Positions 1 through 64,000 of a DNA stretch of 64,000 nucleotides are shown one piece after another (positions within the stretch are counted from its first letter, which is position 1; every line of letters starts with the position of its first letter). Position numbers and translations under genes: made by a program. Below the pieces are notes generated by a model. The model made no database searches. It had not been told where the DNA came from and saw only the letters and a program-made list of their open reading frames with translations. The stretch is from Octopus vulgaris (taxonomy: Eukaryota): NCBI GenBank assembly GCA_951406725.2, contig OX597822.1, positions 5,766,001 to 5,830,000 of the forward strand, given 5' to 3'.

Positions 1-440
1 TGCACTGAGCATCAAAATGCCAACACCATGACTGTTCTGTGAATACTTTAAAAGCTGTAAAACATGACATGGACATCATTAAAAAACCAAGTTCTCTCAA
101 ACTATAATGATCTTGGGTGTGTTTCCAGTGAAGTTGATGTCATGCTGCCCTCCATTTTTGCACCAGGCCTTAGGCTCAACAATCAGTGGGGCATGGGCAA
201 GAAAGACACTGATCTTTCTGCCAGGAACACCAAGGCCAAGGTGGTAGCCAAAATCAAAGAGGTGTCTGAAGATCTTTCTAAAGATACAGCAAGGTGCATA
301 TGTGCTGGGTGGCAGCTGAGAGCAACTACTTTGCGTAAACTGTTATCTCCCAGCCATAATCTAGTTGATATTTTTTGACTTTTCAAAATACTCTTATTTT
401 TGGATGAGTGGAGGCAAAGTAGCTGAGTTCCTTTTGAGCA
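1..440 (+). mobile_element. Internally deleted Tc1/mariner-superfamily (maT/DD37D-like) transposon remnant
   Basis: Across frameshifts it reads KTKFSQTIMILGCVSSEVDVMLPSIFAPGLRLN, then jumps to WGMGKKDTDLSARNTKAKVVAKIKEVSEDLSKDTARCIC and AAESNYFA* (stop 336-338). These resemble maT-like transposase motifs with the catalytic middle deleted. The likely right end is cut by an RTE tail at about 440. Confidence 0.55.
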
Positions 441-735
441 TTGGGCTTCACAGAGGCAATGACCGAGACCTTTGGCATTATGTCGTGCTTGAGAAGAAGA
501 CCCATCAAACTGAGCAAAATCACAGTCATTGCAGATTCTGGTGTCATGCAAATGGCACCCATGCCAGTGGCACATAAAAGCACCCATTAACTCTCGGAGT
601 GGTTGGCATTAGGAAAACCATGCCAAATCAGACTGGAGTCTGGTGCAGCCTTCTTGCTTATCAGCTCCAGTCAAACCATCCAACCCATGCCAGCATGGAC
701 AATGGACGTTAAATGATGATGATGTTGATGATGAT
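436..735 (+). mobile_element. RTE-clade LINE 3' end (ORF C-terminus, 3' UTR, (GAT)n tail)
   Basis: Encodes ...DRDLWHYVVLEK, matching the ORF ends at 20293 and 55346. Ends CCAACCCATGCCAGCATGG...ACGTTAAATGATGATGATG. Confidence 0.8.
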
Positions 736-737
736 AT

Positions 738-1327
738 TGTGTTTTCTTTTTCCTCTGCTCTCCCCGTTCATCTACATGCCACGGTCTCGAATGCGTACAC
801 GTGGATGTAGCCACGACCAATGCCAGCAGTCGCGAGATCCACGCGGTTGATACAGCGACATGGTCTGACCCGTCAATTCACGTGTAAACTTACGAGTGAA
901 CTTACGGGTCGGACCATGCTGAATAGTCACACTCTAGGTAACCGTTGCACCCCAAGGGGGTTTAGACTATATTAAGGGGTAGCAGCCGGCAGGTGTATGT
1001 CTCCGGTATCGGTTGGCATGATGCTGGAGACGTCAGCCAAAGATGCCGTCAGCCCGGCAGGTGGCCGCTGCCTTCATGTCACCTTGCTTTCCCCATTTGT
1101 CTACGCGCCGCGGGGCCACTAGAGACAGTCGCCCGGAGCTCCACCGCGCTACTGTGCCCGATATTGTAAGAATGAACCGAAGCTCGCGGTGTCACCCACG
1201 TACATGTGGACGTAGCCGTGACCGATACCGGCAGTCACCGAGAGGCTGTCGCAAAGTCAACACAGCGACATGGTCCATCCCGTAAATTCCCGTAAAACTG
1301 TCAAATTTAGCCTGAACACTTTGTACA
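738..1327. other. CpG-rich ~590-bp insert with TG...CA ends; possible solo LTR
   Basis: Sharp GC/CpG-rich island in AT-rich DNA. Starts TGTG, ends TACA. Has an internal ~100-bp direct repeat (~795-890 vs ~1199-1299), a 23-bp-arm hairpin at 859-918 and a TATA-like TATATTAAG near 968. No exact TSD. Confidence 0.35.
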
Positions 1328-1689
1328 TATATATCGATATTTAATTACTGTTTTCCATGCTGGCATGTTTTGGTTGGTTTGAGAGGAGTTGGCAAGCCAG
1401 AGAGCTGCACCAGGGTCCAGTTGACTGTTTTGGCATGGTCTCTACTGCTGGATGCCCTTCCTAATACCAACACTTTTTAAAGAGTACTGGGTATATTTTA
1501 CATGGCATTAGCACTTGTGCTTTTTAGGTGGTACCTTCACCAGTGCCTTTTACATGGTATTTTCACCAGTGCTTTTTATGTGGTGGGTTATTTCCAGTTT
1601 CCACCTTAGAAATTGACTCCATACACTTATGCCATTGCCTATATATACATATATATACATATATATATCAAAGATCAAAAGTGTTTTCT

Positions 1690-1929
1690 GAGCCATAGGC
1701 TCATAAGGCTTGTTTCCCAGATTCTGTGGAATATATATCCCCACCTCTCTATCCCTGATGGGATGCCAGTCTGTCACAGGATTACTCCTTTTCGGCATCT
1801 GAGTGGGATAGAACAATATGAAAGGAAGTGGTTTGCTCAAGAACACAATGTATTGCCCAGTCTAGGAATTGAAACCACAGTCTTATGATCATAAGTGCAA
1901 CATCCTAACCACTAAACTGCAGGCTTCCA
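1690..1929 (-). mobile_element. tRNA-derived SINE, V-domain-like family (degenerate)
   Basis: Minus strand: TTAGTGGTTAGG head, B-box GGTTTCAATTCC, then GTGTTCTTGAGCAAA and ACAGACTGGCATCCCATCAGGG. Relatives at 28600-28831 (-), 15195-15390 (+) and ~38080-38250 (+). Confidence 0.6.
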
Positions 1930-2214
1930 TAAGCTCACACACACACACCTATATAATAGGCATAGGCATATATAGTATGTATAACATATATAATAGGCAC
2001 AAACATAAATAGGTGCATGCACAGCCGTAGGGGTACAAGTATGACTATAAGCACATGCATAGATGTGTGGTTAAGAAGTTCGTTTTGGAACAACATGATT
2101 AGGAGTTCAGTTCCCACTGTATGAACATTGTAAACTAATGTTTGATATTACAGTCAGGAGTTGACCATTATCTTGTAAATGAAATTGGTGGACAAAATCT
2201 GAAGAAGTCTGATG

Positions 2215-2274
<60 letters not shown>

Positions 2275-2566
2275 TATATACATATATATGTGTATGCGTG
2301 TATGTGTGTGTATTTAATGTATTAGATAAGAAGATGGTCAGAACAGACTTTAATTACAAAACGCAGCAATGTGCAGTAGCTGAGTTTTCCATATCATGTT
2401 GTTAAAGTTCTGTTCATTCAATCTTCGAGTTTAATGAAATCTTATACGAATTCTGTCTACACTGATGGAGTTCCAAATGTATCTTTAGTAAAAAGAGTAA
2501 CCCCGCAGTACGATGGCATATGACAGCTGATAACCATACAGGTACCTTTAAATGCACATTATAGGG

Positions 2567-2601
<35 letters not shown>

Positions 2602-2606
<5 letters not shown>

Positions 2607-2785
2607 ACGTAAAAAGCACCATCCGTTCGTGGCCGTTTGCCAGCTCTGTCTGGCACCTGTGCGGGTGGCACGTAAAAAGCACCCACTACACTCACGGAGT
2701 GGTTGGCGTTAGGAAGGGCATCCAGCCATAGAAACTCTGCCAGATTTGACTGGGCCTGATGAAGCCTTCTGGCTTCACAGACCCA
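2602..2785 (+). mobile_element. RTE 3' UTR fragment next to (TA)n
   Basis: Near-identical to 20690-20875. Begins directly after a (TA)n run. Confidence 0.8.
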
Positions 2786-2904
2786 AGTGTGTGCGTATGT
2801 ATAAAGTCAGCAAGTTGAGCTTAGCAGCATATTTTCCTTACTTTCTGAGTTAAAGTTCCACTGAGATTGGCTTTGTCTTTCATCCTTTTGGGGTCAATTA
2901 AATA

Positions 2905-3005
2905 TATGTATGTATGGATGTATGCATGTATGGATGTATGTATGTATGGATGTATGGATGGATGTATGTATGTATGGATGGATGGATGTATGGATGGATG
3001 TATGT

Positions 3006-3036
<31 letters not shown>

Positions 3037-3045
3037 TGTGTGTGT
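2905..3045. repeat. (GTAT)/(GGAT) tetranucleotide microsatellite
   Basis: Read directly from the sequence. Confidence 0.95.
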
Positions 3046-3539
3046 GGGTGTTTGATTTTTCCTTGTCATTATATGCTTGGTTTTCTGTTAGTAAATGCAG
3101 CCTCACTATCTAATACAGGTGGTATTATATGCATATGGCGAATCACAAACGCATGTTCACGCTTCCTGACATGCCTTGATATGTTGTTTGGTCTTTGTAA
3201 GAAGTAAAAAGACAGAGGCTTGCTTTGTTGCTATATGGACCAGAGGAATTATCATCATGCTTGGACACAGGTGAGGGTTTGCAACAGGAAAGGCATCCGT
3301 CCATAGAAAACAGGCCTCAACTAATACTGTCCAACTCATATAAGCATGTAAAAGTGGATGTTAAAAGAATGCTGATGATGAGGATAACGATGATGATGAT
3401 GATGATGATGGGGATGATGATGATGATGATGATGATGAGGATGATGATACATAGCTTTCAAGACTAAAGAGGCTTTCAACTGAAAGGCAGAATTGTAGTG
3501 AGGGGGATGCTGTATGTGAGGTGTTGAGGGATTAATATA

Positions 3540-4180
3540 TATGATGGAATGAACAAAACAATAGAAAGTATTGAACAGACATTGATGAATTACAAAAAGC
3601 CAAAAACAGTTCAGATGCACCAAAAAACTCTATCTTTAATAACCAAACACAGCCCAAGAAACATGGAAATATTCAGCATTATCCATCAGAGCCAAGACTC
3701 AAGAATGAAAAAGTTGCTTGAATCAAAAAAAATATTAAATGTGAAAGACATTCAAAAGCCAAAAAGACCTACTTAGCAATGTGATACTACCTACAATGGA
3801 CTCAAATCCAGCAGTTAAAATGTGTGGCTGATCTAATTGAGGAACAACCTTATTGAGAACATAGCTTATACATTTAAATCGAGACAAGTTTTTACTGTAG
3901 AAAACCATTTTACTTCTTCAAAAATTTTATATGGGGAAGATTATATAGGACAAACTAAACTCACTTTAAGAATGAGGCTAACAATTCATTGTCAACAGAT
4001 ATGAAATATTAGGTCTAGACAAGTTCCACTAAGTGAACATCTGGATGCATGCAATGAAACTAGATCTCATAAATTTCTTGTCTTCTCATCTTATCAACAT
4101 GCAGACAGTACCATAGATCAAACAAGAATAAATAAGGAAAATTAGTTTGTTAGAAAATGCAAGCCATGACTGAATAGGTT
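3540..4180 (+). mobile_element. Decayed Penelope-like retroelement (post-RT linker and GIY-YIG endonuclease)
   Basis: From 3933: GEDYIGQTKLTLRMRLTIHCQQI*NIRSRQVPLSEHLDAC...TRINKEN*FVRKCKP*LN, the YIG-T / R-H / E / LN pattern of the PLE GIY-YIG domain. The upstream ORF 3549-3776 has LSLITKHSPRN, like the PLE linker. Contains in-frame stops. Confidence 0.75.
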
Positions 4181-5165
4181 ATACAAAACATCAGTAATAC
4201 ATGATTCACCTTTTCTTATGAATTAATTATTGTAGAAATATATGTATGTTTATTTGCACTTGTTCTTAAGAAAAACAAAATTCATGTAGCAGCTATCATC
4301 TACTTTATTTCTTCCACACCTCATTATCTTGCCCCACACCTTGTTAACAAAGAAGAGACATATTTTAATGAGAGTGAACTAGCACTAATTGATAACCTTA
4401 TTCTTTGACAAAATAATGAACAATAACTATCTGTAACACTTTTATCTCAACAATGATTATATTTTTAAAAATTTAAGTTTCAGACTTTATTACTTTTGAC
4501 ATAAAACGATAGAGAAAACACAGTAAATTAGACATCACTTATTCATATCTCTCTTTTCTAGCTCTCATATGACATATTCAAAGGGAAAAAAAACCAACTT
4601 TTATGTGATCTTCGTGTGTGATTGTCACATAAGCTTAATACGTAAATGTTGACCTGTCAATTTATGTGTCAATGGCCAACAGAGTGAGCCACAGTCTTTC
4701 TTTAGAAACAAACAGTTTTTATAACACCTGCCAGATAAATTCTTCACTCCTTAAGCTGATGTTTGTGATAATTGACTATAAAATTGTAAATATTGTCCCT
4801 CATCCTACTGGCAATGCTTTACCAATCCTTACACAATTGTCAACATCTTTTGTGGTAAGAATGTACCCTTCCGATTCTTATTAACCCCCAACTTATTCCT
4901 CTTGAAACGTTTTTGTGTTGCTATGTATCTATATTGTACCATGTATGTTTAGAAATATTTATTTTCATGTACAATGGTGATCATGTTGCTTGCTCTCCGA
5001 TGTTTTCTTGTATCCTATTTTTCAGAAAAAGCCCATAGGAACACAGTGTGACTTGATAATATGAAAAATCAATTGGAAAATTAATTTTGCATTACAGAAT
5101 TTTATGTTACAGCCAGAATACCAGAATATCAAGAATACATTGCTTCTCTAAATGAAGGATTTCTA

Positions 5166-5200
<35 letters not shown>

Positions 5201-5259
5201 CTATCTGTGTGTGTGTGTGTGTGTGCATGTATGAATGTATGTATATATGCATATAATAA

Positions 5260-5651
5260 TATTTTATAACTGTACAGTTTATAAGCGATCACTGTGCATT
5301 GACTAAGGTAGTCTAATATTGGGGCATATAAGACCTTGGTGGAAAAAAAGTAGGGTTTTCTGTATGTGTGACAAATGTGCTACCATTACAACAATGTACC
5401 CTTGGCTTTTTTCTGTCAAATATAAGAACTATAATTTCATAGTGTTGTTTTATAAACAAACATACATGTGCCAGGGGTATGTTGGTGTAATGGTAGTACA
5501 CTTGTCGTGAAAACATAGTGGTGTGGTTTCAAGTCCCATGTGTACAGAAAACCCTACTTTTTTTCCATCGAGGGATTATATGCCACAGTATTAGACTATT
5601 TACCTTAGTCAATGCATGGTGATTGCTTATAAGCTTCGAGCTTATAAAATA
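5260..5651. mobile_element. Foldback/MITE-like palindrome with an internal tRNA-like sequence
   Basis: Arms 5260-5365 and 5543-5651 are inverted complements, with inner arms 5370-5407 and 5470-5506. A-box TGGTGTAATGG at 5483 and B-box-like GGTTTCAAGTCC at 5525. Confidence 0.7.
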
Positions 5652-5690
5652 CTAGCATTAAAGACCCGTCGTTGCCGGGTCATAGTGCTA
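5652..5690 (-). mobile_element. Helitron-type 3' end (hairpin plus CTAG)
   Basis: A|CTAG at 5652 and GC hairpin GACCCG-TCGTTGC-CGGGTC at 5663-5681, the same layout as the Helitron ends at 21664-21692 and 43818. Confidence 0.5.
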
Positions 5691-5789
5691 GTGCATGTAT
5701 ATATGTGTATGTATATGTGTACATATTACATGTACATCTATATATATACATCTACACATAAAATACAAAATACAAAGTTATATCTTGAT

Positions 5790-6195
5790 ATCGCTAGTGA
5801 TAACAATACTCAAAATATATAACAGACTGGAATTGTTAGCCCGTCTCTTGTAATTTCGATCAATTGTATCTTGTCCTCCCTCTTGTATAGAAGTGTGGCT
5901 ACAATCCAGCCTACCTCTACTTCTGGGGAGGGAGGCATTAATTTTTTTTCCGGGACGTCCTACGTCCCAGATATAAAGGTAAAATTAAAATATTTCCACT
6001 TTGCAAGTTCGAGTCGAGTACTCCCTTGCACACTCCATTGACTCGAACCTTGCTTCTATTGTGGCGAATTTACCGCCTCTGATTAGATATCTTTCATAGT
6101 CATACCAAGACACTTTTTGAAGGTGCTTTCCTCCATGTGTTCAAATCTTCTTTTTTCTCTACATTGTATACTTTATAGACAATAGTCTTTTCTTT
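5790..6195 (-). pseudogene. Frameshifted coding-like remnant, possibly LINE ORF1/gag-like
   Basis: Minus-strand pieces KTIVYKVYNVEK / RYLIRGGKFATIEARFESMECAREYST / LILPLYLGRRTSR / PEVEVGWIVATLLY look like one decayed protein, with an RRM-like ORF1 pattern. Family assignment is from recall and unverified. Confidence 0.35.
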
Positions 6196-6281
6196 AATTT
6201 AATTTTTTATTATCCATCTGGACTATTCCATTTCTGCATGCTAATTTTATTTTTAATTTATTCCCATTTATATGGGAATAG

Positions 6282-7592
6282 TTAGCCTTCCATTGACATT
6301 GCTGCACCTCTTATGTGTCCATAGCTTACACTTGGTGCATCCTATAGAGTTTCTACCTACGCCTTTTCTACAGATCGAGCAGGCATTTGTGATTTGTCTA
6401 CCTTCCTACTTATTAGGACTTTGGTTTTAGCTAGGTTGACTCTAAGGCCCTTCGATTCTAATCCTTCCTTCCACACCTGAAACTTCTCCTCCAGTTCTAA
6501 TAGTGACTCAGCAAATAGAGCAATTAGCGCATAGAGGAGCTCCCAGGGGCATCCCATCTTGAATTCCTCCGTTATTGCCTGGAGGACTATGATAAATAGG
6601 AGGGGGCTGAGGACTGAACCTTGGTGGACCCCTACCTCTACTCAGAATTCTTCACTGTACTCATTGCCAACCCTCACTTTACAAGCAACGTCCCTGTACA
6701 TGGCTCGCACAGCTCTCACTAACCATTCATCTATCCCTAGTTTCCTCATTGACCACCAGATAAGGGATCGGGGGACCCTGTCGAAGGCTTTCTCCATATC
6801 AACAAAAGCCAGGTACAGGGGCTTATCTTTGGCTAGGTATTTCTCCTGCATCTGCCTTACCAGGAATATAGCATCAGTGGTACTCTTCCCTGGCACGAAA
6901 CCAAACTGCATCTTATCTAAACTAACTCTCTCTTTCTTATTAGTTGGGCTATGACCCTCTCCGTAACCTTCATTACCTGATCCAACAGCTTGATACTTCT
7001 GTAATTATTTGTATCTAGGGCGTCACCTTTACCTTTGTAGCAGTTGACTATTATGCTGTTACACCAGTCATTGGGTATGACTCCTTCGTGTATCACCTGA
7101 TTAACTATACGGGTGACTAGGCTATAGCCGACACTACCAGATATTTTGAGCATATCTGCAGTGATTCTTGATGGACCTGGGGCTTTCCCTGTCTTCATGC
7201 TTCTAATTGCCTTAACTACCAAGGAACTGTCAACTCGGATAGCTGGTCCCTCTGTTGGGTCAACATTCGGCAGACTCTCTTTGTCCCATTCATTTTCTTT
7301 ATTCAGCAACCTTTCATAGTGGCGTTTCCAAGCCTCTCTCTTTGCATCCTCATTTAGTGCAAGTGGGCCATCATCCATGTGAACACACTTCTCTCCTACC
7401 ACATCACGATTCTCTCTCCCACACTGTCTTGCAACACGAAATACCTCAAGTCTTTGGTCCTCATGGCGCAGAACATTGGCAAATTTTTTCTTATCTGCTT
7501 CCCCTCTGGCTAAATAGACCTGTCTCCTAGCTTCCCTTTTGGCAGTCTGATACAATTCCCTGCTACCACCATTTTCCCAGTCCTTCCAAGCC
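6282..7592 (-). mobile_element. RTE-clade LINE fragment, reverse transcriptase domain (inactive)
   Basis: ORFs 6917-7555 (KAPGP, DW..SIIVNCYKGKGD, NYRSIKLL), 6642-6911 (QFGFVPGKSTTDAIF, AFVDMEKAFDRV) and 6357-6557 (ELLYA-L with the catalytic YADD aspartates lost; GLRVNLAKTK). Frameshifted. Confidence 0.92.
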
Positions 7593-7654
7593 TATATATG
7601 TTAACCAATTTATTTTGCAAGATTCCTGATGCGAAATCGTGTGTTGAAACAGAT

Positions 7655-7887
7655 ATTGCATTTTGGGCTGGTCATTTTGTTTTTCACCAAATAAACACAC
7701 ACACTCTGTATTTGTTCTTCACTTGTTTATTACTGTTCTTATCTTCTATTTTGACTCATGTCCATTGTCCAGAAATCTTTCATCACACATCTGTGACCTA
7801 TTTAGCAATGCTTTTCTTTTTTTGCTCCAGTTACTTCATTTTGTTCTAACATGAGTATCCTTATGTGCGCATACACTTGCGTCTGTA

Positions 7888-7972
<85 letters not shown>

Positions 7973-9410
7973 TTGTGTGTGTCACTGTTCTTAGCAGCAG
8001 TATGGCCTTCCCCTCAGCTACATCCTCTCACCCCATTGTGCTGCTGCTGTCCTAAGACCCCAACATTTGGTACAGTTCCTGTATCTCTCTGTATCTGTGT
8101 GTTCACTCAGGGTGTTGCCATCATGGCAGTTGTTGCTATTGTCATTGATATCACTGCTGCTGCTGCTGCTGCTGCTGCTGTCATTGTTATTCATGTTATT
8201 GATATTGTTGTGGCCGTCTGTGAAGTTTCTTGTGCGTGTGGATTTGCTTCATATGCTGTTTGTAGCCATACTCATTATATGGATTTATGTCTATTGTGTG
8301 TGTATTACCCTGTGTCCGTGTATTATTTACGATTTTTTCCTCTCTCTTCTCTTCCCTTCTGTCTTTAGTTATGTGGTGTGGTGGTGAGTATTACTGTTCC
8401 ATTAGTGTTTACTATTGAGGCTTGGTCTGTCTACTGCTATGTGTGTAGCCTCTGTGATCTGTCTAAGTGTCATGTCAGTTCTCTGTGTCAAAACAGAAGA
8501 TACAGGACACACAAAGCAGTAGACAGTCTGAGCCTCAACAGAAAATATGAATGAACCAGTAACCCCCACCACTACACCACATAACTAAAGACAGAATGGA
8601 TGAGAAGACAGGGGAAAAAAAATCATAAATAATACACAGACAATAGGTATATATGCACTGACCTGTGATACATACAAAGAGTAGAGATAGATATATAAAA
8701 ATAAAAATAGATATATCAAATAAATAAATAGATAAATAAATATATATATTTGTCACATACCTGTGATAAATATAAAACAATAAAGTTATATAAAATATAA
8801 ATAATAAATAAATAAATCCATATAATGGGCATGGATACAGACAACATATGAAGTGAATCCATGCACACACACAAACACACACACAAGAAATTTCACAACA
8901 GCTACAACAATATCAATAGCACAATTAACAATGACAGCAACAGTAGCGGTAACAACAATGGCAATAACAACACCATTGGCAAACACACAAACACAGAGAG
9001 ATGCAGGAACTGTACCAAATTTTTGGGTCTTAGGATGCCAGTAGTGCAATGGGGTGAGGCTATGCGGCTGAAGGGAAGGCCATACAGCTGCTACGAACAG
9101 TGACATACACACAAGCATATACACATATGCACACACACACACACATACAAACATGGATGCAAACACATGAGCACATAAAGATACACATCTTAGAAGAACA
9201 GAATGGAGTAATTAAAGCAAGAGCACATATGAAAATGAAAAGTGTCGCTGTAGAGGTCACAGATGTGTGATGAAAGTTTTCTGGACAATGGACATGGGTC
9301 AAAATTGGAAAAAAAGAACAGTAATAAACGAGTGAAGAACATATATATAGTGTGTGTGTTTATTTGGTGGAAAAAAAATGACCATCCCGAAATACAACAA
9401 TATTTGTATA
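7655..9410. repeat. Large diverged inverted repeat (arms ~7655-8405 and ~8550-9410)
   Basis: Collinear reverse-complement blocks such as CATGTCCATTGTCCAGAAA / TTTCTGGACAATGGACATG and TTTGGTACAGTTCCTG / CAGGAACTGTACCAAA. Similar translations on opposite strands (7865-8368 + vs 8786-9166 -). Confidence 0.85.
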
Positions 9411-9464
9411 TATATATATATTTGTATATAGATATATTGATATATATATACATATATATATATT

Positions 9465-9505
<41 letters not shown>

Positions 9506-9552
9506 CAATCAATATATCTATATCTATATCTATCTAATTATCTATATATATA

Positions 9553-9606
<54 letters not shown>

Positions 9607-9610
<4 letters not shown>

Positions 9611-9710
9611 CCTGCTCGCTTAGCCAGTGGGGTGGTGTCATTCGAAGGCTAAAACAATGCAAACGCATTGTGATCAGCGATGTGTAACAACATCTGATGG
9701 TCTGGTCGGT

Positions 9711-9717
<7 letters not shown>
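9607..9717 (+). mobile_element. 3' half of SINE family C
   Basis: Matches the 3' part of the full copy at 40336-40641 and ends GGTCACGTGATA. Embedded in (TA)n. Confidence 0.8.
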
Positions 9718-9754
<37 letters not shown>

Positions 9755-9755
9755 G

Positions 9756-9972
9756 TACTTGTTTCAGTCATTTGACTGCGGCCATGCTGGAGCACCGCCT
9801 TTTAGAGTGGTGAAAGAGTACAGCAGGGATCACCACCTCCTGCCGGAGCCTCGTGGAGCTTTTAGGTGTTTTTTTCGCTCAATAAACACACACAACGCCC
9901 GGTCTGGGAATCGAAACCGCGATCCTCCGACCGCAAGTCCGCTGCCCTAACCACTAGGCCATTGCGCCTCCA
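9756..9972 (-). mobile_element. Chimeric SINE: family C tRNA head fused to family A 3' tail
   Basis: 9972-9805 is the family C head (GGAGGCGCAATGGCCTAGTGGTTAGG...GGTTTCGATTCCC). 9804-9756 is the family A tail (CTAAAGGCGGTGCTCCAGCATGGCCGCAGTCAAATGACTGAAACAAGTA). Confidence 0.75.
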
Positions 9973-10203
9973 CATATATATATATATATATATATATAAG
10001 GGGAAGTCAAAAATTATATATATATATATAGTTTATAGGTTAGAGACGGGTTTTCTCTATATAGAACATATATATATATGGCTAAACAAGTGTGAAGCAT
10101 GAAAAGGGAGTAGATATGTTATGGCAAATGTGTGGATAATTTTTTACTTCTCCTTGTCACCCATACCAACATGGAAGGTCGAAATTAAGTGATGATGATG
10201 AAG

Positions 10204-10236
<33 letters not shown>

Positions 10237-10249
10237 CATATATATGTAT

Positions 10250-10820
10250 CATTAATTAAAATCTTAGGGTAGCAAGAATATTTATTGAAAAATTCTTAGT
10301 TACCAGTGGTCTGGCAAGAAAGGAAAAATTAGTCAATAGACTATATATTATTCAGAGAATAATACAGTGTACATTCAAACACAAAAGAGATACCCGACGA
10401 ATAGGATATCTGACTCACTAGAAAGAGCAGTTAAAACTCAAAGCCACAAATTGTTGTAATCCCGAAAGTGATTGAAAAATAAAAAAACTTTTACCTTAAT
10501 CCTAGACCCTGCAAGGTTTCTGCAGACTTAAATACAGATTGAAATAAAATAATCTCAGTCTTGCTCATTTATAGCTCCATGTCTATGCGTTCAGTCTTGG
10601 CAATCTACTGAGGACGCAGCGCCAGATATAGGCCGAAGTTATTTTATTTCAATCTGTATTTAAGTCTGCAGAAACCTTGCAGGGTCTAGGATAAGGGTAA
10701 AAGTTTTTTTTACTTTTCAATCACTTTCGGAATTACAACAATTGGTAGCTTGGAGTTTTAACTGCTCTTTCTAGCGAGTCAGATATCCTACTCTTCGGGT
10801 ATCTCTTTTATGTTTGAATT
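10250..10820. mobile_element. Non-coding Penelope-pLTR/retrozyme-like element with ~180-bp inverted arms
   Basis: Arms 10373-10552 and 10639-10819 are inverted complements. The left part is homologous to 11985-12230. TA-rich runs on both sides. Contains a hammerhead. Confidence 0.7.
10604..10690 (+). ncRNA. Type I hammerhead ribozyme (extended stem II)
   Basis: TCTA-CTGAGGA(10608-10614)-cGCAG...CTGCa-GAAA(10671)-CCTTGCAGG-GTC|TAGG. Stem III ACCTTGCAGGGT is near-palindromic. Predicted cleavage after C10686. Stem I is short (4 bp) and the stem II closing pair is a C-A mismatch. Confidence 0.65.
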
Positions 10821-10840
10821 TTTTATATATATATATATAT

Positions 10841-10995
10841 ATATTAGAGGGAAAAGGACAACAAAAACCAAGGCAGGACAGGTGTCTCAAGTCATTTAAA
10901 ATATCTAATTGCCTTTTAAATATTCTAATTAATTATTCTAATTTACTTGAGTTGCCTGTCCTGCCTTGGTTTCTGTTGTCCTTTTCTCCTAATAT
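10841..10995. repeat. ~50-bp-arm hairpin next to (TA)n
   Basis: GAAAAGGACAACAAAAACCAAGGCAGGACAGG...CTCAAGT pairs with ACTTGAG...CCTGTCCTGCCTTGGTTTCTGTTGTCCTTTTC. Confidence 0.85.
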
Positions 10996-11550
10996 AACAT
11001 TTACCTGCTAACTCAGAAGCCTAATATGAATCCCTTATTCCAGCCTCAGCTGTGAACTTAGAACCTAATTAATGACCAATTATAGCACTTACTCAGCATA
11101 CCTTTCCGTTTTTTAGATCAGTGAACTAAACCCTTCATACTCTCTCTCTATGTTTCTCTCTTCCCCTCTCTCTCTATATATGTATGTATGTATGTGTGTA
11201 TATATCTTTCATAATTTAACCTTTCATCACTTTGTACAAAGCTGTTTTACTTTCTACTGTAGTCCAATTAGTCAAAGGGAGTCTTAGTCTTGTGAGTTTC
11301 AAGGGAACTTCAATAGTGCTAGTACCATGAAAAAAAAAAGGTCTTAGCACTTTCTGTAAAGCAAGTAATTTAGGAAAGGCATTGGGCCATAGAAGCCATG
11401 CCAAAGCAGACATCAGAAAAAGATGTAGTCCTCCTACTGTCAGACTCTGTCAAACCATCCAACCCAAAGGTACACATTAAAAGATCATGAGAGATGAAGA
11501 TGATGGTGATGATATATATATAAATAAATATATATATATAAATATATATA

Positions 11551-11885
11551 TCATCATCATCATCACCATCATCATTTAATATCTGTTGTCCATGCTGGCA
11601 TGGATTGGACGGTTTGACCAGGGCTGGTAAGCTGAGGGGTTGCACCAGGCTCCAGTTTGATTTGGCATGGTTTATACAGCTGGATACCCTTCCTAATACC
11701 AACCACTCTGAGAGTGTAATGGGTGCTTTTATGTGTCACTGGCATGGGTGGTAGTTGTGTGATGCCAGTATCTGCTATGACTACAATTTCACTTGGCTTG
11801 ATGGGTCTTCTACTCAAGCACAGCATATTGCCAAATGTCTCCAAAGTCATTTGTCTTTGCCTACGTGAGGCCCAATGTTTGGAAG
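11551..11885 (-). mobile_element. RTE 3' end
   Basis: (CAT)n tail at 11551, conserved 3' UTR and ORF end GAGACATTTGGCAATATGCTGTGCTTGAG. TA runs nearby on both sides. Confidence 0.8.
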
Positions 11886-11950
11886 ATGCTTTTTCTGTGC
11901 CACCGGTACAGGTGCTAGTACATGACACCAGCATCAAAAACATTGCCTCT

Positions 11951-11976
<26 letters not shown>

Positions 11977-11981
<5 letters not shown>

Positions 11982-12731
11982 CAATATAGGGTAGCAAAAA
12001 AATTCAAGAAAAATTTTCTGCAACCAGCGGCCAAGTGAGAAAATAGAAATAGTCACAGACTATATAATATATTCAAACAAAAGTATTAAGGAAAGACCCT
12101 TACAGGTCGTTCAACTCACTTGAAAAGAGCAGCCAAACTCAAAACCGCAAAAATAGTAGTAATTCTGAAAGCTAAAGGAGAAATAAAAACATTTATTCCT
12201 TTCAACTTTGTACCCTGCAAGGTTTCAACAATTTTTACGCAATCGAACTTAATTAAATTAAATTAAATCCGTTTACGATTGGGTTGTTTCATCAGCAAAG
12301 TCTCCAAAAGAAAAGGCGGACATATACACACGAGGCGACACCACTGAAGCCCCGAGTATATATATCCTAATTTTTCGAAATCCAACGTAACCGCGCCAAC
12401 TACTCAGCAGCAAATATAAACTGCTGATAGAATTTCAGAATTAGTCAAAAATTATTAATTTATCAATATAGGGTAGCAAAAAAATTCAAGAAAAATTTTC
12501 TGCAACCAGCGGCCAAGTGAGAAAATAGAAATAGTCACAGACTATATAATATATTCAAACAAAAGTATTAAGGAAAGACCCTTACAGGTCGTTCAACTCA
12601 CTTGAAAAGAGCAGCCAAACTCAAAACCGCAAAAATAGTAGTAATTCTGAAAGCTAAAGGAGAGGTTTTGAGTTTGGCTGCTCTTTTCAAGTGAGTTGAA
12701 TGACCTGTAAGGGTCTTTCCTTAATACTTTT

Positions 12732-12735
<4 letters not shown>
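11977..12735 (-). mobile_element. Tandem 482-bp non-coding retroelement (retrozyme/Penelope-pLTR-like) with an inverted terminal piece
   Basis: 11977-12181 recurs apparently identically at 12459-12663 (period 482). 12664-12735 is an inverted copy of ~12557-12629. (TA)n on both sides. No ORF in the supplied track. Carries a hammerhead. Confidence 0.8.
12205..12301 (-). ncRNA. Type I hammerhead ribozyme (extended stem II)
   Basis: Minus strand: ACTTTG-CTGATGA-AACAA...TTGTT-GAAA-CCTTGCAGG-GTA|CAAAGT. Perfect 6-bp stem I, perfect 5-bp stem II (plus an inner CAATCG/CGATTG helix), canonical core, GUA triplet. Cleavage between 12211 and 12210. Confidence 0.88.
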
Positions 12736-12771
<36 letters not shown>

Positions 12772-12779
12772 TCTTTTAT

Positions 12780-13135
12780 TCATTTATTTGTTTCAAGCAT
12801 TTGACTGTGGCCATGCTGGAGCACTGCCTTTAGTCGAGCAAATCGACCCCAGGATTTATTCTTTTTAAGCCTAGTACTTATTCTACTGGTCTTTTTTGCT
12901 GAACTACTGAGATACGGTGATGTAAACACACCACCATCGGTTGTCAAGCAATGTTGGGAGGACAAACACAGACACACAAACATATACATATATATATATA
13001 CACATATATATATATAGTGGACTCTCTCTTATTGTTCTATATATATATATACAACGGGACTCTTTCAGTTTCCGTCTACCAAATCCACTCACAAGGCTTT
13101 GGTTGGCCTGAGGATATAGTAGAAGACACTTGCCA
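12780..13135 (-). mobile_element. SINE family A (5'-truncated)
   Basis: Matches the full copies at 30553 and 51915. Confidence 0.85.
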
Positions 13136-13750
13136 CTCATATATATATATATATGTGTGTGTGTGTGTATGTATAAAATTAGAATTCAGTCTTCATACAT
13201 GTATGCATATGTTTGAATGTGAATTGTTTGCAGATAAGTATTATTTCTAAACAAACCTATTGACGTAAATGGAGCTTAAGACACATACATGCCTGAATCA
13301 ATATTTGAAGTTGATTAAAAGTATGAGAGAAAATATCAACTGCTGGAAACAATTAACTATTTTCTGAAAACTGCCCAATATAAAATTTATCTTTATTAAC
13401 ATTCCTACATTCCTATATTCCACTGAATGAGACTTATTCGATATTCTTAAGCTATTTTTAATTTTAATTAATAAACTAAAAACCTGAGCAAAATTAAGTT
13501 TTTTGTTTCTATTTACTTTGTAGAAAAATGGCATTAAAACAAACATCAACAATAATAACAACAACAACAACAACAGACATCACATAACAATAACAATTAC
13601 TTGAACAAGAGGATGATATTAAGAAATATATATGCATACGTTTGCACATACATACACACACACACGCGCGCACACACATATATGTATATACACATACATA
13701 AATACACATACATAGATGTGTGTGTATATATGTTGATAAATATATATATG

Positions 13751-13784
<34 letters not shown>

Positions 13785-13972
13785 GCATATATGTATTTAT
13801 AAATATATACATATTAACATATACATATATATGTATATGCGGAGACACATATAGATACAGATATACATACATGCATGTATATATGTGCAGACACACATGT
13901 ACATATATACATACATACATATATATATACATACATATATATATATATATGCGCAGACACACATATACATAT

Positions 13973-14020
<48 letters not shown>

Positions 14021-15472
14021 TCAGTAAACATACTTCAACTCTTTACCATGCCAAGCTACCCCTACCTCATGCTACACCGCACCTCAATATATTACGCCAC
14101 ATCATATCACACCACACCATGCTATTACTATCCCCCTACAGCATGTCTTAATTGAAATTTTAATGTCTTATTTTCTAAATATTAATTTGTGTGACGTTGT
14201 AGACTTTCAATATTTAACACGGAAAGCAAACAAATTCAGCACAGTAAAGATTTTTAACAAGTATAGTTTAATTAATCAGTTTGGGAATGATTATCATGAT
14301 CATTATCCAAGTTGTTGTTGTTCTTACTGTTGTTATTGTTGGTGTTGTTTTTAGGTTGTTGTTTTGTCATTATCTAATATGCAAAGACAATGTAATAAAT
14401 GCTAGCACTGCTTTAGGTGATAGCTGCATTTAAAATGGCAAGTCGAGAACAAATTGAAAATAAAATACAATCAAAATATAAATGAAGCATTAAATATTTG
14501 AGCATCTGAGATGCACAGGACATAAAGTTAATGTTAGATTCCTGACCATGTAGTCGCCAGTTCAAACTCTACTTCAGACTTTGTCTTGTGCCCTTGGGCC
14601 AAGTGATTCTGACTGTCTTTGTCTGCTTGTCTTATAATTTTTTCACCTTTCTTTCATGCTTCACATTAGGTGTCCATGTGACCATGTGGTGAGAAGTTTG
14701 CTGCCCAACCACATGGTTCTGTTTACTGTCCCACTGTGAAGTACCTTGGGCAAGTATCTTTTACTATTGCCCTGGGCCAATCAAAGTTTTGTGACTGGAT
14801 TTGGTAGGTGTAAACTGAAAAGTTTGGTAGGTGGAAACTGAAAGAAGCCTGTTGTATATATAAGTATTCATCTATGTGTGCATGTCTTTGTGCTTTTGTT
14901 TCTCTCCAACCATCACTTATTAACTGGTGTTGGTTTGTTTATGGCCCTTAACTTAGTGATTTGGCAGAAAAAGAGCAATAAAGTAAGTGCTAAGCTTAAA
15001 AATAAGTACTGGGGTCAAATTGTTTAATTAAATTCTTCGAAGTGGTGCCCCAGCATGGATACTGTCAAATGACAAAAACTAGTAAAAGAATGAGCAATTA
15101 TGAAGGACTTGTGGGTGCATAAAATTCACATGATGTTGATAATGATACAGCTGATGATAACGAAGAGGGTGATGATACCAAGTGAAAATACAGGGCAAAG
15201 TGTTTAGGGTGTAGGGCTAATGAGTGTAAGGTTGTGGTTTCAGTTCTTGGACCAGATAATAGATTGTGTACTTGAGCAGGGCAATGTTTCATGATGCTCC
15301 AGTCTACACAGTTGAAAATAGGTACCACCAGCAGCCAGAGAGTTATCTTTAGATTAGGCTGGCATCCTTATATTACCAGTTGGTACCCCATAAAAACGTG
15401 GATGGAGGCAATTGATGATAATGATTATAGAGTTGAAGTTAATGAGGATAGCAATCATGAAAATCAAGATAG

Positions 15473-15511
<39 letters not shown>

Positions 15512-15780
15512 ATATATGTATGTATTATCGTTATTTTTCTTTCTTTCTTTGTTTCACTCATGCTTGCTTGCTCATTTTCCTTTTTCTTACATACTTACAC
15601 ACACATACATACACACATAAACGTGCACATACACACACACACATACACACGCACACATACACATGCACACACACAAACACACACACAGATTCAATATAAC
15701 AAAAGAACATTCTCTTTTCCATTCTGCTCCAGATTTTTTCAATTAACTCATATACGCATATAAAAGATATAATATTCTGT

Positions 15781-16180
15781 AAGGAGTGGCTGTCTGGTAA
15801 GTAGCTTGCTAACCAACCACATGGTTCTGGGTTCAGTCCCACTGCGTGGCATCTTGGGCAAGTGTCTTCTGCTATAGCCCCGGGCTGACCAATGCCTTGT
15901 GAGTGGATTTGGTAGACAGAAACTGAAAGAAGCCTGTCGTATATATATATGTATGTGTATGTGTTTGTGTGTCTGTGTTTGTCCCCCTAGCATTACTTGA
16001 CAACCGATGCTGGTGTGTTTACGTCCCCGTCACTTAGCGGTTCGGCAAATGAGACCGATAGAATAGGTACTAGGCTTACAAAGAATAAGTCCCAGGGTCG
16101 ATTTGCTTGACTAAAGGCGGTGCTCCAGCATGGCCGCAGTCAAATGACTGAAACATGTAAAAGAGTAGGAGTATAAGAGT
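15781..16180 (+). mobile_element. SINE family A (tRNA-like head, CORE-like segment, internal (TA)/(TG) microsatellite, GAGTAAAA-type tail)
   Basis: A-box-like TGGCTGT.TGGT, B-box-like GGGTTCAGTCCC, CTTGGGCAAGTGTCTT, tail GGTGCTCCAGCATGGCCGCAGTCAAATGACTGAAAC. Degenerate copies at ~14670-15095, 19662-20090, 39815-40220, 42630-42965, 53535-53700 and 58660-59150. Confidence 0.9.
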
Positions 16181-16726
16181 ATATATAATTTCTGATGATT
16201 CTCTGATAAAAGCATTAAATGAATAATTATTCAAAATTCTGATGACCTCCTTTTTCTTATTATATAAAATCTGTACACCACTTCAAACAATCTGTACACA
16301 CACATGCACACATGCACATACACACATGTGCGTGCACACACACACACACTCACACACACACACACGCACATAGTAGCTGCTTTCTTGAATACGAGCAAAG
16401 CCATTGCTAGAAAGAATCATTGAAATGAGTCATTGATGATGCTATGTGAGGCCCTTGTGTGACCCTTGAGTTCAACCAAAGATTTGCACAATGCACAACT
16501 GTGCTGGATGGCAGAGGGAACAGGTGCCACAGCATGAATTTTTTTTGAGATGCCTTTTCAATCCTCCAACTCAAAGGCATACCTTTCCACAGGTTATACA
16601 TGTCATGTTATGAAGAATAGCCCTTCACAATTTACAATTTATTCTTTCCATATATATATATATTGTAAAGCAAATGTTCAGTATGTCAATCTAAGTGGCG
16701 TTTGTGACCTTTGTAGAGAGTTGTCA

Positions 16727-17350
16727 TCATAATCATCGTCATCATCATCATTTAACGTCCGATTTCCATGCTAGTATGGGTTGGACGATTTGACTGAGGA
16801 TTGGCAAACCAGATGGCTGCACCAGGCTCCAATCTGATCTGGCAGAGTTTCTATAGCTGGATGCCTTCCTAATGCCAACCACTCCGAGAGTGTAGTGGGT
16901 GCTTTTACGTGCCACCGACACGAGTGTCAGTCAAGCAGTACTGGCAATGGCCACACTCAAATGGTGTTTTCTTTACGTGCCACCTGCACAGAAGCCAGTC
17001 CAGCGGCACTAGCAACGACCTCACTCGAATGGCTTTTCACGTGTCACCAGTAAAAGTGCCAGTAAGGCAATGCTGGTAACAATCACACTTCAATGGTGCT
17101 TTTTATGTGCCACCAGCACAGAAGCCAGTCAGCTCTTCTGGCCCATGATCACGCTTGGATGGTGCTCTTAGCGCTCCACTAGCATGGATGCCAGTCATCG
17201 AATCTGATTTTGATTTCACTTGCCTCAACAGGTCTTCGCAAGCAGAGTTTAGTGTCAAATGAAGGAAAGGTATGCATAAGTCAGCTGGTTACACCCCTGG
17301 CATAGGCCATGAGGTTATGGTCTCACTTGGCTTGCCGGGTCTTCTCAAGG
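16727..17350 (-). mobile_element. RTE 3' UTR with internal tandem repeats
   Basis: (CAT)n tail and repeated TTTTACGTGCCACC units. Homologous to 20400-20940. Confidence 0.85.
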
Positions 17351-17690
17351 AAGCAGTCATAAAAGTATATTAGAAAATAATATAGTGTGCAAGTATGGCT
17401 ATATGGTTAAGAACTTAGCCTCCCAACCACATGGTTCCAGCTCAGTCCCACAATATGGCACCTTGAGCGAGTGTCTTCTTTGTCAACTAAAAACCATGTG
17501 AGTTGATTTGGTTGATAGAAACTGAAGAATAATGAACATGGCTGTGTGGTAAGAAACTTGCCTCTCAACTGCATGGTTCCAAGTTTAGTCTCACTGCATG
17601 GTACCTTGGGCAAGTGTCTTCTGCTATAGCCCCAGGTCAACCAAAGACTTGTGAGTGAATTTAGTAGATGGAAACTGAAAGAAGCCTTTC

Positions 17691-17726
<36 letters not shown>

Positions 17727-17731
<5 letters not shown>

Positions 17732-18210
17732 TAAGATCTGGTTATCAAATCTAAGTAGAGACTTCAAACTTGAAATCTTCAAAGCCACAGTCGAACCAAT
17801 TCTACTATATGGCTCAGAAACCTGGACGTTATCAAAGAAGCTTGAGAGGCGGTTGCATGGAACCTATACTTGCCTCCTTATGAGAGCTCAAAATCTCTCG
17901 TGGAAGCACCATCCAACCAAAATGCAAATATATGGGAAACTACCACCTGTGTCATCTCTTGTGAAAGGTAGGAGAGTCCAGTTTGCTGGACATTGTTGTA
18001 GAGTTGAAAACGAGGCAATTTCTACTCTTCTCCTCTGGAAGCCATCTACTCATAATATCAGAGGGTGCACACTCCCCTACCCTGATATAATCTCCAGGGA
18101 TACAGGCATCCAGCAACAGGACCTCCATAATGCCATGATAGACCGTGAAGTCTGGCGTAGCATGGTAAATTCCATTGTCTCGACCACGGTTGAACAATGA
18201 TAATGATGAT
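17727..18210 (+). mobile_element. Second RTE-clade family, C-terminal fragment, inside the (TA)n of a SINE A
   Basis: 157-aa ORF with IFKATVEPILLYGSETWTL...LLMRAQNLSW...FAGHC...DREVWR and a TGATAATGATGAT tail. SINE A head at 17536-17693 and tail at ~18432-18570. Confidence 0.85.
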
Positions 18211-18367
18211 CAGCCATAAAACGATCGTAGTGTTTTACTCATTATCTTTTATTAAACTTTTAATACTTTTGATATATATTTAAAATAATGTAAATTAATT
18301 AATTTTATGTATTGGCTTAAGTTTTTCATTGTTTGATTTGCCTAATAGTGGTTTTATCTCTAATTTA

Positions 18368-18422
<55 letters not shown>

Positions 18423-18660
18423 GTGTGTGTGTCTTTGTTCCTGTGCTTGTCTCCCTATACTGGTGTGTTTAAGAAACCAATAGAATAAGTACCGGTTTTA
18501 AAAAATAAGTGCTGAGATTGATACATTTGACTAAAAATTCTTCAATGACTGAAACAAGTAAAAGAAAAAAATAATATTTTGATGAGAAAATATGAATTCA
18601 CTCACACAAACTCACATATAGACACAGTCACACACATATCTGTGTGTGTGTGTGTTGGAT

Positions 18661-18693
<33 letters not shown>

Positions 18694-18703
18694 GGATGTA
18701 TGT

Positions 18704-18737
<34 letters not shown>

Positions 18738-19831
18738 GCGATAGTGTTTGTGTCTCTTCAGCTTGACATTATGTTGTTCACTTCTGATTCTCTGTGAAAA
18801 CATGTCAAGCCATTGGGAAAAATTATTATCTTCCTCTGGAGGTGGGGATTGGTGACAGGAAGAGCATCCAGCTGTAGAAATTGTGCTTCAACAAATTCAC
18901 TCTGATCCATGCAAATGGAAAAGTGGAAGTTAAAATGTGAATAATAATTCTCATATAATGTTCTCATTTTTTTGTTTTGAACTACAAGGAACTATTACAA
19001 AATTTTCGAGTAGATTATAGAAGTGTGTGTCACATTTGGGAGTCATGATATTGCATGCATCTTTATCCTAAGGCTATTCTTGACCATTTTCATATAAATC
19101 CACTTGAGACCACCTCTAGTTCTATTGCTCAAAACCAGTCAGTTTTAAAATGTTTGTATTTAAATTAAAAACTCTCATTAAAATTTTGAGTGAAATTCTT
19201 CTGTTGTGTTCCTGTCACCAGATTAATAACAGAAAAGTTAGTTATTTTAAATAACTACTTCAGGTTCTTAATTATCTTTAAAATTAATTAAAAACGGATT
19301 GGAGGATGGCAGCTACATAACAATGAATCAAATACAATTGTAAACAATTGAATGAACTCTTAGTGACTACCAAATTTTAGTGATTTTGAAGATTTTATAG
19401 CTTCATATGTTTCTTGGTATGAATTCCAAGAAAAAAGGATTAGAGAGAATTTTCCAGCTTTGGAAACCATGATAAGAATTTTGTCTGGTCAATAATAAAG
19501 AATTGGAGGATGGCAGCTACATAACAATGAATCAAATACAATTGTAAACAAGGAAAACATCCTTAAAAGTATACACCCTCCCGCATTGTAGGCCCCTTGG
19601 GTAAATGTCTTCTTACAATAACTCCTGGCTGACTAAAACCTTGTGTGTAGAATTGAGTAAGTGCAGGCATTGTTTGTATGGTAAGAGGCTTGCTTCCAAA
19701 TCACATGATTCAGTCCCATTGTGCTGCACCTTGAGCAAGTGTCTCTATTATAGCTTTCGGTCAACCAAAGCCTTGGGAGTAGATTTGACAGACAGAAACT
19801 GAAAGAAGCCCTTTGTCTATATATATATGTG

Positions 19832-19869
<38 letters not shown>

Positions 19870-20257
19870 TATATGTCTTTGAATCTGTTTGTCCACCACC
19901 ACTGACAACTGGTGTTGGTATGTTTACATCCTAATAAATTCATAACTTAACAGCTCAGCAAAAGAGATTAATAGAATAAGTACTAGGCATAAAAAAAAAA
20001 GCCCTGGGGTCGATTTATTCACTAAAACCCTTCAAGGACTTGACCCAGCAAGGCCTCAGTTGAATGACTGGAAAGTAAAAGATAAAAGATTTATTCAAAG
20101 CGACGAAAATATTTTGACAAATTAAATTTAAATGTTGAAGTGAATCTAACGGTTTTGTGTGTTTCTTAAATGGCTTATAAACACCTTCCACGCTGTAATT
20201 GTTTTCATTCTAGCACACGATCTCAAAGCAGGTCACTCGCTATGCAAGTACATCTTC

Positions 20258-20292
<35 letters not shown>

Positions 20293-20294
<2 letters not shown>

Positions 20295-20940
20295 GAGGTG
20301 GTGAAGCACGACCTTCGAACTTTAGGTCTCACTGAGGAAATGACTAGAGACCGAGACCTCTGGAAGTGTGCTGTGCGCGAGAAGACCCGGCAGGACAAGT
20401 GAGTCCATAACCCCGTGGCCTTCTACATGGGATGGAGCCAGCCTACGTATGCATACCTTCCCTTCTTGGGACACAAAACTCTACTTGTGAAGACCTGTTG
20501 AGGCAAGTGAGGATCAGAATCGAAATCGATCAATGGAAATTGCAGATGTGTTACCAGTGCCGGTGGCATGTAAGAGAACCTTCCGTTTCGCGACCGTTAC
20601 CAGCGCCGCCCCAACTGGCCTCATGCCGGTGGCACGTAAAAAGCACCATCCGTTCGTGTCCGTTGCCAGCCTCGCCTGGCCCCGTGCCGGTGGCACATAA
20701 AAAGCACCATCCGATCGTGGCCGTTTGCCAGCTCTGTCTGGCACCTGTGCGGGTGGCACGTAAAAAGCACCCACTACACTCACGGAGTGGTTGGCGTTAG
20801 GAAGGGCATCCAGCCGTAGAAACACTGCCAGATTTGACTGGGCCTGATGAAGCCTTCTGGCTTCACAGACCCCAGTAGAACCGTCCAACCCATGCTAGTA
20901 TGGAAAACGGACGCTAAACGATGATGATGATGATGATGAT
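20293..20940 (+). mobile_element. Young 5'-truncated RTE LINE in a (TA)n tract
   Basis: EVVKHDLRTLGLTEEMTRDRDLWKCAVREKTRQDK*, CpG-rich 3' UTR with ~58-bp repeats, (GAT)n tail, (TA)n on both sides. Confidence 0.92.
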
Positions 20941-21323
20941 ATATATATATAACTGGGTTTAGGTGACTGAATTCATAATTCCTCATCTATATATCTTCAT
21001 CCTCTGGATGAAAACAATGACATTGTTAAGAGTGTCACTTGTTTCTTGTCCACCAAGAAAGCATATCCAGGTCTTTTGACATGTGTTGATATGTTTTCTT
21101 GGATCTTTGTAACGCAAAAAAGATTATCCATTCAGAAACACTTGTTTCTAGTTTTCAATGTAAATATGTCTGAGCTATTTGTTAGTTTTGTAGACTGAAG
21201 AATTATTTGCTCACTTAAGAAGATGTGTAGGTTGGTTACGGGAAAGGCCTCCAGCTATATAGAAAACTTGACTTCAGAATATTCCTGCCTGATCCATGCC
21301 TGTATAGAAAATATATTAAAACA

Positions 21324-21382
<59 letters not shown>

Positions 21383-21390
21383 AGTTATCT

Positions 21391-21692
21391 TCTTTATATA
21401 TAAAAGTGAGGTTGTGTGCTGTCTGTCTCCTACGATTTAGATTCCTAACTACTCCCACATTTTGCGGTGCAGTTTAACCAAAAGCGGGTATCTTATAGTC
21501 GTGATTCATATCGAGACCTTCTGGGTATTAGCGCGCATCTACAATGAGTCTACGATTAAAAAAAAAATTTACCATCATTTTTTCCCATTTTTAATGCATT
21601 TTTTTGCTATTATATAAGGGAAGTAACTCTCTAAAAATGCTTATATAATTATTTTCCTTACAAACCCGAGCAACGCCGGGCGATACTGCTAG
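21391..21692 (+). mobile_element. Non-autonomous Helitron
   Basis: 5' TCTTTATATATAAAAG, CTGT repeats, 3' hairpin CCCGAGCAACGCCGGG and CTAG|T end. No TSD. Confidence 0.85.
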
Positions 21693-21714
21693 TTAAATAT
21701 ATATGCCTTTTATT

Positions 21715-21890
21715 TAAATAAGAAAAGTGCCTTTAAAAGTAAGCACCCATTTTAAAAGTAAATAAGGAAAGTGTCTTTAAGAATACACACCTACTGTTAT
21801 TGGATATAATGAAAGTATCTTCAAAATTATACATCTCATTTTAATTGTAAATAAGGAACACATAAAAATACACACTCTGTTTTATAGGTG
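21715..21890. repeat. Degenerate ~44-bp AT-rich minisatellite (about 4 units)
   Basis: Recurrent AAATAAG(G)AAAGTG..TTTAA..A.TAC.CACC motif. Confidence 0.5.
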
Positions 21891-23041
21891 ACCAATTAAG
21901 ATCAACTAATATGCAATTTGTCTTTTATTTGAATGAGCTCTTAGTGACTAACAAATTTTAGTGATTTTGAAGATTTTATAGCTTCATATGTTTCTTGGTA
22001 TGAATTCCAAGAAAAAAGGATTAGAGAGAATTTTCCAGCTTTGGAAACCATTATAGAATTGATAAGAATTTTGTCTGGTCAATAATAAAGAATTCCTTAC
22101 TGTTTCTTATTGAATGCTGAGCAGAATAGGAGTGACTGTTAATTAGTTAAGCTGTTGATTGAGTGCTGATATTCTTCATGTAGTGAGCAAGAACATTTCA
22201 ATTAATTAAAATTAATTTTGTAATGAAGTGAAGGAAACATATGTTGAATGACTCATTTTAATTAAATCTGGTCAAGTAAAAGGAGTGAGAACTTTTAGTT
22301 AATTAAAATTTTAATTAGTTAAAATTTTAATTGATAAATTTTAAATTAAATAAAATTTCAATTTTAATTTCATTGTAATTTATTAAAATTTGAATTACAC
22401 GTGTGGTAGAAACATGGAAAACGTAAGTTTTGAATGAATATTACATTAATCTAATCATTGAAAAAGATGGTAGCAATTTTGAACATGTTTCAATCTTGTT
22501 AAACCTCTTTAGCAAAGTATATCCTTTTCCACTGTATATCAGATCTTGTGACAGAACACCACTCTATAGAAGTGCATGAAATATCCTTAATTTGGCATGG
22601 TATCATAGTATAATGATCGAGGGGAGAAATTTCCTTGGCTGTGAGTGATTTACAGCATTATTTTTCCCTCTTAAAGAATAATCACATACTTTCAGGATCA
22701 AAAGCTTCAATCATGAAGTGGGCATGTTAGTTAAGAGGTAAAAGTGTGGTATCTTGTCTTGCAGTCTTTAGTTTGTGTCGACAATCATTCAGCATTTGTT
22801 GATAATGATTTTGTTTAGCCTCAAGTCAACCATTATTGAGTAGACTTTTGATTGAAGACATTCTCACCACGACAATCCAGTCAGTTTTTATAGAATTATA
22901 TTACAATATCCTTTTCTATCACAGTTTGTTTTAAAAAATGCTAAGGTGTGATTCGAGGGAGATTTCTATGCTATGTCTAGCAGATAAAACAACTACATTC
23001 AAGTTTGATTGTTAATCCTTGTATATCAAAAAAAATTAATT

Positions 23042-23417
23042 TGTGTGTCTGTCTCCTACGATTTAGATTCCTAACTACTCCCACATTTTGCGGTGCAGTT
23101 TAACCAAAACCGGGTATCTTATAGTCGTGATTCATATCAAGCCCTTCTGGGTATTAGCGCACGTCTACAATGAGTCTACGATTTAAAAAAAAAATTACCA
23201 TCATTTTTTTCCATTTTAAGGCATTTTTTTCGCTATTATATAAGGGAAGTAACTCTCTAAAAATGTCTACGATGAGTCAACGATTTAAAAAAAATTTACC
23301 ATAATTTGTTTTCCATTTTTGATTCATTTTTTTGCTATCTTTTGGCTATAACTCTCTAAAAATGCTTATATAGTTATTTCCCTTACAAACCCGAGCAATG
23401 CTGGGCGATACTGCTAG
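23042..23417 (+). mobile_element. Non-autonomous Helitron (5' end missing)
   Basis: Same family as 21391, with an internal subrepeat duplication. Ends with hairpin plus CTAG|T. Confidence 0.85.
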
Positions 23418-23983
23418 TGGTTAATAAATGTCTTTTGTTGGATGAATGAGTCAAAATTTAAAAGTAAGCCACAAGTCAGAACCTGATCATTTCCTGTATT
23501 ATATTGTTATCATCTCTGATTCCATGTTGATTAATTAAAACCATTTGAAGAGACGGTACAAATTGTACAAAACTATCTCATGATCCAGTATGTCAAATGA
23601 AAGAAATAGACCAAGAAGTAGGAGATGTGAATGAACATTTTTATGGGCATTATTTTGGATATTGTTGTTAATTCTGAGAATCAAAATCTCAAAGATGCAT
23701 TCACTTTTGTACTCTGGAAAATTCTAAGAATGCGCATTTGTGTTTGAGATGTTCATCAAGACAATGATTTACGCATATTCTGGAAGAACAGCTAAATAAG
23801 AAATAAGCTTTCTTGCAAATATTTCATTTTGAAATGATACAAATCTTTGAATAATTAAAACTGATTCCACAAACACCATAAATACAGGACTGGCACAAAA
23901 TTCCCCTTAATCCCACACAGCTGTGAATATCACAATTCTTCTCCAAGACATTAATGTCAATGAATATTAGAATGGCATTTTAA

Positions 23984-24614
23984 CCCTTTAGCATTTAGTA
24001 TATAAACTGGCCATACCTGTCAGTTTTAAAATGTTTGTATTTAAATTAAAAACTCTCATTACAATTTTGTGTGAAATTCTTCTGTTGTGTTCCTGTCACC
24101 AGATTAATAACAGAAAAGTTAGTTATTTTAACTAAATACTTCAGGTTCTTAATTATTTAAAAAATTAATTAAAAAATTTCATATAGTTTCTGTCAGTAGA
24201 TTGGAGGATGTCAGTTACATAACAATGAATCAAATACAATTGTAAACAAGGAAGACATCCTTAAAAGTATACACCCTCCCGCATTGTAGGCCCCTTGGGT
24301 AAATGTCTTCTTACAATAACTCCTGGCTGACTAAAACCTTGTGTGTAGAATTGAGTAAGTGCAGGCATTGTTTGTATGGTAAGAGGCTTGCTTCCCAACC
24401 ACATGGTTCCGGATTCAATCCCATTGTGCTGCACCAGTTTTATGTTCAAACTATGAAAATATAGCCTCTTACACCTACCCTACAATATCATTATAAAGAT
24501 ATACAATCAGATCATCAAAATCTCGAAGCTATGAGATAATGCATGATTAATTCAAAATGAAGTGGAAAAAAAAAAACCCATTACATATAACAGAATAATC
24601 TGAATGCTAAAGGG
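23984..24614 (-). mobile_element. piggyBac-type MITE with internal insertions
   Basis: TTAA|CCCTTTAGCATT...AATGCTAAAGGG|TTAA. Reverse orientation relative to the copies at 25728 and 31409. Confidence 0.75.
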
Positions 24615-25727
24615 TTAATTCGCCTCCATTCATAATTAGGGCCTTGTATTGTTGAAATTTTTAAAGAAACAAGGTGAAATTGTACACTTTTGTTTTTTCT
24701 TTTTATTTCTCTATTTCCAACTTGCATTGTTGTGGTTTCTCAAACACATTTAATTCTATTTACAGTTCTTCCAATAAATTTCATTGCACTGCTATAGTGA
24801 AGTGTTTTCATTTCCTCTGTTGAACCAAAGAAATATATCCTTTATGTCATCATTAAGATTTTACTGTTTGCTCATTAACCAATAATACAACTGAGTTATT
24901 ACATTTCAAATAATGTAATTTCTTTCATTATCAACGTTCTACATAATATGTAAGTGACAACAAAAATCTTTTTGAACGAGGTGTCTCTCTCTAATTAAAT
25001 ATTATAACTCTCAATATTTACTTCTCTTAAGGTATCAAGCTGGCAGAATCATTAGCATACCTGGCAAAATGCTTAGTGGTATTTCGTTCATCATTATGCT
25101 CTGTGTTCAAATTCTGACAAGGTTGACTTTGCCTTTCAGCCTTTCAGGATCAATAAAATATCAGTTGAGCACAAGTTAATTGACTTGACCCCTCTCCCAA
25201 GACTGTTAGCCTTGTGCCAAAATTTGAAACCGATATTTCTCTTCCAAAGTTCTTATTTACATCATCGCGGGCATGGCTGTGTGGTTAGGGAGCTTGCTTC
25301 CTAACTGCATGGTTTCGGGTTCAGTCCCACTGCGTGGCACTTTGGGTAGCTGTCTTCCACTATAGCCCCGAGCTGACCGGAGCTTTGTGATTGAATTCGG
25401 CAGGCGGGAGTTACTGCCGTGTGTGTATGTGTGCATATAGCTGCTCAGTGCCTCTCCGAAAGAGAGAGAGAGGGACGTTAAACGAACTCCCACCTCTACT
25501 GAAATGGTGTTTGTTCTTTCAATGATGACATCGGAAAAAAAAGCTAGGTCATGCATTTGTTCTTACCAACTACAGTCTACCCACACACGATATTCAATTT
25601 CCATGCTCCCTTCACAGGAACCTGTTATTAAAATGTCATGCACAGTGTTTTATTATTCTAGCTAATCTCATATAGGTGATACATGAAAGTTTTCCCTTGT
25701 TTATCATTAAATCTTCAGCTTTCTTAA

Positions 25728-26351
25728 CCTTTTAGTATTCAGATCATTCTGTGAAATGCAATGCTTATTTACTCTTTTACTCTTTCACTTGTTTCAGTCA
25801 TTTGACTGCGGCCATGCTGGAGCACCGCCTTTAGTCGAGCAAATCGACCCCAGAACTTATTCTTTGTAAGCCCAGTACTTATTCTATCGGTCTCTTTTGC
25901 CGAACTGCTAAGTGACGGGGAGGTAAACACACCAGCATCGGTTGTCAAGCAATGCTAGGGGGACAAACACAGACATACAAACACACATATATATATATAT
26001 ACATATATACGACAGGCTTCTTTCAGTTTCCGTCTACCAAATCCACTCACAAGGCATTGGTCGGCCCAGAGCTATAGCAGAAGGCACTTGCCCAAGGTGC
26101 CACGCAGTGGGACTGAACCCGGAACCATGTGGTTGGTTAGCAAGCTACTTACCACATAGCCACTCCTGCGCCTTATTCACATTGTTTTGAATTAATTAGG
26201 CATTATCACATAGCTTCGAGATTTTGATGATGTGATTGCTTATTTTTAGAATAACATTGTAGGGTAGGTATGAGAGGACTGATCTGGTTGGTTTGAACTT
26301 AAAACAAGTAGAATATTCTGGTCAGATGTGGCCGGTTTAACTGCTAATGGG
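25728..26351 (+). mobile_element. piggyBac-type MITE interrupted by SINE A
   Basis: TTAA|CCTTTTAGTATT...CTGCTAATGGG|TTAA with a SINE inserted after ATGCTTATTTA. Confidence 0.75.
25772..26172 (-). mobile_element. SINE family A, full length
   Basis: Reverse complement of the 30553 copy. Confidence 0.92.
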
Positions 26352-26368
26352 TTAAATAGTCACTCTGA

Positions 26369-26590
26369 TTGTTAGGTTTTACAATCACTGATGATCTCTC
26401 GTTACAATGTCTAGGACTGCATCTCAAAGACTGGCCTTCTTTTCAGAGTCAGAAAATACTTAAACCCCAAACAGTTGCTCAGACTCATCAAAGCTCTAGT
26501 GAGGACCACAACAAAGCATGCTCCCACATCTGGGACAGCACTGTTGACTTGCACACAGATATTCTGGACAACATCCAGAAAAGGGCCCTT
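26369..26590 (+). mobile_element. CR1/L2-group LINE RT C-terminal remnant
   Basis: Across frames: LGFTITDDLS / RVRKYLNPKQLLRLIKALVR / CSHIWD / DILDNIQKRA. Confidence 0.6.
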
Positions 26591-26630
26591 ATATTATTAT
26601 GTATATGTATATGTATACACACACACACAC

Positions 26631-26674
<44 letters not shown>

Positions 26675-27161
26675 ATATACGACAGGCCTCTGTCAGTTTC
26701 TGTCTACAAAATCCATTCACAAGGCTTTGGTTGGCCTGAGGCTATAGTAGAAGACACTTACTCAAGGTGTCGTGCAGTGGGGCTGAACCTGGAACGATGT
26801 GGTTGGGAAGCAAGGCTCTTACCACACAGCCACTATGGTGTACCGTGTCCTAATGGCCATAGCTTCTTCTGTTTCTCGAGTGAAAGAAGTTCATTGACAC
26901 AGCAAGTACAGAGCTGGATGCACAAACCATCAATCGGAATGAGCTCAAACATTGCTTTTACTCTCAATGCTGATATCATTCTTCAGTATAAACACTCTCT
27001 GACTGAATCAATATAATTATTGCTCTACTCACTGAAAGATCAATGATTCTTTAATCTATCTTCTGTGATTTGCTCTATCCATGACTGTACAGCAATTCAA
27101 CATTGCACGAAATTTAAGCAGAGTCGTTATTTGTGGCAGCGTCGTTGTTGCCCTTGTTATT

Positions 27162-27961
<800 letters not shown>

Positions 27962-28159
27962 TTTAATATCATTTCAACTTCCACTTTACTGGGTCTGTAT
28001 GGCTCAGACAGAATCCATTGAGGCAGAATTTCCACAGCTGTTTCTACTTTCCTCGTCTGTTTCCAAGAAATGGAATATTTCTCTCATAACGGAGCATGTT
28101 TTCAGGGGAGATTGAAAACAAATGTTTCTTTCAAACATAATCAATCAAATCAACTCTCA

Positions 28160-28490
28160 AGTCTTTGGTTGGCCCAGGACTATAGTAAAACACACCTGAG
28201 ATGCCAAAAAGTGGGGCAGAGCCTGAAATGTTTGGTTGGCCTAGGACTATAGTAAAAGACAGGAGGTGCCAAAAAGTGGGACAGAGCCTGAAATCTTTGG
28301 TTAGTCCAGGACCATATTAGAAGATATACAAGGTGCCAAACAGTGAGACAGAATCCGAAATCCTTGGTTAGCCCTGGACTATAGTAAAAGACACACAAGG
28401 TGCCAATCAGTGGGACAGAGCCTGAAATCTTTGGTTGGCCAAGGACTATAGTAAAAGACACACAAGCTGCCAAACTGTGGGACAGAACCC
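28160..28490 (-). repeat. SINE A-derived minisatellite, 5 x ~66 bp
   Basis: Unit TTTGGTTGGCC.AGGACTATAGTAAAAGACA..CAAGGTGCCAA..AGTGGGACAGAGCCTGAAA is the reverse complement of the B-box/CORE-like part of SINE A. The head continues to ~28545. Confidence 0.85.
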
Positions 28491-28599
28491 AAAATAGAGT
28501 GATTGGGAAGTAAGATTCTTAACCACACAACTACTCCTGTTCCTAATACATACACAACCATTCCCATGCTTCGTAAAAAGCAAAAAAAGTTAAAGCTAA

Positions 28600-28831
28600 C
28601 TTCTGAAGTCATGCTGATTCATAAGAGCCAGTTTCCGTGGGTTCATGATGTAGATATTCTTCACCTGGACGGGACGCCAGTCTGTTGCAAGATTACTCAC
28701 TTTTGCAAGCTGAATGGACTGAAGCAATGTGAAACGAAGTGTGTTGCTCAACGTGTCATCCAGTCCAGCAATTGAAACCACAATCTTACGATCATGAGTC
28801 CAACACCTTAACCACTAAGCCGCATGCCTCC
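28600..28831 (-). mobile_element. tRNA-derived SINE, V-domain-like
   Basis: Minus strand: GGAGGCATGCGGCTTAGTGGTTAAGG...GGTTTCAATTGC...ACAGACTGGCGTCCCGTCCAGG. Confidence 0.65.
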
Positions 28832-29394
28832 ATTTCAGCTATGCCTCATAGCCATACCTGTACCTAGTTTTGATTATCAAATAGTGTATAGTTAGCAAAT
28901 ATTTCAACAGTCTGCGGTTAAAGTCTTTCTGTAATTATGTTTACACAATAGCAGTTTCATTTCAAACAATGGTTCTACACTCACTACACCATAAAAGTAG
29001 ACCTAATATAAATGTTATATGCTGGTCACTTTTGTTGGTTTAGAATACTATTATGTAAAACTATTTAAAAAGAATTAAGATATATATTGTTGTAATTGTT
29101 ATATCATTGAATGTTTTTTCCCTCTGGAAATCTACAGTTTATGAACCAAGTCTGATAACAGACCATTGAGTTAAAAGAAGAGCTTCTAAGCCTGCTAAAA
29201 ATAACAGGCAAATTCTCTTCAAATCAAACTCTGTGGCATATAAAATGTACCCAGTACTCTCTGTGAAACAGTTAGCATTAGGAAGGGCATCCAGATGTAG
29301 AAACCATGCCAAGATATGAAATTGAAACCTGATGCAGCCCTGCAGTTGATCCGTTCCTTGTCCAACCTATGCCCAAATGGAAAGTGGACATTAA

Positions 29395-29429
<35 letters not shown>

Positions 29430-30199
29430 TAATATAGTCGGAGAAACCCCTGATAAAAAAAGACACAATGAACACAACTGGAATACTTTTGAATAGTTCT
29501 GCATGACAAATTGGCAGTCATTAGAGTGTTGGATAGAATGCCTTGTGGTATGTGGCCTGAGTCTCTGCACTCTGAGTTCAAATCCTGCTAAGGTTATCCT
29601 TGCCTTTCATTCTTTCAGGTTCATAACCATGAATACCTGTTGGATGGATGATTGTGGAGATAATGGTAGGGTAATATGATATTGAGTAATTATAGAAGAG
29701 AGGTTGGGTGGTAGGTTAATGAGTGATTGTGGGAGAGAGAGGTGGGGGTGGTATGATAAGGGATGAGAATGAAGGGACTGAGTATAGACAAGTCAGATGC
29801 CATCCCTTGCTATAGAGGCTGCATGGTGTAGTGAAAATGACAGAGAGTAAAAGGAGCTAAGACGGTAGATTGAGACTTAAGAGGAGCACTGGACAACAGA
29901 CCAAGCTCCATCACTATCACCATTATATTGAGCACCATAGAGCTGTGCTTATGCAGATATGTGTGTCCTCTTTGGTAATCAGAGTTCTTTGTACTCACAG
30001 TAGATAGAGACTTAATGGGAGTATTTTCTTGAAAAAAGAAACCCTTTGTTGCCTGCAGAAGCAACAGTTCCTTAAATTTTTCCACCATGTCCTCAGTCTG
30101 GCAACTGTACAGTGTTCTTAAGCCATCTATTCTAGCCTCCTCAGTGATTACTACCAGATCAGTGAGAGGGACCTATCAAACATTTTTCAGATTGACAAA

Positions 30200-31011
30200 T
30201 CTTTATATATAAAAGAGAGGTTGTGTGCTGTCTGTCTCCTACGATTTAGATTCCTAACTACTCCCACATTTTGCGGTGCAGTTTAACCAAAACCGGGTAT
30301 CTTATAGTCGTGATTCATATCGAGCCCTTCTGGGTATTAGAGCGCATCTACGATGAGTCTACGATTTAAAAAAAAAATTACCATAAATTTTTCCCATTTT
30401 TAATGCATTTTTGGCATATATAAGGGAAGTAACTCTCTAAAAATTTATTATTAAATCTCAGAACGTAAAAAGCTACAGTAACACCCCCCCCCTTTGTGGT
30501 TAGCCATATTGAGATGACTATTATACTTTACATCTCTAAAAATGCTTATATAGGCGCAGGAGTGGCTGTGTGGTAAGTAGCTTGTCTACCACCCACATGG
30601 TTCCGGGTTCAGTCCCACTGTGTTGCACCTTGGGCGAGTGTCTTCTGCTATAGCCTCGGGCCGGCCAATGCCTTGTGAGTGGATTTGGTAGACGGAAACT
30701 GAAAGAAGCCCGTCGTATATATGTATATGTATGTGTGTGTGTTTGTGTGTCTGTGTTTGTCCCTCTAGCATTGTTTGACAACCGATGCTGGTGTGTTTAT
30801 GTCCCCGTTACTTAGCGGTTCGGCAAAAGAGACCGATAGAATAAGTACTGGGCTTACAAAAAGAATAAGTCCCGGGGTCGAGTTGCTCGATTAAAGGCGG
30901 TGCTCCAGCATGGCCGCAGTCAAATGACTGAAACAAGTAAAAGAGTAAAAAAGAAAGAGAGAGAGAGTTATTTCCCTTACAAACCTGAGCAACGCCGGGT
31001 GATACTGCTAA
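30200..31011 (+). mobile_element. Non-autonomous Helitron interrupted by SINE A
   Basis: A|TC start at 30200 and hairpin plus CTAA|T end. The uninterrupted junction ATGCTTATATAGTTATTTCCC is seen in the 23042 copy. Confidence 0.85.
30553..30966 (+). mobile_element. SINE family A, full length
   Basis: GGCGCAGGAGTGGCTGTGTGGTAAG...AAGTAAAAGAG. Confidence 0.92.
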
Positions 31012-31452
31012 TGCTAAATATAGTAGCTTCTTACTTCTAAGCACTTCTGAAGTTATCTCACTAGGAATATGACATTAGTGGTACTTCTGCATCTCATCCA
31101 GGGTAACTGTGTTCCTTGTCAATTTTGCGACAGTTCTTTCTGTAACTTTCATAACGAGCTGATACCTCTATAGATAGTAGCCTCTCTTAAGTGTGTCTCT
31201 TTTGTTCTTGTAGCAATTGACAATGATATTGTTATGCCAGTCACTAAGTGTGATACCTTTCTGCATTACCTGATTCAAAAGGCTAGCGCATGACCTATTT
31301 CACCAGATGTTTTAAGCATCCCAACAACTGTCTCTCTGATGGACCAACTGCTTTCCCCGCCTTCATTCACTTGATCATCTTTATATATTCTACTGCTGTC
31401 AACTTTAACCCTTTATTATTCAGATTATTCTGTTGAATGCAATGTTTATTTA

Positions 31453-31860
31453 CTCTTTTACTCTTTTACTCTTTTACTTGTTTCAGTCATTTGACTGCGG
31501 CCATGCTGGAGCACCGCCTTTAGTCGAGCAAATCGACCCCGGGACTTATTCTTTGTAAGCCCAGTACTTATTCTATCGGTCTCTTTTGCCGAACCGCTAA
31601 GTGACGGGGACGTAAACACACCACCATCGGTTGTCAAGCAATGCTAGGGGGGCCAAACACAGACACACAAACACACACATACATATATATATATATATAC
31701 ATATATACGACAGGCTTCTTTCAGTTTCCGTCTACCAAATCCACTCACAAGGCATTGGTCGGCCCGGGGCTATAGCAGAAGACATTTGCCCAAGATGCCA
31801 CGCAGTGGGACTGAACCTGGAACCATGTGGTTGGTAAACAAGCTACATACAACACAGCCA
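31453..31860 (-). mobile_element. SINE family A
   Basis: Near-identical to 25772-26172, missing about 10 bp at the 5' end. Confidence 0.92.
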
Positions 31861-32021
31861 CATTCACATTAATCTAAATTAATCACTCATTATCTTATAA
31901 CTTTTAAATTTCAATGGTGTACTTGCTTGTTTTTAAAACGTAGAGTAGGTGTGAGATGTTGGATCTGCCCAGTTTGGACCCAAAACAGGTAGAATACTTT
32001 GGCTGGAAAAGGCTGGTTTAA

Positions 32022-32242
32022 CCCTTTTGTTACTGTATTTATTTTGAGATGCTCTGTATTTCTTTCAATTACTTTAAATATAACGAAGAATTTAGTAAAA
32101 TAACTTACTTATCATTCAGCTAGTGTTAGCAACATAAATTGTGACTAAGGTTTGGTGGAAGATTTTAATTCAAAACTTACAAAAACAAGACATTTGTACT
32201 ACAGAGTCAGAGCCGGTTTCAGCCGGGTTGGTAACGAAAGGG
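32022..32242. mobile_element. Second piggyBac-type MITE nested at an internal TTAA
   Basis: TTAA|CCCTTTTGTTAC...GTAACGAAAGGG|TTAA. Confidence 0.8.
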
Positions 32243-33567
32243 TTAAATACTAAAGGGTTAATGACTGGGCCCTCTGCTGGGTCTACTAGGGCTAGACTCT
32301 CTCTCCCTTGCCTCAGCCTAATCCAACTGCATCGCAATAGCAACCAGTGCTTCTCTCTTTTGCTATCAGTCAGATCAATGCATAGTTTATCATTTCCCAT
32401 GCATCTCTGTGCATCTCTCTCCAGTATACTACTTTCCATCCAAAACACCTCATACCTCTGATCCACACATCACAGAACTGGTACAATCTTCTCCATTCCT
32501 GCTTCTGCTTCCTCCTTTTTTTCTAATATCTCCAAGCCTGTATCTTAGCTTTTATGATTCTATCCACTACCAAGTACTATTCTATAGTTATGTTACCTTT
32601 TGTATATCTTAGAATCTCTCACCATATTTGTAAATCCATTGCAATAAACACTATATCCAAACAGGTTTCCTAACATAAATAGTCAATTGGTTGTAAGCCC
32701 AACATTGTAACCATTGTGCAGATGGAATTTTCTTCCTTTGGAAATTTATGGACAATAGCATTAAACAAGTTGTTTAGCTTTAGGTATTTTCGCCAATGTC
32801 TATTCCAGAAAATCTTAATATATAATAAATATATAAACAAATAAAAGAAGACAAAATGCAAAGATACAAGAAATTGGTGTTTTCTTAATATAATGGTACT
32901 ATAAACTGCATGAATATTGTATATTAGTGTCAACCAAGCAAATTATTGCTTTTTTCCTTTTCTTTTCTATTCATGTCCTCTTTTTCGTTTCTCTTACATT
33001 CCTACACACATTATAAAGATATTTGGTCCAGTAATTATTAGTTTGGAACTGGTTCCAGTATCTACAGAATAATGGATGTGGAGGTATTGCTATATTAAGA
33101 TCAGATACGAAACATAGCTTCAGATTTTAATATCAGATGGAACTCTTTGGAAAGTGAAAGGATTTGCTTATTGAAGACTCGGCTTTCAGAGTGTTTGGAA
33201 TATTTCCCTAAAACCTCTGTTAGCTTCTTTTAACACACAAACAACCACACACACACACACACACACACAGACACACACAGATACACACACACACACACAA
33301 CCATGTATGCATACTTTCACATAGACTCACATAACTGCATGTGTGTGTGTGTGTGTGTGTGAACTATATATTTACATATTTATAAATGTATGTGTTTCAA
33401 TATAGATGTGTGGATGTGTGTGTGCATATGTGTAATGTCTGTATGTATCTGTTAGTGAATCTATCTGCACCTTTATGTACAAATACTTGTATCTATAATT
33501 AATTGCATGCATATATATTTAGTGTGTGTGTATGTTCATATATATATACACACACAAAATGTCATCA

Positions 33568-34000
<433 letters not shown>

Positions 34001-34721
34001 CATGCACATATGCACACACACGCAGAAATGTATACCAATAACTATTTTTTGTTTCCTTCTTACTACACTAGCTGATATTAAAATCAGCACCTAAAGTCTG
34101 AGAGTGTGAGAAGGTAAGAGACAGACAGACAGACAGACAGATATATAGATAATGATGATAGAAAGATAAAGAGGAAGAGAGTGAGAGAGAATTTATGAAA
34201 AATGACTTGAGAAATTCTTTCCTCTCTACAAGACAGTCAGTAGTATTGAAGAATTTGGTTGTTTGGCTAACCACAGTCACTGGACAAACATTGCTGATGT
34301 GTTTCAATTATTCACACCAAGCACAAAACCATTTTCGTTCTTGCTGCTTTCTTTGGCTCTCCTGGTTATTCTTCTGGGTCACTGGCCTGCATGTTATTAT
34401 TAGATATCCTATCGCTGATGTGGCGTGAGGGTTGAAGGTGTGATGGAGAAATAAGTCGTTCATGAATGGAATAAATAAAAGAAAGAGAATGAATAGCTTG
34501 TGTGGAGTTTCAATTCTCAGTTGGAAATAGTTTCGCTGTTCAGTTAGTGTTGTTGAATTTGTAGATGTGCAGTGGTTTATTTGAAGAAGAGAGGAAGGTG
34601 GTGGATAGAATGTAGGTGGGAGGAAAACAAAGAGAGATCAAAGAGAAATAAGCCAAATAAACGTTATAACTGCCACAGTCCATCCACTTCTTTTCTTTTT
34701 CCTTTCTTTACAGTGATGTAT

Positions 34722-34871
34722 TGATGATGATGATGATGATGATGATGAGGAGGAGGAGGAGGAGGATGATGATGATGATGATGATGATGAGGATGATGAT
34801 GATGATGATGTTAATGATGATGATGATGATGTTAATGATGATGATGATGATGATGTTGATGATGATGATGT

Positions 34872-34903
<32 letters not shown>

Positions 34904-34931
34904 TTGATGATGATGATGGTGGTGATGTTGA

Positions 34932-34965
<34 letters not shown>

Positions 34966-34999
34966 GGTGGTGGTGGTGGTGATGATGATGATGATGATG
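34722..34999. repeat. (GAT)n/(GGT)n array
   Basis: Read directly from the sequence. Confidence 0.95.
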
Positions 35000-35219
35000 G
35001 CAGAAACGTTAGCATGCCGGCCGAAATGCGTAGCGGTATTTCATCTGCCGTTACGTTCTGAGTTCAAATTCCGCCGAAGTCAACTTTGCCTTTCATCCTT
35101 TCGGGGTCAATAAATTAAGTAGCAGTTACGCACTGGGGTCAATGTAATCGACTTAATCCGTTTGTCTGTCCTTGTTTGTCCCCTCTATGTGTAGCCCCTT
35201 GTGGGTAGAAAAGAAATAG
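34998..35219 (+). mobile_element. SINE family B (central domain GCCTTTCATCCTTTCGGGGTCGATAAA..AGTACCAG)
   Basis: TGGCAGAAACGTTAGC head and B-box GAGTTCAAATTCC. Other copies at 25030-25230, 38960-39180, 49628-49858 (-), 50191-50404, 50675-50890, 59176-59370 and 61378-61617 (-). Confidence 0.85.
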
Positions 35220-35939
35220 ATGATGATGATGATGATATTGAGGGTGATTAGGATGGTGGTAATGATGATGATGATGATGATGATGATGATTGTGGTGGTG
35301 GTGACGATGATAATGATGATGTGGTTCCAGCCACATTATCCAGTATATCCTTTTCTAAGATAGCAAGGAGCGATTTGTGAGGGAGATTTGGCTGATATTT
35401 CTTGTAAGTAGTGTGACTGCATAGTGGCTGAGTTTTTGGCACATTGGTGGTTGTTTGTGACAGTGGTGGTGGTTGTCATGGTGATGATGGGGGTGATGGC
35501 GGTGATGGTGATGATATGATGGTGAAGATAGTGGTGATGGTGACGGTGGCAGTGATAATGATGATGCTGATGATGATGATAGTAACTGGTGGTGTTAATA
35601 TCTGTAATGAAGTTGATCAAATATGGTAGTGTTGCCACCTTGTCAACTTTATCCCTCCTTCTTTTTCTCAACCCTGACACTAACCCCTTTTCTCTCCCTT
35701 GTTCCTCATCATACTCCCCCAGCTTGTCCTCTTACTTGCAATCTTTCATACGTCCACCTAGGATCATCATCCTCTCTCTTTTCTGTCCTCTCAATAATAG
35801 GGGCCACTTAAAGCCTTAGTCTTCCAAGTTATGAGATGATAATCACTGGAACTGGGTAAGCTTGTCCCCATTACTCTGTAAGAAGCATAGAACCGTGACC
35901 ATTTCATGCCCGTGGTTGTGACCTTGGGCAACCTCCTTG

Positions 35940-36370
35940 ATCCCACACCAATATAGACTGATATTCCAGCTTCCCTCTTTCCTTCAGGTTCCCAGTCAAA
36001 CATTTGTCTTGCAATGCTGCTTGGGGGTCTCCTTAGATCCAGCCCCGTTTCCTGTTCAGAATTTATTGCTTTTAGACCAAGAGAGACCTATCACTTTTGC
36101 TTCATCTTCCATGCATCCATCCCAGGTCTTCTTAGGTTGTTCAACTTTCCTCTTTCTTTCAGATTGCTAATCTCACCCCTATCTTGTAATGCAGCTTGGA
36201 GGTCCTCTTCTTAGAGGGTGACCAATTCAGCCCCATTTCCTTTTCAGAATTTCTTGATTGATGGCAGTTTGGTTTCTTTGATCCCATAAACTTGTGCTTA
36301 AAATTTTTTATGGCCACCAGATCTTGAGAATGTAGCAGAAACATTTGGTGATGAAGGTCTGTAGATTACT
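35940..36370 (-). mobile_element. Third RTE-clade family, decayed C-terminal fragment
   Basis: LQTFITKCFCYILKIWWP*...QEILKRKWG*IGHPLRR and LRRPPSSIARQMFDWEPEGKR. Confidence 0.65.
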
Positions 36371-36647
36371 GGGGTCATGAATAAAATGCCATGTATGTTG
36401 GAGCATGATGTAGTCCTCCAATTTGTTAGACCCTGTCAAACTAACCAGGCCATGCCAGCATGAATGCAGCATGTTAAATGATGACGACAATAATGATGAT
36501 GATGACAATGATGATGATGAGAATGATGATGATGATGACGATGATGATGATAATAATGACAATGAGGACGACGCTGATGATGATGATAATGATGATAATT
36601 GCTGAGTACAAAATGGTCACCACTATCCTATTTGTTATTATAAATGA

Positions 36648-37370
36648 TATCATCATTGTTTAACGTCTGTTTTCCATGCTAGCATGGGTTGGACAGTTCA
36701 ACCAGGATCTGGGAAGCCAGGAGGCTGCACCAGGCTCCAGTCTGATCTGGCAGTGTTTTTACAGCTGGACGTCCTTCCTAAGGCCAACCACTCTGTGAGT
36801 GTGGTGGGTGCTTTTTACATGCCACCAGCACAGGGCCCAGAGGAGGCTGGCAATGGCTATGATCAGGTGGTGCTTTTTGCATGCCACTGACAATGAAGCC
36901 AGCCAAGGCAGCACTGGCATTGGCCACGTTCGGATAGTGCTTTTTGCGTGCCACTGGCACGGGTGTCACAACTACAATTTCCATTTGATTTTTATTTTGA
37001 CGTTGATGTACTTGACTCAATAGGTCACCGCAAGCACGGCAGGTCACCCCACGATCTAAGGTAAGCACAGCAGGCTGTCCTGCGATCCAAGGTACTTTGA
37101 ATGGGCTGGGGCTGCTATGTGAAGCTGGTGTAGGATACAGCCATGAACTCACTTTATTTGTTGGGTCTTCGCAGTCACAGCATATCTCCAGAGGTCTTGG
37201 TCTTTCGTCATTGCCTCTGTGAGGCCCAACTTTTGAGGGTCATGCTTGATCACTTCATCCCATGTCTTCCTGGGTCTACTTCTACCCCAGATTCCTTCAG
37301 CTGTTTGGGAGTGGCACTTCTTCACACATCTCTCCCCATCCATCCATAGTACATGACCATACCAGCGCAA
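36648..37370 (-). mobile_element. RTE 3' end
   Basis: ORF 37149-37370 (RWYGHVLWMD...GRSRPRKTWDEVIKHD...LWRYAV) followed by the 3' UTR. Confidence 0.88.
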
Positions 37371-37639
37371 ACATATATAATCATTTTGATCATCAGAAGT
37401 GGAATTTGAATCTTATCCTCCTGGAATTGATAAAATAATGGACCAGTCATATTCTTAGGGAGATTCAATCCTTCTCCTCACTCCACACCACTACATACTC
37501 TATATACTCATGCATTTGGTAAATATCTTAAATATTATCATGAAACTGGGGCAAAATGTGGATCCTCTGATCTATTGAATCCTGTCTAACAGTCCAATCC
37601 ATGCCACTATAGAAAAACGGATGTATAAATGATGATGAA

Positions 37640-37706
<67 letters not shown>

Positions 37707-40008
37707 GTGAAGATGATGGTGATAACGACAATAATGGTGATGATCATGGTGGTGTTTATGATGCTGATGATGGTGAAGATTTTAATTATTGTATGCTAGA
37801 GCAGTAAAAGTGAAGATATGTGATGTGGCGATTTTGATGTTGAGCTCAGGATTGCTAGGTTGCAGTTTTAGATCTCAGATTAGATGTAAGCAAGGCATTT
37901 CGCTTTATGTTTCTTCAGTTAACTCGTCTGAAAATATGTACAGTTTTGTGTTAGGGCATGAGCACATGGAGTAGTTTCCCAGTGGTCCTTGTGGGTCTAG
38001 GGCTCCAGTTCTGCTCTATGTATGCTGTAGATTTCTATCAGTAAATAAATACTATAGGGCTTAGTGCATTAAGTCGCTCAGGGGCCTATAATGCTGCTAA
38101 GATGGCTCTGAATAAGTACCAGCAGTAGTTGAGGGGATAGTCCTACCACAAACTGCTGACCCATCCAGGGGAGAGTCTTGCACTGCCGTTGGCTTAAATG
38201 CCATGGAAACCAGAAGAAACTCTGGCCTAATGGATTTATAAGCTCAAAACAGAACAGAAACATAGCAGTAAATTTGACTAATAATAAAAGAAAGAAATCA
38301 GCCATTATTCTGACTGTCCATGGATACAGGGCATGTCCTCTGTATCCTTCTCTCAGCCAAGAGATCTTAGTCTTGCAGGCTTGTGGGTGCTGGAGCCATG
38401 TAAAAGCACCCATGCCAGTGTCACATAAAAGTGTTTGTCCTAGTGTCACATAGAAACACATATTGGTGCCACATAAAAGCGCCCGTGCCAGGGCCATGGA
38501 AAAGCAACCCTGTTAGTGCTACATAAAAACATCTGTGCTAGTGTTACGTAATAGCACCCAATACACTTTGTATAGTGGTTGGCACTAGGAAGGGCATCTA
38601 GCCATAGAAACCATGCCAAGACAGACAAAATGCAGCCCAGGAATCTCTTCCGTTGGCAAGCTCCAGTCAAACTGTCCAACCCATGCCAGCATGGAGAACT
38701 GACGTTGAAAGATGCTGATGATGATGAAGATGATGGTGATGATAATGATGTTTGCTATGTCAATGTTCTAAGCTCATGGAGTGATAAAATACATACCAGT
38801 AGGTTAATGAGGCTGAATTGAATAATTATAGATCTAATACTACAAAATTTACTCAGGCAATTGCAGCATGAAAATGTAAGTTAGCTATTAGCCATTCAGA
38901 AACACACAATGACAGATAACTTCACTTATACATTTATTTGAAATATGGTATCAAAATCAAGGTGGTGAGCTGGCAGAATTGTTAGCATGTTGGGCGAAAT
39001 GCTTAGAGTTCAAATTCCGCTGAGGTCGACTTTGCCTTTCATCCTTTCAGGGTCGATATAATCGACTTAATCTGTTTGTCTGTCCTTGTTTGTCCTCTCC
39101 GTGTTTAGCCCCTTGTGGGTAGTAAAGAAATAGGTATTTCGTCTGCTGTTATGTTCTGAGTTCAAATTCCGCTGAGGTCAGCCTGAGGCTATAGTAGCAG
39201 ACACTTGCCCAAAGTGCCATGTAGTAGGACTGAACCTGAAACCATGTGGTTGGGAAACAAGTTATTTTTTTTAATGGATATAATAAAACCTAAGTAGCCC
39301 TCCTAAATCCTCTGTCTAATATAATGTTTGTAGGAAACGCAATAAGGGTGGTCTCTATGATGTCACTTGACCTGGTAAAAATAACAGCTAAATCTCTTTT
39401 GAGTTTTACACATGCACACACACACACATATGCATGCACACACATGCACATGTGTGTGTGTGCACACATAATCACACGTGCACACATGCTACCATCTTCT
39501 AAAAGGAAGGACATCTCAGGTGATGTAGTCCCAAATGCATCATGCCTGAATAAAAGACAGGTTGATCACAGGTGGAGTGCCTTCGTTCATTTGATTGTTA
39601 ATTTGCTGAAGAACAACAACAATAATCATCTCTTACATGAATATATTAATGAAACTAACAACAAAGTATATTTTTATGCAGTTAATCTAATCTTAAAACA
39701 TGTTTACTTAATACGTATTTATTATATGTGATGAAGATTTCTATGAAAAAGTACAGTGACATATTTTTTGTTAAACTAGATGACCTCGGAAGAATTAAAA
39801 GTAAATCGTATTTTGTGAAGTCATTTGACTGTGGCCATGCTGAAGCACCGCCTTTAAGGGTTTTTAGCTGAACAAATCGACCCCATGACTTATTTTAAGC
39901 CTAGAACATATTCTATGGGTTCTTTATGCTGAACTGCTAAGTTACAGGGATGTAAACACACCAACACCGGTTGTCAAGTGATGATGGGGACAAGCACAAG
40001 CACAAAGA

Positions 40009-40067
<59 letters not shown>

Positions 40068-40238
40068 CTTTCAGTTTTTTCTATCAAATCCACTCAGAAG
40101 GTTTTGGTCAGACCAAGGCTATAGAAGACACTTGCCCAAGGTACCATGCTGTAGGACTGTAGGACTGAACCTGGAACCATGTGGTTTGGAAGTAGGCTTC
40201 TTACCACACAGCCATGCCATATGCACATAAATATATCG

Positions 40239-40297
<59 letters not shown>

Positions 40298-40335
40298 CAT
40301 ACACACACATACACACACATATATATACACATATA

Positions 40336-40641
40336 TCACGTGACCACGTGACCGACCAGACCATCAGATGTTGTTACACATCACTGGTCACAATGCATTC
40401 GCATTGTTCTAGCCTTCGAATGACGCCACCCCACTGGCTAAGCGAGCAGGCCAACAGAAGAAAGAGTGAGAGAAAGTTGTGGTGAAAGAGTACAGCAGGG
40501 ATCACCAAACCCTGCCGGAGCCTCGTGGAGCTTTTAGGTGTTTTCGCTCAATAAACACTCACAACGCCCGGTCTGGGAATCGAAACCGCGATCCTTCAAC
40601 CTCGAGTCCGCTGCCCTAAACACTGGGCCATCGCGCCTCCA
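40336..40641 (-). mobile_element. SINE family C, full length
   Basis: GGAGGCGCGATGGCCCAGTG..TAGG head, B-box GGTTTCGATTCCC, tail GGTCACGTGGTCACGTGATA. Confidence 0.85.
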
Positions 40642-41185
40642 TATACACATATATATATACCCATATCTATATACAGCAATCCCTTGACTATTGCAGGTGT
40701 TATGTCCCAAAACCTCTCACAGAAATAATTAAAACCTGAAAAAATATAAATACCTATTAGACGCAGAAATGCATGACATACTGAGGAGTCTGTGATATAA
40801 CCTGGAACCATGTGGTGTACTGAAAGTGTTAGGTGACCCACAATGTACTGAGTGCGCGATAGGTGGACCTTGATATGGTGAAGGATTACTGTATATATAT
40901 ATATTTCTCTAAAGTTCAACCTTCGCATATTCCCCGGTGCACCCGCCCTTGCCCACTCCCACCACCAATACCGGATATCTCTATATTTTTGTTCCATCTA
41001 TACCGGATGTCGCTTCTCCCACCACCATTATAGGTGTCTACTCTTCGAACCCCCTCTTCAACACGCTATTTCACCATGCATTACCCCTCTCTTGATATCC
41101 TACGTTCTACTTGCCTAGAACCTGTCATCATTTCTCTGAACCACCCCTCCCCACTGGTGCTCCCCATATATTTCTGCACCCCCCC

Positions 41186-41431
41186 CACATAAAAAGCACC
41201 ATCCGAACGTGGCCGATGCCAGACCCCTCTGGCACCTGTGCAGGTGGCACGTAAAAAACACCCACTACACTCGCGGAGTGGTTGGCGTTAGGAAGGGCAT
41301 CCAGCTGTAGAAACACTGCCAGACTAGACTGGAGCCTGGGGCAGTCCCGAGCTCCCCAGACCCCGGTCGAAACCGTCCAACCCGTGCTAGCGCGGAAAAC
41401 AGACGTTAAACGATGATGATGATGATGATGA
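41186..41431 (+). mobile_element. RTE 3' UTR fragment
   Basis: Conserved tail, then (GAT)n, then (TA)n. Confidence 0.85.
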
Positions 41432-41698
41432 TATATATATATATATATATGATTATTGCAGTGTTATGTCCAGGACACCTCATCACAGACACCATACATT
41501 AAACATGAAAATGACATATAAATACCTATTAGACGCAGAAATGCATGACATACTGAGGAGTCTGTGATATAAATTTATATATGTTAGCCAGAAAAATCTG
41601 TGATGTACTGAGTGTGTGTTAGGTGACCCACAATGTACTGAGTGCACAATAGGTAGACCTTGATATGGTGAGGGATTACTGTATATATTCATATATAT

Positions 41699-41738
<40 letters not shown>

Positions 41739-41787
41739 ATATCTACCAATATATACATACACACACACACACACATAGTATATCTAC

Positions 41788-41827
<40 letters not shown>

Positions 41828-41829
<2 letters not shown>

Positions 41830-42207
41830 GTGCAGGGGTGGCTGTGTGGTAAGAAGCTTGCTTCTTAAACACATGGTTCTGGGTTCAGTCCCACTGCATG
41901 GCATCTTGGGCAAGTATCTTGTACTATATCCTCAGGCCAATCAAAGCCTTGTGAGTGGATTTGGTAGATGAAAACTGAAAGAAGCCCATCGTGTATATAT
42001 GTGTGTATATTTGTGTGTGTGTGTGTGTTTGTTTGTCCCCCCAACTTTTACTTGACAACCGGTGTTGGTATGTCTACATTCCCATAGCTTAGCAGGTCGG
42101 CAAAAAAGGCTGATAAAATAAGTACAAGGTTCACAAAGACTAAATCTTGGAGTCAATTTGTTCGACTAAAGGCAGTGTTCCAGCAAATGACTGCAACAAG
42201 TAGAAGA

Positions 42208-42208
<1 letters not shown>
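41828..42208 (+). mobile_element. SINE family A
   Basis: Head, internal microsatellite and tail all present. Confidence 0.85.
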
Positions 42209-42241
<33 letters not shown>

Positions 42242-42243
42242 TT

Positions 42244-42306
<63 letters not shown>

Positions 42307-42336
42307 TATGTATATATATATACATACATACATACA

Positions 42337-42410
<74 letters not shown>

Positions 42411-43817
42411 CATATATATATAAATATATATATAAATACATACATACATACATATATATATATATAATGCACACACTAGCAATGTACCCTGGCATTGCCC
42501 AAGTGTTATAACCTACATCCACATTGTATATATTTTTTCCTTTCTTACGGGTGGAATTGACACATGAGGTGTATGAAGCAAACCACTCTTCTTTATAAAC
42601 ATGTTTTTGGGTCATTTTCTGATGATTAATGCTGCAGTTTCCATCTACGAAATTCAGTCACAAGTCTGTGGTTGTCGTAGTGCTCTAGTAGAAAACATTT
42701 GTGCAAGATACCATGTAGAAAGACTGAATGTGGAACCATGTGGTTGGGAAGCAAACTTGTCAACCAAACAGTCATTCTTGCACCCAGTATATGTGTGTAT
42801 GTATGTGTGTTTGCATTTGTTGTCAAATTGAGTATGGTGTCCCTCTATGTCTCAAAGTTATCAGTTCATCAAACGGAGATCTATAAAATAAATACCAAAT
42901 TGAAATGCATACTGAGGTCAGTATGATCAATTAAATTTTTGAAGGTGGTACCCCATCACGACTACAGTAAAATAATACTTAAAGACTTAATGGTTTTAAA
43001 TTTAAGGTAATGGATTACTAACCACAAGATAATTAGTTCAATACCTCGTATTGAATTTCCACTGTATATGATAACTCTATATGTACATCTCAGTCTACTT
43101 GACTTCCAACAATTAACAGTTGTAATTTGAAGTTGAATGGTTAGTAGTAAGAAAGATGTCCAGATTTCTTAAAAAATTATTATGCAAAATAGTATGAGAA
43201 ACAGTATTTTTTTCACCACAACAAAACACACACACACACATATACACTCAGAAGTGTCTGTGGTAACTTGAGCTACTACAAATAGCAACCAAATCTGTCT
43301 TAAAACACACCCTTTCATGGAAAGAAAGACACAAATTTACAGTATTTCAAGAAGAAGAAAAAAAGGAAAAAAACTATACAATGTGTCTGTAACATTAGAG
43401 GCAACACTGGGTCAAACAAAACTCAGACAAACATACTTCACATTAAAAGATTCTCTACTAAATAATACAAATAAAATCGATGGTATATCATTGAAGTTTT
43501 ATTCCCTGGTAAAACACCATGCATTTTAAGCATTTTCTCATTTAGCTCTATGTAGGACATATTGTTCAGCCAGAATTGCCTCCCTTAGCTATAGGCCTCA
43601 AAATTGTGCAACCCAACCTCATTTTTGAGGTTATTTTTGTAGTAAAAATGAGTTGTGCAAAAAACATACTTTATTTGGTAGATTACTAAATCTTTTCATA
43701 CCTCAGCTATCAAAATCGGCAACTCAATTTTTTGAATCCATAAGGGAAATATGCACACATGCACATACACACAAAAACACACACACACACACAAACTCTG
43801 TTATGTTATATAAGACA

Positions 43818-44317
43818 CTAGCAGTATCGCCCGGCGTTGCTCGGGTTTGTAAGGGAAATAACTACATAAGCATTTTTAGTGAGTTATAGCAAAAAAAATA
43901 GCAAAAAATGCATTAAAAATGGAATAAAAAATGATGGTAATTTTTTTTTAAATCGTTGACTCATCGTAGACATTTTTAGAGAGTTACTTCCCTTATATAA
44001 TAGCGAAAAATGTATTAAAATGGAATAAAAAATTATGGTAATTTTTTTTTTAATCGTTGACTCATCGTAGACATTTTTAGAGAGTTACTTCCCTTATATA
44101 ATAGCGAAAAATGCATTAAAATGGAATAAAAAATGATGGTAATTTTTTTTTTAAATCGTAGACTCATCGTAGACATGCGCTAATACTCAGAAGGGCTCGA
44201 TATGAATCACGACTATAAGATACCTGGTTTTGGTTACACTGCACCGCAAAATGTGGGAGTAGTTAGGAATCTAAATCGTAGGAGACAGACACATAACCTT
44301 ACTTTTATATATAAAGA
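43818..44317 (-). mobile_element. Non-autonomous Helitron with ~112-bp internal tandem repeats
   Basis: A|CTAG plus hairpin at the left end and TATATAAAGA|T at the right end. Subrepeat AAAATGCATTAAAATGG...ATAATAGCG occurs about 2.5 times. Confidence 0.88.
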
Positions 44318-44844
44318 TTTGTGCAACAACTAAAACATTCGGTTGTGCAAATTGTTTGCACAGGAAACCTGCCCTGTGTGGCGGTAATTGCCGTTTTTGT
44401 GGATCTGTTTCAGGTTTTTTAGCGATTTCTGTTTTGGCGACTTCAAGCCATGAAGTCGTTGTTCTAAAAGAACGCTGGTCTCCTTGACAATGCATTACGA
44501 CGCTGATTTCCTTACACTCCCTTCCCCACAGCTTCACGAGGGAGGGAAGAAGGGGGAGAAGCAAACAGGTGCAGGTGTGAGTGTGGACGCCAACTCCGCC
44601 GCCATCGACACACGAAAAAATATGCATTAAAATGGAATAAAAAACGATGTTAAATTATTTTTTAAAATCGTAGACTAATCGTAGACTCATCGTAGACGTG
44701 TGCTAATACCCAGACGGGCTCGATATGAATCACGACTATAAGATATCCGAATTTGGTTAAACTGCACCGCAAAATTTGGGAGTAGTTAGGAATCTAAATC
44801 GAAGGGGACAGACACTCACACAACTACAGTTTTATATATATAGA
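44318..44844 (-). mobile_element. Related Helitron 5' portion with a distinct CpG-rich internal segment
   Basis: 44615-44844 is homologous to the family 5' end. 44318-44614 is unrelated and GC-richer. Confidence 0.7.
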
Positions 44845-44846
44845 TA

Positions 44847-46096
44847 TACTGAACTACAAAAGAAATATTGCACTATAAAAGATTATTTGTTTCACACATA
44901 ATATTGATATTAAATGAATTTTATCGTCTCCATGCTGGTCAACGTCCATGGGTCATTGCTAATGACTTGAACTGCAGTATTCAGACAAATGAGTGGCTGA
45001 GGAAATGATACAATGCCACAAACAGCTTGGATGATTGTCCATGCAGTGACCAACCGGGGGTTACAACGGCATGTCAAGATCACCACCTGCACTGACAGCA
45101 TTTACAGGACTGATTCAGGAGGGCAAGTGAATCAGTTAGGCAGGCCATAGGGACCCACCACTGACTTATTTGTGCAGAGACAGTTTGCTGCTGGCTGAGA
45201 TCTTTCAATCTGTCTTGTCAACGTCTGGTTAGGGTCTATATCCTCACAGATTGTCATTGACAGGTATGTCTGCAGTGGGCTCAAAAACGTCAGAACTGGT
45301 GATACCAGCAGTGGAGGACTGTAGTCTTCTCTGATGAAAGTTGATATTGCATTTCTGTGGCAGGTGGCAGAGCTAGGGTTTGGAGAAGAAAGGGTGATTG
45401 TCATGCTGGTGGCTGTGTGGGGGAGAGAGACTCATAGGGAGGACAGAGCATCATGGTATGGAGCGGATTTGCACTCAACCGCAAACTTGGACCAGTAGCC
45501 TTCCAAAAGGCAATGGAGTAACCACAGCTTGCTACATCGACCAAGTATTGATGCCTCACATTGTATCATACATTGCCCATCATCAAATCACGTATTCCAA
45601 CATGACAATGCCTGTGCCCATACTGTCAGGTTGACAAAAGACTTCCTCCAACAGCACAACATCCAGATGCTGCTGTGGACTGCCCTAAGTCCAGACTTGA
45701 ATCCCATAGAGTATCTGTGGGATGAAATCTAAACAAGGCTAAATGACATCTGTTCAAGGACAACAACTGCGGCACAACTCACTGCAAGTTTTAACAGAGT
45801 GTGGGCTGCTATCCACATGGCCTTCATCAATCATTTGGTGCAGTCAATGTACAGAAGATACCTGGTGGTTATCAACACTAATGGTGTTCACACGAGAATT
45901 GAGTTCATCTCTTTGGATCCAGGACACTCCGTCATCACGTAACACCATGTGACATCAAACATGTTTCAGGAAATGACATTTTATCATTAGGAAAGAATGG
46001 TTTCTTAATTAGCACTCTTCAATCAATGCTATGGCAATCTGTTAATAAACCGGTTTCTATTTAGTATGTGAGTAACGTTTCTTTTGTGGTTCAGTA
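44847..46096 (+). mobile_element. Decayed Tc1 (DD34E) DNA transposon with both TIRs
   Basis: TIRs TACTGAACTACAAAAGAAA / TTTCTTTTGTGGTTCAGTA with TA flanks. Motifs WRTVVFSDES, SIMVW, FQHDNACAH and SPDLNPIEYLW, with 34 residues between D and E. Multiple stops and frameshifts. Confidence 0.92.
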
Positions 46097-46153
46097 TATA
46101 TATATATATTGATTCTAGTTTCAGCTCACGAGCTGTGGCCATGCTGGGGCACC

Positions 46154-46193
<40 letters not shown>

Positions 46194-46196
<3 letters not shown>

Positions 46197-46584
46197 TCAT
46201 CATCATCATCATCATTTAGAGTCCGCTTTCCATGCTAGCATGGGTTGGACGGTTCAACTGGGGTCTGTGAAGCCAGAAGGCTGCATCAGGCCCAGTCTGA
46301 TCTGGCAGTGTTTCTACGGCTGGATGCCCTACCTAATGCCAACCACTCCGTGAGTGTAGTGGGTGCTTTTTACGTGCCACCCGCACAGGTGCCAGATGGA
46401 GCTGGCAAACGGCCACGGATGGATGGTGCTTTTTACGTGCCACCGGCACGGGGCCAGCCGAGGCTGGCAACGGCAATGAACGGATGGTGCTTTTTACGTG
46501 CCACCGGCACGAAGCCAGTCGGGGTGGCGCTGGCAACGGTCACGAACGGATGGTGGTGCCAGATGAGTCTGGCAAATGGCCACG

Positions 46585-46587
<3 letters not shown>
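46194..46587 (-). mobile_element. RTE 3' UTR in a (TA)n tract
   Basis: Close match to the reverse complement of 20590-20940. (TA)n on both sides. Confidence 0.9.
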
Positions 46588-46628
<41 letters not shown>

Positions 46629-46666
46629 ATATATATATATATATCTACTTATATATATATATATAA

Positions 46667-47087
46667 GGCACAGGAGTGGCTGTGTGGTAAGTAGCTTGCT
46701 TACCAACCACATGGGTCCGGGTTCATTCCCACTGCGTGGCACCATGGGCAAGTGTCTTCTGCTATAGCCTCAGGCTGACCAAAGCCCTGTGAGTGGATTT
46801 GGTTGAGGAAAACTGGAAGCCCGTCGTATATATGTATATATATGTATGTGTGTATATGTTTGTGTGTCTGTGTTTGTCCCCCCACCACCATTGCTTGACA
46901 ACCGATGGTGGTGTGTTTACGTCCCCGTAACTTAGCGGTTCAGTAAAAAGAGACTGATAGAATAAGTACTAGGCTTACAAAGAATAAGTCCTGGGGTCAA
47001 TTTGCTTGACTAAAGGCGGTGCTCCAGCATGGCCACAGTCAAATGACTGAAACAAGTAAAAGAGTAAAAGAGAGTAGAAAGAGTAAA
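46667..47087 (+). mobile_element. SINE family A, full length
   Basis: As the 30553 copy. Confidence 0.92.
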
Positions 47088-47469
47088 TATATATATATAT
47101 GTGTGTGTGTGTGTGTATATGTATGTATATAATATATATTGCAATGTCTGGGTGTTTATAACTTAAATGGATAAACTAATGGATATATGTTTTGCGTTGA
47201 TAAAACATTATCAGATATAGAACTCAATATGAAAGGTAGAGTCAAATAAATGTTTTCTATGTCATAAATGGTGACAATAACATATGAATTTTGGCCTTCT
47301 GATTTCAGTGACAGCTGGAGATGCCAGCCAGGTGAAGCAGGAATGTAGCTGATACCATTTGTGATTATATACACATACATACATACATATATACATACAC
47401 AAACATATATATGTGTATGTATACATATATATATACATGCACATATATATGTTTGTATGTGTGTGTATG

Positions 47470-47503
<34 letters not shown>

Positions 47504-47551
47504 AGGGACATTAAATGATGATTATATATATATCTATGTATATATACATGC

Positions 47552-47632
<81 letters not shown>

Positions 47633-47649
47633 TGTGTAAATTATCTAAT

Positions 47650-47683
<34 letters not shown>

Positions 47684-47710
47684 CACACACAAGGGACATT
47701 AAATGATGAT

Positions 47711-47741
<31 letters not shown>

Positions 47742-47805
47742 GCATATATACATATATATAAATATATATATATATATGTGTAAATATGTAATGTAAATTA
47801 TCTAA

Positions 47806-47850
<45 letters not shown>

Positions 47851-47876
47851 TGTAATGTAAATTATCTAATAACACA

Positions 47877-47908
<32 letters not shown>

Positions 47909-50190
47909 TAAATATATATGTCATATGGAATTACATATTTTATAGCACTATTCTGATGTTACTAATATTCCTGGGTCAACAAAAGATGTTGGTTATTTCA
48001 ATCAGATTCTTTAAACATTTTTTTTTTCTTCATAGTTTATAACATTTCAAGTCCTAGATAGATTTATTCAGATAAATAATGAAAAAAAAAGTATTCTTAT
48101 TATAAAATATTATTTATGTGGTAGCACCTTCAAAAGTTTTGTATTATGAATATTTACGAATTTATTTCCATCAGGGTCTCTCTCTTTTTCTAATTTTCCT
48201 TTGATATATTTCCATTACTGTGCAAAAATGTCCAAGTTATGACGAAAATATATAAAAGAGAAAATGATTGAATGCATAAGTAAATACCATAAGATATTTC
48301 ATCTAGTGCTCTCCAGATTCTTCCAACTACCAACCTTTATATATACTATTGCTAGTTATTCTATTAAAAGCAGTGTATTAGCAGAATTGGTAGAGTATTG
48401 CACAAAATTGTTGATATCTTTGTATGGCCCTTTATACGCAGAGTTCAAATCCTCTTGATGTCAGCTTGTCTTCAACTCTTTTGAGGTTACCATTCAAAAA
48501 CTAGGATTAATTTAGTATCAGTTTCACATTTTGGCACAAGGCCAGCAATTTCAAGGGAGAGGCTAGTTGATTGTATCAGGCATTCCTTCGATATAACTTG
48601 CAAAATGCTCAGAGGCACTTTTCTGTCTTCACAAGCTGAATTTAAATCCCACCAAGGTTGACTTTGCCTTTCATCTTTTCAGGGTCGATAAACTAAGTAC
48701 CTGTTGAATACTGGGGGATAATATAAGACATTCCTTCGATATAACTCGACAAAATCAAAACATTTCACTTTGGGTATTTCCGTGGAAGCAAATGACAGTT
48801 TGATTCTGTTTTCTGCTTGGAAATTTGCGGATTTTACACACACACATGAAACAGCTCAGAACAAATATGCAAGGCTTTTCTTCTTCAACCTTAAAATGAG
48901 ACATTTCTGGCATAATTTCATTATATCTAAACACCACAACCCAAGGAAATACCTTCAGCTCGTGAAGACAGAAAAGTGCCTCTGAGCATTTTGCCTGGCA
49001 TGCTAACTATTCTGCCACCTGGCTGCCTTAAGGATCAATCTAATATTCCTATGAAATCATGCTAGATGTAAATGGAATTATAATAGATAAAAACAAAGAA
49101 AACTTTTGAGTCCAAATCTGACTGATGTCAAGTCTGTCTTTCCTCATTCTTGCATTGATAAAATAAAATACCAGCCAAGTACTGATTATCAATTTAATAT
49201 TCCAGTCATGTCATGCTAGATGTGAATTTATTTTTTTATGGGACCAGCAAGTCACCAAGTCACTTACAAAACGAAGACTCCTAGACTGGGAGGGGGAGCA
49301 GTATTAAGGGATGGGTTTTGTGTCAGTTGAGAGATTAAAAAGTATAATGGAAGGATAGGGAAAACGTCTATATCTCTCAATTACGCTTTCTAAGCTTTCA
49401 TCAACTGGCACAAAACTATCTCCCTCAATACTGTTCCCCCTTCCAGTCAAGGGGTCATTGTCTTGCAAGTTACTTGGAGACCTCCATCAGTGTTGGCACT
49501 ATGATAAAAGCTCCCAGTACACTTTGTAAAATGCTTGGCATTAAGAAGGGTATCCAGCTGCAGAAATATGCCAAAGCTGACAGTAGAGCTTGGCATCGTC
49601 CTCTGGATGGCCAGGTCTTGCCAAATCAATTTCTTTATTACCCACAAGGGGCTAAACATAGAGGGGACAAACAAGGACAGACATAGGTATTAAGTCGATT
49701 ACATCGACCCCAGTGCGTAACTGGTACTTAATTTATCGACCCCGAAAGGATGAAAGGCAAAGTCGACCTTGGCGGAATTTGAACTCGGAACGTAGCGGCA
49801 GACGAAATACCATTAAGCATTTTGCCCGACATGCTAATGATTGTACCAGCTCACCGCCAAACCGTCCTGCTAAACCGTTTAACCCATACAAGCATGGAAA
49901 ATGGATCTGAAATGATAATGATGAGACTAAAATGCTCACATTCAAATACCACTGATGTCAGTTATGCTCCCTCTTCTCCTGGAATTGATAAAGTAAAATT
50001 CTAGTCATTTATTGAAGTCAATTTTAAGTTTCTATAAAACCAGGCAAAATGTAAATGGAATTATAACAACAGCCTATGAAGACATTTGAGTTCAAATTCT
50101 GCTGATGTCAACTTTGTCCACCGTTAGTCTGGGGCTGATAAAATAAAATACCATTCAAGTACTGGTATCATTTTAATACTCCTATAAAGT

Positions 50191-50404
50191 AAAGTGGCAA
50201 GCTGGCAGAAATGTTAGCACACCAGGTGAAATGCTTAGCAATATTTTATCTATCTTTACGTTCTGAGTTCAAATTCCGCTGAGGTCGACTTTGCCTTTCA
50301 TCCTTTCGGGGTAAATAAATTAAGTACCAGTTGCATACTGGGGTCGATCTAGTCGACTGTCCCACCCCACCCAAATTTCAGGCCTTGTTCCTAGAGTAGA
50401 AAAG
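50191..50404 (+). mobile_element. SINE family B with a 16-bp TSD
   Basis: AATACTCCTATAAAGT at 50175-50190 and 50405-50420. Confidence 0.9.
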
Positions 50405-51915
50405 AATACTCCTATAAAGTCATGCTAGATGTAAATTAAATCATAACAGAAGACAGGGAGTATAAAATGTCTGGCAGTATCTAGCTTTGTCCTTTTATAT
50501 TGAATCAGGTTCTTTTGTCCTTCAATCATCCTATGGTTAATGTTGCTTTTCAGAGTTCATTCTTCAGGGTGTCAATAAAATAAAGTACTAGTCAAGAACT
50601 GGGGTTGATATAATCGATTGTACCTTTGCCTCGTATCTGTTACCATGCTAGAAATGATTATTAATTCTTCTAGTTAAGGTGCTTAGCAGGCAGAAGCATT
50701 AGCATGTTGGGCAAAAACTTCAGCAATATTTTGTCCTTCTATACATTCTGAGATTCAATTCTGTTGAGGCTGTCTTTGCCTTTCATCCTTTCAGGAGTTG
50801 ATAAAACAAGTACCATTCAAATACTGGGGTCGATGTAATTGACTTCCCTCTCCTCAACTCCAAAACAGCTGGCCCTGTGCCAAAACCTGAATTATTCTAG
50901 TCAAGCAAAAGAAGAGGTAACTATTCTGCTCGACTCAAAGCCACAGCAAATGTTTAAATTGTGCCAGAGAAATGCAAAAACCATGTGCATAAAATTTCAG
51001 ACTGCTAATCTCAAGATTTTTGGTTCAGTTCTCTGTTACTATTTCAGCTGTTGTGAGTTAACTGAAGCTCATAATTCTACTTGCTCCATTTCCACCTGAA
51101 TTCCTCAAAACATATTCTCAAAACATGTTGTATGTTTGAGTAACAAAAGATAAGAAAGCCATGATCCTGCTGTAAAAATACTTGTTCCCACAAAGCTAAT
51201 CCTTTAATCCATTTTCCCAAACAATCTTGCTGAAAAAAAAAAAGATCTAAAGATCACAAATGAAATTAAAAGGACCAGATTGTCTCCTATTTAATTGAAG
51301 GGTCAATGAGGGATTCTCAGAGTGGTTAGTCAATTGCCAAGAAATAAAACCAAATCTTTCTTAAATCCACCTTATCTAGGGCTTTTGGTCATAACTGGCA
51401 ATGGTTTTCAGCACCTGGAAAGTTTCTCTCCAAGTAAATGTCCTGGTCAAGGTTTTTTGTTTTTTTAATGAATGACCAGAAGTTGTCAGTTCATGCATGC
51501 CTGAAGGTGAGGATGATGAAGTTTGGTACCAGTGTTATCAAAGGTATTGCTTTTTGAATGTAAAAGGCCAGAAGAGACACCACAAGGCATCCCATCTGAT
51601 GTTTGAAGAATTTAGCTAAATCCCCAGCACCAGACTGGAACATTTTTTTAATCAACCCTGGGACGCTGAAAGGTAAAGTTGACCTCAGCAACATTTGAAC
51701 TTGTAGCACAGAGAATCAGAACAAATGCCAATTTGTTACTTTCAAATCACACCTTTCAGATTTTGGCAGAATAAATGAATAAAATAAATAATAAATAAAA
51801 AAAGAAAAACACTAAAAGTGATATTAAATAATATGATTCTCAATAAACCGTGACAGAAAAACAAAAAACAAAACAAAGAAAGTCATAGTTGGAATACCAA
51901 TAATCAGATTTATTT

Positions 51916-52335
51916 GCGCAGGAGTGGCTGTGTGGTAAGTAGCTTGCTTACCAACCACATGGTTCCGGGTTCAGTCCCACTGCGTGGCATCTTGGGCAAG
52001 TGTTTTCTGCTATAGCCTCAGGCCAACCAATGCCTTGTGAGTGGATTTGGTAGACGGAAACTGAAAGAAGCCTGTCATATATGTGTATATATATATATAT
52101 GTATGTATGTGTATATGTTTGTGTGTTTGTCCCCCTAGCATTGCTTGACAACCGATGCTGGTGTGTTTACGTCCCCGTCACCTAGTGGTTTGGCAAAAGA
52201 GACTGATAGAATAAGTACTGGGCTTACAAAGAATAAGTCACGGGGTCGATTTGCTCGACTAAAGGTGGTGCTCCAGCATGGCCGCAGTCAAATGACTGAA
52301 ACAAGTAAAAGAAAAAAAAGAAAATAAAAGAATAA
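51916..52335 (+). mobile_element. SINE family A, full length
   Basis: As the 30553 copy. Confidence 0.92.
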
Positions 52336-53250
52336 AATCTAACCCAGGGTTAAACAACAATAATTTGCTTCATTAATCTACTTAGAAAAGGCATGAATGT
52401 GTCAACTTCAATTTTCCTTCAGTTAAGGTGTCAGACTTCATGGTATTAAAATCTCTTCTTAAGTCATCCTTGATGAAATTTATGTATGATTAACGATCTC
52501 ACAATGACCATTCATGTTTACTTGTCCTTTTGGTTCTTTTGTTTTTTTTTCAGGCATAATTTATCTAGGACTACAGGTTTCAATGTTCTATTGTCAGCTC
52601 ATCTATTTTGGTGGAAGAAGTATATAACTTGCAGAAGATACAAACAATCTAATTTTCCTTTGCGTACCAAAGGAAACAAACTCTGCCGTGAAATATTTTT
52701 TCTTGATATTCTTCATATTCATTGTTCTATATTTACATAGATGGATTATTGAAGAAATTGCTTTCACAGTTGAATACCCTTTCTCCCACTAGCTGTTCAA
52801 CTGTAAACTAAAATTCATATCCATTGCTGTTAAGTCAGGCAAAAAGGAACATCCAGAGTTACATGCCTTACTAAGGGCAGTAATAAGGTTTTAAACTTAT
52901 AAACATATGGCCGGTCAGCAGCTTGGCTTCCTTGGCTTTATAAATATTTTATTGGAGTGTTCAAAATATTAAATATTTCATGGGGAAATTTTAATATATT
53001 TCTTCAATGGATAAATTATCTTTCATGCTGGTGATATACTGCTTGGTTAGGTTGAAACTAACATCTGACATGCAGTAGAATTCTTCGACCAGGCGACTAA
53101 ATTTCATCTTAGATTAATAGCAAAAGACTACCCTACTACTGGAAGGAGTAAAAGAAATATAAGAAGAAAGTGATGTATTGATTGAATGGTATAACCATCA
53201 TTCTTGTGCTAGTATTAATAATTCCATGGTATAAATCAAATGGTCTCATA

Positions 53251-53469
53251 TACAAGAGTGTGTTGAAAAGTTCTTGGCTTTGGGTAAAAGAAAATACACA
53301 AGGATCATTTATTTATGATTTTATTCAATATATTCCCCTCTCAGATTCACACATTTATTGCAGTGGTCCTTCATTTTTCTGAGCCCTGTAAAAGAACTCA
53401 AAAGTTCGGACCTCCAACCAAGCCTTTCATGATACCCTTAAAGGCAGGGACTTTTCAGCACCCTCTGCA
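53251..53469. mobile_element. mariner-type MITE
   Basis: Imperfect ~30-bp TIRs TACAAGAGTGTGTTGAAAAGTTCTTGGCTTT / AAAGGCAGGGACTTTTCAGCACCCTCTGCA, preceded by TA. Confidence 0.65.
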
Positions 53470-53738
53470 ACATATAGGTGTGCTACAAGGGGCAAGATAA
53501 GTATGCAGTGAATTTTTGATACTATCATTGTATATACAGGTATTACAGTGTTTAAGAAATTTACTCTGCAGCCATATGACCTTCAGTTCAATTCCACTCT
53601 GTGGCATCTTGAGCAAGTGTCTTATTCTATGGCTCCAGGATGTATTCCTTGTGAGTCACTTTGCTGGATGAAAATTGTATAGAAATCCTGTCATCTATCT
53701 GTGTGTGTGTCTTTATACATACATACACACACACATAT

Positions 53739-54127
53739 ATAGTAATGTTTATATGCCAACATAACGTGTAGTCCTATAAAGGATGACTTTACTGTTGTTT
53801 TAGTCCCAGGAAAACATCTTTTCCAGATGGTTATTGACACACAGTTTGTGTCCGTATATAGCATTTGCAAGGGAGGTCCTCGCCCCCATCTCTAGACTTA
53901 CGTGATACTCACAGACCTAGGTTTCTGGATGTTATCCATCCTCAGTGTGAGGCAATCACCAGCTAGTGATGAAAGACATCTCTACTTGCTAATAGTACAC
54001 ATTCTTTAAGTGACGCACAATCACTGATCTCATATTGAGAAAAACAACATGTTTTAAATCTCTGAGTGAAAGAAATACAGTAACAGTACCGGATAGTAAT
54101 CTTTACATGCCAACATAACATGGGGAG

Positions 54128-54162
<35 letters not shown>

Positions 54163-54335
54163 CACATACACAACAGGCTTCTTTTAGTTTCCATCTACCA
54201 AAACCCCTCACAAGGCTTTGGTTAGCCCAAGGTTATAGTAAATAGGACTGCCACGTTATGTTGGCATATAAACATTACTATTTGATACTGTTTCTGTATT
54301 TCTCTTGCTCAGAGATTTAAAACATGTTGTTTTTC

Positions 54336-54336
<1 letters not shown>
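53739..54336 (-). mobile_element. 354-bp-monomer non-coding retroelement (retrozyme-like) with terminal redundancy and an inverted piece
   Basis: AGTAAT.TTTA.ATGCCAACATAAC at 53741 and 54095 (period 354). 54243-54336 is an inverted copy spanning the monomer junction. A SINE A fragment lies at 54125-54240. Carries a hammerhead. Confidence 0.75.
53908..53951 (-). ncRNA. Minimal type I hammerhead ribozyme
   Basis: Minus strand: CTCACA-CTGAGGA-TGGAT aac ATCCA-GAAA-CCTAG-GTC|TGTGAG. Perfect stem I (6 bp) and stem II (5 bp), palindromic stem III ACCTAGGT, GUC triplet. Confidence 0.9.
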
Positions 54337-54378
<42 letters not shown>

Positions 54379-54457
54379 TTATATATAAGAGAGTTATAAG
54401 TAGTTAACTCTATATAAAAATATCCTTTTCTGGTATATACCAAGGTTGTTTCCATGA

Positions 54458-54504
<47 letters not shown>

Positions 54505-54820
54505 TATGAGTAAATATTCAAATGAATATTTATTATATAGATATTTTTATTACCATTATCAGCAGTAAATTTAAATAATTGATAATAACAACAACAAAAA
54601 TATAGGTAGTAGCAAGTAGTAACAACATTATATATTATTTCTATTTGCATGCACAGCAACCCCTGCTAACTGTGAGCTATAAAGCAATTTTTTCAGCTTG
54701 TGGAACTTACAACCTTCTATGTCAATGAACCACTATTGTTTCTGAAAGTTGTTTTTTTCATACCTTCATACACCTTGATCTTTGGATCTTACCTTTACTT
54801 ATATATAAATATTATATATT

Positions 54821-56130
54821 CATCATCATCGTTTAACGTCCACTTTCCATGCTGGCAGGGGTTGGATGGTTTGACTGAGGGCTGGTGAGCCAGATGACTG
54901 CACCAGGCTCCAATCCAATTTGGCAGAGTTTCTACAGCTTGATGCCCTTCCTAACACCAACCACTCCGAGAGTGTAGTGGGTGCTTTTACATGCCACCTG
55001 CACGAGGGCCAGTCAGGTGGAACTGGCGATGACCTCACTCGAATGCTGTTTTATCATGTGTCACTGGCACAAGTGCCAGTAAGGCGATGCAGGTAACGAT
55101 CATGCTTGAATGGTGCTTATTACGTGCCACTGGCATGGGGGCCAGTCAGCAGCCCTGGCAACCATAATGCTTGGATGGTGCTCTTAATGTTTCACTAGCA
55201 GGGATGCCAGTCAGGCAGTGCTGTCATCGGCCACGTCTGTGAATATGTTTTCGATTTCACATGCCTCAACAGGTCTTCGCAAGGAGAGTTTAGTGTCCAA
55301 TAGGTGGGCTGGTTACACCACTGGAATAGGCCATGGGTTATGGTCTCACTTGGCTTGCCAGGTCTTCTCAGGCACAGCATATTTCCAAAGGTCTCGGTCA
55401 CTAGTCATTGCCTTGGTGAGGCCTAATGTTCGAAGGTCGTGCTTCACCACCTCATCCCAGGTCTTCCTGGGTCTACCTCTTCCACAGATTCTCTGAAGCG
55501 CTAGGGTGTGACACTTTTTCACATGGCTATCCTCATCCATTCTCACCACATGACCGTACCAGTGCAGTCATCTCTCTTGCACACCACATCTGAAGCTTCT
55601 TAGGTCCAACTTTTTCTCTCAAGGCACTTACACTCAGTCATGTATGCACACTGACATTACACATCCAGCAGAGCATACTGGCTTCATTCCTTGCAAGCTT
55701 ACACATGTCCTTGGCAGTCACAGCCCATGTTCCACTGCCATATAGCATGGCTGTTTGTACACTTGTGTCATACAGTTTACCTTTTATTCTGAGCGAGAAG
55801 CCCTTTGTCACCAGCAGAGGTAGGAGCTCTCTGAACTTTGCCCAGGCTATTCTTATTCTAGCAGCTACGCTTTCAGAGCATCCACCCCGACTACTGACTT
55901 GGTCACCTAGGTAATGGAAGCTGTCAACTATTTGTAGTTTTTCTCCCTGGAATGTGGCGGAAGTTGTTCTCTGCACATTTTCAGTGTTTATTGCACCTGA
56001 GCATCTGCCACATACAAAAACTATCTTCCCAGTTAGCCTTCCTTTGATTTTGCTGCACCTCTTATGTGTCCATAGCTTACACTGGGTACATCTTATAGAG
56101 TTTCTACCTACGCCTTTGCTACAGATTGAG
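54821..56130 (-). mobile_element. RTE LINE 3' ~1.3 kb with a PHD-like Cys/His insertion
   Basis: SICSKGVG..NSIRCTQCKLWTHKRCSKIKGRL..FVCGRC then VDSFHYLGD, AWAKFRELLP, LYGSGTW and GRGRPRKTWDEVVKHD, followed by 3' UTR and (GAT)n tail. Confidence 0.92.
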
Positions 56131-56192
56131 TTGGGCCGTCAAAACATAGGTTACAAATTATGTTCTGGAAATTATGTTTTGTAAACGACAGA

Positions 56193-56267
56193 CTATGCTG
56201 ACGATCTTGCAGATATTTGCATGTCCATATACGTAAATATTAACTAGAGAAACTAATTAGTACGTAG
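56193..56267 (+). ncRNA. Type I hammerhead ribozyme (extended stem II)
   Basis: CTATG-CTGACGA(56198)-TCTtG...CtAGA-GAAA(56249)-CTAATTA-GTA|CGTAG. Perfectly palindromic stem III ACTAATTAGT, 5-bp stem I with one G-U. Lies in a non-coding segment (56131-56431) ending at (TA)n. Confidence 0.8.
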
Positions 56268-56429
56268 GTAATAGTTTTTATTTCGTATAGTTTCATTTGT
56301 CTTGCTTATTTTTACATTTTGGTTTTCTGCTGAGATTTTTCTTGAGAACTCATTCTTCGTGGTAATGGCGATTTGACGTCTATGTTTAGCATATAGGCTG
56401 TCTACTTTAGTGGTCAGTCTTCTAAATTT

Positions 56430-56520
<91 letters not shown>

Positions 56521-56606
56521 AAAGTTTACGAAAAAACAAAAGACGAAGACAGATGGTGTACAAAACAAACAGATGTATTAGTATAATGCTCAGGAATAGA
56601 AAAAGT

Positions 56607-56642
56607 CTTTTACGTTTCGAGCCTACGCTCTTCTTCAGAAAG
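56607..56642 (-). ncRNA. Minimal Penelope-type hammerhead ribozyme
   Basis: Minus strand: CTTT-CTGAAGA-a-GAGC gtag GCTC-GAAA-C-GTA|AAAG. Stem III is reduced to the palindrome ACGT, with one extra A after A9. Lies in segment 56518-56705, which ends at (TA)n. Confidence 0.72.
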
Positions 56643-57904
56643 GGACACAGAAGAAACAAGGATAGAAAAAAAATGTGTGTAGTGGCTAACAATCTATCAT
56701 GGCGGTAGGTATGTATGCATTTATGAATGTGAGTGTCTGTGTGGCTGGTGACATTCCATGGCTTTACTTGTGCAAAATGGGGAATGATGTTTCTATTCTT
56801 TGTTGTCACTTTCTGGTTGCTCAATGGTTTCAAAGAATTATTTGAAAAAAAAAAAAACAGGTATGGGTTGATGACAATGATACCACTTGATTTAAAATCT
56901 GGCTTCAGGTATGCCCCTGTGAAACCCATGCTAGCAGAGAAAAACATAGACATCAAAAGGACGAATGAATAAAATAATTTATGGCTTTTGAAAATCTTTG
57001 CTAATGCCTAAACAGCTTGCAAAACATTTTATCCATAATTTTCTTTTACACGAAACCACGATTAGCTTTTAACTTCCTGTATGGCAATGTACTGCACAGG
57101 ATTGCATGCTTCAGTTAGTCCTGAAACACACAATATCACAAAAAATATACTAACCTTGGTTACTTTCATTGTAGACGATGTTTGGGACTCTCTAATGTAA
57201 GGGAGAAAATGCTAAAACCTTTCTGTCATTCATTTCTGTTCTGTAATGGAGTTATCGAAAGACTTGTAACTTTGGACTTCTTATCAACAAACTATGCAAT
57301 AATTTCTATATTCTTTCAAATTTTTAAACTTTAAAAAACCCAGTTCACTCTAACTTTCCACACAAAGCATGCCAATATTATTACTTGATGTTATGTGTAC
57401 AATGGAGTTAACAGGATTATGAACCATTAGTATATTCTGGGCTTATAAAGTTGTAAGTCAGCTAGTGTGTGACTTAATTTCAATTCTTGATACCTCACAG
57501 TCATTTTACGGTTTCTATTAATACAAATGGAAGCCAGGGTCTCTCTCTCTTTCTCTCTCTGTATGACCATCGTCCGAAGGGAAATAGCACTAATCTTCTT
57601 GGCTTGATTACAATTCACAAATTAGAATGTTACTTGTCATGACAAGTTATATTGAGAATATACTCTTGCCACTGTTGGTAGTATTAGATAATATTACATC
57701 CATTATTAATTGACGGCTAAACAGTTTTACTGTTACTGGTAACATAGATTTATTGCAAATATGCAAATGAGAAGTATATTCTAATATATTTATTTTAAAA
57801 TTATTTTTCTTTTAAAAATTGATATATATTTTATTATTCAACATTTAGCAGCAAATTTGAAAAAAGTAACCTTATATTATTGTCTTCTTCATATGACAAC
57901 AACT

Positions 57905-58260
57905 GAGATAGATTTCACCAGACCATGCCAGAAATCTTGGTCTCCCTTACCTGTAGTAGGACCCCAGTTTCATGCTGTGTATCTCTGTCAATATCATCAA
58001 TGTAGTTAAGTGGTCCTAATTCTCATTAGGTTGCGGAAATCTCCAAAATATAACATCCGCTTTGATGTTGTGCCCAATATGATAAAAGTGGCCGACAAAA
58101 CCTATCTTGCATTGGACAACAACAGTAGAAACAGATGGACTCTATCCAAAAATCATCTCTATTGCCATGTGGCCACACCATGAGATGTTTTGAGCCATAA
58201 TGAGAAAGCTGGTGTATGTTCCATCAAGACTGTGATGAAGGAACTTCAAGAGATGGATGC
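57905..58260 (-). mobile_element. Decayed RTE fragment related to 17727-18200
   Basis: LDGTYTSFLIMAQNISW...GFVGHFY...VIFW. Confidence 0.65.
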
Positions 58261-60702
58261 TCTCAACACATGCCCTGAAGAACTTCAGCCTTATTGATTT
58301 TAGGATATCTGATTGAATCTTGTTACAGGCACTCTGGGCTTGTCCCTTACATGTCAGGAAGTTGCTCTTATTGTCAGCAACATAATTATTTTACCTGCTT
58401 TTGGTCTGATTTCCTTTGACACGTCACATTAAATTGAAGTATTCAGTAACAGCATGACCTAATAAAACAATAAACGCCATGGAACATTACATTTTCTTCC
58501 CATCTCTGTTAATATCTAATTTGATCATAGGAGGTATGGAGTTGTCATTTAGCTCCAAGTCAGTCCTGATCCTGTGGATAATCCAGCCATGTCTACACTC
58601 GGTTTTAGCCTGAAGTAAAAGGATTTAGGATTATATCATTTTAATGTGGCTGTGGATGCTTACATGATTGATGGTTAAAAAAGTTTGTTTTATAGTCACG
58701 AGGTTTTGGGTGGGAACCAACTGTGTGGTATGTTGAGCATGTGCATTTATGATAGTCTCTGGTCAACTCAAGCCTTGTGAATAAATCTGGGTAGATAGAA
58801 ATTATAAAGAAGCCTAATCAATAGACTATACCTGTAATTTAAAGTCTCTAGCTTTATCACACTTATTTCATAATCATTTAATCCAGTAGATTTATAATCT
58901 AAGATATTCTAGCCATGGCTATACTATATGTTATCTGGAGATAAAATATCTAGCATTATATTATCTGATATAAATGTGGATGAAGGTACGATTGAGAAAT
59001 GAAGAAATTTGCTTTGCAGCGATAGTGCCCTGGTCTCAAGTCAGCAGTCTGATACCTGGATCAAGTGCATTTGTAATAGCTGCAGTTGATCTAAGTCTTG
59101 TGAGTGAATTTTGGAATAGGAAAAGTGTACAGAAGTCTGCTGTAATATACATGTAATTAATAAAACCTTGCGTTTAAGGTGGTGAGCTGGCAGAATTACT
59201 AGCACACCGGGAAAAATGCTTAGTGGTATTTCATCTGAGCTCAAATTCTAATGAGGTTGACTTTGCTTTCCTTTCTTTTGGGGTCAATGAAAAACAGTTA
59301 CCTGTTGAACCCTGGGATTGATTTAATTGACATCCCCCAAATTTAATGGCGTTGTGCCAAAATTTGAAATCAATAAAAGCTTAGCCTTTGTTCTGCTTGT
59401 GTCATGATGATTCCATGTTAGAAGTACATTAAAGGTAAACATCTTTGTGGAATATCCAGACACTTTACATGATAATTCAATGAGTAAGTTGTCCTTTGAT
59501 TCATCAACTGAACAGCTTTACATTGGAATTGATGTGAGAGTCCATTAAGCAATTCGTCCTTCTCTTCTTTTAAAACAACAATTCAATGGGGAGTTGGTTG
59601 CTGTTTTTAACAAGTTCAGTGACCCATCGTTAGCTCAGTTGTGGGTTTGAATAAGTGGTGGAATGCCTGACTTGAAGACCCAACTGCATTCTGAGCTTTC
59701 ATTCCACTGCAGCTGGTTTGGCCTTCATATTCCAGCACCACCAGCACCAACGCCACCGCCATCGCCACCACCACCACCACAACCACTTGTTGATGTATAT
59801 TTAAAAAAAATCTAATTGCCAACTCACATCTTTTCCCAAGCAAGGCAATATTTGCTTACTCGAGCACTTCAAACAAAGAGAAATTTAATTGCCAGACACT
59901 TTTATCATCATTATCACCATCGTCGTCGTCGTCATCGTCGTCATCATCATCATCATCATCATCATTTAATGTCTACTTTACATGCTGTCAAGGGCTGGAC
60001 AGTTTGGCAGAGAGCTGCAGGGCTACGTCAAGCTCCAAAGTCTCTTTGTCATGGTCTCTATGGCTGGATGCCTTTCTTTTTGCCAAGCACTTTACAGAGT
60101 GTACTGGGTGCTTTTTTTTTTTGCATTCCACTGGCACTAGTGAAGCTTCCATGTAACTTGTAAGACAAAGAAAAAAAAAGCAGAGGAAATGGAACATGAA
60201 AAGGCAAAGTTCCCACTTCTAAGATGAATGGGAAAGTGGAGATGGTTGGTTTTATACCAATTGTAGAATGGCTGAATTTCAATAGGACAAGCACAAGATT
60301 CTTTCAATAGAGGAGATTCATGGCTGAAGGAGATAAAGGGAAGGTAGTGATTGGGTGCTAGAGCAGATGCTTAGGGAGATGCTTCTATAGGAGTGTGAGA
60401 AGGAGTGAACAGGTGAAGGTAGAGGTTAATGTGGTGGGTGAGGAACAAGTGTGTAGAGGTTATTGTAGTGTGTGCATGCGTGGGTGTAGATGGTTGGAAA
60501 TGCCAGTAAGGAGAAGGGTAAGGTGGGCGATGTGGAAGTGGTCCAGGTAGGAGAATAGAATAGAAGAGAGAAAGTATGTGCAAGGTGGGAGAGAGATATA
60601 GAGATATATAAGGAGCTATAGTAGGTGGGTTATAATGGTAGGTATGGGAGGGCATTGAGAGTGATAGCAGATAAGAGAAGTGTTTAGAATAAAGTATAGT
60701 TG

Positions 60703-61040
60703 AGAGGGAGAGAGACAGGAGAGAAAGAGAGGGGGAGAGAGAGAAAGAGAGGGAGAAAGGGAGAGAGAGAGAGAGAAAGAGAGGGAGAAAGGGAGAGAGA
60801 GAGAAAGGGAGGGAGAGAGAAAAAAGGAGGGAGAGAAAAAAGGGAGGGAGAGAGAAAGGGAGAGAAAGTGAGAGGAAGAGAGGGAGAAAGGGAGAGAGAG
60901 AGAAAAGGAGGGAGAGAGAAAGGGAGAGGAGAGAAAGAGAGAGGTAGAGAGAGAAAGAGAGGAAGAAAGGGAGAGAGAGAGAAAGGAGGGAGAGAAAAAA
61001 GGAGGGAGAGAGAAAGGGAGAGGAAGAGAGAGTGAGTGAA
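60703..61040. repeat. Nearly pure purine (GA-rich) tract
   Basis: Read directly from the sequence. Confidence 0.95.
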
Positions 61041-61377
61041 AGAGAGCAGTGGCTGAAGCACAGAAAGTCAGTGATTGGTTGAAATATAGTGTGGGTAGGG
61101 ATGATGAGGAATGGGGGAGACTGTTAGCGATGGGTTGGGGTAGGATGGGTTGGGATATGATGCTGATTCTGCTTTCGGGTGAGTACAGCAGTGTGTAGTA
61201 CCATAGATAGGAGAGAGATGAAAATGGTGGGAGACAGGGCCTTGCAGCACTTCCAATAGAAGATTGTAAACAACAACACCTGTCATGTGACCTGTTACTT
61301 TATTTTTAATTGGCATACAAACATCAAGACAAAAAAAAAAACAAAAACACATACACACAAACACGCAGGTTTCTTAA

Positions 61378-61617
61378 CCTTTCTTATTTCTTTATTGCCC
61401 ACAAGGGGCTAAACATAGAGGAGACAAACAAGGACAGACAAAGGGTTTAAGTCAATTACATCGACCCCAGTGTGTAAATGGTACTTAATTTATCGACCCT
61501 GAAAGGATGAAAGGCAAAGTCGACCTCGGGGGAGTTTGAACTCAGAACGTAAAGACAGACGAAATGCCGTAAAGCATTTCGCCTGGCATGCTAACGATTC
61601 TGTCAGCTCGCCGCCTT
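61378..61617 (-). mobile_element. SINE family B with a 12-bp TSD
   Basis: CAGGTTTCTTAA at 61366 and 61618. Confidence 0.88.
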
Positions 61618-62465
61618 CAGGTTTCTTAAACTTTCTGTTTACCAATTCACTCACAAGGCATTGAACAGCTTGTGGCCATTGTAGAAGAAACTAGCTAAAA
61701 TTGCCACACAGTAGGAATGAACCCTAAACCACATTGTTCCAATGCAAAACTTGTTAACTACATGATCATGCTTCTGTCTTTCAAAATAACTATCAGCAAT
61801 ATGCTTGGGGGTTATTTTATCAGCTATAAGTATTCCCTTTCTGTAACATAAAACCGGCTTTATGCCAAATCAATATCAATCAATATAATTAATATGCAAT
61901 TATTCTATATTATCATTTCACAATGTATCAGTTAATCTGGTGATATAATGTTTTAAATCAGCGTTCTGTAGTTAAATAACTCACATTAGTTACATACTAT
62001 TGTGCAATTTATAACTAACTAGAATCTCAGCCACGCTATCCCCTTTACTAGCTATAAATGATTACGCATTTATTCAGAGAAGGAATTTACACCTTTTAAA
62101 TTACCATCCACAAATGGCCACTAAGCAGAATTCTGAATTATTTATAAGTGATAGCCTCTATGAATGACAAAATGAATGAAGATAGTTCTTCGTGTCTCTG
62201 CAGTAATTCCAGTGTAAAATCTAATATGGAACAATGTCATTTATGGAAACTGGCGTTAATGGTGTATTTTGCTTGAAGATATTCCATCTGTTCACAATTG
62301 TTATATAGCCTGGTGTGTGCAGCAAAGAGCACCAGAAATCAGAAGTCTGTTGCATGATTTGGTTTTTAAACATTATGTGCAATATGTTTTAATCATAAGG
62401 GCTAGAGATACAAAGACAGAAATCGATGTACATGCAAGCACTTACACACACACACACACACACAT

Positions 62466-63285
62466 AGGAGCACTCCGTCGGTTACGACGACGAAGGTCCC
62501 AGCTGATATGATCAACGGAACAGCTTGCTCGTGGAATTAACGTGCAAGTGACTGAGCATTCCACAAACATGTGCACCTTTAACGTAGTTCTCAGGGAGAT
62601 TCAGCGTGACACAGAGAGTGAGAAGGCCAGTCCTTTGAAATACAGGTACAACTCATTTTTGCCAGCTGAGTGGACTGGAGCAACGGGAAATAAAGTGTCT
62701 TGCTCAAGGAGACAACGCATCGCCGGGAATCGAACTCACGACCTTACAATTGTCAGCCGAATGCCCTAACCACTAAGCCATGCGCCTTCACACACACACA
62801 CAGAGAAAGTCACAGACATATTCAAAAATACACAGACGCACATAGAAACACACATACACACGCACATACACACACACACACACACACATCGTTGCTTATG
62901 ACAATGAGGGTTCCAGCTAAACCAGACAACAGAACAACCTGCTTGTAAAATTAACGTGCAAGTGGCTGAGCACTCCACAGACATGTGCACCTTTAATGCA
63001 GTTCTCGTGGAGATTCAGCGTGACACAGAGAGAGACAAGGCTGGTTCTTTGAAATACAGGTGTAACTCATTTTTGCCAGGTGAATGGATTGGAGCATTGT
63101 GAAATAAAGTGTCTTGTTCAAGAACACAATGTGTTGCCAGGAAGTGAACTCATGACCTTACAACTGTGAGCTAATTATCTTAAACTCTAAGCCACATGCC
63201 TTCATACATACACACACACAGAAACACAGAGAAAGTCACAGACATATACAAAAATACACAGACGCACATAGAAACACACATACAC
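62466..63285 (-). mobile_element. Two tandem copies of tRNA-derived SINE family D with a duplicated flank
   Basis: Copies at 62466-62790 and 62889-63204: GAAGGCGCATGGCTTAGTGGTTAGG head, GAGTTCGATTCCC B-box, CCTTGAGCAAGACACTT. Flank CAGAGAAAGTCACAGACATA...CATAGAAACACAC follows both. Confidence 0.85.
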
Positions 63286-63529
63286 AAAACAGAAATACAT
63301 AATCACACATGAACTCACTGGTATGGATCTCTATTGGCTTCCATGACAAGTAGTCCATTTGCTCAATCAAATGGATTACTTACTCATTGACTTATCAATG
63401 AGTGGCTGAGTATACCATGATACTTGTGAAAGTACAAATGACCTAGTGGTTAGGGTGTTGCACGTGTAATTATAAAATCATGGTTTCTATTCCTGGATTG
63501 CACAATTTATTGATTTTTTGAGCAAAGCT

Positions 63530-63648
63530 CTGGTTCAGGGTTCAGTCCCACTGCATGGCACCTTGGACAAGTGTCTTCTACTATAGCCTCGGACTGACCA
63601 AAGCCTTGTGAGTGGATTTGGTAGACAGAAACTGAAAGAAGCCCGTTG

Positions 63649-63684
<36 letters not shown>

Positions 63685-63900
63685 CTAATGTTTGCGTGTG
63701 TGTGTTTGTCCCTCCACCATTGATTGACAACCGATGCTGGTGTGTTTACGTCCTCGTAACTTAGTGGTTTGGCAAAAAGAGGCCGAGAGAATAAGTATGA
63801 GGCTTACAAAGAGTAAGTCTTGGGGTTGATTTGCTTGACAAAAGGCGGTGCTCCACCATGGCCGCAGTCAAATGACTGAAACAAGTAAAAGAAAAAAAAT
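63530..63900 (+). mobile_element. SINE family A (5'-truncated)
   Basis: As the 30553 copy. Confidence 0.9.
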
Positions 63901-64000
63901 AAAGCATTTCATTTCATTTCCTATTGGTCTGTGATCGTTTCAACAACTGATGTGTGGAGCCACATTGCACCTGTACTGAGTGATGTTGATTTGATGAAGT

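Follow-up and report, generated by a model that had tools for sequence, protein, structure and literature searches.

The DNA analyzed here (the window, 64,000 nt of an Octopus vulgaris contig) carries at positions 10247 to 10818 two copies of a 493-bp non-coding unit (family A), both truncated at the 5' end and arranged head-to-head, between TA-rich flanks (Table 1). No frame of 80 aa or more was found at this element, and a coding frame for reverse transcriptase (RT) and GIY-YIG endonuclease is absent both from it and from its unit. All of the features named in an earlier, sequence-only reading are present in the window where it placed them. The inverted arms of ~180 bp that it described correspond to the overlap of the two arms (187 aligned nt with 14 differences); the true arms are longer and are separated by a short linker. 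Their divergence of 7.5% is the same as that between random copies. With a single complete hammerhead and not even one whole unit in contiguous form, the element would not be able to spread further; it is a broken copy and, as an individual insertion, ordinary.

Table 1. Features of the inverted family-A element and its surroundings (window positions)
Feature	Position	Strand	Remarks
Left target flank	10204-10246		TA microsatellite
Left arm	10247-10561	minus	family A, unit positions 22-334 counted from C3 of the core; outward end at the far 3' site; hammerhead 3' half only
Linker	10562-10566		5 nt joining the two 5' ends; matches neither arm
Right arm	10567-10818	plus	family A, unit 452 to 208 across the unit junction; outward end at the near 3' site
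Tentative loop 1-loop 2 pseudoknot	10597-10625	plus	TTGGC 10597-10601 with GCCAG 10621-10625
Type I hammerhead motif	10604-10690	plus	sole complete hammerhead of the element; TCTA 10604-10607, CTGAGGA 10608-10614, C10615, GCAG 10616-10619, CTGC 10666-10669, A10670, GAAACCTTGCAGGGTC 10671-10686, TAGG 10687-10690; C·A mismatch 10615/10670; palindromic helix III 10674-10685; predicted cut after C10686
Long hairpin prolonging stem II	10624-10661	plus	pairing kept, sequence different in families A-D; 15 pairs in RNAalifold
GT..AG segment	10695-10770		~75 nt, just 3' of the hammerhead
Right target flank	10820-10845		T run and TA microsatellite
Separate palindrome	10841-10995		155 bp, directly past the right TA run
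Family-B insertion, independent	11971-12750		minus arm of 693 nt (1.4 units) head-to-head with plus arm of 87 nt (12664-12750)
Family-B hammerhead, one full	~12205-12301	minus	stems ACTTTG/CAAAGT and AACAA/TTGTT
Penelope-like remnant	3561-4181		decayed RT/endonuclease

Two neighboring features deserve separate mention. The 155-bp palindrome beyond the right TA run is 80% self-complementary and shows no homology to families A to D; we take it to resemble a MITE. The GT..AG segment behind the hammerhead is short-intron-like, and a motif similar to its own, TTAAG/GTAAAA, is found in the pLTR of a Penelope-like family with a 781-aa protein (see below). As a 75-nt intron this segment was rejected: the donor is lost in family B, and the spliced joint is absent from contigs of eight runs.

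The family-A unit belongs to a group of related, dispersed repeats in the 2.8-Gb assembly (227 contigs, rich in TA microsatellites). First-look DNA searches gave 948 candidates for family A and 1464 for B, with 40 scored each time, and 1775 for C and 1442 for D, families C and D having been reached via fragments beside two loci. The head-to-tail units measure 493 (A, as read from copies exceeding one unit), 482 (B), 472 (C), and 478 bp (D) and are 58 to 77% identical in pairs. The proposed homology between the window element and the 482-bp family held up, with 75% identity over 114 nt (10413-10520 versus 12114-12226; E 6e-11) and 64% over the whole unit (score 308, versus 75 +/- 15 in 200 shuffles). 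Genome-wide there are 219 exact matches to the 16-nt helix III motif GAAACCTTGCAGGGTH, compared with 3 to its reversed control. Removal of duplicates with identical sequence, of elements running off a locus edge, and of anything shorter than 80 nt left 179 distinct elements from 200 loci. Since the loci were chosen as best or exact-motif matches, they are biased to intact copies and the conservation of the GAAAC...GGT block is inflated. More than one unit is present in 70 of 290 segments, the longest being 1583 nt; tandem full hammerheads occur in B, C, and D loci (e.g., L033, L206, and L227), and no A locus with two was confirmed among the loci examined.

Further hammerhead-bearing repeats came to light alongside these four. 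A search with a short-stem hammerhead pattern yielded a fifth sister family (L270, L271, L278, L293, and L298) that is 64 to 85% identical to units A to D in local pieces, with stem I YCTG/CAGR and stem II GGCA/TGCC. Another hammerhead-like family (L269, L272-L277, L279-L282, and others) has a short stem II and helix III CACTGCAGTG, clusters near the start of contig C3, and has no homology to units A to D. A different retrozyme-like hammerhead is present in loci L158 and L172; its stem II hairpin is long, and its helix III is built on ACATGT.

The hammerhead of the window element combines the core segments CTGAGGA and GAAA. The type I core (CUGANGA, GAAA, A15.1-U16.1, and a UH cut site) is intact in this copy and in 52 of 62 family-A copies. 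Rfam at the gathering threshold gave no match in the window, and the hammerhead alone folds no better than shuffled sequence (z 0.09, versus -2.9 for that at 12205), so the case for it rests on comparison. This comparison bears out the claim that stems I and II differ from those of the 12205 ribozyme and yet pair: between A and B, both sides have changed with pairing kept at I.1, I.3, I.4, and II.2, and, in 42 of 85 B copies, at II.5. Further pairs changed on both sides appear in stems I and III once families C and D are included. Helix III is the same in A and B and variable in C, D, and 11 of 85 B copies, its flanks covarying round an invariant TGCA. All versions of it are self-complementary, and cofolding predicts a 12-bp dimer for each, at -15 to -19 kcal/mol.

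A formal pair count covered 34 hammerheads, i.e., the window copy and 33 of 39 drawn randomly from 149, the other six having been left out for indels or broken flanks. Paired cells amounted to 87.3%, versus 68.7% in shuffles, and the covariation score was 0.494, versus 0.212 in shuffles (0 of 500) and at most 0.171 in slid controls. The count covers only four lineages, and two of its five measures did not exceed the shuffles (double-change pairs, 10 versus 9.5; further pair types, 19 versus 21.3). RNAalifold predicted helix III, the long hairpin of helix II, and helix II itself in part, but no stem I. With these limits, the double-sided changes across families A to D support the proposed selection on the hammerhead fold. 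Six positions of the core are fixed without polymorphism, while the free position 7 varies (A 41 and G 19 in family A; T 59 and C 26 in B). Within family A, polymorphism touches none of 35 core and stem positions, versus 48 of 458 elsewhere (p 0.024). The same test was not significant in family B (p 0.28), where the three stem polymorphisms keep pairing.

A contact between loops 1 and 2 may add to this fold. A YUGG(C)/(G)CCAR complement exists in A, B, and C, with 3 bp in D, and only one outer pair of it covaries. As the chance of a 4-bp complement between these loops is ~0.26, the pseudoknot is tentative.

The base of stem II is where family A stands apart. The sequence-only reading had raised the possibility that the family consensus restores the closing pair, by T at 10615 or G at 10670. 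This is not the case: of 62 complete hammerheads, 38 have A·A at this pair, 21 have C·A, and only 3 have T-A, and position 10670 is A in all 62 and G in none. The usual paired 10.1-11.1 (mostly G-C) is thus missing from family A and present in its sisters, being A-U or G·U in 82 of 85 copies of B, G-C in 22 of 23 of C, and A-U in 9 of 10 of D. Since 59 of 62 copies carry A·A or C·A, the mismatch is family-wide; judged from these alignments, it is a family-A trait and not decay. A further mismatch, A·A at I.5, occurs in 62 of 62 family-A copies where the other families have C-G. In contrast, the T at 10604 is nearly private to the window copy (C-G in 58 and T-G in 2 of 62), the family stem being CCTA/TAGG. 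The loss of stem I or stem II pairing that would have spoken against the sequence-only reading did not occur: the next four stem II pairs and the first four stem I pairs hold in 60 to 61 of 62 copies. Contigs of uncertain RNA origin carry the family sequence with A at 10615; they give no information on strand, ends, or level.

Possibly, the family-A hammerhead is a decayed relic whose founder lost both the 10.1-11.1 pair and cleavage and which spread nonetheless, given that copying of the Penelope type needs no cleavage. The mismatches at 10.1-11.1 and I.5 would fit such a history, as would the predicted fold, which is the poorest of the four families: in monomers the hammerhead lies a median of 7.4 kcal/mol above the minimum in A, compared with 3.7 in B, 2.1 in C, and 2.5 in D, and only 2 of 57 family-A monomers have it within 2 kcal of the minimum. 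Moreover, in the parts of the published work available to us, cleavage by the hammerhead of an anole element is dispensable for insertion in vitro (PMC11167929), U-U is described as the best tolerated mismatch at 10.1-11.1 (PMC3088659), and eight of nine Xenopus retrozyme dimers did not cleave (bioRxiv 2026.07.22.740005). However, the variants that separate subfamilies within A fall on the free core position 7 and the already mismatched 10.1 base. Because family-A variants avoid the 35 core and stem positions, selection would have acted after the mismatch, which suggests that constraint on this hammerhead continued once the mismatch had arisen. Hammerhead-like motifs of autonomous elements in the same genome also begin stem II mismatched (L188 and L154 with U·U; a relative, L178, with C·A), and an axolotl retrozyme with U·U at 10.1-11.1 does cleave according to the accessible portion of PMC7229834. 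We therefore regard the relic explanation as unlikely, though it keeps a real share of the probability.

How the element came by its mirror shape can be read from the insertions as a group. Of the 179 distinct elements, 102 are head-to-head (5'-to-5'), 77 have a single orientation, and none is tail-to-tail. The 3' ends fall at two sites in each family (234/324 in B, 228/315 in C, 229/320 in D, and ~200-245/320-340 in A). Among the 79 inversions with both ends at a site (23 more were unclassed), 74 have one near and one far end, one per arm, where half would be expected (p 4e-17). This rule is obeyed by the window element and by the family-B element at 11971-12750. TA runs lie beside 239 of 281 3' ends and 40 of 77 free 5' ends. 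The 5' breakpoints are scattered over the whole unit and are not enriched at the predicted cut site (5 of 290 within 3 nt, ~4 expected). The traits of Penelope-type products are thus present, namely, 5' truncation, head-to-head inversion, a tail on one end, and an AT-rich target.

This scatter bears on the idea, put forward in the sequence-only reading, that the inverted arms sequester the 3' half of the ribozyme in dsRNA. Taken further, the palindrome would be a selected switch that hides this half so as to control cleavage or to feed small-RNA silencing. The pairing itself is predicted: transcribed end to end from the plus strand, the element has a folding energy of -303 kcal/mol, with 10633-10817 paired to the left arm at a mean of 92% and stems I to III at zero probability. 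Of the 86 inverted elements that include a full hammerhead, 23 have its 3' half covered by the opposite arm. What does not stand is the design. The remaining 63 of the 86 are not covered, 17 of the 23 covered elements have a full hammerhead in both arms, stem I is improbable even without the left arm (0.00 to 0.01), and the arm divergence equals that of random copies. Contigs of eight runs, none of which extends across the locus, weigh neither for nor against the idea. With breakpoints scattered and only 6 of 86 elements laid out like that in the window, a dsRNA switch is not supported, and we consider it extremely improbable. Random truncation gives the window layout as one result among others, and the mirror shape is likely a side effect of how the copy was inserted, not a switch.

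Inversion could also arise on a single template, by self-priming or fold-back, instead of from two primed cDNAs; in the portion of PMC3846280 available, self-priming on an antisense template is the model favored for inversion. Consistent with one template, opposite arms differ in only 135 of 1326 polymorphic-site comparisons (10%), close to tandem units (7%) and far from random pairs (41%). Self-priming cannot, however, yield arms of mixed families, such as the A-C and B-Penelope junctions considered below, and it leaves the combination of near and far ends in 74 of 79 inversions unexplained. Nor can it yield the window copy, the arms of which differ at 5 of 13 polymorphic sites, each time to a known alternative allele (p 7e-4; 4e-3 without a CpG site). 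Because of these five differences to known alleles, the two arms of the window element likely came from two different RNAs. Self-priming as the source of these inversions is quite improbable in our estimation.

The mixed junctions lead to the likely partner of these repeats. In L050/L191 (L049 contains the same junction), a family-B arm that stops at the near site adjoins a 5'-truncated autonomous Penelope-like element, with 3 nt of microhomology and no TA run between them; the Penelope side is 98% identical to L188 and runs to its tailed end. In L064 a family-A arm (far site) is joined to a family-C arm (near site), as read by eye and outside the 79 classed inversions. The junctions lie near position 22939290 of G000:C13 and position 92223200 of G000:C1. 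The link between retrozyme and autonomous element thus consists of one junction, sampled twice, and concerns family B, not A. The L188-type family combines RT and GIY-YIG (RVT_1 at 27.8 bits, just under the cut-off) in a 775-aa frame behind a 454-aa frame. All 40 of its scored matches are 100% identical, and its inverted copies pair a short end with a tailed end in five of five with both ends seen. Several other candidates for such joint insertions were rejected: L073, read as a B-C palindrome, has two family-B arms (it stays among the 74 as a near/far pair); the Penelope pieces in L034 and L033/L056 adjoin retrozymes with TA runs intervening; and in L072 family B sits inside an old coding frame.

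Some observations on the Penelope-like elements stand on their own. The very young two-frame family of L299 (G000:C1:80210500-80220400), L188, and L244-L268 has a 4271-bp tandem period and a hammerhead-like motif with CCGAAGA in place of the needed CUGANGA; its older relative L154 has CTGAAGA. A second young family (L182, G000:C16:20834500-20842000; L190, C17:42761500-42769000) has a 781-aa RT and GIY-YIG frame, an upstream frame, a 456-bp pLTR, and a U3-A8 hammerhead variant, with one truncated copy (L181) just upstream of the window. The decayed remnant inside the window is 31% identical to this 781-aa protein (E 6e-15).

One might ask whether the unit is itself the terminal repeat (pLTR) of an undiscovered autonomous Penelope-like element, the copies being its truncated ends. 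The insertion anatomy is the same as that of the autonomous elements, and in the parts of the sources consulted, truncated elements with opposite-strand hammerheads 100 to 700 bp apart are known (PMC4209133) and Xenopus retrozymes are related to pLTRs (bioRxiv 2026.07.22.740005). Against this, over-length copies continue head-to-tail into their own unit and never into a coding frame: by tblastn of 150 A and B loci, no unit runs 5'-to-3' into one, the matches in five loci being the head-to-head junction (sampled twice), an adjacent insertion, a target, and a weak match. Neither the GIY-YIG loci nor the short-stem hammerhead pattern led to an autonomous element with a homologous pLTR, and the units show no DNA homology to autonomous elements in 40 GIY-YIG loci (best E 0.08), the GIY-YIG search having scored the best 150 of 6136 candidates. 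A terminal-repeat origin is, on this evidence, very unlikely.

Among known systems, the units fit metazoan non-LTR retrozymes. Going by the portions of PMC7229834 and bioRxiv 10.64898/2026.07.22.740005 available, metazoan non-LTR retrozymes resemble the units in being non-coding, of low GC content, and arranged head-to-tail with one type I hammerhead each, in their size of a few hundred bases, in occurring as many dispersed monomers and short tandems, and in co-occurring with Penelope-like elements. The unit of ~490 bp compares with 150 to 450 bp in the former source and 51 to 972 bp in the latter. Among mussel and axolotl retrozymes are examples that miss the canonical loop contacts or carry a mismatch where helix II begins. 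In contrast to these retrozymes, stem II is prolonged here by a 16-bp hairpin, family A has A·A or C·A at 10.1-11.1, and most insertions are head-to-head with two fixed 3' ends, a feature not described for retrozymes in those portions of the two sources. The assignment here is made from DNA, with self-cleavage and RNA circles being predictions.

Endonuclease-positive Penelope-like elements, as far as described in the sections consulted of PMC8557442, PMC3846280, and PMC11167929, share with our insertions 5' truncation, partial tandems, an inverted 5'-truncated copy at the 5' end, one-ended extension, (TA)n targets, and two internal start sites. Inverted 5'-truncated copies with a one-ended tail are reported in PMC8557442 and PMC3846280, and two internal RT start sites, with both strands cut and extended by a predicted dimer, in PMC11167929. 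The two end sites are ~90 nt apart in B, C, and D and ~90 to 125 nt in A, compared with 30 to 40 nt in Penelope-like elements; unlike these elements, the units lack a coding frame and homology to the autonomous elements examined. The minimal hammerheads of the Penelope type (PMC4209133, seen in part) are likewise of type I, with 4 to 5 bp in helix I, a helix III whose palindrome lends itself to dimers, and one additional base between A9 and a G-C pair. In family A, helix III measures 4 bp and that G-C pair has an additional base on either side (a 1x1 mismatch). PMC4209133 already records hammerheads on opposite strands, the palindromic helix III, and the additional base behind A9; U·U at 10.1-11.1 and loop pseudoknots are on record in the part of PMC3088659 consulted. 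In the literature covered, which was partial and without supplements, we found no hammerhead with an A·A closing pair (A10.1/A11.1) and nothing on Penelope twin priming or mixed-arm insertions; with Repbase and Dfam likewise aside, we found no account of cephalopod retrozymes.

In conclusion, we consider it very probable that the insertion is a 493-bp non-coding repeat with a hammerhead motif, likely a non-LTR retrozyme, that was likely copied into TA by two-ended Penelope-like priming. In such a scheme, a read-through RNA with at least two units would cleave itself, likely as a dimer through the palindromic helix III, and would yield a monomer or circle. A Penelope-like protein with RT and GIY-YIG would then cut both strands of (TA)n, with priming in two AU-rich patches, the near site for one end and the far site for the other. 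That both strands would be cut, with one priming site per end, is proposed because of the end rule together with the available part of PMC11167929. The two unfinished cDNAs would be joined at their 5' ends, the junctions being what we see. Usually both arms would come from one type of template, while the window copy likely drew on two different RNAs. The B-Penelope and A-C junctions point to such two-ended priming by a Penelope-like enzyme.

A bolder extension is conceivable, although we hold it to be somewhat doubtful: each mixed palindrome would record one event, a Penelope-like dimer having copied two different RNAs at the two sides of a break, invariably one RNA from the near and one from the far start site; the B-Penelope junction would reveal the mobilizer of the retrozymes; and the family-A hammerhead would work with its purine mismatch at 10.1-11.1, held by its pseudoknot.

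In summary, the window element fits the known metazoan non-LTR retrozymes and has a Penelope-like insertion anatomy. Family A is a naturally occurring hammerhead variant in which A·A or C·A takes the place of the G-C found in most hammerheads, and constraint on it apparently continues. The partner of retrozymes had previously been inferred from co-occurrence and pLTR similarity, going by the accessible part of bioRxiv 2026.07.22.740005. Here, retrozyme and young autonomous Penelope-like arms lie in one insertion and follow the same near/far rule, which names a candidate enzyme-substrate pair. The mixed-arm junctions, which also bear on how Penelope inversions form, are the part most worth following; if our reading is true, the B-Penelope junction would be direct physical evidence for the mobilizer of animal retrozymes.

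Follow-up and report, generated by a model that had tools for sequence, protein, structure and literature searches.

A 5'-truncated, partly inverted non-LTR retrozyme insertion in the Octopus vulgaris genome and its probable mobilisation by a Penelope-like element

Anatomy of the insertion

The window analysed here is a 64,000-nt stretch of the Octopus vulgaris genome (assembly GCA_951406725.2, contig OX597822.1, positions 5,766,001 to 5,830,000), and it carries one copy of a dispersed repeat with a 354-nt unit that we call family A. Unit positions are numbered in the sense of the hammerhead ribozyme found within the unit, such that position 1 is window position 54092, position 354 is window position 53739, and predicted cleavage follows position 179. 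The main arm of the insertion (53739..54122, minus strand) is 384 nt or 1.09 units long. It comprises one full non-coding unit (53739..54092, minus strand), in which the longest stop-free run is 63 codons when the unit is circularised, preceded by the last 30 nt of another unit (54093..54122, minus strand), 27 of which are identical to 53739-53768. The arm is 5'-truncated at unit position 325, and its 3' end falls at unit position 354 (window 53739, minus strand), a fixed site in the family. The initial annotation of this DNA had the 354-nt period right, and the terminal redundancy of about 28 bp that it reported exists as a direct repeat of 30 bp, 354 nt apart, but this repeat marks a random point of 5' truncation and nothing more.

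Head to head with the main arm stands an inverted arm (54242..54342, plus strand), which runs from unit position 316 to 354 and then from 1 to about 58-61, giving the locus a 92-nt inverted repeat. This piece is 88% identical to 54032-54122 and continues into sequence like that of 53768-53778. The continuation had been read in the initial annotation as passage through an end-to-start junction; the sequence does run on in this way, but 54122/53768 is no biological junction, as the 5' ends of the family are scattered. Only the inverted arm carries a tail (54282..54342, plus strand), which extends about 55-60 nt beyond the first fixed end and whose final few bases blend into an (AT)n run. Both 3' ends of the insertion lie in microsatellite, the left target being an (AC)n/(AT)n run that follows an older SINE-like copy (53717..53738) and the right target an (AT)n run (54339..54378). 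The locus is a single insertion, with a main arm reading 325-354-354 and an inverted arm reading 316-354-61, and this anatomy, which is that of a Penelope-like element (PLE) insertion, had been missed in the initial annotation.

The two 5' ends are separated by a 120-nt filler (54123..54242, minus strand), an internal piece of an abundant SINE-like repeat with a (TG)n run, cut on both sides. Fourteen further copies of this repeat are present in the window (e.g., at 41922, 52010 and 63579), and since these extend on both sides of the 120-nt piece, a later SINE insertion between the arms is unlikely. We infer that the filler was likely captured during reverse transcription, via template jumping. 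As the window copy holds one ribozyme only, it cannot itself release a monomer or make a circle. Elsewhere in the window, at 54987-55214, four copies of a 65-67 nt repeat lie within another interspersed element.

The hammerhead ribozyme

The type I hammerhead core (53908..53951, minus strand) has a helix I of 6 bp, a helix II of 5 bp and a helix III of 2 bp within an 8-nt palindrome, together with the core CUGAGGA/GAAA and a GUC site that places predicted cleavage 3' of 53914. No other site matched when both strands of the 64-kb window were scanned for a generic type I hammerhead. A distal 5-bp extension of helix I beyond an internal loop, in which 53955-53959 pairs with 53902-53906, widens the motif to 53902..53959 (minus strand); across 17 distinct rows of relatives, families B and C (see below) included, 92% of the cells are paired.

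The same 44 nt had been annotated as a minimal hammerhead whose fold has no mismatches. The stems and the GUC stand, but the word "minimal" does not: in the accessible part of PMC4209133, it is reserved for forms without helix III or loop 3, with a long helix II of 7-8 bp and a short helix I, and the canonical metazoan type I layout is described as working as a dimer. With a helix I of 6 + 5 bp, a helix II of 4-5 bp and a helix III of 2 bp with a tetraloop, the window hammerhead has, by its predicted fold, the ordinary canonical layout of metazoan type I ribozymes and not the minimal one of Penelope elements. The absence of mismatches is true of the window copy but is partly luck for helix II: among 37 relatives, the A at its closing position faces C in 25 and U in 9, and the closing pair is unpaired in 13 of the 17 distinct rows. 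A mismatch at the base of helix II is likewise found in the axolotl retrozyme HHR_Amex2.

The hammerhead is not the minimum-energy fold of the 44-mer (-6.5 vs -11.8 kcal/mol; z -1.4), and the whole-unit folding signal is weak (z -2.0). Rfam returned no hammerhead match for the window copy, even at an E-value of 10 over 431 bases, and family C scores 32.2 bits on Hammerhead_1, just below the cut-off of 34, with a match at that score in every unit of the family C loci L231 and L234. Two pairs of helix I swap on both sides between families (9 A-U vs 8 U-A; 8 G-C vs 7 A-U), albeit through few independent events, and the helix III octamer, whose sequence is not the same in families A and C, is perfectly palindromic in each (duplex energies -11.4 and -10.7 kcal/mol). 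Judged by these paired changes, the ribozyme is conserved by compensation between families, across 37% divergence. Within family A, an unbiased set of 19 loci gives a core conservation of 0.961 vs 0.921, which is not significant (P 0.07); a larger difference (0.944 vs 0.886) was discounted, as some of its rows had been selected by the core pattern itself.

Self-cleavage of the hammerheads of the window and its family is predicted, with the compensatory pairs and the palindrome as indirect evidence. Among 30 family A loci chosen without regard to the ribozyme, four have 5' ends at unit positions 180-183, one of them with microsatellite microhomology and two at inversion joints. In family C, 1 of 14 pattern matches proved a true end at the cleavage site, which is about chance level. 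Two ribozymes per locus are present in the family A loci L006 and L020.

An old dispersed family with two fixed 3' ends

The assembly searched spans 2.8 Gb in 227 contigs. With the 384-nt arm as query, 96 matches were obtained from the 40 scored of 1854 first-look candidates, near-full-length matches being 78-85% identical, and 74 distinct loci were found among the 90 fetched, yielding 112 pieces of 60 nt or more. A single-copy sequence, which would have undone the retrozyme reading of the initial annotation, is thereby excluded. The ribozyme pattern of family A has 35 exact matches in the genome and its reversed control none. Members of the family share a mean pairwise identity of 0.83, and at 91% of positions the window copy carries the commonest letter (about 9% divergence); together these values mark family A as old, and the window copy is an ordinary old fragment of it.

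The 3' ends of family A are concentrated at two sites, with 51 of the 112 pieces ending at unit positions 349-354 (35 of them at exactly 354) and 28 at 40-62, while none of the 112 ends at 170-190 around the cleavage site. Queries that end at 354 favour pieces reaching 354, and hence a separate count was made on 30 loci picked solely by the ribozyme pattern; here, 14 of the 3' ends fall at 346-354, 8 at 41-62 and 8 elsewhere. The two 3' ends are thus fixed about 55 nt apart and the 5' ends are scattered round the unit. A pile of 5' ends at 106-125 has no common upstream sequence. Of the pieces ending at 349-354, 29 of 51 run into microsatellite by a pattern-based count. Two arms stand head to head at 28 of the 74 loci, with one arm of each end type in 13 of the 28 by our own count. 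More than one unit is present in 35 of the 112 pieces, the longest being 659 nt and none reaching two units.

Neither a rolling-circle reading frame in the unit nor an open frame with reverse transcriptase (RT) and GIY-YIG matches, either within the unit or adjoining family A loci, was found. Lacking the latter, the unit behaves as a passenger of PLEs and not as an autonomous PLE. The window element and its relatives are a new member of the known non-LTR retrozymes.

Younger relatives

Family B was reached via a diverged match, and its ribozyme pattern has 621 exact matches (control 0), which are mostly family C and also include family B. Copies of family B (L111-L140) are about 90% identical and share the ribozyme layout; at one locus, identity was 67% to family A and 78% to family C. 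In several copies of the B/C type, C replaces U at the second core position. The family C unit is 353 nt long, with a longest stop-free run of 66 codons, and is identical to the window unit in 227 of 362 columns (63%). Its copies are 97-100% identical (e.g., L231 at C1:180104500-180109000, L232 and L234); family A is old, family B of middle age and family C young.

Fifty family C loci were fetched and 31 kept, after removal of 11 same-place repeats, L211 and 7 loci of older subfamilies with 90% identity or less, five of which show ends identical to those of family C. The omitted L211 is a 98% family C copy that ends at 194 in (AT)n, and it counts as a miss for the two-end pattern. Two of the 31 kept loci, L202 and L207, agree in structure and variants but face opposite ways at a distance of about 1 Mb, and are probably one insertion duplicated with its flanks.

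The young family repeats the pattern of the old one. Of 51 pieces, 27 have 3' ends at 210-213, 19 at 255-261 and 5 elsewhere, and position 213 of family C aligns exactly with position 354 of family A at 63% identity. At head-to-head joints, one arm of each kind is present in 13 of 18 cases, and two alike in none. Nearly all ends run into (AT)n. Pieces exceeding one unit number 32 of 51, without any foreign body, and 14 of 51 hold two units or more, with arrays of up to 5.11 units per arm; as 12 of the last 20 loci had been chosen for several ribozymes, these multimer counts are enriched. The genome-wide family, and above all these multimers, supports both the animal retrozyme reading and the tandem or circular, more-than-unit template that the initial annotation had proposed.

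Penelope-like elements as the candidate motor

According to the accessible text of PMC8557442, Penelope-like elements are typically truncated at the 5' end, may form partial tandems with one copy inverted, and have a tail of 30-40 bp on one side, a tail not seen in non-LTR TPRT. In vitro, a lizard PLE protein cuts both strands of AT-rich DNA and begins reverse transcription from two internal sites, which delimit the tail; hammerhead cleavage is dispensable in that system, where unprocessed RNA serves as the main substrate (PMC11167929). The octopus retrozymes show the same traits, namely 5' truncation, partial tandems, an inverted 5' arm, microsatellite targets, and two fixed 3' ends with a one-sided tail. 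As most copies continue through the ribozyme, priming does not take place at its cleaved end. We hold mobilisation by PLEs to be very probable in general, and a PLE protein likely moved all three families.

The genome contains many GIY-YIG frames. A young autonomous PLE family (L091-L096, L295-L324) has a 781-codon frame with RT and GIY-YIG matches, and its copies end in (AT)n at positions 747 or 781-787 of the copy L094. Of 30 loci, 15 continue into the body and 15 end at the tail, in a set whose query favoured tail-bearing copies; in 8 of these 15 tail-bearing copies, the opposite end carries an inverted arm that stops at 747. A separate frame of 479 codons, without a clear match to any Pfam family, precedes the 781-codon frame, and about 70 nt before the first 3' end lies a hammerhead-like motif whose core is non-canonical and whose helix III is palindromic. 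In a second young PLE family (L106:1821-4983, L238:1075-1294), an AC-rich 30-nt tail is present on one arm only. This second family also has a short hammerhead-like motif, and one of its copies occupies an (AT)n run in common with a family C insertion.

The tail of family C can be aligned with that of the 781-codon family (score 28 over 37 columns; shuffle P 0.0015 and 0.0005), and this is the best place on the C unit, but the match is AT-rich, is one of six comparisons, and is tied with an internal pseudo-LTR (pLTR) site. On this tail similarity, the partner of family C is probably the 781-codon family. The tails of families A and B did not align with either PLE tail tested (P 0.3-0.97). No autonomous PLE homologous to family A was found among 79 PLE loci, a small part of the PLEs of the genome, and a profile of 37 family A copies run across these loci matched a single separate related insertion and nothing else. 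When 30 GIY-YIG loci, along with 20 longer stretches and 29 loci from a third PLE family, were searched for family A sequence, the sole result was a 24-nt match (E 0.05-0.1), which was taken as chance. At L128:888-1737, a family B copy is joined at its 5' end, without a gap, to a PLE RT fragment, and (AT)n flanks the whole on both sides; we did not count this single locus as support, given that template switching or a prior target could produce it.

Relation to known retrozymes and Penelope-like elements

Non-LTR retrozymes were defined by Cervera and de la Pena (2020; PMC7229834), in whose accessible text circular forms are shown for coral, mussel and axolotl, and PLEs are put forward as strong candidates for moving them. 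A PLE origin of retrozymes is argued from co-occurrence and Xenopus pLTR homology by Li, Clavereau and Pollet (2026; bioRxiv 10.64898/2026.07.22.740005), as far as the available text shows. In the accessible parts of these two sources, then, the PLE motor is linked to retrozymes via shared ribozymes, co-occurrence and pLTR homology, and a circular template is proposed; we found no insertion-site evidence there, and neither "tail" nor "octopus" appears as a word in the main text of the preprint as available. Our literature search found no cephalopod retrozyme or mapped retrozyme insertion ends among the sources within reach, subscription papers, supplements and repeat databases being mostly beyond it. 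In the octopus, the insertion scars bear the PLE-specific signature of two-site priming.

The octopus families resemble animal non-LTR retrozymes in having a non-coding unit within 150-450 nt, no LTR, a GC content below 50%, a single canonical type I hammerhead in each unit, forms ranging from monomer to multimer, dispersed copies and co-existing PLEs. Circular RNA and cleavage have been demonstrated for the published elements and are predicted for the octopus families; conversely, the insertion ends of the latter are mapped here, with a PLE two-site tail, inversions and (AT)n targeting. Unlike the Xenopus retrozyme families, family A shows no pLTR homology across the 79 PLE loci. The 2026 preprint (10.64898/2026.07.22.740005), in its accessible text, calls a retrozyme active when tandem copies hold at least two intact ribozymes; the window copy, with 1.09 units and one ribozyme, falls outside this definition, and the family C multimers, which were partly selected as such, fall within it.

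With EN+ PLEs (Penelope/Poseidon, Neptune), as described in PMC11167929 and in the accessible parts of PMC8557442 and PMC4209133, the octopus elements share 5' truncation, partial tandems, an inverted 5' arm, a one-sided tail, microsatellite targets and a type I hammerhead upstream of the priming sites. They differ from them in having no ORF, a unit of only 354 nt, a canonical hammerhead and up to five full units per insertion. Their tail measures 42-47 nt in family C and about 55 nt (41-62), with less sharp ends, in family A, compared to the 30-40 bp given for PLEs in the text available. Non-autonomous Chlamys PLEs, MRC1 among them, differ in that their 3' end resembles that of the autonomous partner, and most Chlamys elements have no canonical hammerhead, whereas the octopus retrozymes have one per unit (both per the accessible part of PMC8557442).

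Template and mechanism of insertion

We consider it probable that the window locus is a 5'-truncated, partly inverted non-LTR retrozyme insertion placed into (AT)n by a PLE RT/GIY-YIG protein acting in trans. Tandem source copies would be transcribed, their hammerheads would pair via the helix III palindromes and cut out monomers, and a host ligase would close these into circles. The PLE protein would then nick both strands of AT-rich DNA, with cDNA primed at two internal RNA sites that lie about 175 and 220-235 nt beyond the point of cleavage, each serving one arm. Reverse transcriptase would circle the template for 0.2-5 units and stop randomly, and the two cDNAs would join at their growing ends, at the window locus through the captured SINE piece.

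Within this scheme, we favour a circular template with moderate confidence. The variants of family C bear on this point. Among variants common to several loci, 36 of 41 are present in all covering units (positions covered twice or more). Among private variants, 10, spread over 8 loci, are present in all units of their insertion on both arms, with counts that reach 5 of 5 and 6 of 6 units; 5 (3 loci) are present in some units only, and 48 in one unit. That a dispersed insertion of five units carries a new variant in each of them fits copying round a monomer circle. In L232, on the other hand, one variant is present in four of six units, in the same order from the 3' end on both arms, and this order calls for a mixed multimer template or later conversion.

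In the strongest alternative, the insertion is driven by PLEs but copied from an uncleaved linear multimer of a tandem source, with the hammerhead a passenger or serving another step and no circle formed. It would account for the mixed unit variants of L232, L212 and L227, and unprocessed RNA serves as the main substrate in PMC11167929. The ribozyme is read through in most copies, which uncleaved linear RNA explains as well as a circle does, and the family A loci L006 and L016 each share an identical core or helix III defect across both units or arms. However, variants fixed in all five or six units of L231 and L232 need a one-unit bottleneck, which a linear template could supply only by repeated seamless template switches or conversion at each source, and the compensatory change that keeps the ribozyme intact across families also speaks against this alternative. 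Overall, we regard the linear template as rather unlikely.

The RNA data consist of assembled contigs, which cannot reveal circles, strand or ends. No RNA dataset was listed as containing the window copy, relatives of family A occur at low depth in the contigs of presumed RNA runs, and pieces of the family C type, with 0-1 differences over 134-158 nt, occur in all three presumed RNA runs. The unit-to-unit joint was also found in a fourth, probably DNA, run and is uninformative on circles. Moreover, ligation at the cleavage site rebuilds the genomic tandem sequence, so reads across a GUC junction, which the initial annotation had suggested seeking, cannot discriminate.

The copies could also be solo pLTRs, i.e., 3' remnants of an autonomous PLE that lost its body by 5' truncation. 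The insertion anatomy would be the same, type I hammerheads are present in PLE pLTRs (in the part of PMC4209133 available), and the accessible text of the 2026 preprint (10.64898/2026.07.22.740005) derives retrozymes from pLTRs. Against this, the unit closes on itself, and pieces of more than one unit are free of foreign body in both families A and C. The masked flanks of 30 family A loci have nothing in common beside the element except for one pair of neighbouring repeats, PLE coding sequence was not found beside family A loci, and the ribozyme is canonical rather than of the minimal pLTR type. For the copies examined, this reading is largely refuted, and we consider it very improbable. More improbable still is a minisatellite spread at the DNA level, through unequal crossing over or circles of DNA, or else a SINE-like sequence carried by an ordinary LINE. 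The units are tandem and LINE insertions likewise show 5' truncation and inversion, but the copies are dispersed as single insertions, have two fixed 3' ends distributed one to each arm, lack a poly(A) or repeat tail of their own, and have (AT)n targets common to the PLEs of the same genome.

Returning to PLE-driven insertion, we tentatively propose that viroid-sized RNA circles exploit a PLE resident in the same genome through mimicry of just its 40-nt signal for two-site priming, rather than by descent from its pLTR, and are copied for multiple rounds onto both nicked strands. If so, the enzyme would roll round a monomer circle for five or more rounds, the genome would hold a fossil record (families A, B and C) alongside a live matched pair (family C and the 781-codon PLE), and rolling-circle retrotransposition of a ribozyme circle could be reconstituted from that pair. 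The value of the system lies in the young family C and its young candidate PLE, which give exact predicted RT start sites, and not in the window copy. A copy of the 781-codon PLE ends just left of the window (C9, about 5765500), and inside it, at 3558-4181 (plus strand), lies a decayed PLE endonuclease-region fragment that is 31% identical to the 781-codon protein.

Follow-up and report, generated by a model that had tools for sequence, protein, structure and literature searches.

A type I hammerhead motif with a long stem II in a high-copy Octopus vulgaris repeat, probably the 3′ end of a Penelope-like element

Results

Organization of the locus

The window, that is, the whole 64-kb stretch of Octopus vulgaris DNA analysed here, is microsatellite-rich animal sequence; an 800-nt (TCA)n tract of ~263 copies lies at 27163-27961. 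The region of interest extends from a retrotransposon remnant to a second hammerhead-bearing element across a (TA)n tract. Its features are as follows, with positions counted from the first letter of the window.

54821-56130 (-): 5′-truncated non-LTR retrotransposon remnant; alignable with a second copy, at 6280-6379, as far as 56130
56131-56161 (no strand): junction filler of 31 nt, not family sequence, almost no contig cover
56162-56431 (+): 3′ end, truncated on its 5′ side, of an interspersed repeat that is high-copy by contig cover and probably a Penelope-like element
56183-56197 (+): 5′ arm of stem I; distal six pairs at 56183-88, internal loop, proximal five pairs at 56193-97
56198-56204 (+): catalytic core CUGANGA (CTGACGA in the DNA); N7 is C in the locus copy
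56205-56248 (+): long stem II of 44 nt (from the fold of the locus copy and the family variants)
56249-56262 (+): GAAA (56249-56252), stem III and the GUA triplet (GTA at 56260-56262)
56263-56277 (+): 3′ arm of stem I (from the pair table)
56432-56517 (no strand): (TA)43 microsatellite, presumed target site, tail to tail with a second hammerhead-bearing element
56611-56638 (-): unrelated minimal hammerhead with ACGU only as stem III (descriptor match), in the element across the (TA)43

The non-LTR remnant at 54821-56130 is presumably an RTE. The upstream ORF of its second copy (6645-7004) matches RVT_1 with an E-value of 2.4e-8. In the remnant itself, the truncated start at 55641-56129 (-) contains a PHD-like Cys/His motif, with a sub-cutoff match to Pfam PHD (E = 7.3e-5). 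The preliminary description had connected the hammerhead segment with this RTE. The two do adjoin, yet the connection is one of adjacency only: they are arranged head to head, with the 31 nt of filler between them. Derivation of the family from the RTE was rejected, as no target-site duplication was seen by eye and one 7-nt word is common to the filler and the RTE. The filler is a patchwork of direct and inverted element words, with 10, 9, 8, 7 and 7 nt shared; support for this patchwork is modest, 147 of 2000 shuffled 31-mers holding a word of at least 9 nt. The filler resembles templated insertions at a truncated 5′ end.

The segment had been drawn from 56131 into the (TA)n. Its right-hand limit holds, the repeat running into the (TA)43 at 56432-56517, but its start has to be moved to 56162. 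Indeed, summed contig depth, which is no copy number, is 25, 0, 13 and 2 over positions 56151-56161 in the four runs used, as compared to 49,191, 77, 31,890 and 2,797 in the next bin.

The hammerhead motif

A type I hammerhead motif was located at 56183-56277 (+), with CUGACGA, GAAA, the 10-nt palindrome ACUAAUUAGU and a GUA site. The core, CUGANGA ... GAAA ... UH with A15.1-U16.1, is complete. From the pair table and the family variants, three helices surround it, stems II and III being closed and stem I open. The five proximal pairs of stem I join 56193-97 with 56263-67. From bottom to top, stem II has a basal position, 4 bp, a 2x2 internal loop and a hairpin whose 13 bp are capped by a 4-nt loop. 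The perfect palindrome ACTAATTAGT occupies 56252-56261, its first A being common to the GAAA. The predicted cut is after 56262, at the GUA site, 169 nt from the (TA)n and hence 169 nt upstream of the 3′ end of the element. The core, the GUA site and the perfect 10-nt palindrome announced by the preliminary description are thus all present, at 56198-56262. The sequence had also been called unrelated to the other hammerhead families of the window, and blastn against the other four hammerhead segments indeed gave no match. Nor was the segment convincingly similar to any of these four by alignment, the scores being reached by 7 to 88 of 200 shuffles, with 53945(-) the closest (7/200).

A strict type I descriptor matched five times in the 64-kb window. 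Over 600 dinucleotide-resampled windows it matched 14 times, or 0.023 per window, and in five of these 14 the stem III segment is at least 8 nt long. The motif at 56183-56277 is far above the chance expectation. Rfam gave no match at the gathering score across the 64-kb window. With E-values up to 10, over 56100-56760, four chance matches were obtained, none of them a hammerhead. Since none of the five motifs of the window was found at the gathering score and the minimal 56638 motif was missed even at E up to 10, the Rfam models do not cover this hammerhead type.

Family variants and stem support

Family copies were collected from contigs at least 80% alike to the locus in 4 of 24 runs, of which X1 and X7 belong to organism A, X5 to organism B and X8 to organism C. 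Matching contigs numbered 1780 (X1), 94 (X7), 2102 (X5) and 1377 (X8), showing a high-copy repeat common to three organisms. X7 is only guessed to be RNA, and its 94 contigs say nothing about expression. The hammerhead family put forward in the preliminary description is therefore borne out, with 1377 to 2102 contigs per DNA-type run in three organisms. In a pattern scan of viral contigs, no match was found.

Variants were read in the three DNA-type runs, at the same likeness threshold; the listed rows are 40 of 56. Position N7 of the core, C in the locus copy, is U in 78-85% of the family depth and is the sole core position that varies among the listed variants. The 13 conserved core positions have no variant among the listed rows, as compared to 25 rows in the 126 positions downstream, a contrast that is weak alone. 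The 5′ arm of stem I and the sequence upstream of it (56162-56201) have no listed variant row over 40 positions versus the 25 rows over the 126 positions 56278-56403, and are possibly a constrained stretch.

The fold of stem II was made from the locus copy alone, before the variants were seen, and left U08.U45 and A21.C32 mismatched. The majority letters of the family mend both in each of the three DNA-type runs, 56245 being A in 99-100% and 56221 being G in 81-90%, so that stem II is supported in the family consensus, the point on which the preliminary description had made its proposal depend beforehand. The chance that four changes in 44 nt would hit and mend both of these pre-predicted mismatches is about 0.005-0.01. 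Further variants in stem II, at 56215, 56219 and 56223, are switches between G.U and A-U. In stem I, the majority A at 56264 (92-93%) turns U.G into U-A, and the majority C at 56273 (86-97%) mends the mismatch of G87 and completes the distal helix; this helix (56183-88) was drawn after the variants were seen. Overall, family majority letters mend all three mismatched pairs of the locus copy, and seven paired-site variants (56215, 56219, 56221, 56223, 56245, 56264 and 56273) reach at least 5% in all three DNA-type runs with pairing kept or mended.

One majority variant counts against the model: at 56248, U makes up 98-100% of the family depth and breaks the basal pair of stem II, giving U.U where the locus copy has U-A. 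This is not a defect peculiar to the family, since U10.1-U11.1 is known in natural hammerheads and is the best-tolerated mismatch there (PMC3088659). Rare variants at 56247, 56258 and 56274 break pairs, each at 3% or less in the DNA-type runs. The variant 56254C, at 8%, 10% and 1% of depth in these runs, breaks a palindrome pair unless its partner changes too. The sole two-sided candidate is 56206 C>T with 56247 G>A, found at an equal depth of 26.8 in one X7 contig. Variant support for the stems consists of one-sided changes rather than proven covariation. Two hints, neither of them counted as evidence, suggest that sister subfamilies may alter the palindrome on both sides: the loose ends before 56275 read ...TGGTA (agreement 0.5-0.6), and in X1 a joint has TGGTA as its insert.

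These variants bear on whether the motif could have arisen by chance in an ordinary repeat whose RNA structure is not under selection. The lack of an Rfam match agrees with such an origin, as do the folding z-scores of the locus copy (-0.7 to -1.6). So does a looser pattern run over metagenome contigs: none of its 16 matches had both stem I and stem II, only short words were alike, and all were rejected as chance. However, just 0.023 descriptor matches are expected per resampled window, the majority letters mend all three mismatched pairs and, with the reservation made above, the 13 conserved core positions are free of listed variants. A chance origin is therefore highly improbable.

Copies and joints of the repeat

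Upstream of 56162, other copies of the family enter a common different sequence, with 17, 3, 22 and 8 loose ends in the four runs. This shows that the locus copy is 5′-truncated. The upstream loose end comprises 30 letters and differs from the segment's own 3′ end. No RT or GIY-YIG ORF linked to the family was found in these 30 letters and the truncated locus copy. Copies appear as short contig pieces: no contig of the four runs spans the whole stretch, and the junction of the locus with the RTE is absent from them. Among the 15 of 21 joints listed, nine change strand and six are deletions; five of the nine strand-changing joints were found in runs of two organisms. No head-to-tail joint occurs among these 15, no tandem array is present at the locus and no tandem of the pLTR (the terminal repeat of PLEs) was seen in the contigs. 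Adjacency of the family to (TA)n was observed at this copy only.

Joints and copy ends also bear on a second origin, in which the repeat would be a non-autonomous element (the monomer of a non-LTR retrozyme or a PLE-derived SINE-like repeat) that never had an ORF of its own and makes small circular RNAs. Its size and low GC would fit metazoan retrozymes, of 150-450 bp (PMC7229834), and no ORF is seen. The axolotl HHR_Amex2 shares the basal U.U of helix II and the build of stem III, its helix III being 2 bp and a tetraloop (PMC7229834). Nevertheless, Amex2 belongs to 350-bp tandem repeats with circular RNA (PMC7229834). The octopus family differs in being interspersed, in its (TA)n tail and in its inverted joints. 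Nine of the 15 listed joints are inversions and none is head to tail, the upstream loose end leads into new sequence rather than into the segment's own 3′ end, and the single copy at the locus ends in (TA)n with no tandem array, although a longer monomer is possible. We consider a non-autonomous element quite unlikely.

Folding energies and pairing of the palindromes

With an energy model that ignores core contacts, the hammerhead fold of the locus copy has an energy of -8.3 kcal/mol as compared to -14.8 kcal/mol for the MFE, which is another fold, and the mean pair probabilities of stem I are near 0.01. With its three broken pairs, the genomic copy at 56183-56277 is predicted to misfold and is probably an inactive fossil.

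The palindrome has a self-duplex energy of -9.0 kcal/mol, whereas the stem III hairpin is at about zero (-0.3 to +0.5 kcal/mol). A double hammerhead reaches -28.6 kcal/mol versus -16.6 kcal/mol for two monomer hammerheads. However, the free dimer MFE is -41.6 kcal/mol, and the palindrome duplex is part of the dimer MFE for one of three fragment lengths. An intermolecular stem III between two palindromes is thus calculated to be energetically feasible; dimer pairing is plausible yet unproven on these values, and dimer-dependent cleavage would be plausible as well. A dimer via palindromic stem III is the published expectation for the class (PMC4209133), a 10-bp dimer stem has been drawn for an Aedes hammerhead (PMC3088659, legend of Fig. 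S8), and published hammerhead dimers are mostly two copies in one RNA (PMC6155905). The locus at 56183-56277 holds one hammerhead copy. The axolotl HHR_Amex2, with the same basal U.U and a helix III of 2 bp plus tetraloop, has low activity by itself and gains strongly from dimerization (PMC7229834).

As an alternative to the dimer stem III, a single RNA may close stem III by itself, with three pairs and a tetraloop. If the same element carried a hammerhead that is efficient as a monomer, the pairs A-U, C-G and U-A with the AAUU tetraloop would suffice, stems I and II would dock through their internal loops, and the palindrome would be no dimer switch. Invertebrate retrozyme hammerheads with two pairs and a tetraloop do cleave efficiently, with a kobs of ~0.8/min for a coral motif (PMC7229834). 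Moreover, both stems I and II have internal loops ~5 pairs from the core, as in extended hammerheads, and the MFE of a related architecture in the window, 12295(-), is a monomeric hammerhead (z = -3.3). Such monomer activity is nonetheless on the unlikely side, though it is the alternative that we take most seriously: the stem III hairpin adds only -0.3 to +0.5 kcal/mol, stem II is weakened by the U.U, and stem III segments are self-complementary in all five hammerheads of the window.

Comparison with hammerheads of Penelope-like elements

We think that 56162-56431 is probably the 3′ end of a Penelope-like element (PLE); for the Hydra clade specifically, the case is evenly balanced. Since no ORF was reached, PLE membership is an indirect assignment, that to the Hydra clade more so. 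In the element, the hammerhead is in sense orientation and near the 3′ end. The strand-changing joints would fit the inverted truncated copies typical of PLEs (PMC8557442), and two other hammerhead elements of the window have the typical layouts, partially tandem and inverted, and are bounded by (TA)n tracts. Taken together, the U.U, the 9-10-nt self-complementary stem III, the near-3′ position, the (TA)n targeting and the inverted junctions appear to match Hydra-clade PLE hammerheads. The U.U is not clade-specific, as it is seen in Amex2 (PMC7229834) and in other natural hammerheads (PMC3088659), and neither (TA)n insertion nor a 9-10-nt stem III is exclusive to the Hydra clade. The marks of this clade are RT phylogeny, RWK and DKT motifs, a CxCX5C linker and an EN without CCHH (PMC8557442).

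Files S1 and S2 of Craig et al. 2021 (PMC8557442) allow a closer comparison. Counted by eye in File S2, a U..U at the base of stem II is found in 14 of 25 Hydra-clade families, two of them with an identical motif entry, and every one of the 25 has a stem III segment that is self-complementary over 9-10 nt. Penelope-1_SK has a perfect 10-mer stem III, and Penelope-1_HM has acta-t-tagt (PMC8557442). In File S1, (TA)n targets are given for 26 of 27 families, again counted by eye. Like the hammerheads of Penelope-1_HM, Penelope-1_SK and Hydra-1_Obim, the octopus motif is of type I, on the sense strand, near the 3′ end and in an element with a (TA)n target. In contrast, none of the 25 listed Hydra families has a stem II longer than 26 nt (PMC8557442), and that of the 56162-56431 family, with its internal loop and 13-bp hairpin, spans 44 nt. 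Identity with a published Hydra-clade family was rejected, six short probe words and three sequence words being absent from the supplement of PMC8557442, where the wrapping of lines at 70 letters could hide one. Hydra-1_Obim was rejected as the same element because its 3′ end differs by eye (PMC8557442).

According to Cervera and De la Pena 2014 (PMC4209133), PLE terminal repeats carry hammerheads with a palindromic helix III, mostly as single truncated copies. These had low activity as dimer and trimer constructs and none as the single minimal motif (PMC4209133). The octopus motif resembles these PLE variants and that of Aedes aegypti (Perreault 2011, PMC3088659, Fig. S8) in its palindromic stem III, for which an extended dimer helix (10 bp in Aedes) has been proposed, its copies also being mostly single and truncated. 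It differs from the variants of both studies by a longer stem II and an extended stem I with internal loop, and by a U.U in place of their bulged base and G10.1-C11.1. A much lengthened stem II/loop 2 is found in the PLE hammerheads PLE-X1_sMoe and PLE-X1_sTam (PMC8557442, File S2). These are spike-moss, EN-minus elements with 28S rDNA targets (PMC8557442).

This kind of hammerhead has already been described, and perfect 10-nt palindromes and 10-bp dimer stems have been published, so that the palindrome as such was to be expected. The family is new, its long stem II being the sole unusual trait; it may have been catalogued already, for instance in Repbase or Dfam. Full-text literature, with few subscription papers covered, held no description of the 56162-56431 family or of long-stem-II cephalopod hammerheads.

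Proposed processing of the element

The motif, the family and the stem-compatible variation are observed, and the cleavage and processing steps proposed here are drawn from published PLE and retrozyme work. We propose that 56162-56431 is a 5′-truncated, decayed pLTR or 3′ UTR from a PLE that targets (TA)n and comes closest to the Hydra clade. Intact elements would be transcribed as partial tandems, and the ribozyme would cut after GUA, trimming the tandem precursor RNA. The monomer ribozyme would be weak, given the U.U at the base of stem II and three pairs plus a tetraloop in stem III. It would be switched on when two palindromes pair into a 10-bp stem III, most likely between two pLTR copies in one RNA, possibly with help from the element's own protein. 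Truncated cDNAs would subsequently insert at (TA)n, and stubs such as 56162-56431 would remain.

In an Anolis PLE, the hammerhead cut only with the element's protein, and cleavage was dispensable for insertion in vitro, which leaves the role of hammerheads in PLEs uncertain (PMC11167929). Tests of monomer, dimer and protein-assisted cleavage would have a clean substrate in a high-copy family whose extended stems I and II are well supported.

Other hammerheads in the window

The hammerhead at 12295-12211 (-), in an element at ~11971-12743, is of type I. Its stem II region measures 62 nt, its stem III is near-palindromic over 12 nt, and its MFE is the hammerhead fold, with a z-score of -3.3. The element lies between (TA)n tracts and contains two direct copies of a 211-nt sequence (99% identity, 482 nt apart) together with an inverted piece of 80 nt. 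It is a young copy with PLE-type layout and a better assay candidate than 56183-56277. A further hammerhead, at 10608-10686 (+) in the inverted pair 10373-10819, shares its 12-nt stem III with 12295(-) and has 56 nt in the stem II region. Its layout is inverted, head to head, and the other arm retains stem III at 10520(-). The 10608(+) and 12295(-) hammerheads are related to each other, not to the 56162-56431 family.

The lengths between A9 and G12 (44 nt in the 56162-56431 family, 56 and 62 nt in the 10608(+)/12295(-) pair) raise the speculative and rather unlikely idea of an undescribed subtype of PLE hammerhead. Its stem II would start with 4-5 bp and continue through an internal loop into a long distal hairpin; this loop would dock on an internal loop of stem I, the hairpin would recruit the element's RT-endonuclease, and activity would be gated by palindrome pairing and protein. 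Hammerhead families with stem II regions of 44-62 nt are probably undercounted, because they would escape short-stem descriptors and there is no Rfam match in the window.

Of the remaining hammerheads, the compact one at 53945-53914 (-) has an 8-nt perfect palindrome and a GUC site; no (TA)n follows within 1.8 kb, and it possibly belongs to a different element type. Finally, two unrelated hammerhead families, that of 56162-56431 and that of the element with the minimal motif at 56611-56638, lie tail to tail on one (TA)43 target.
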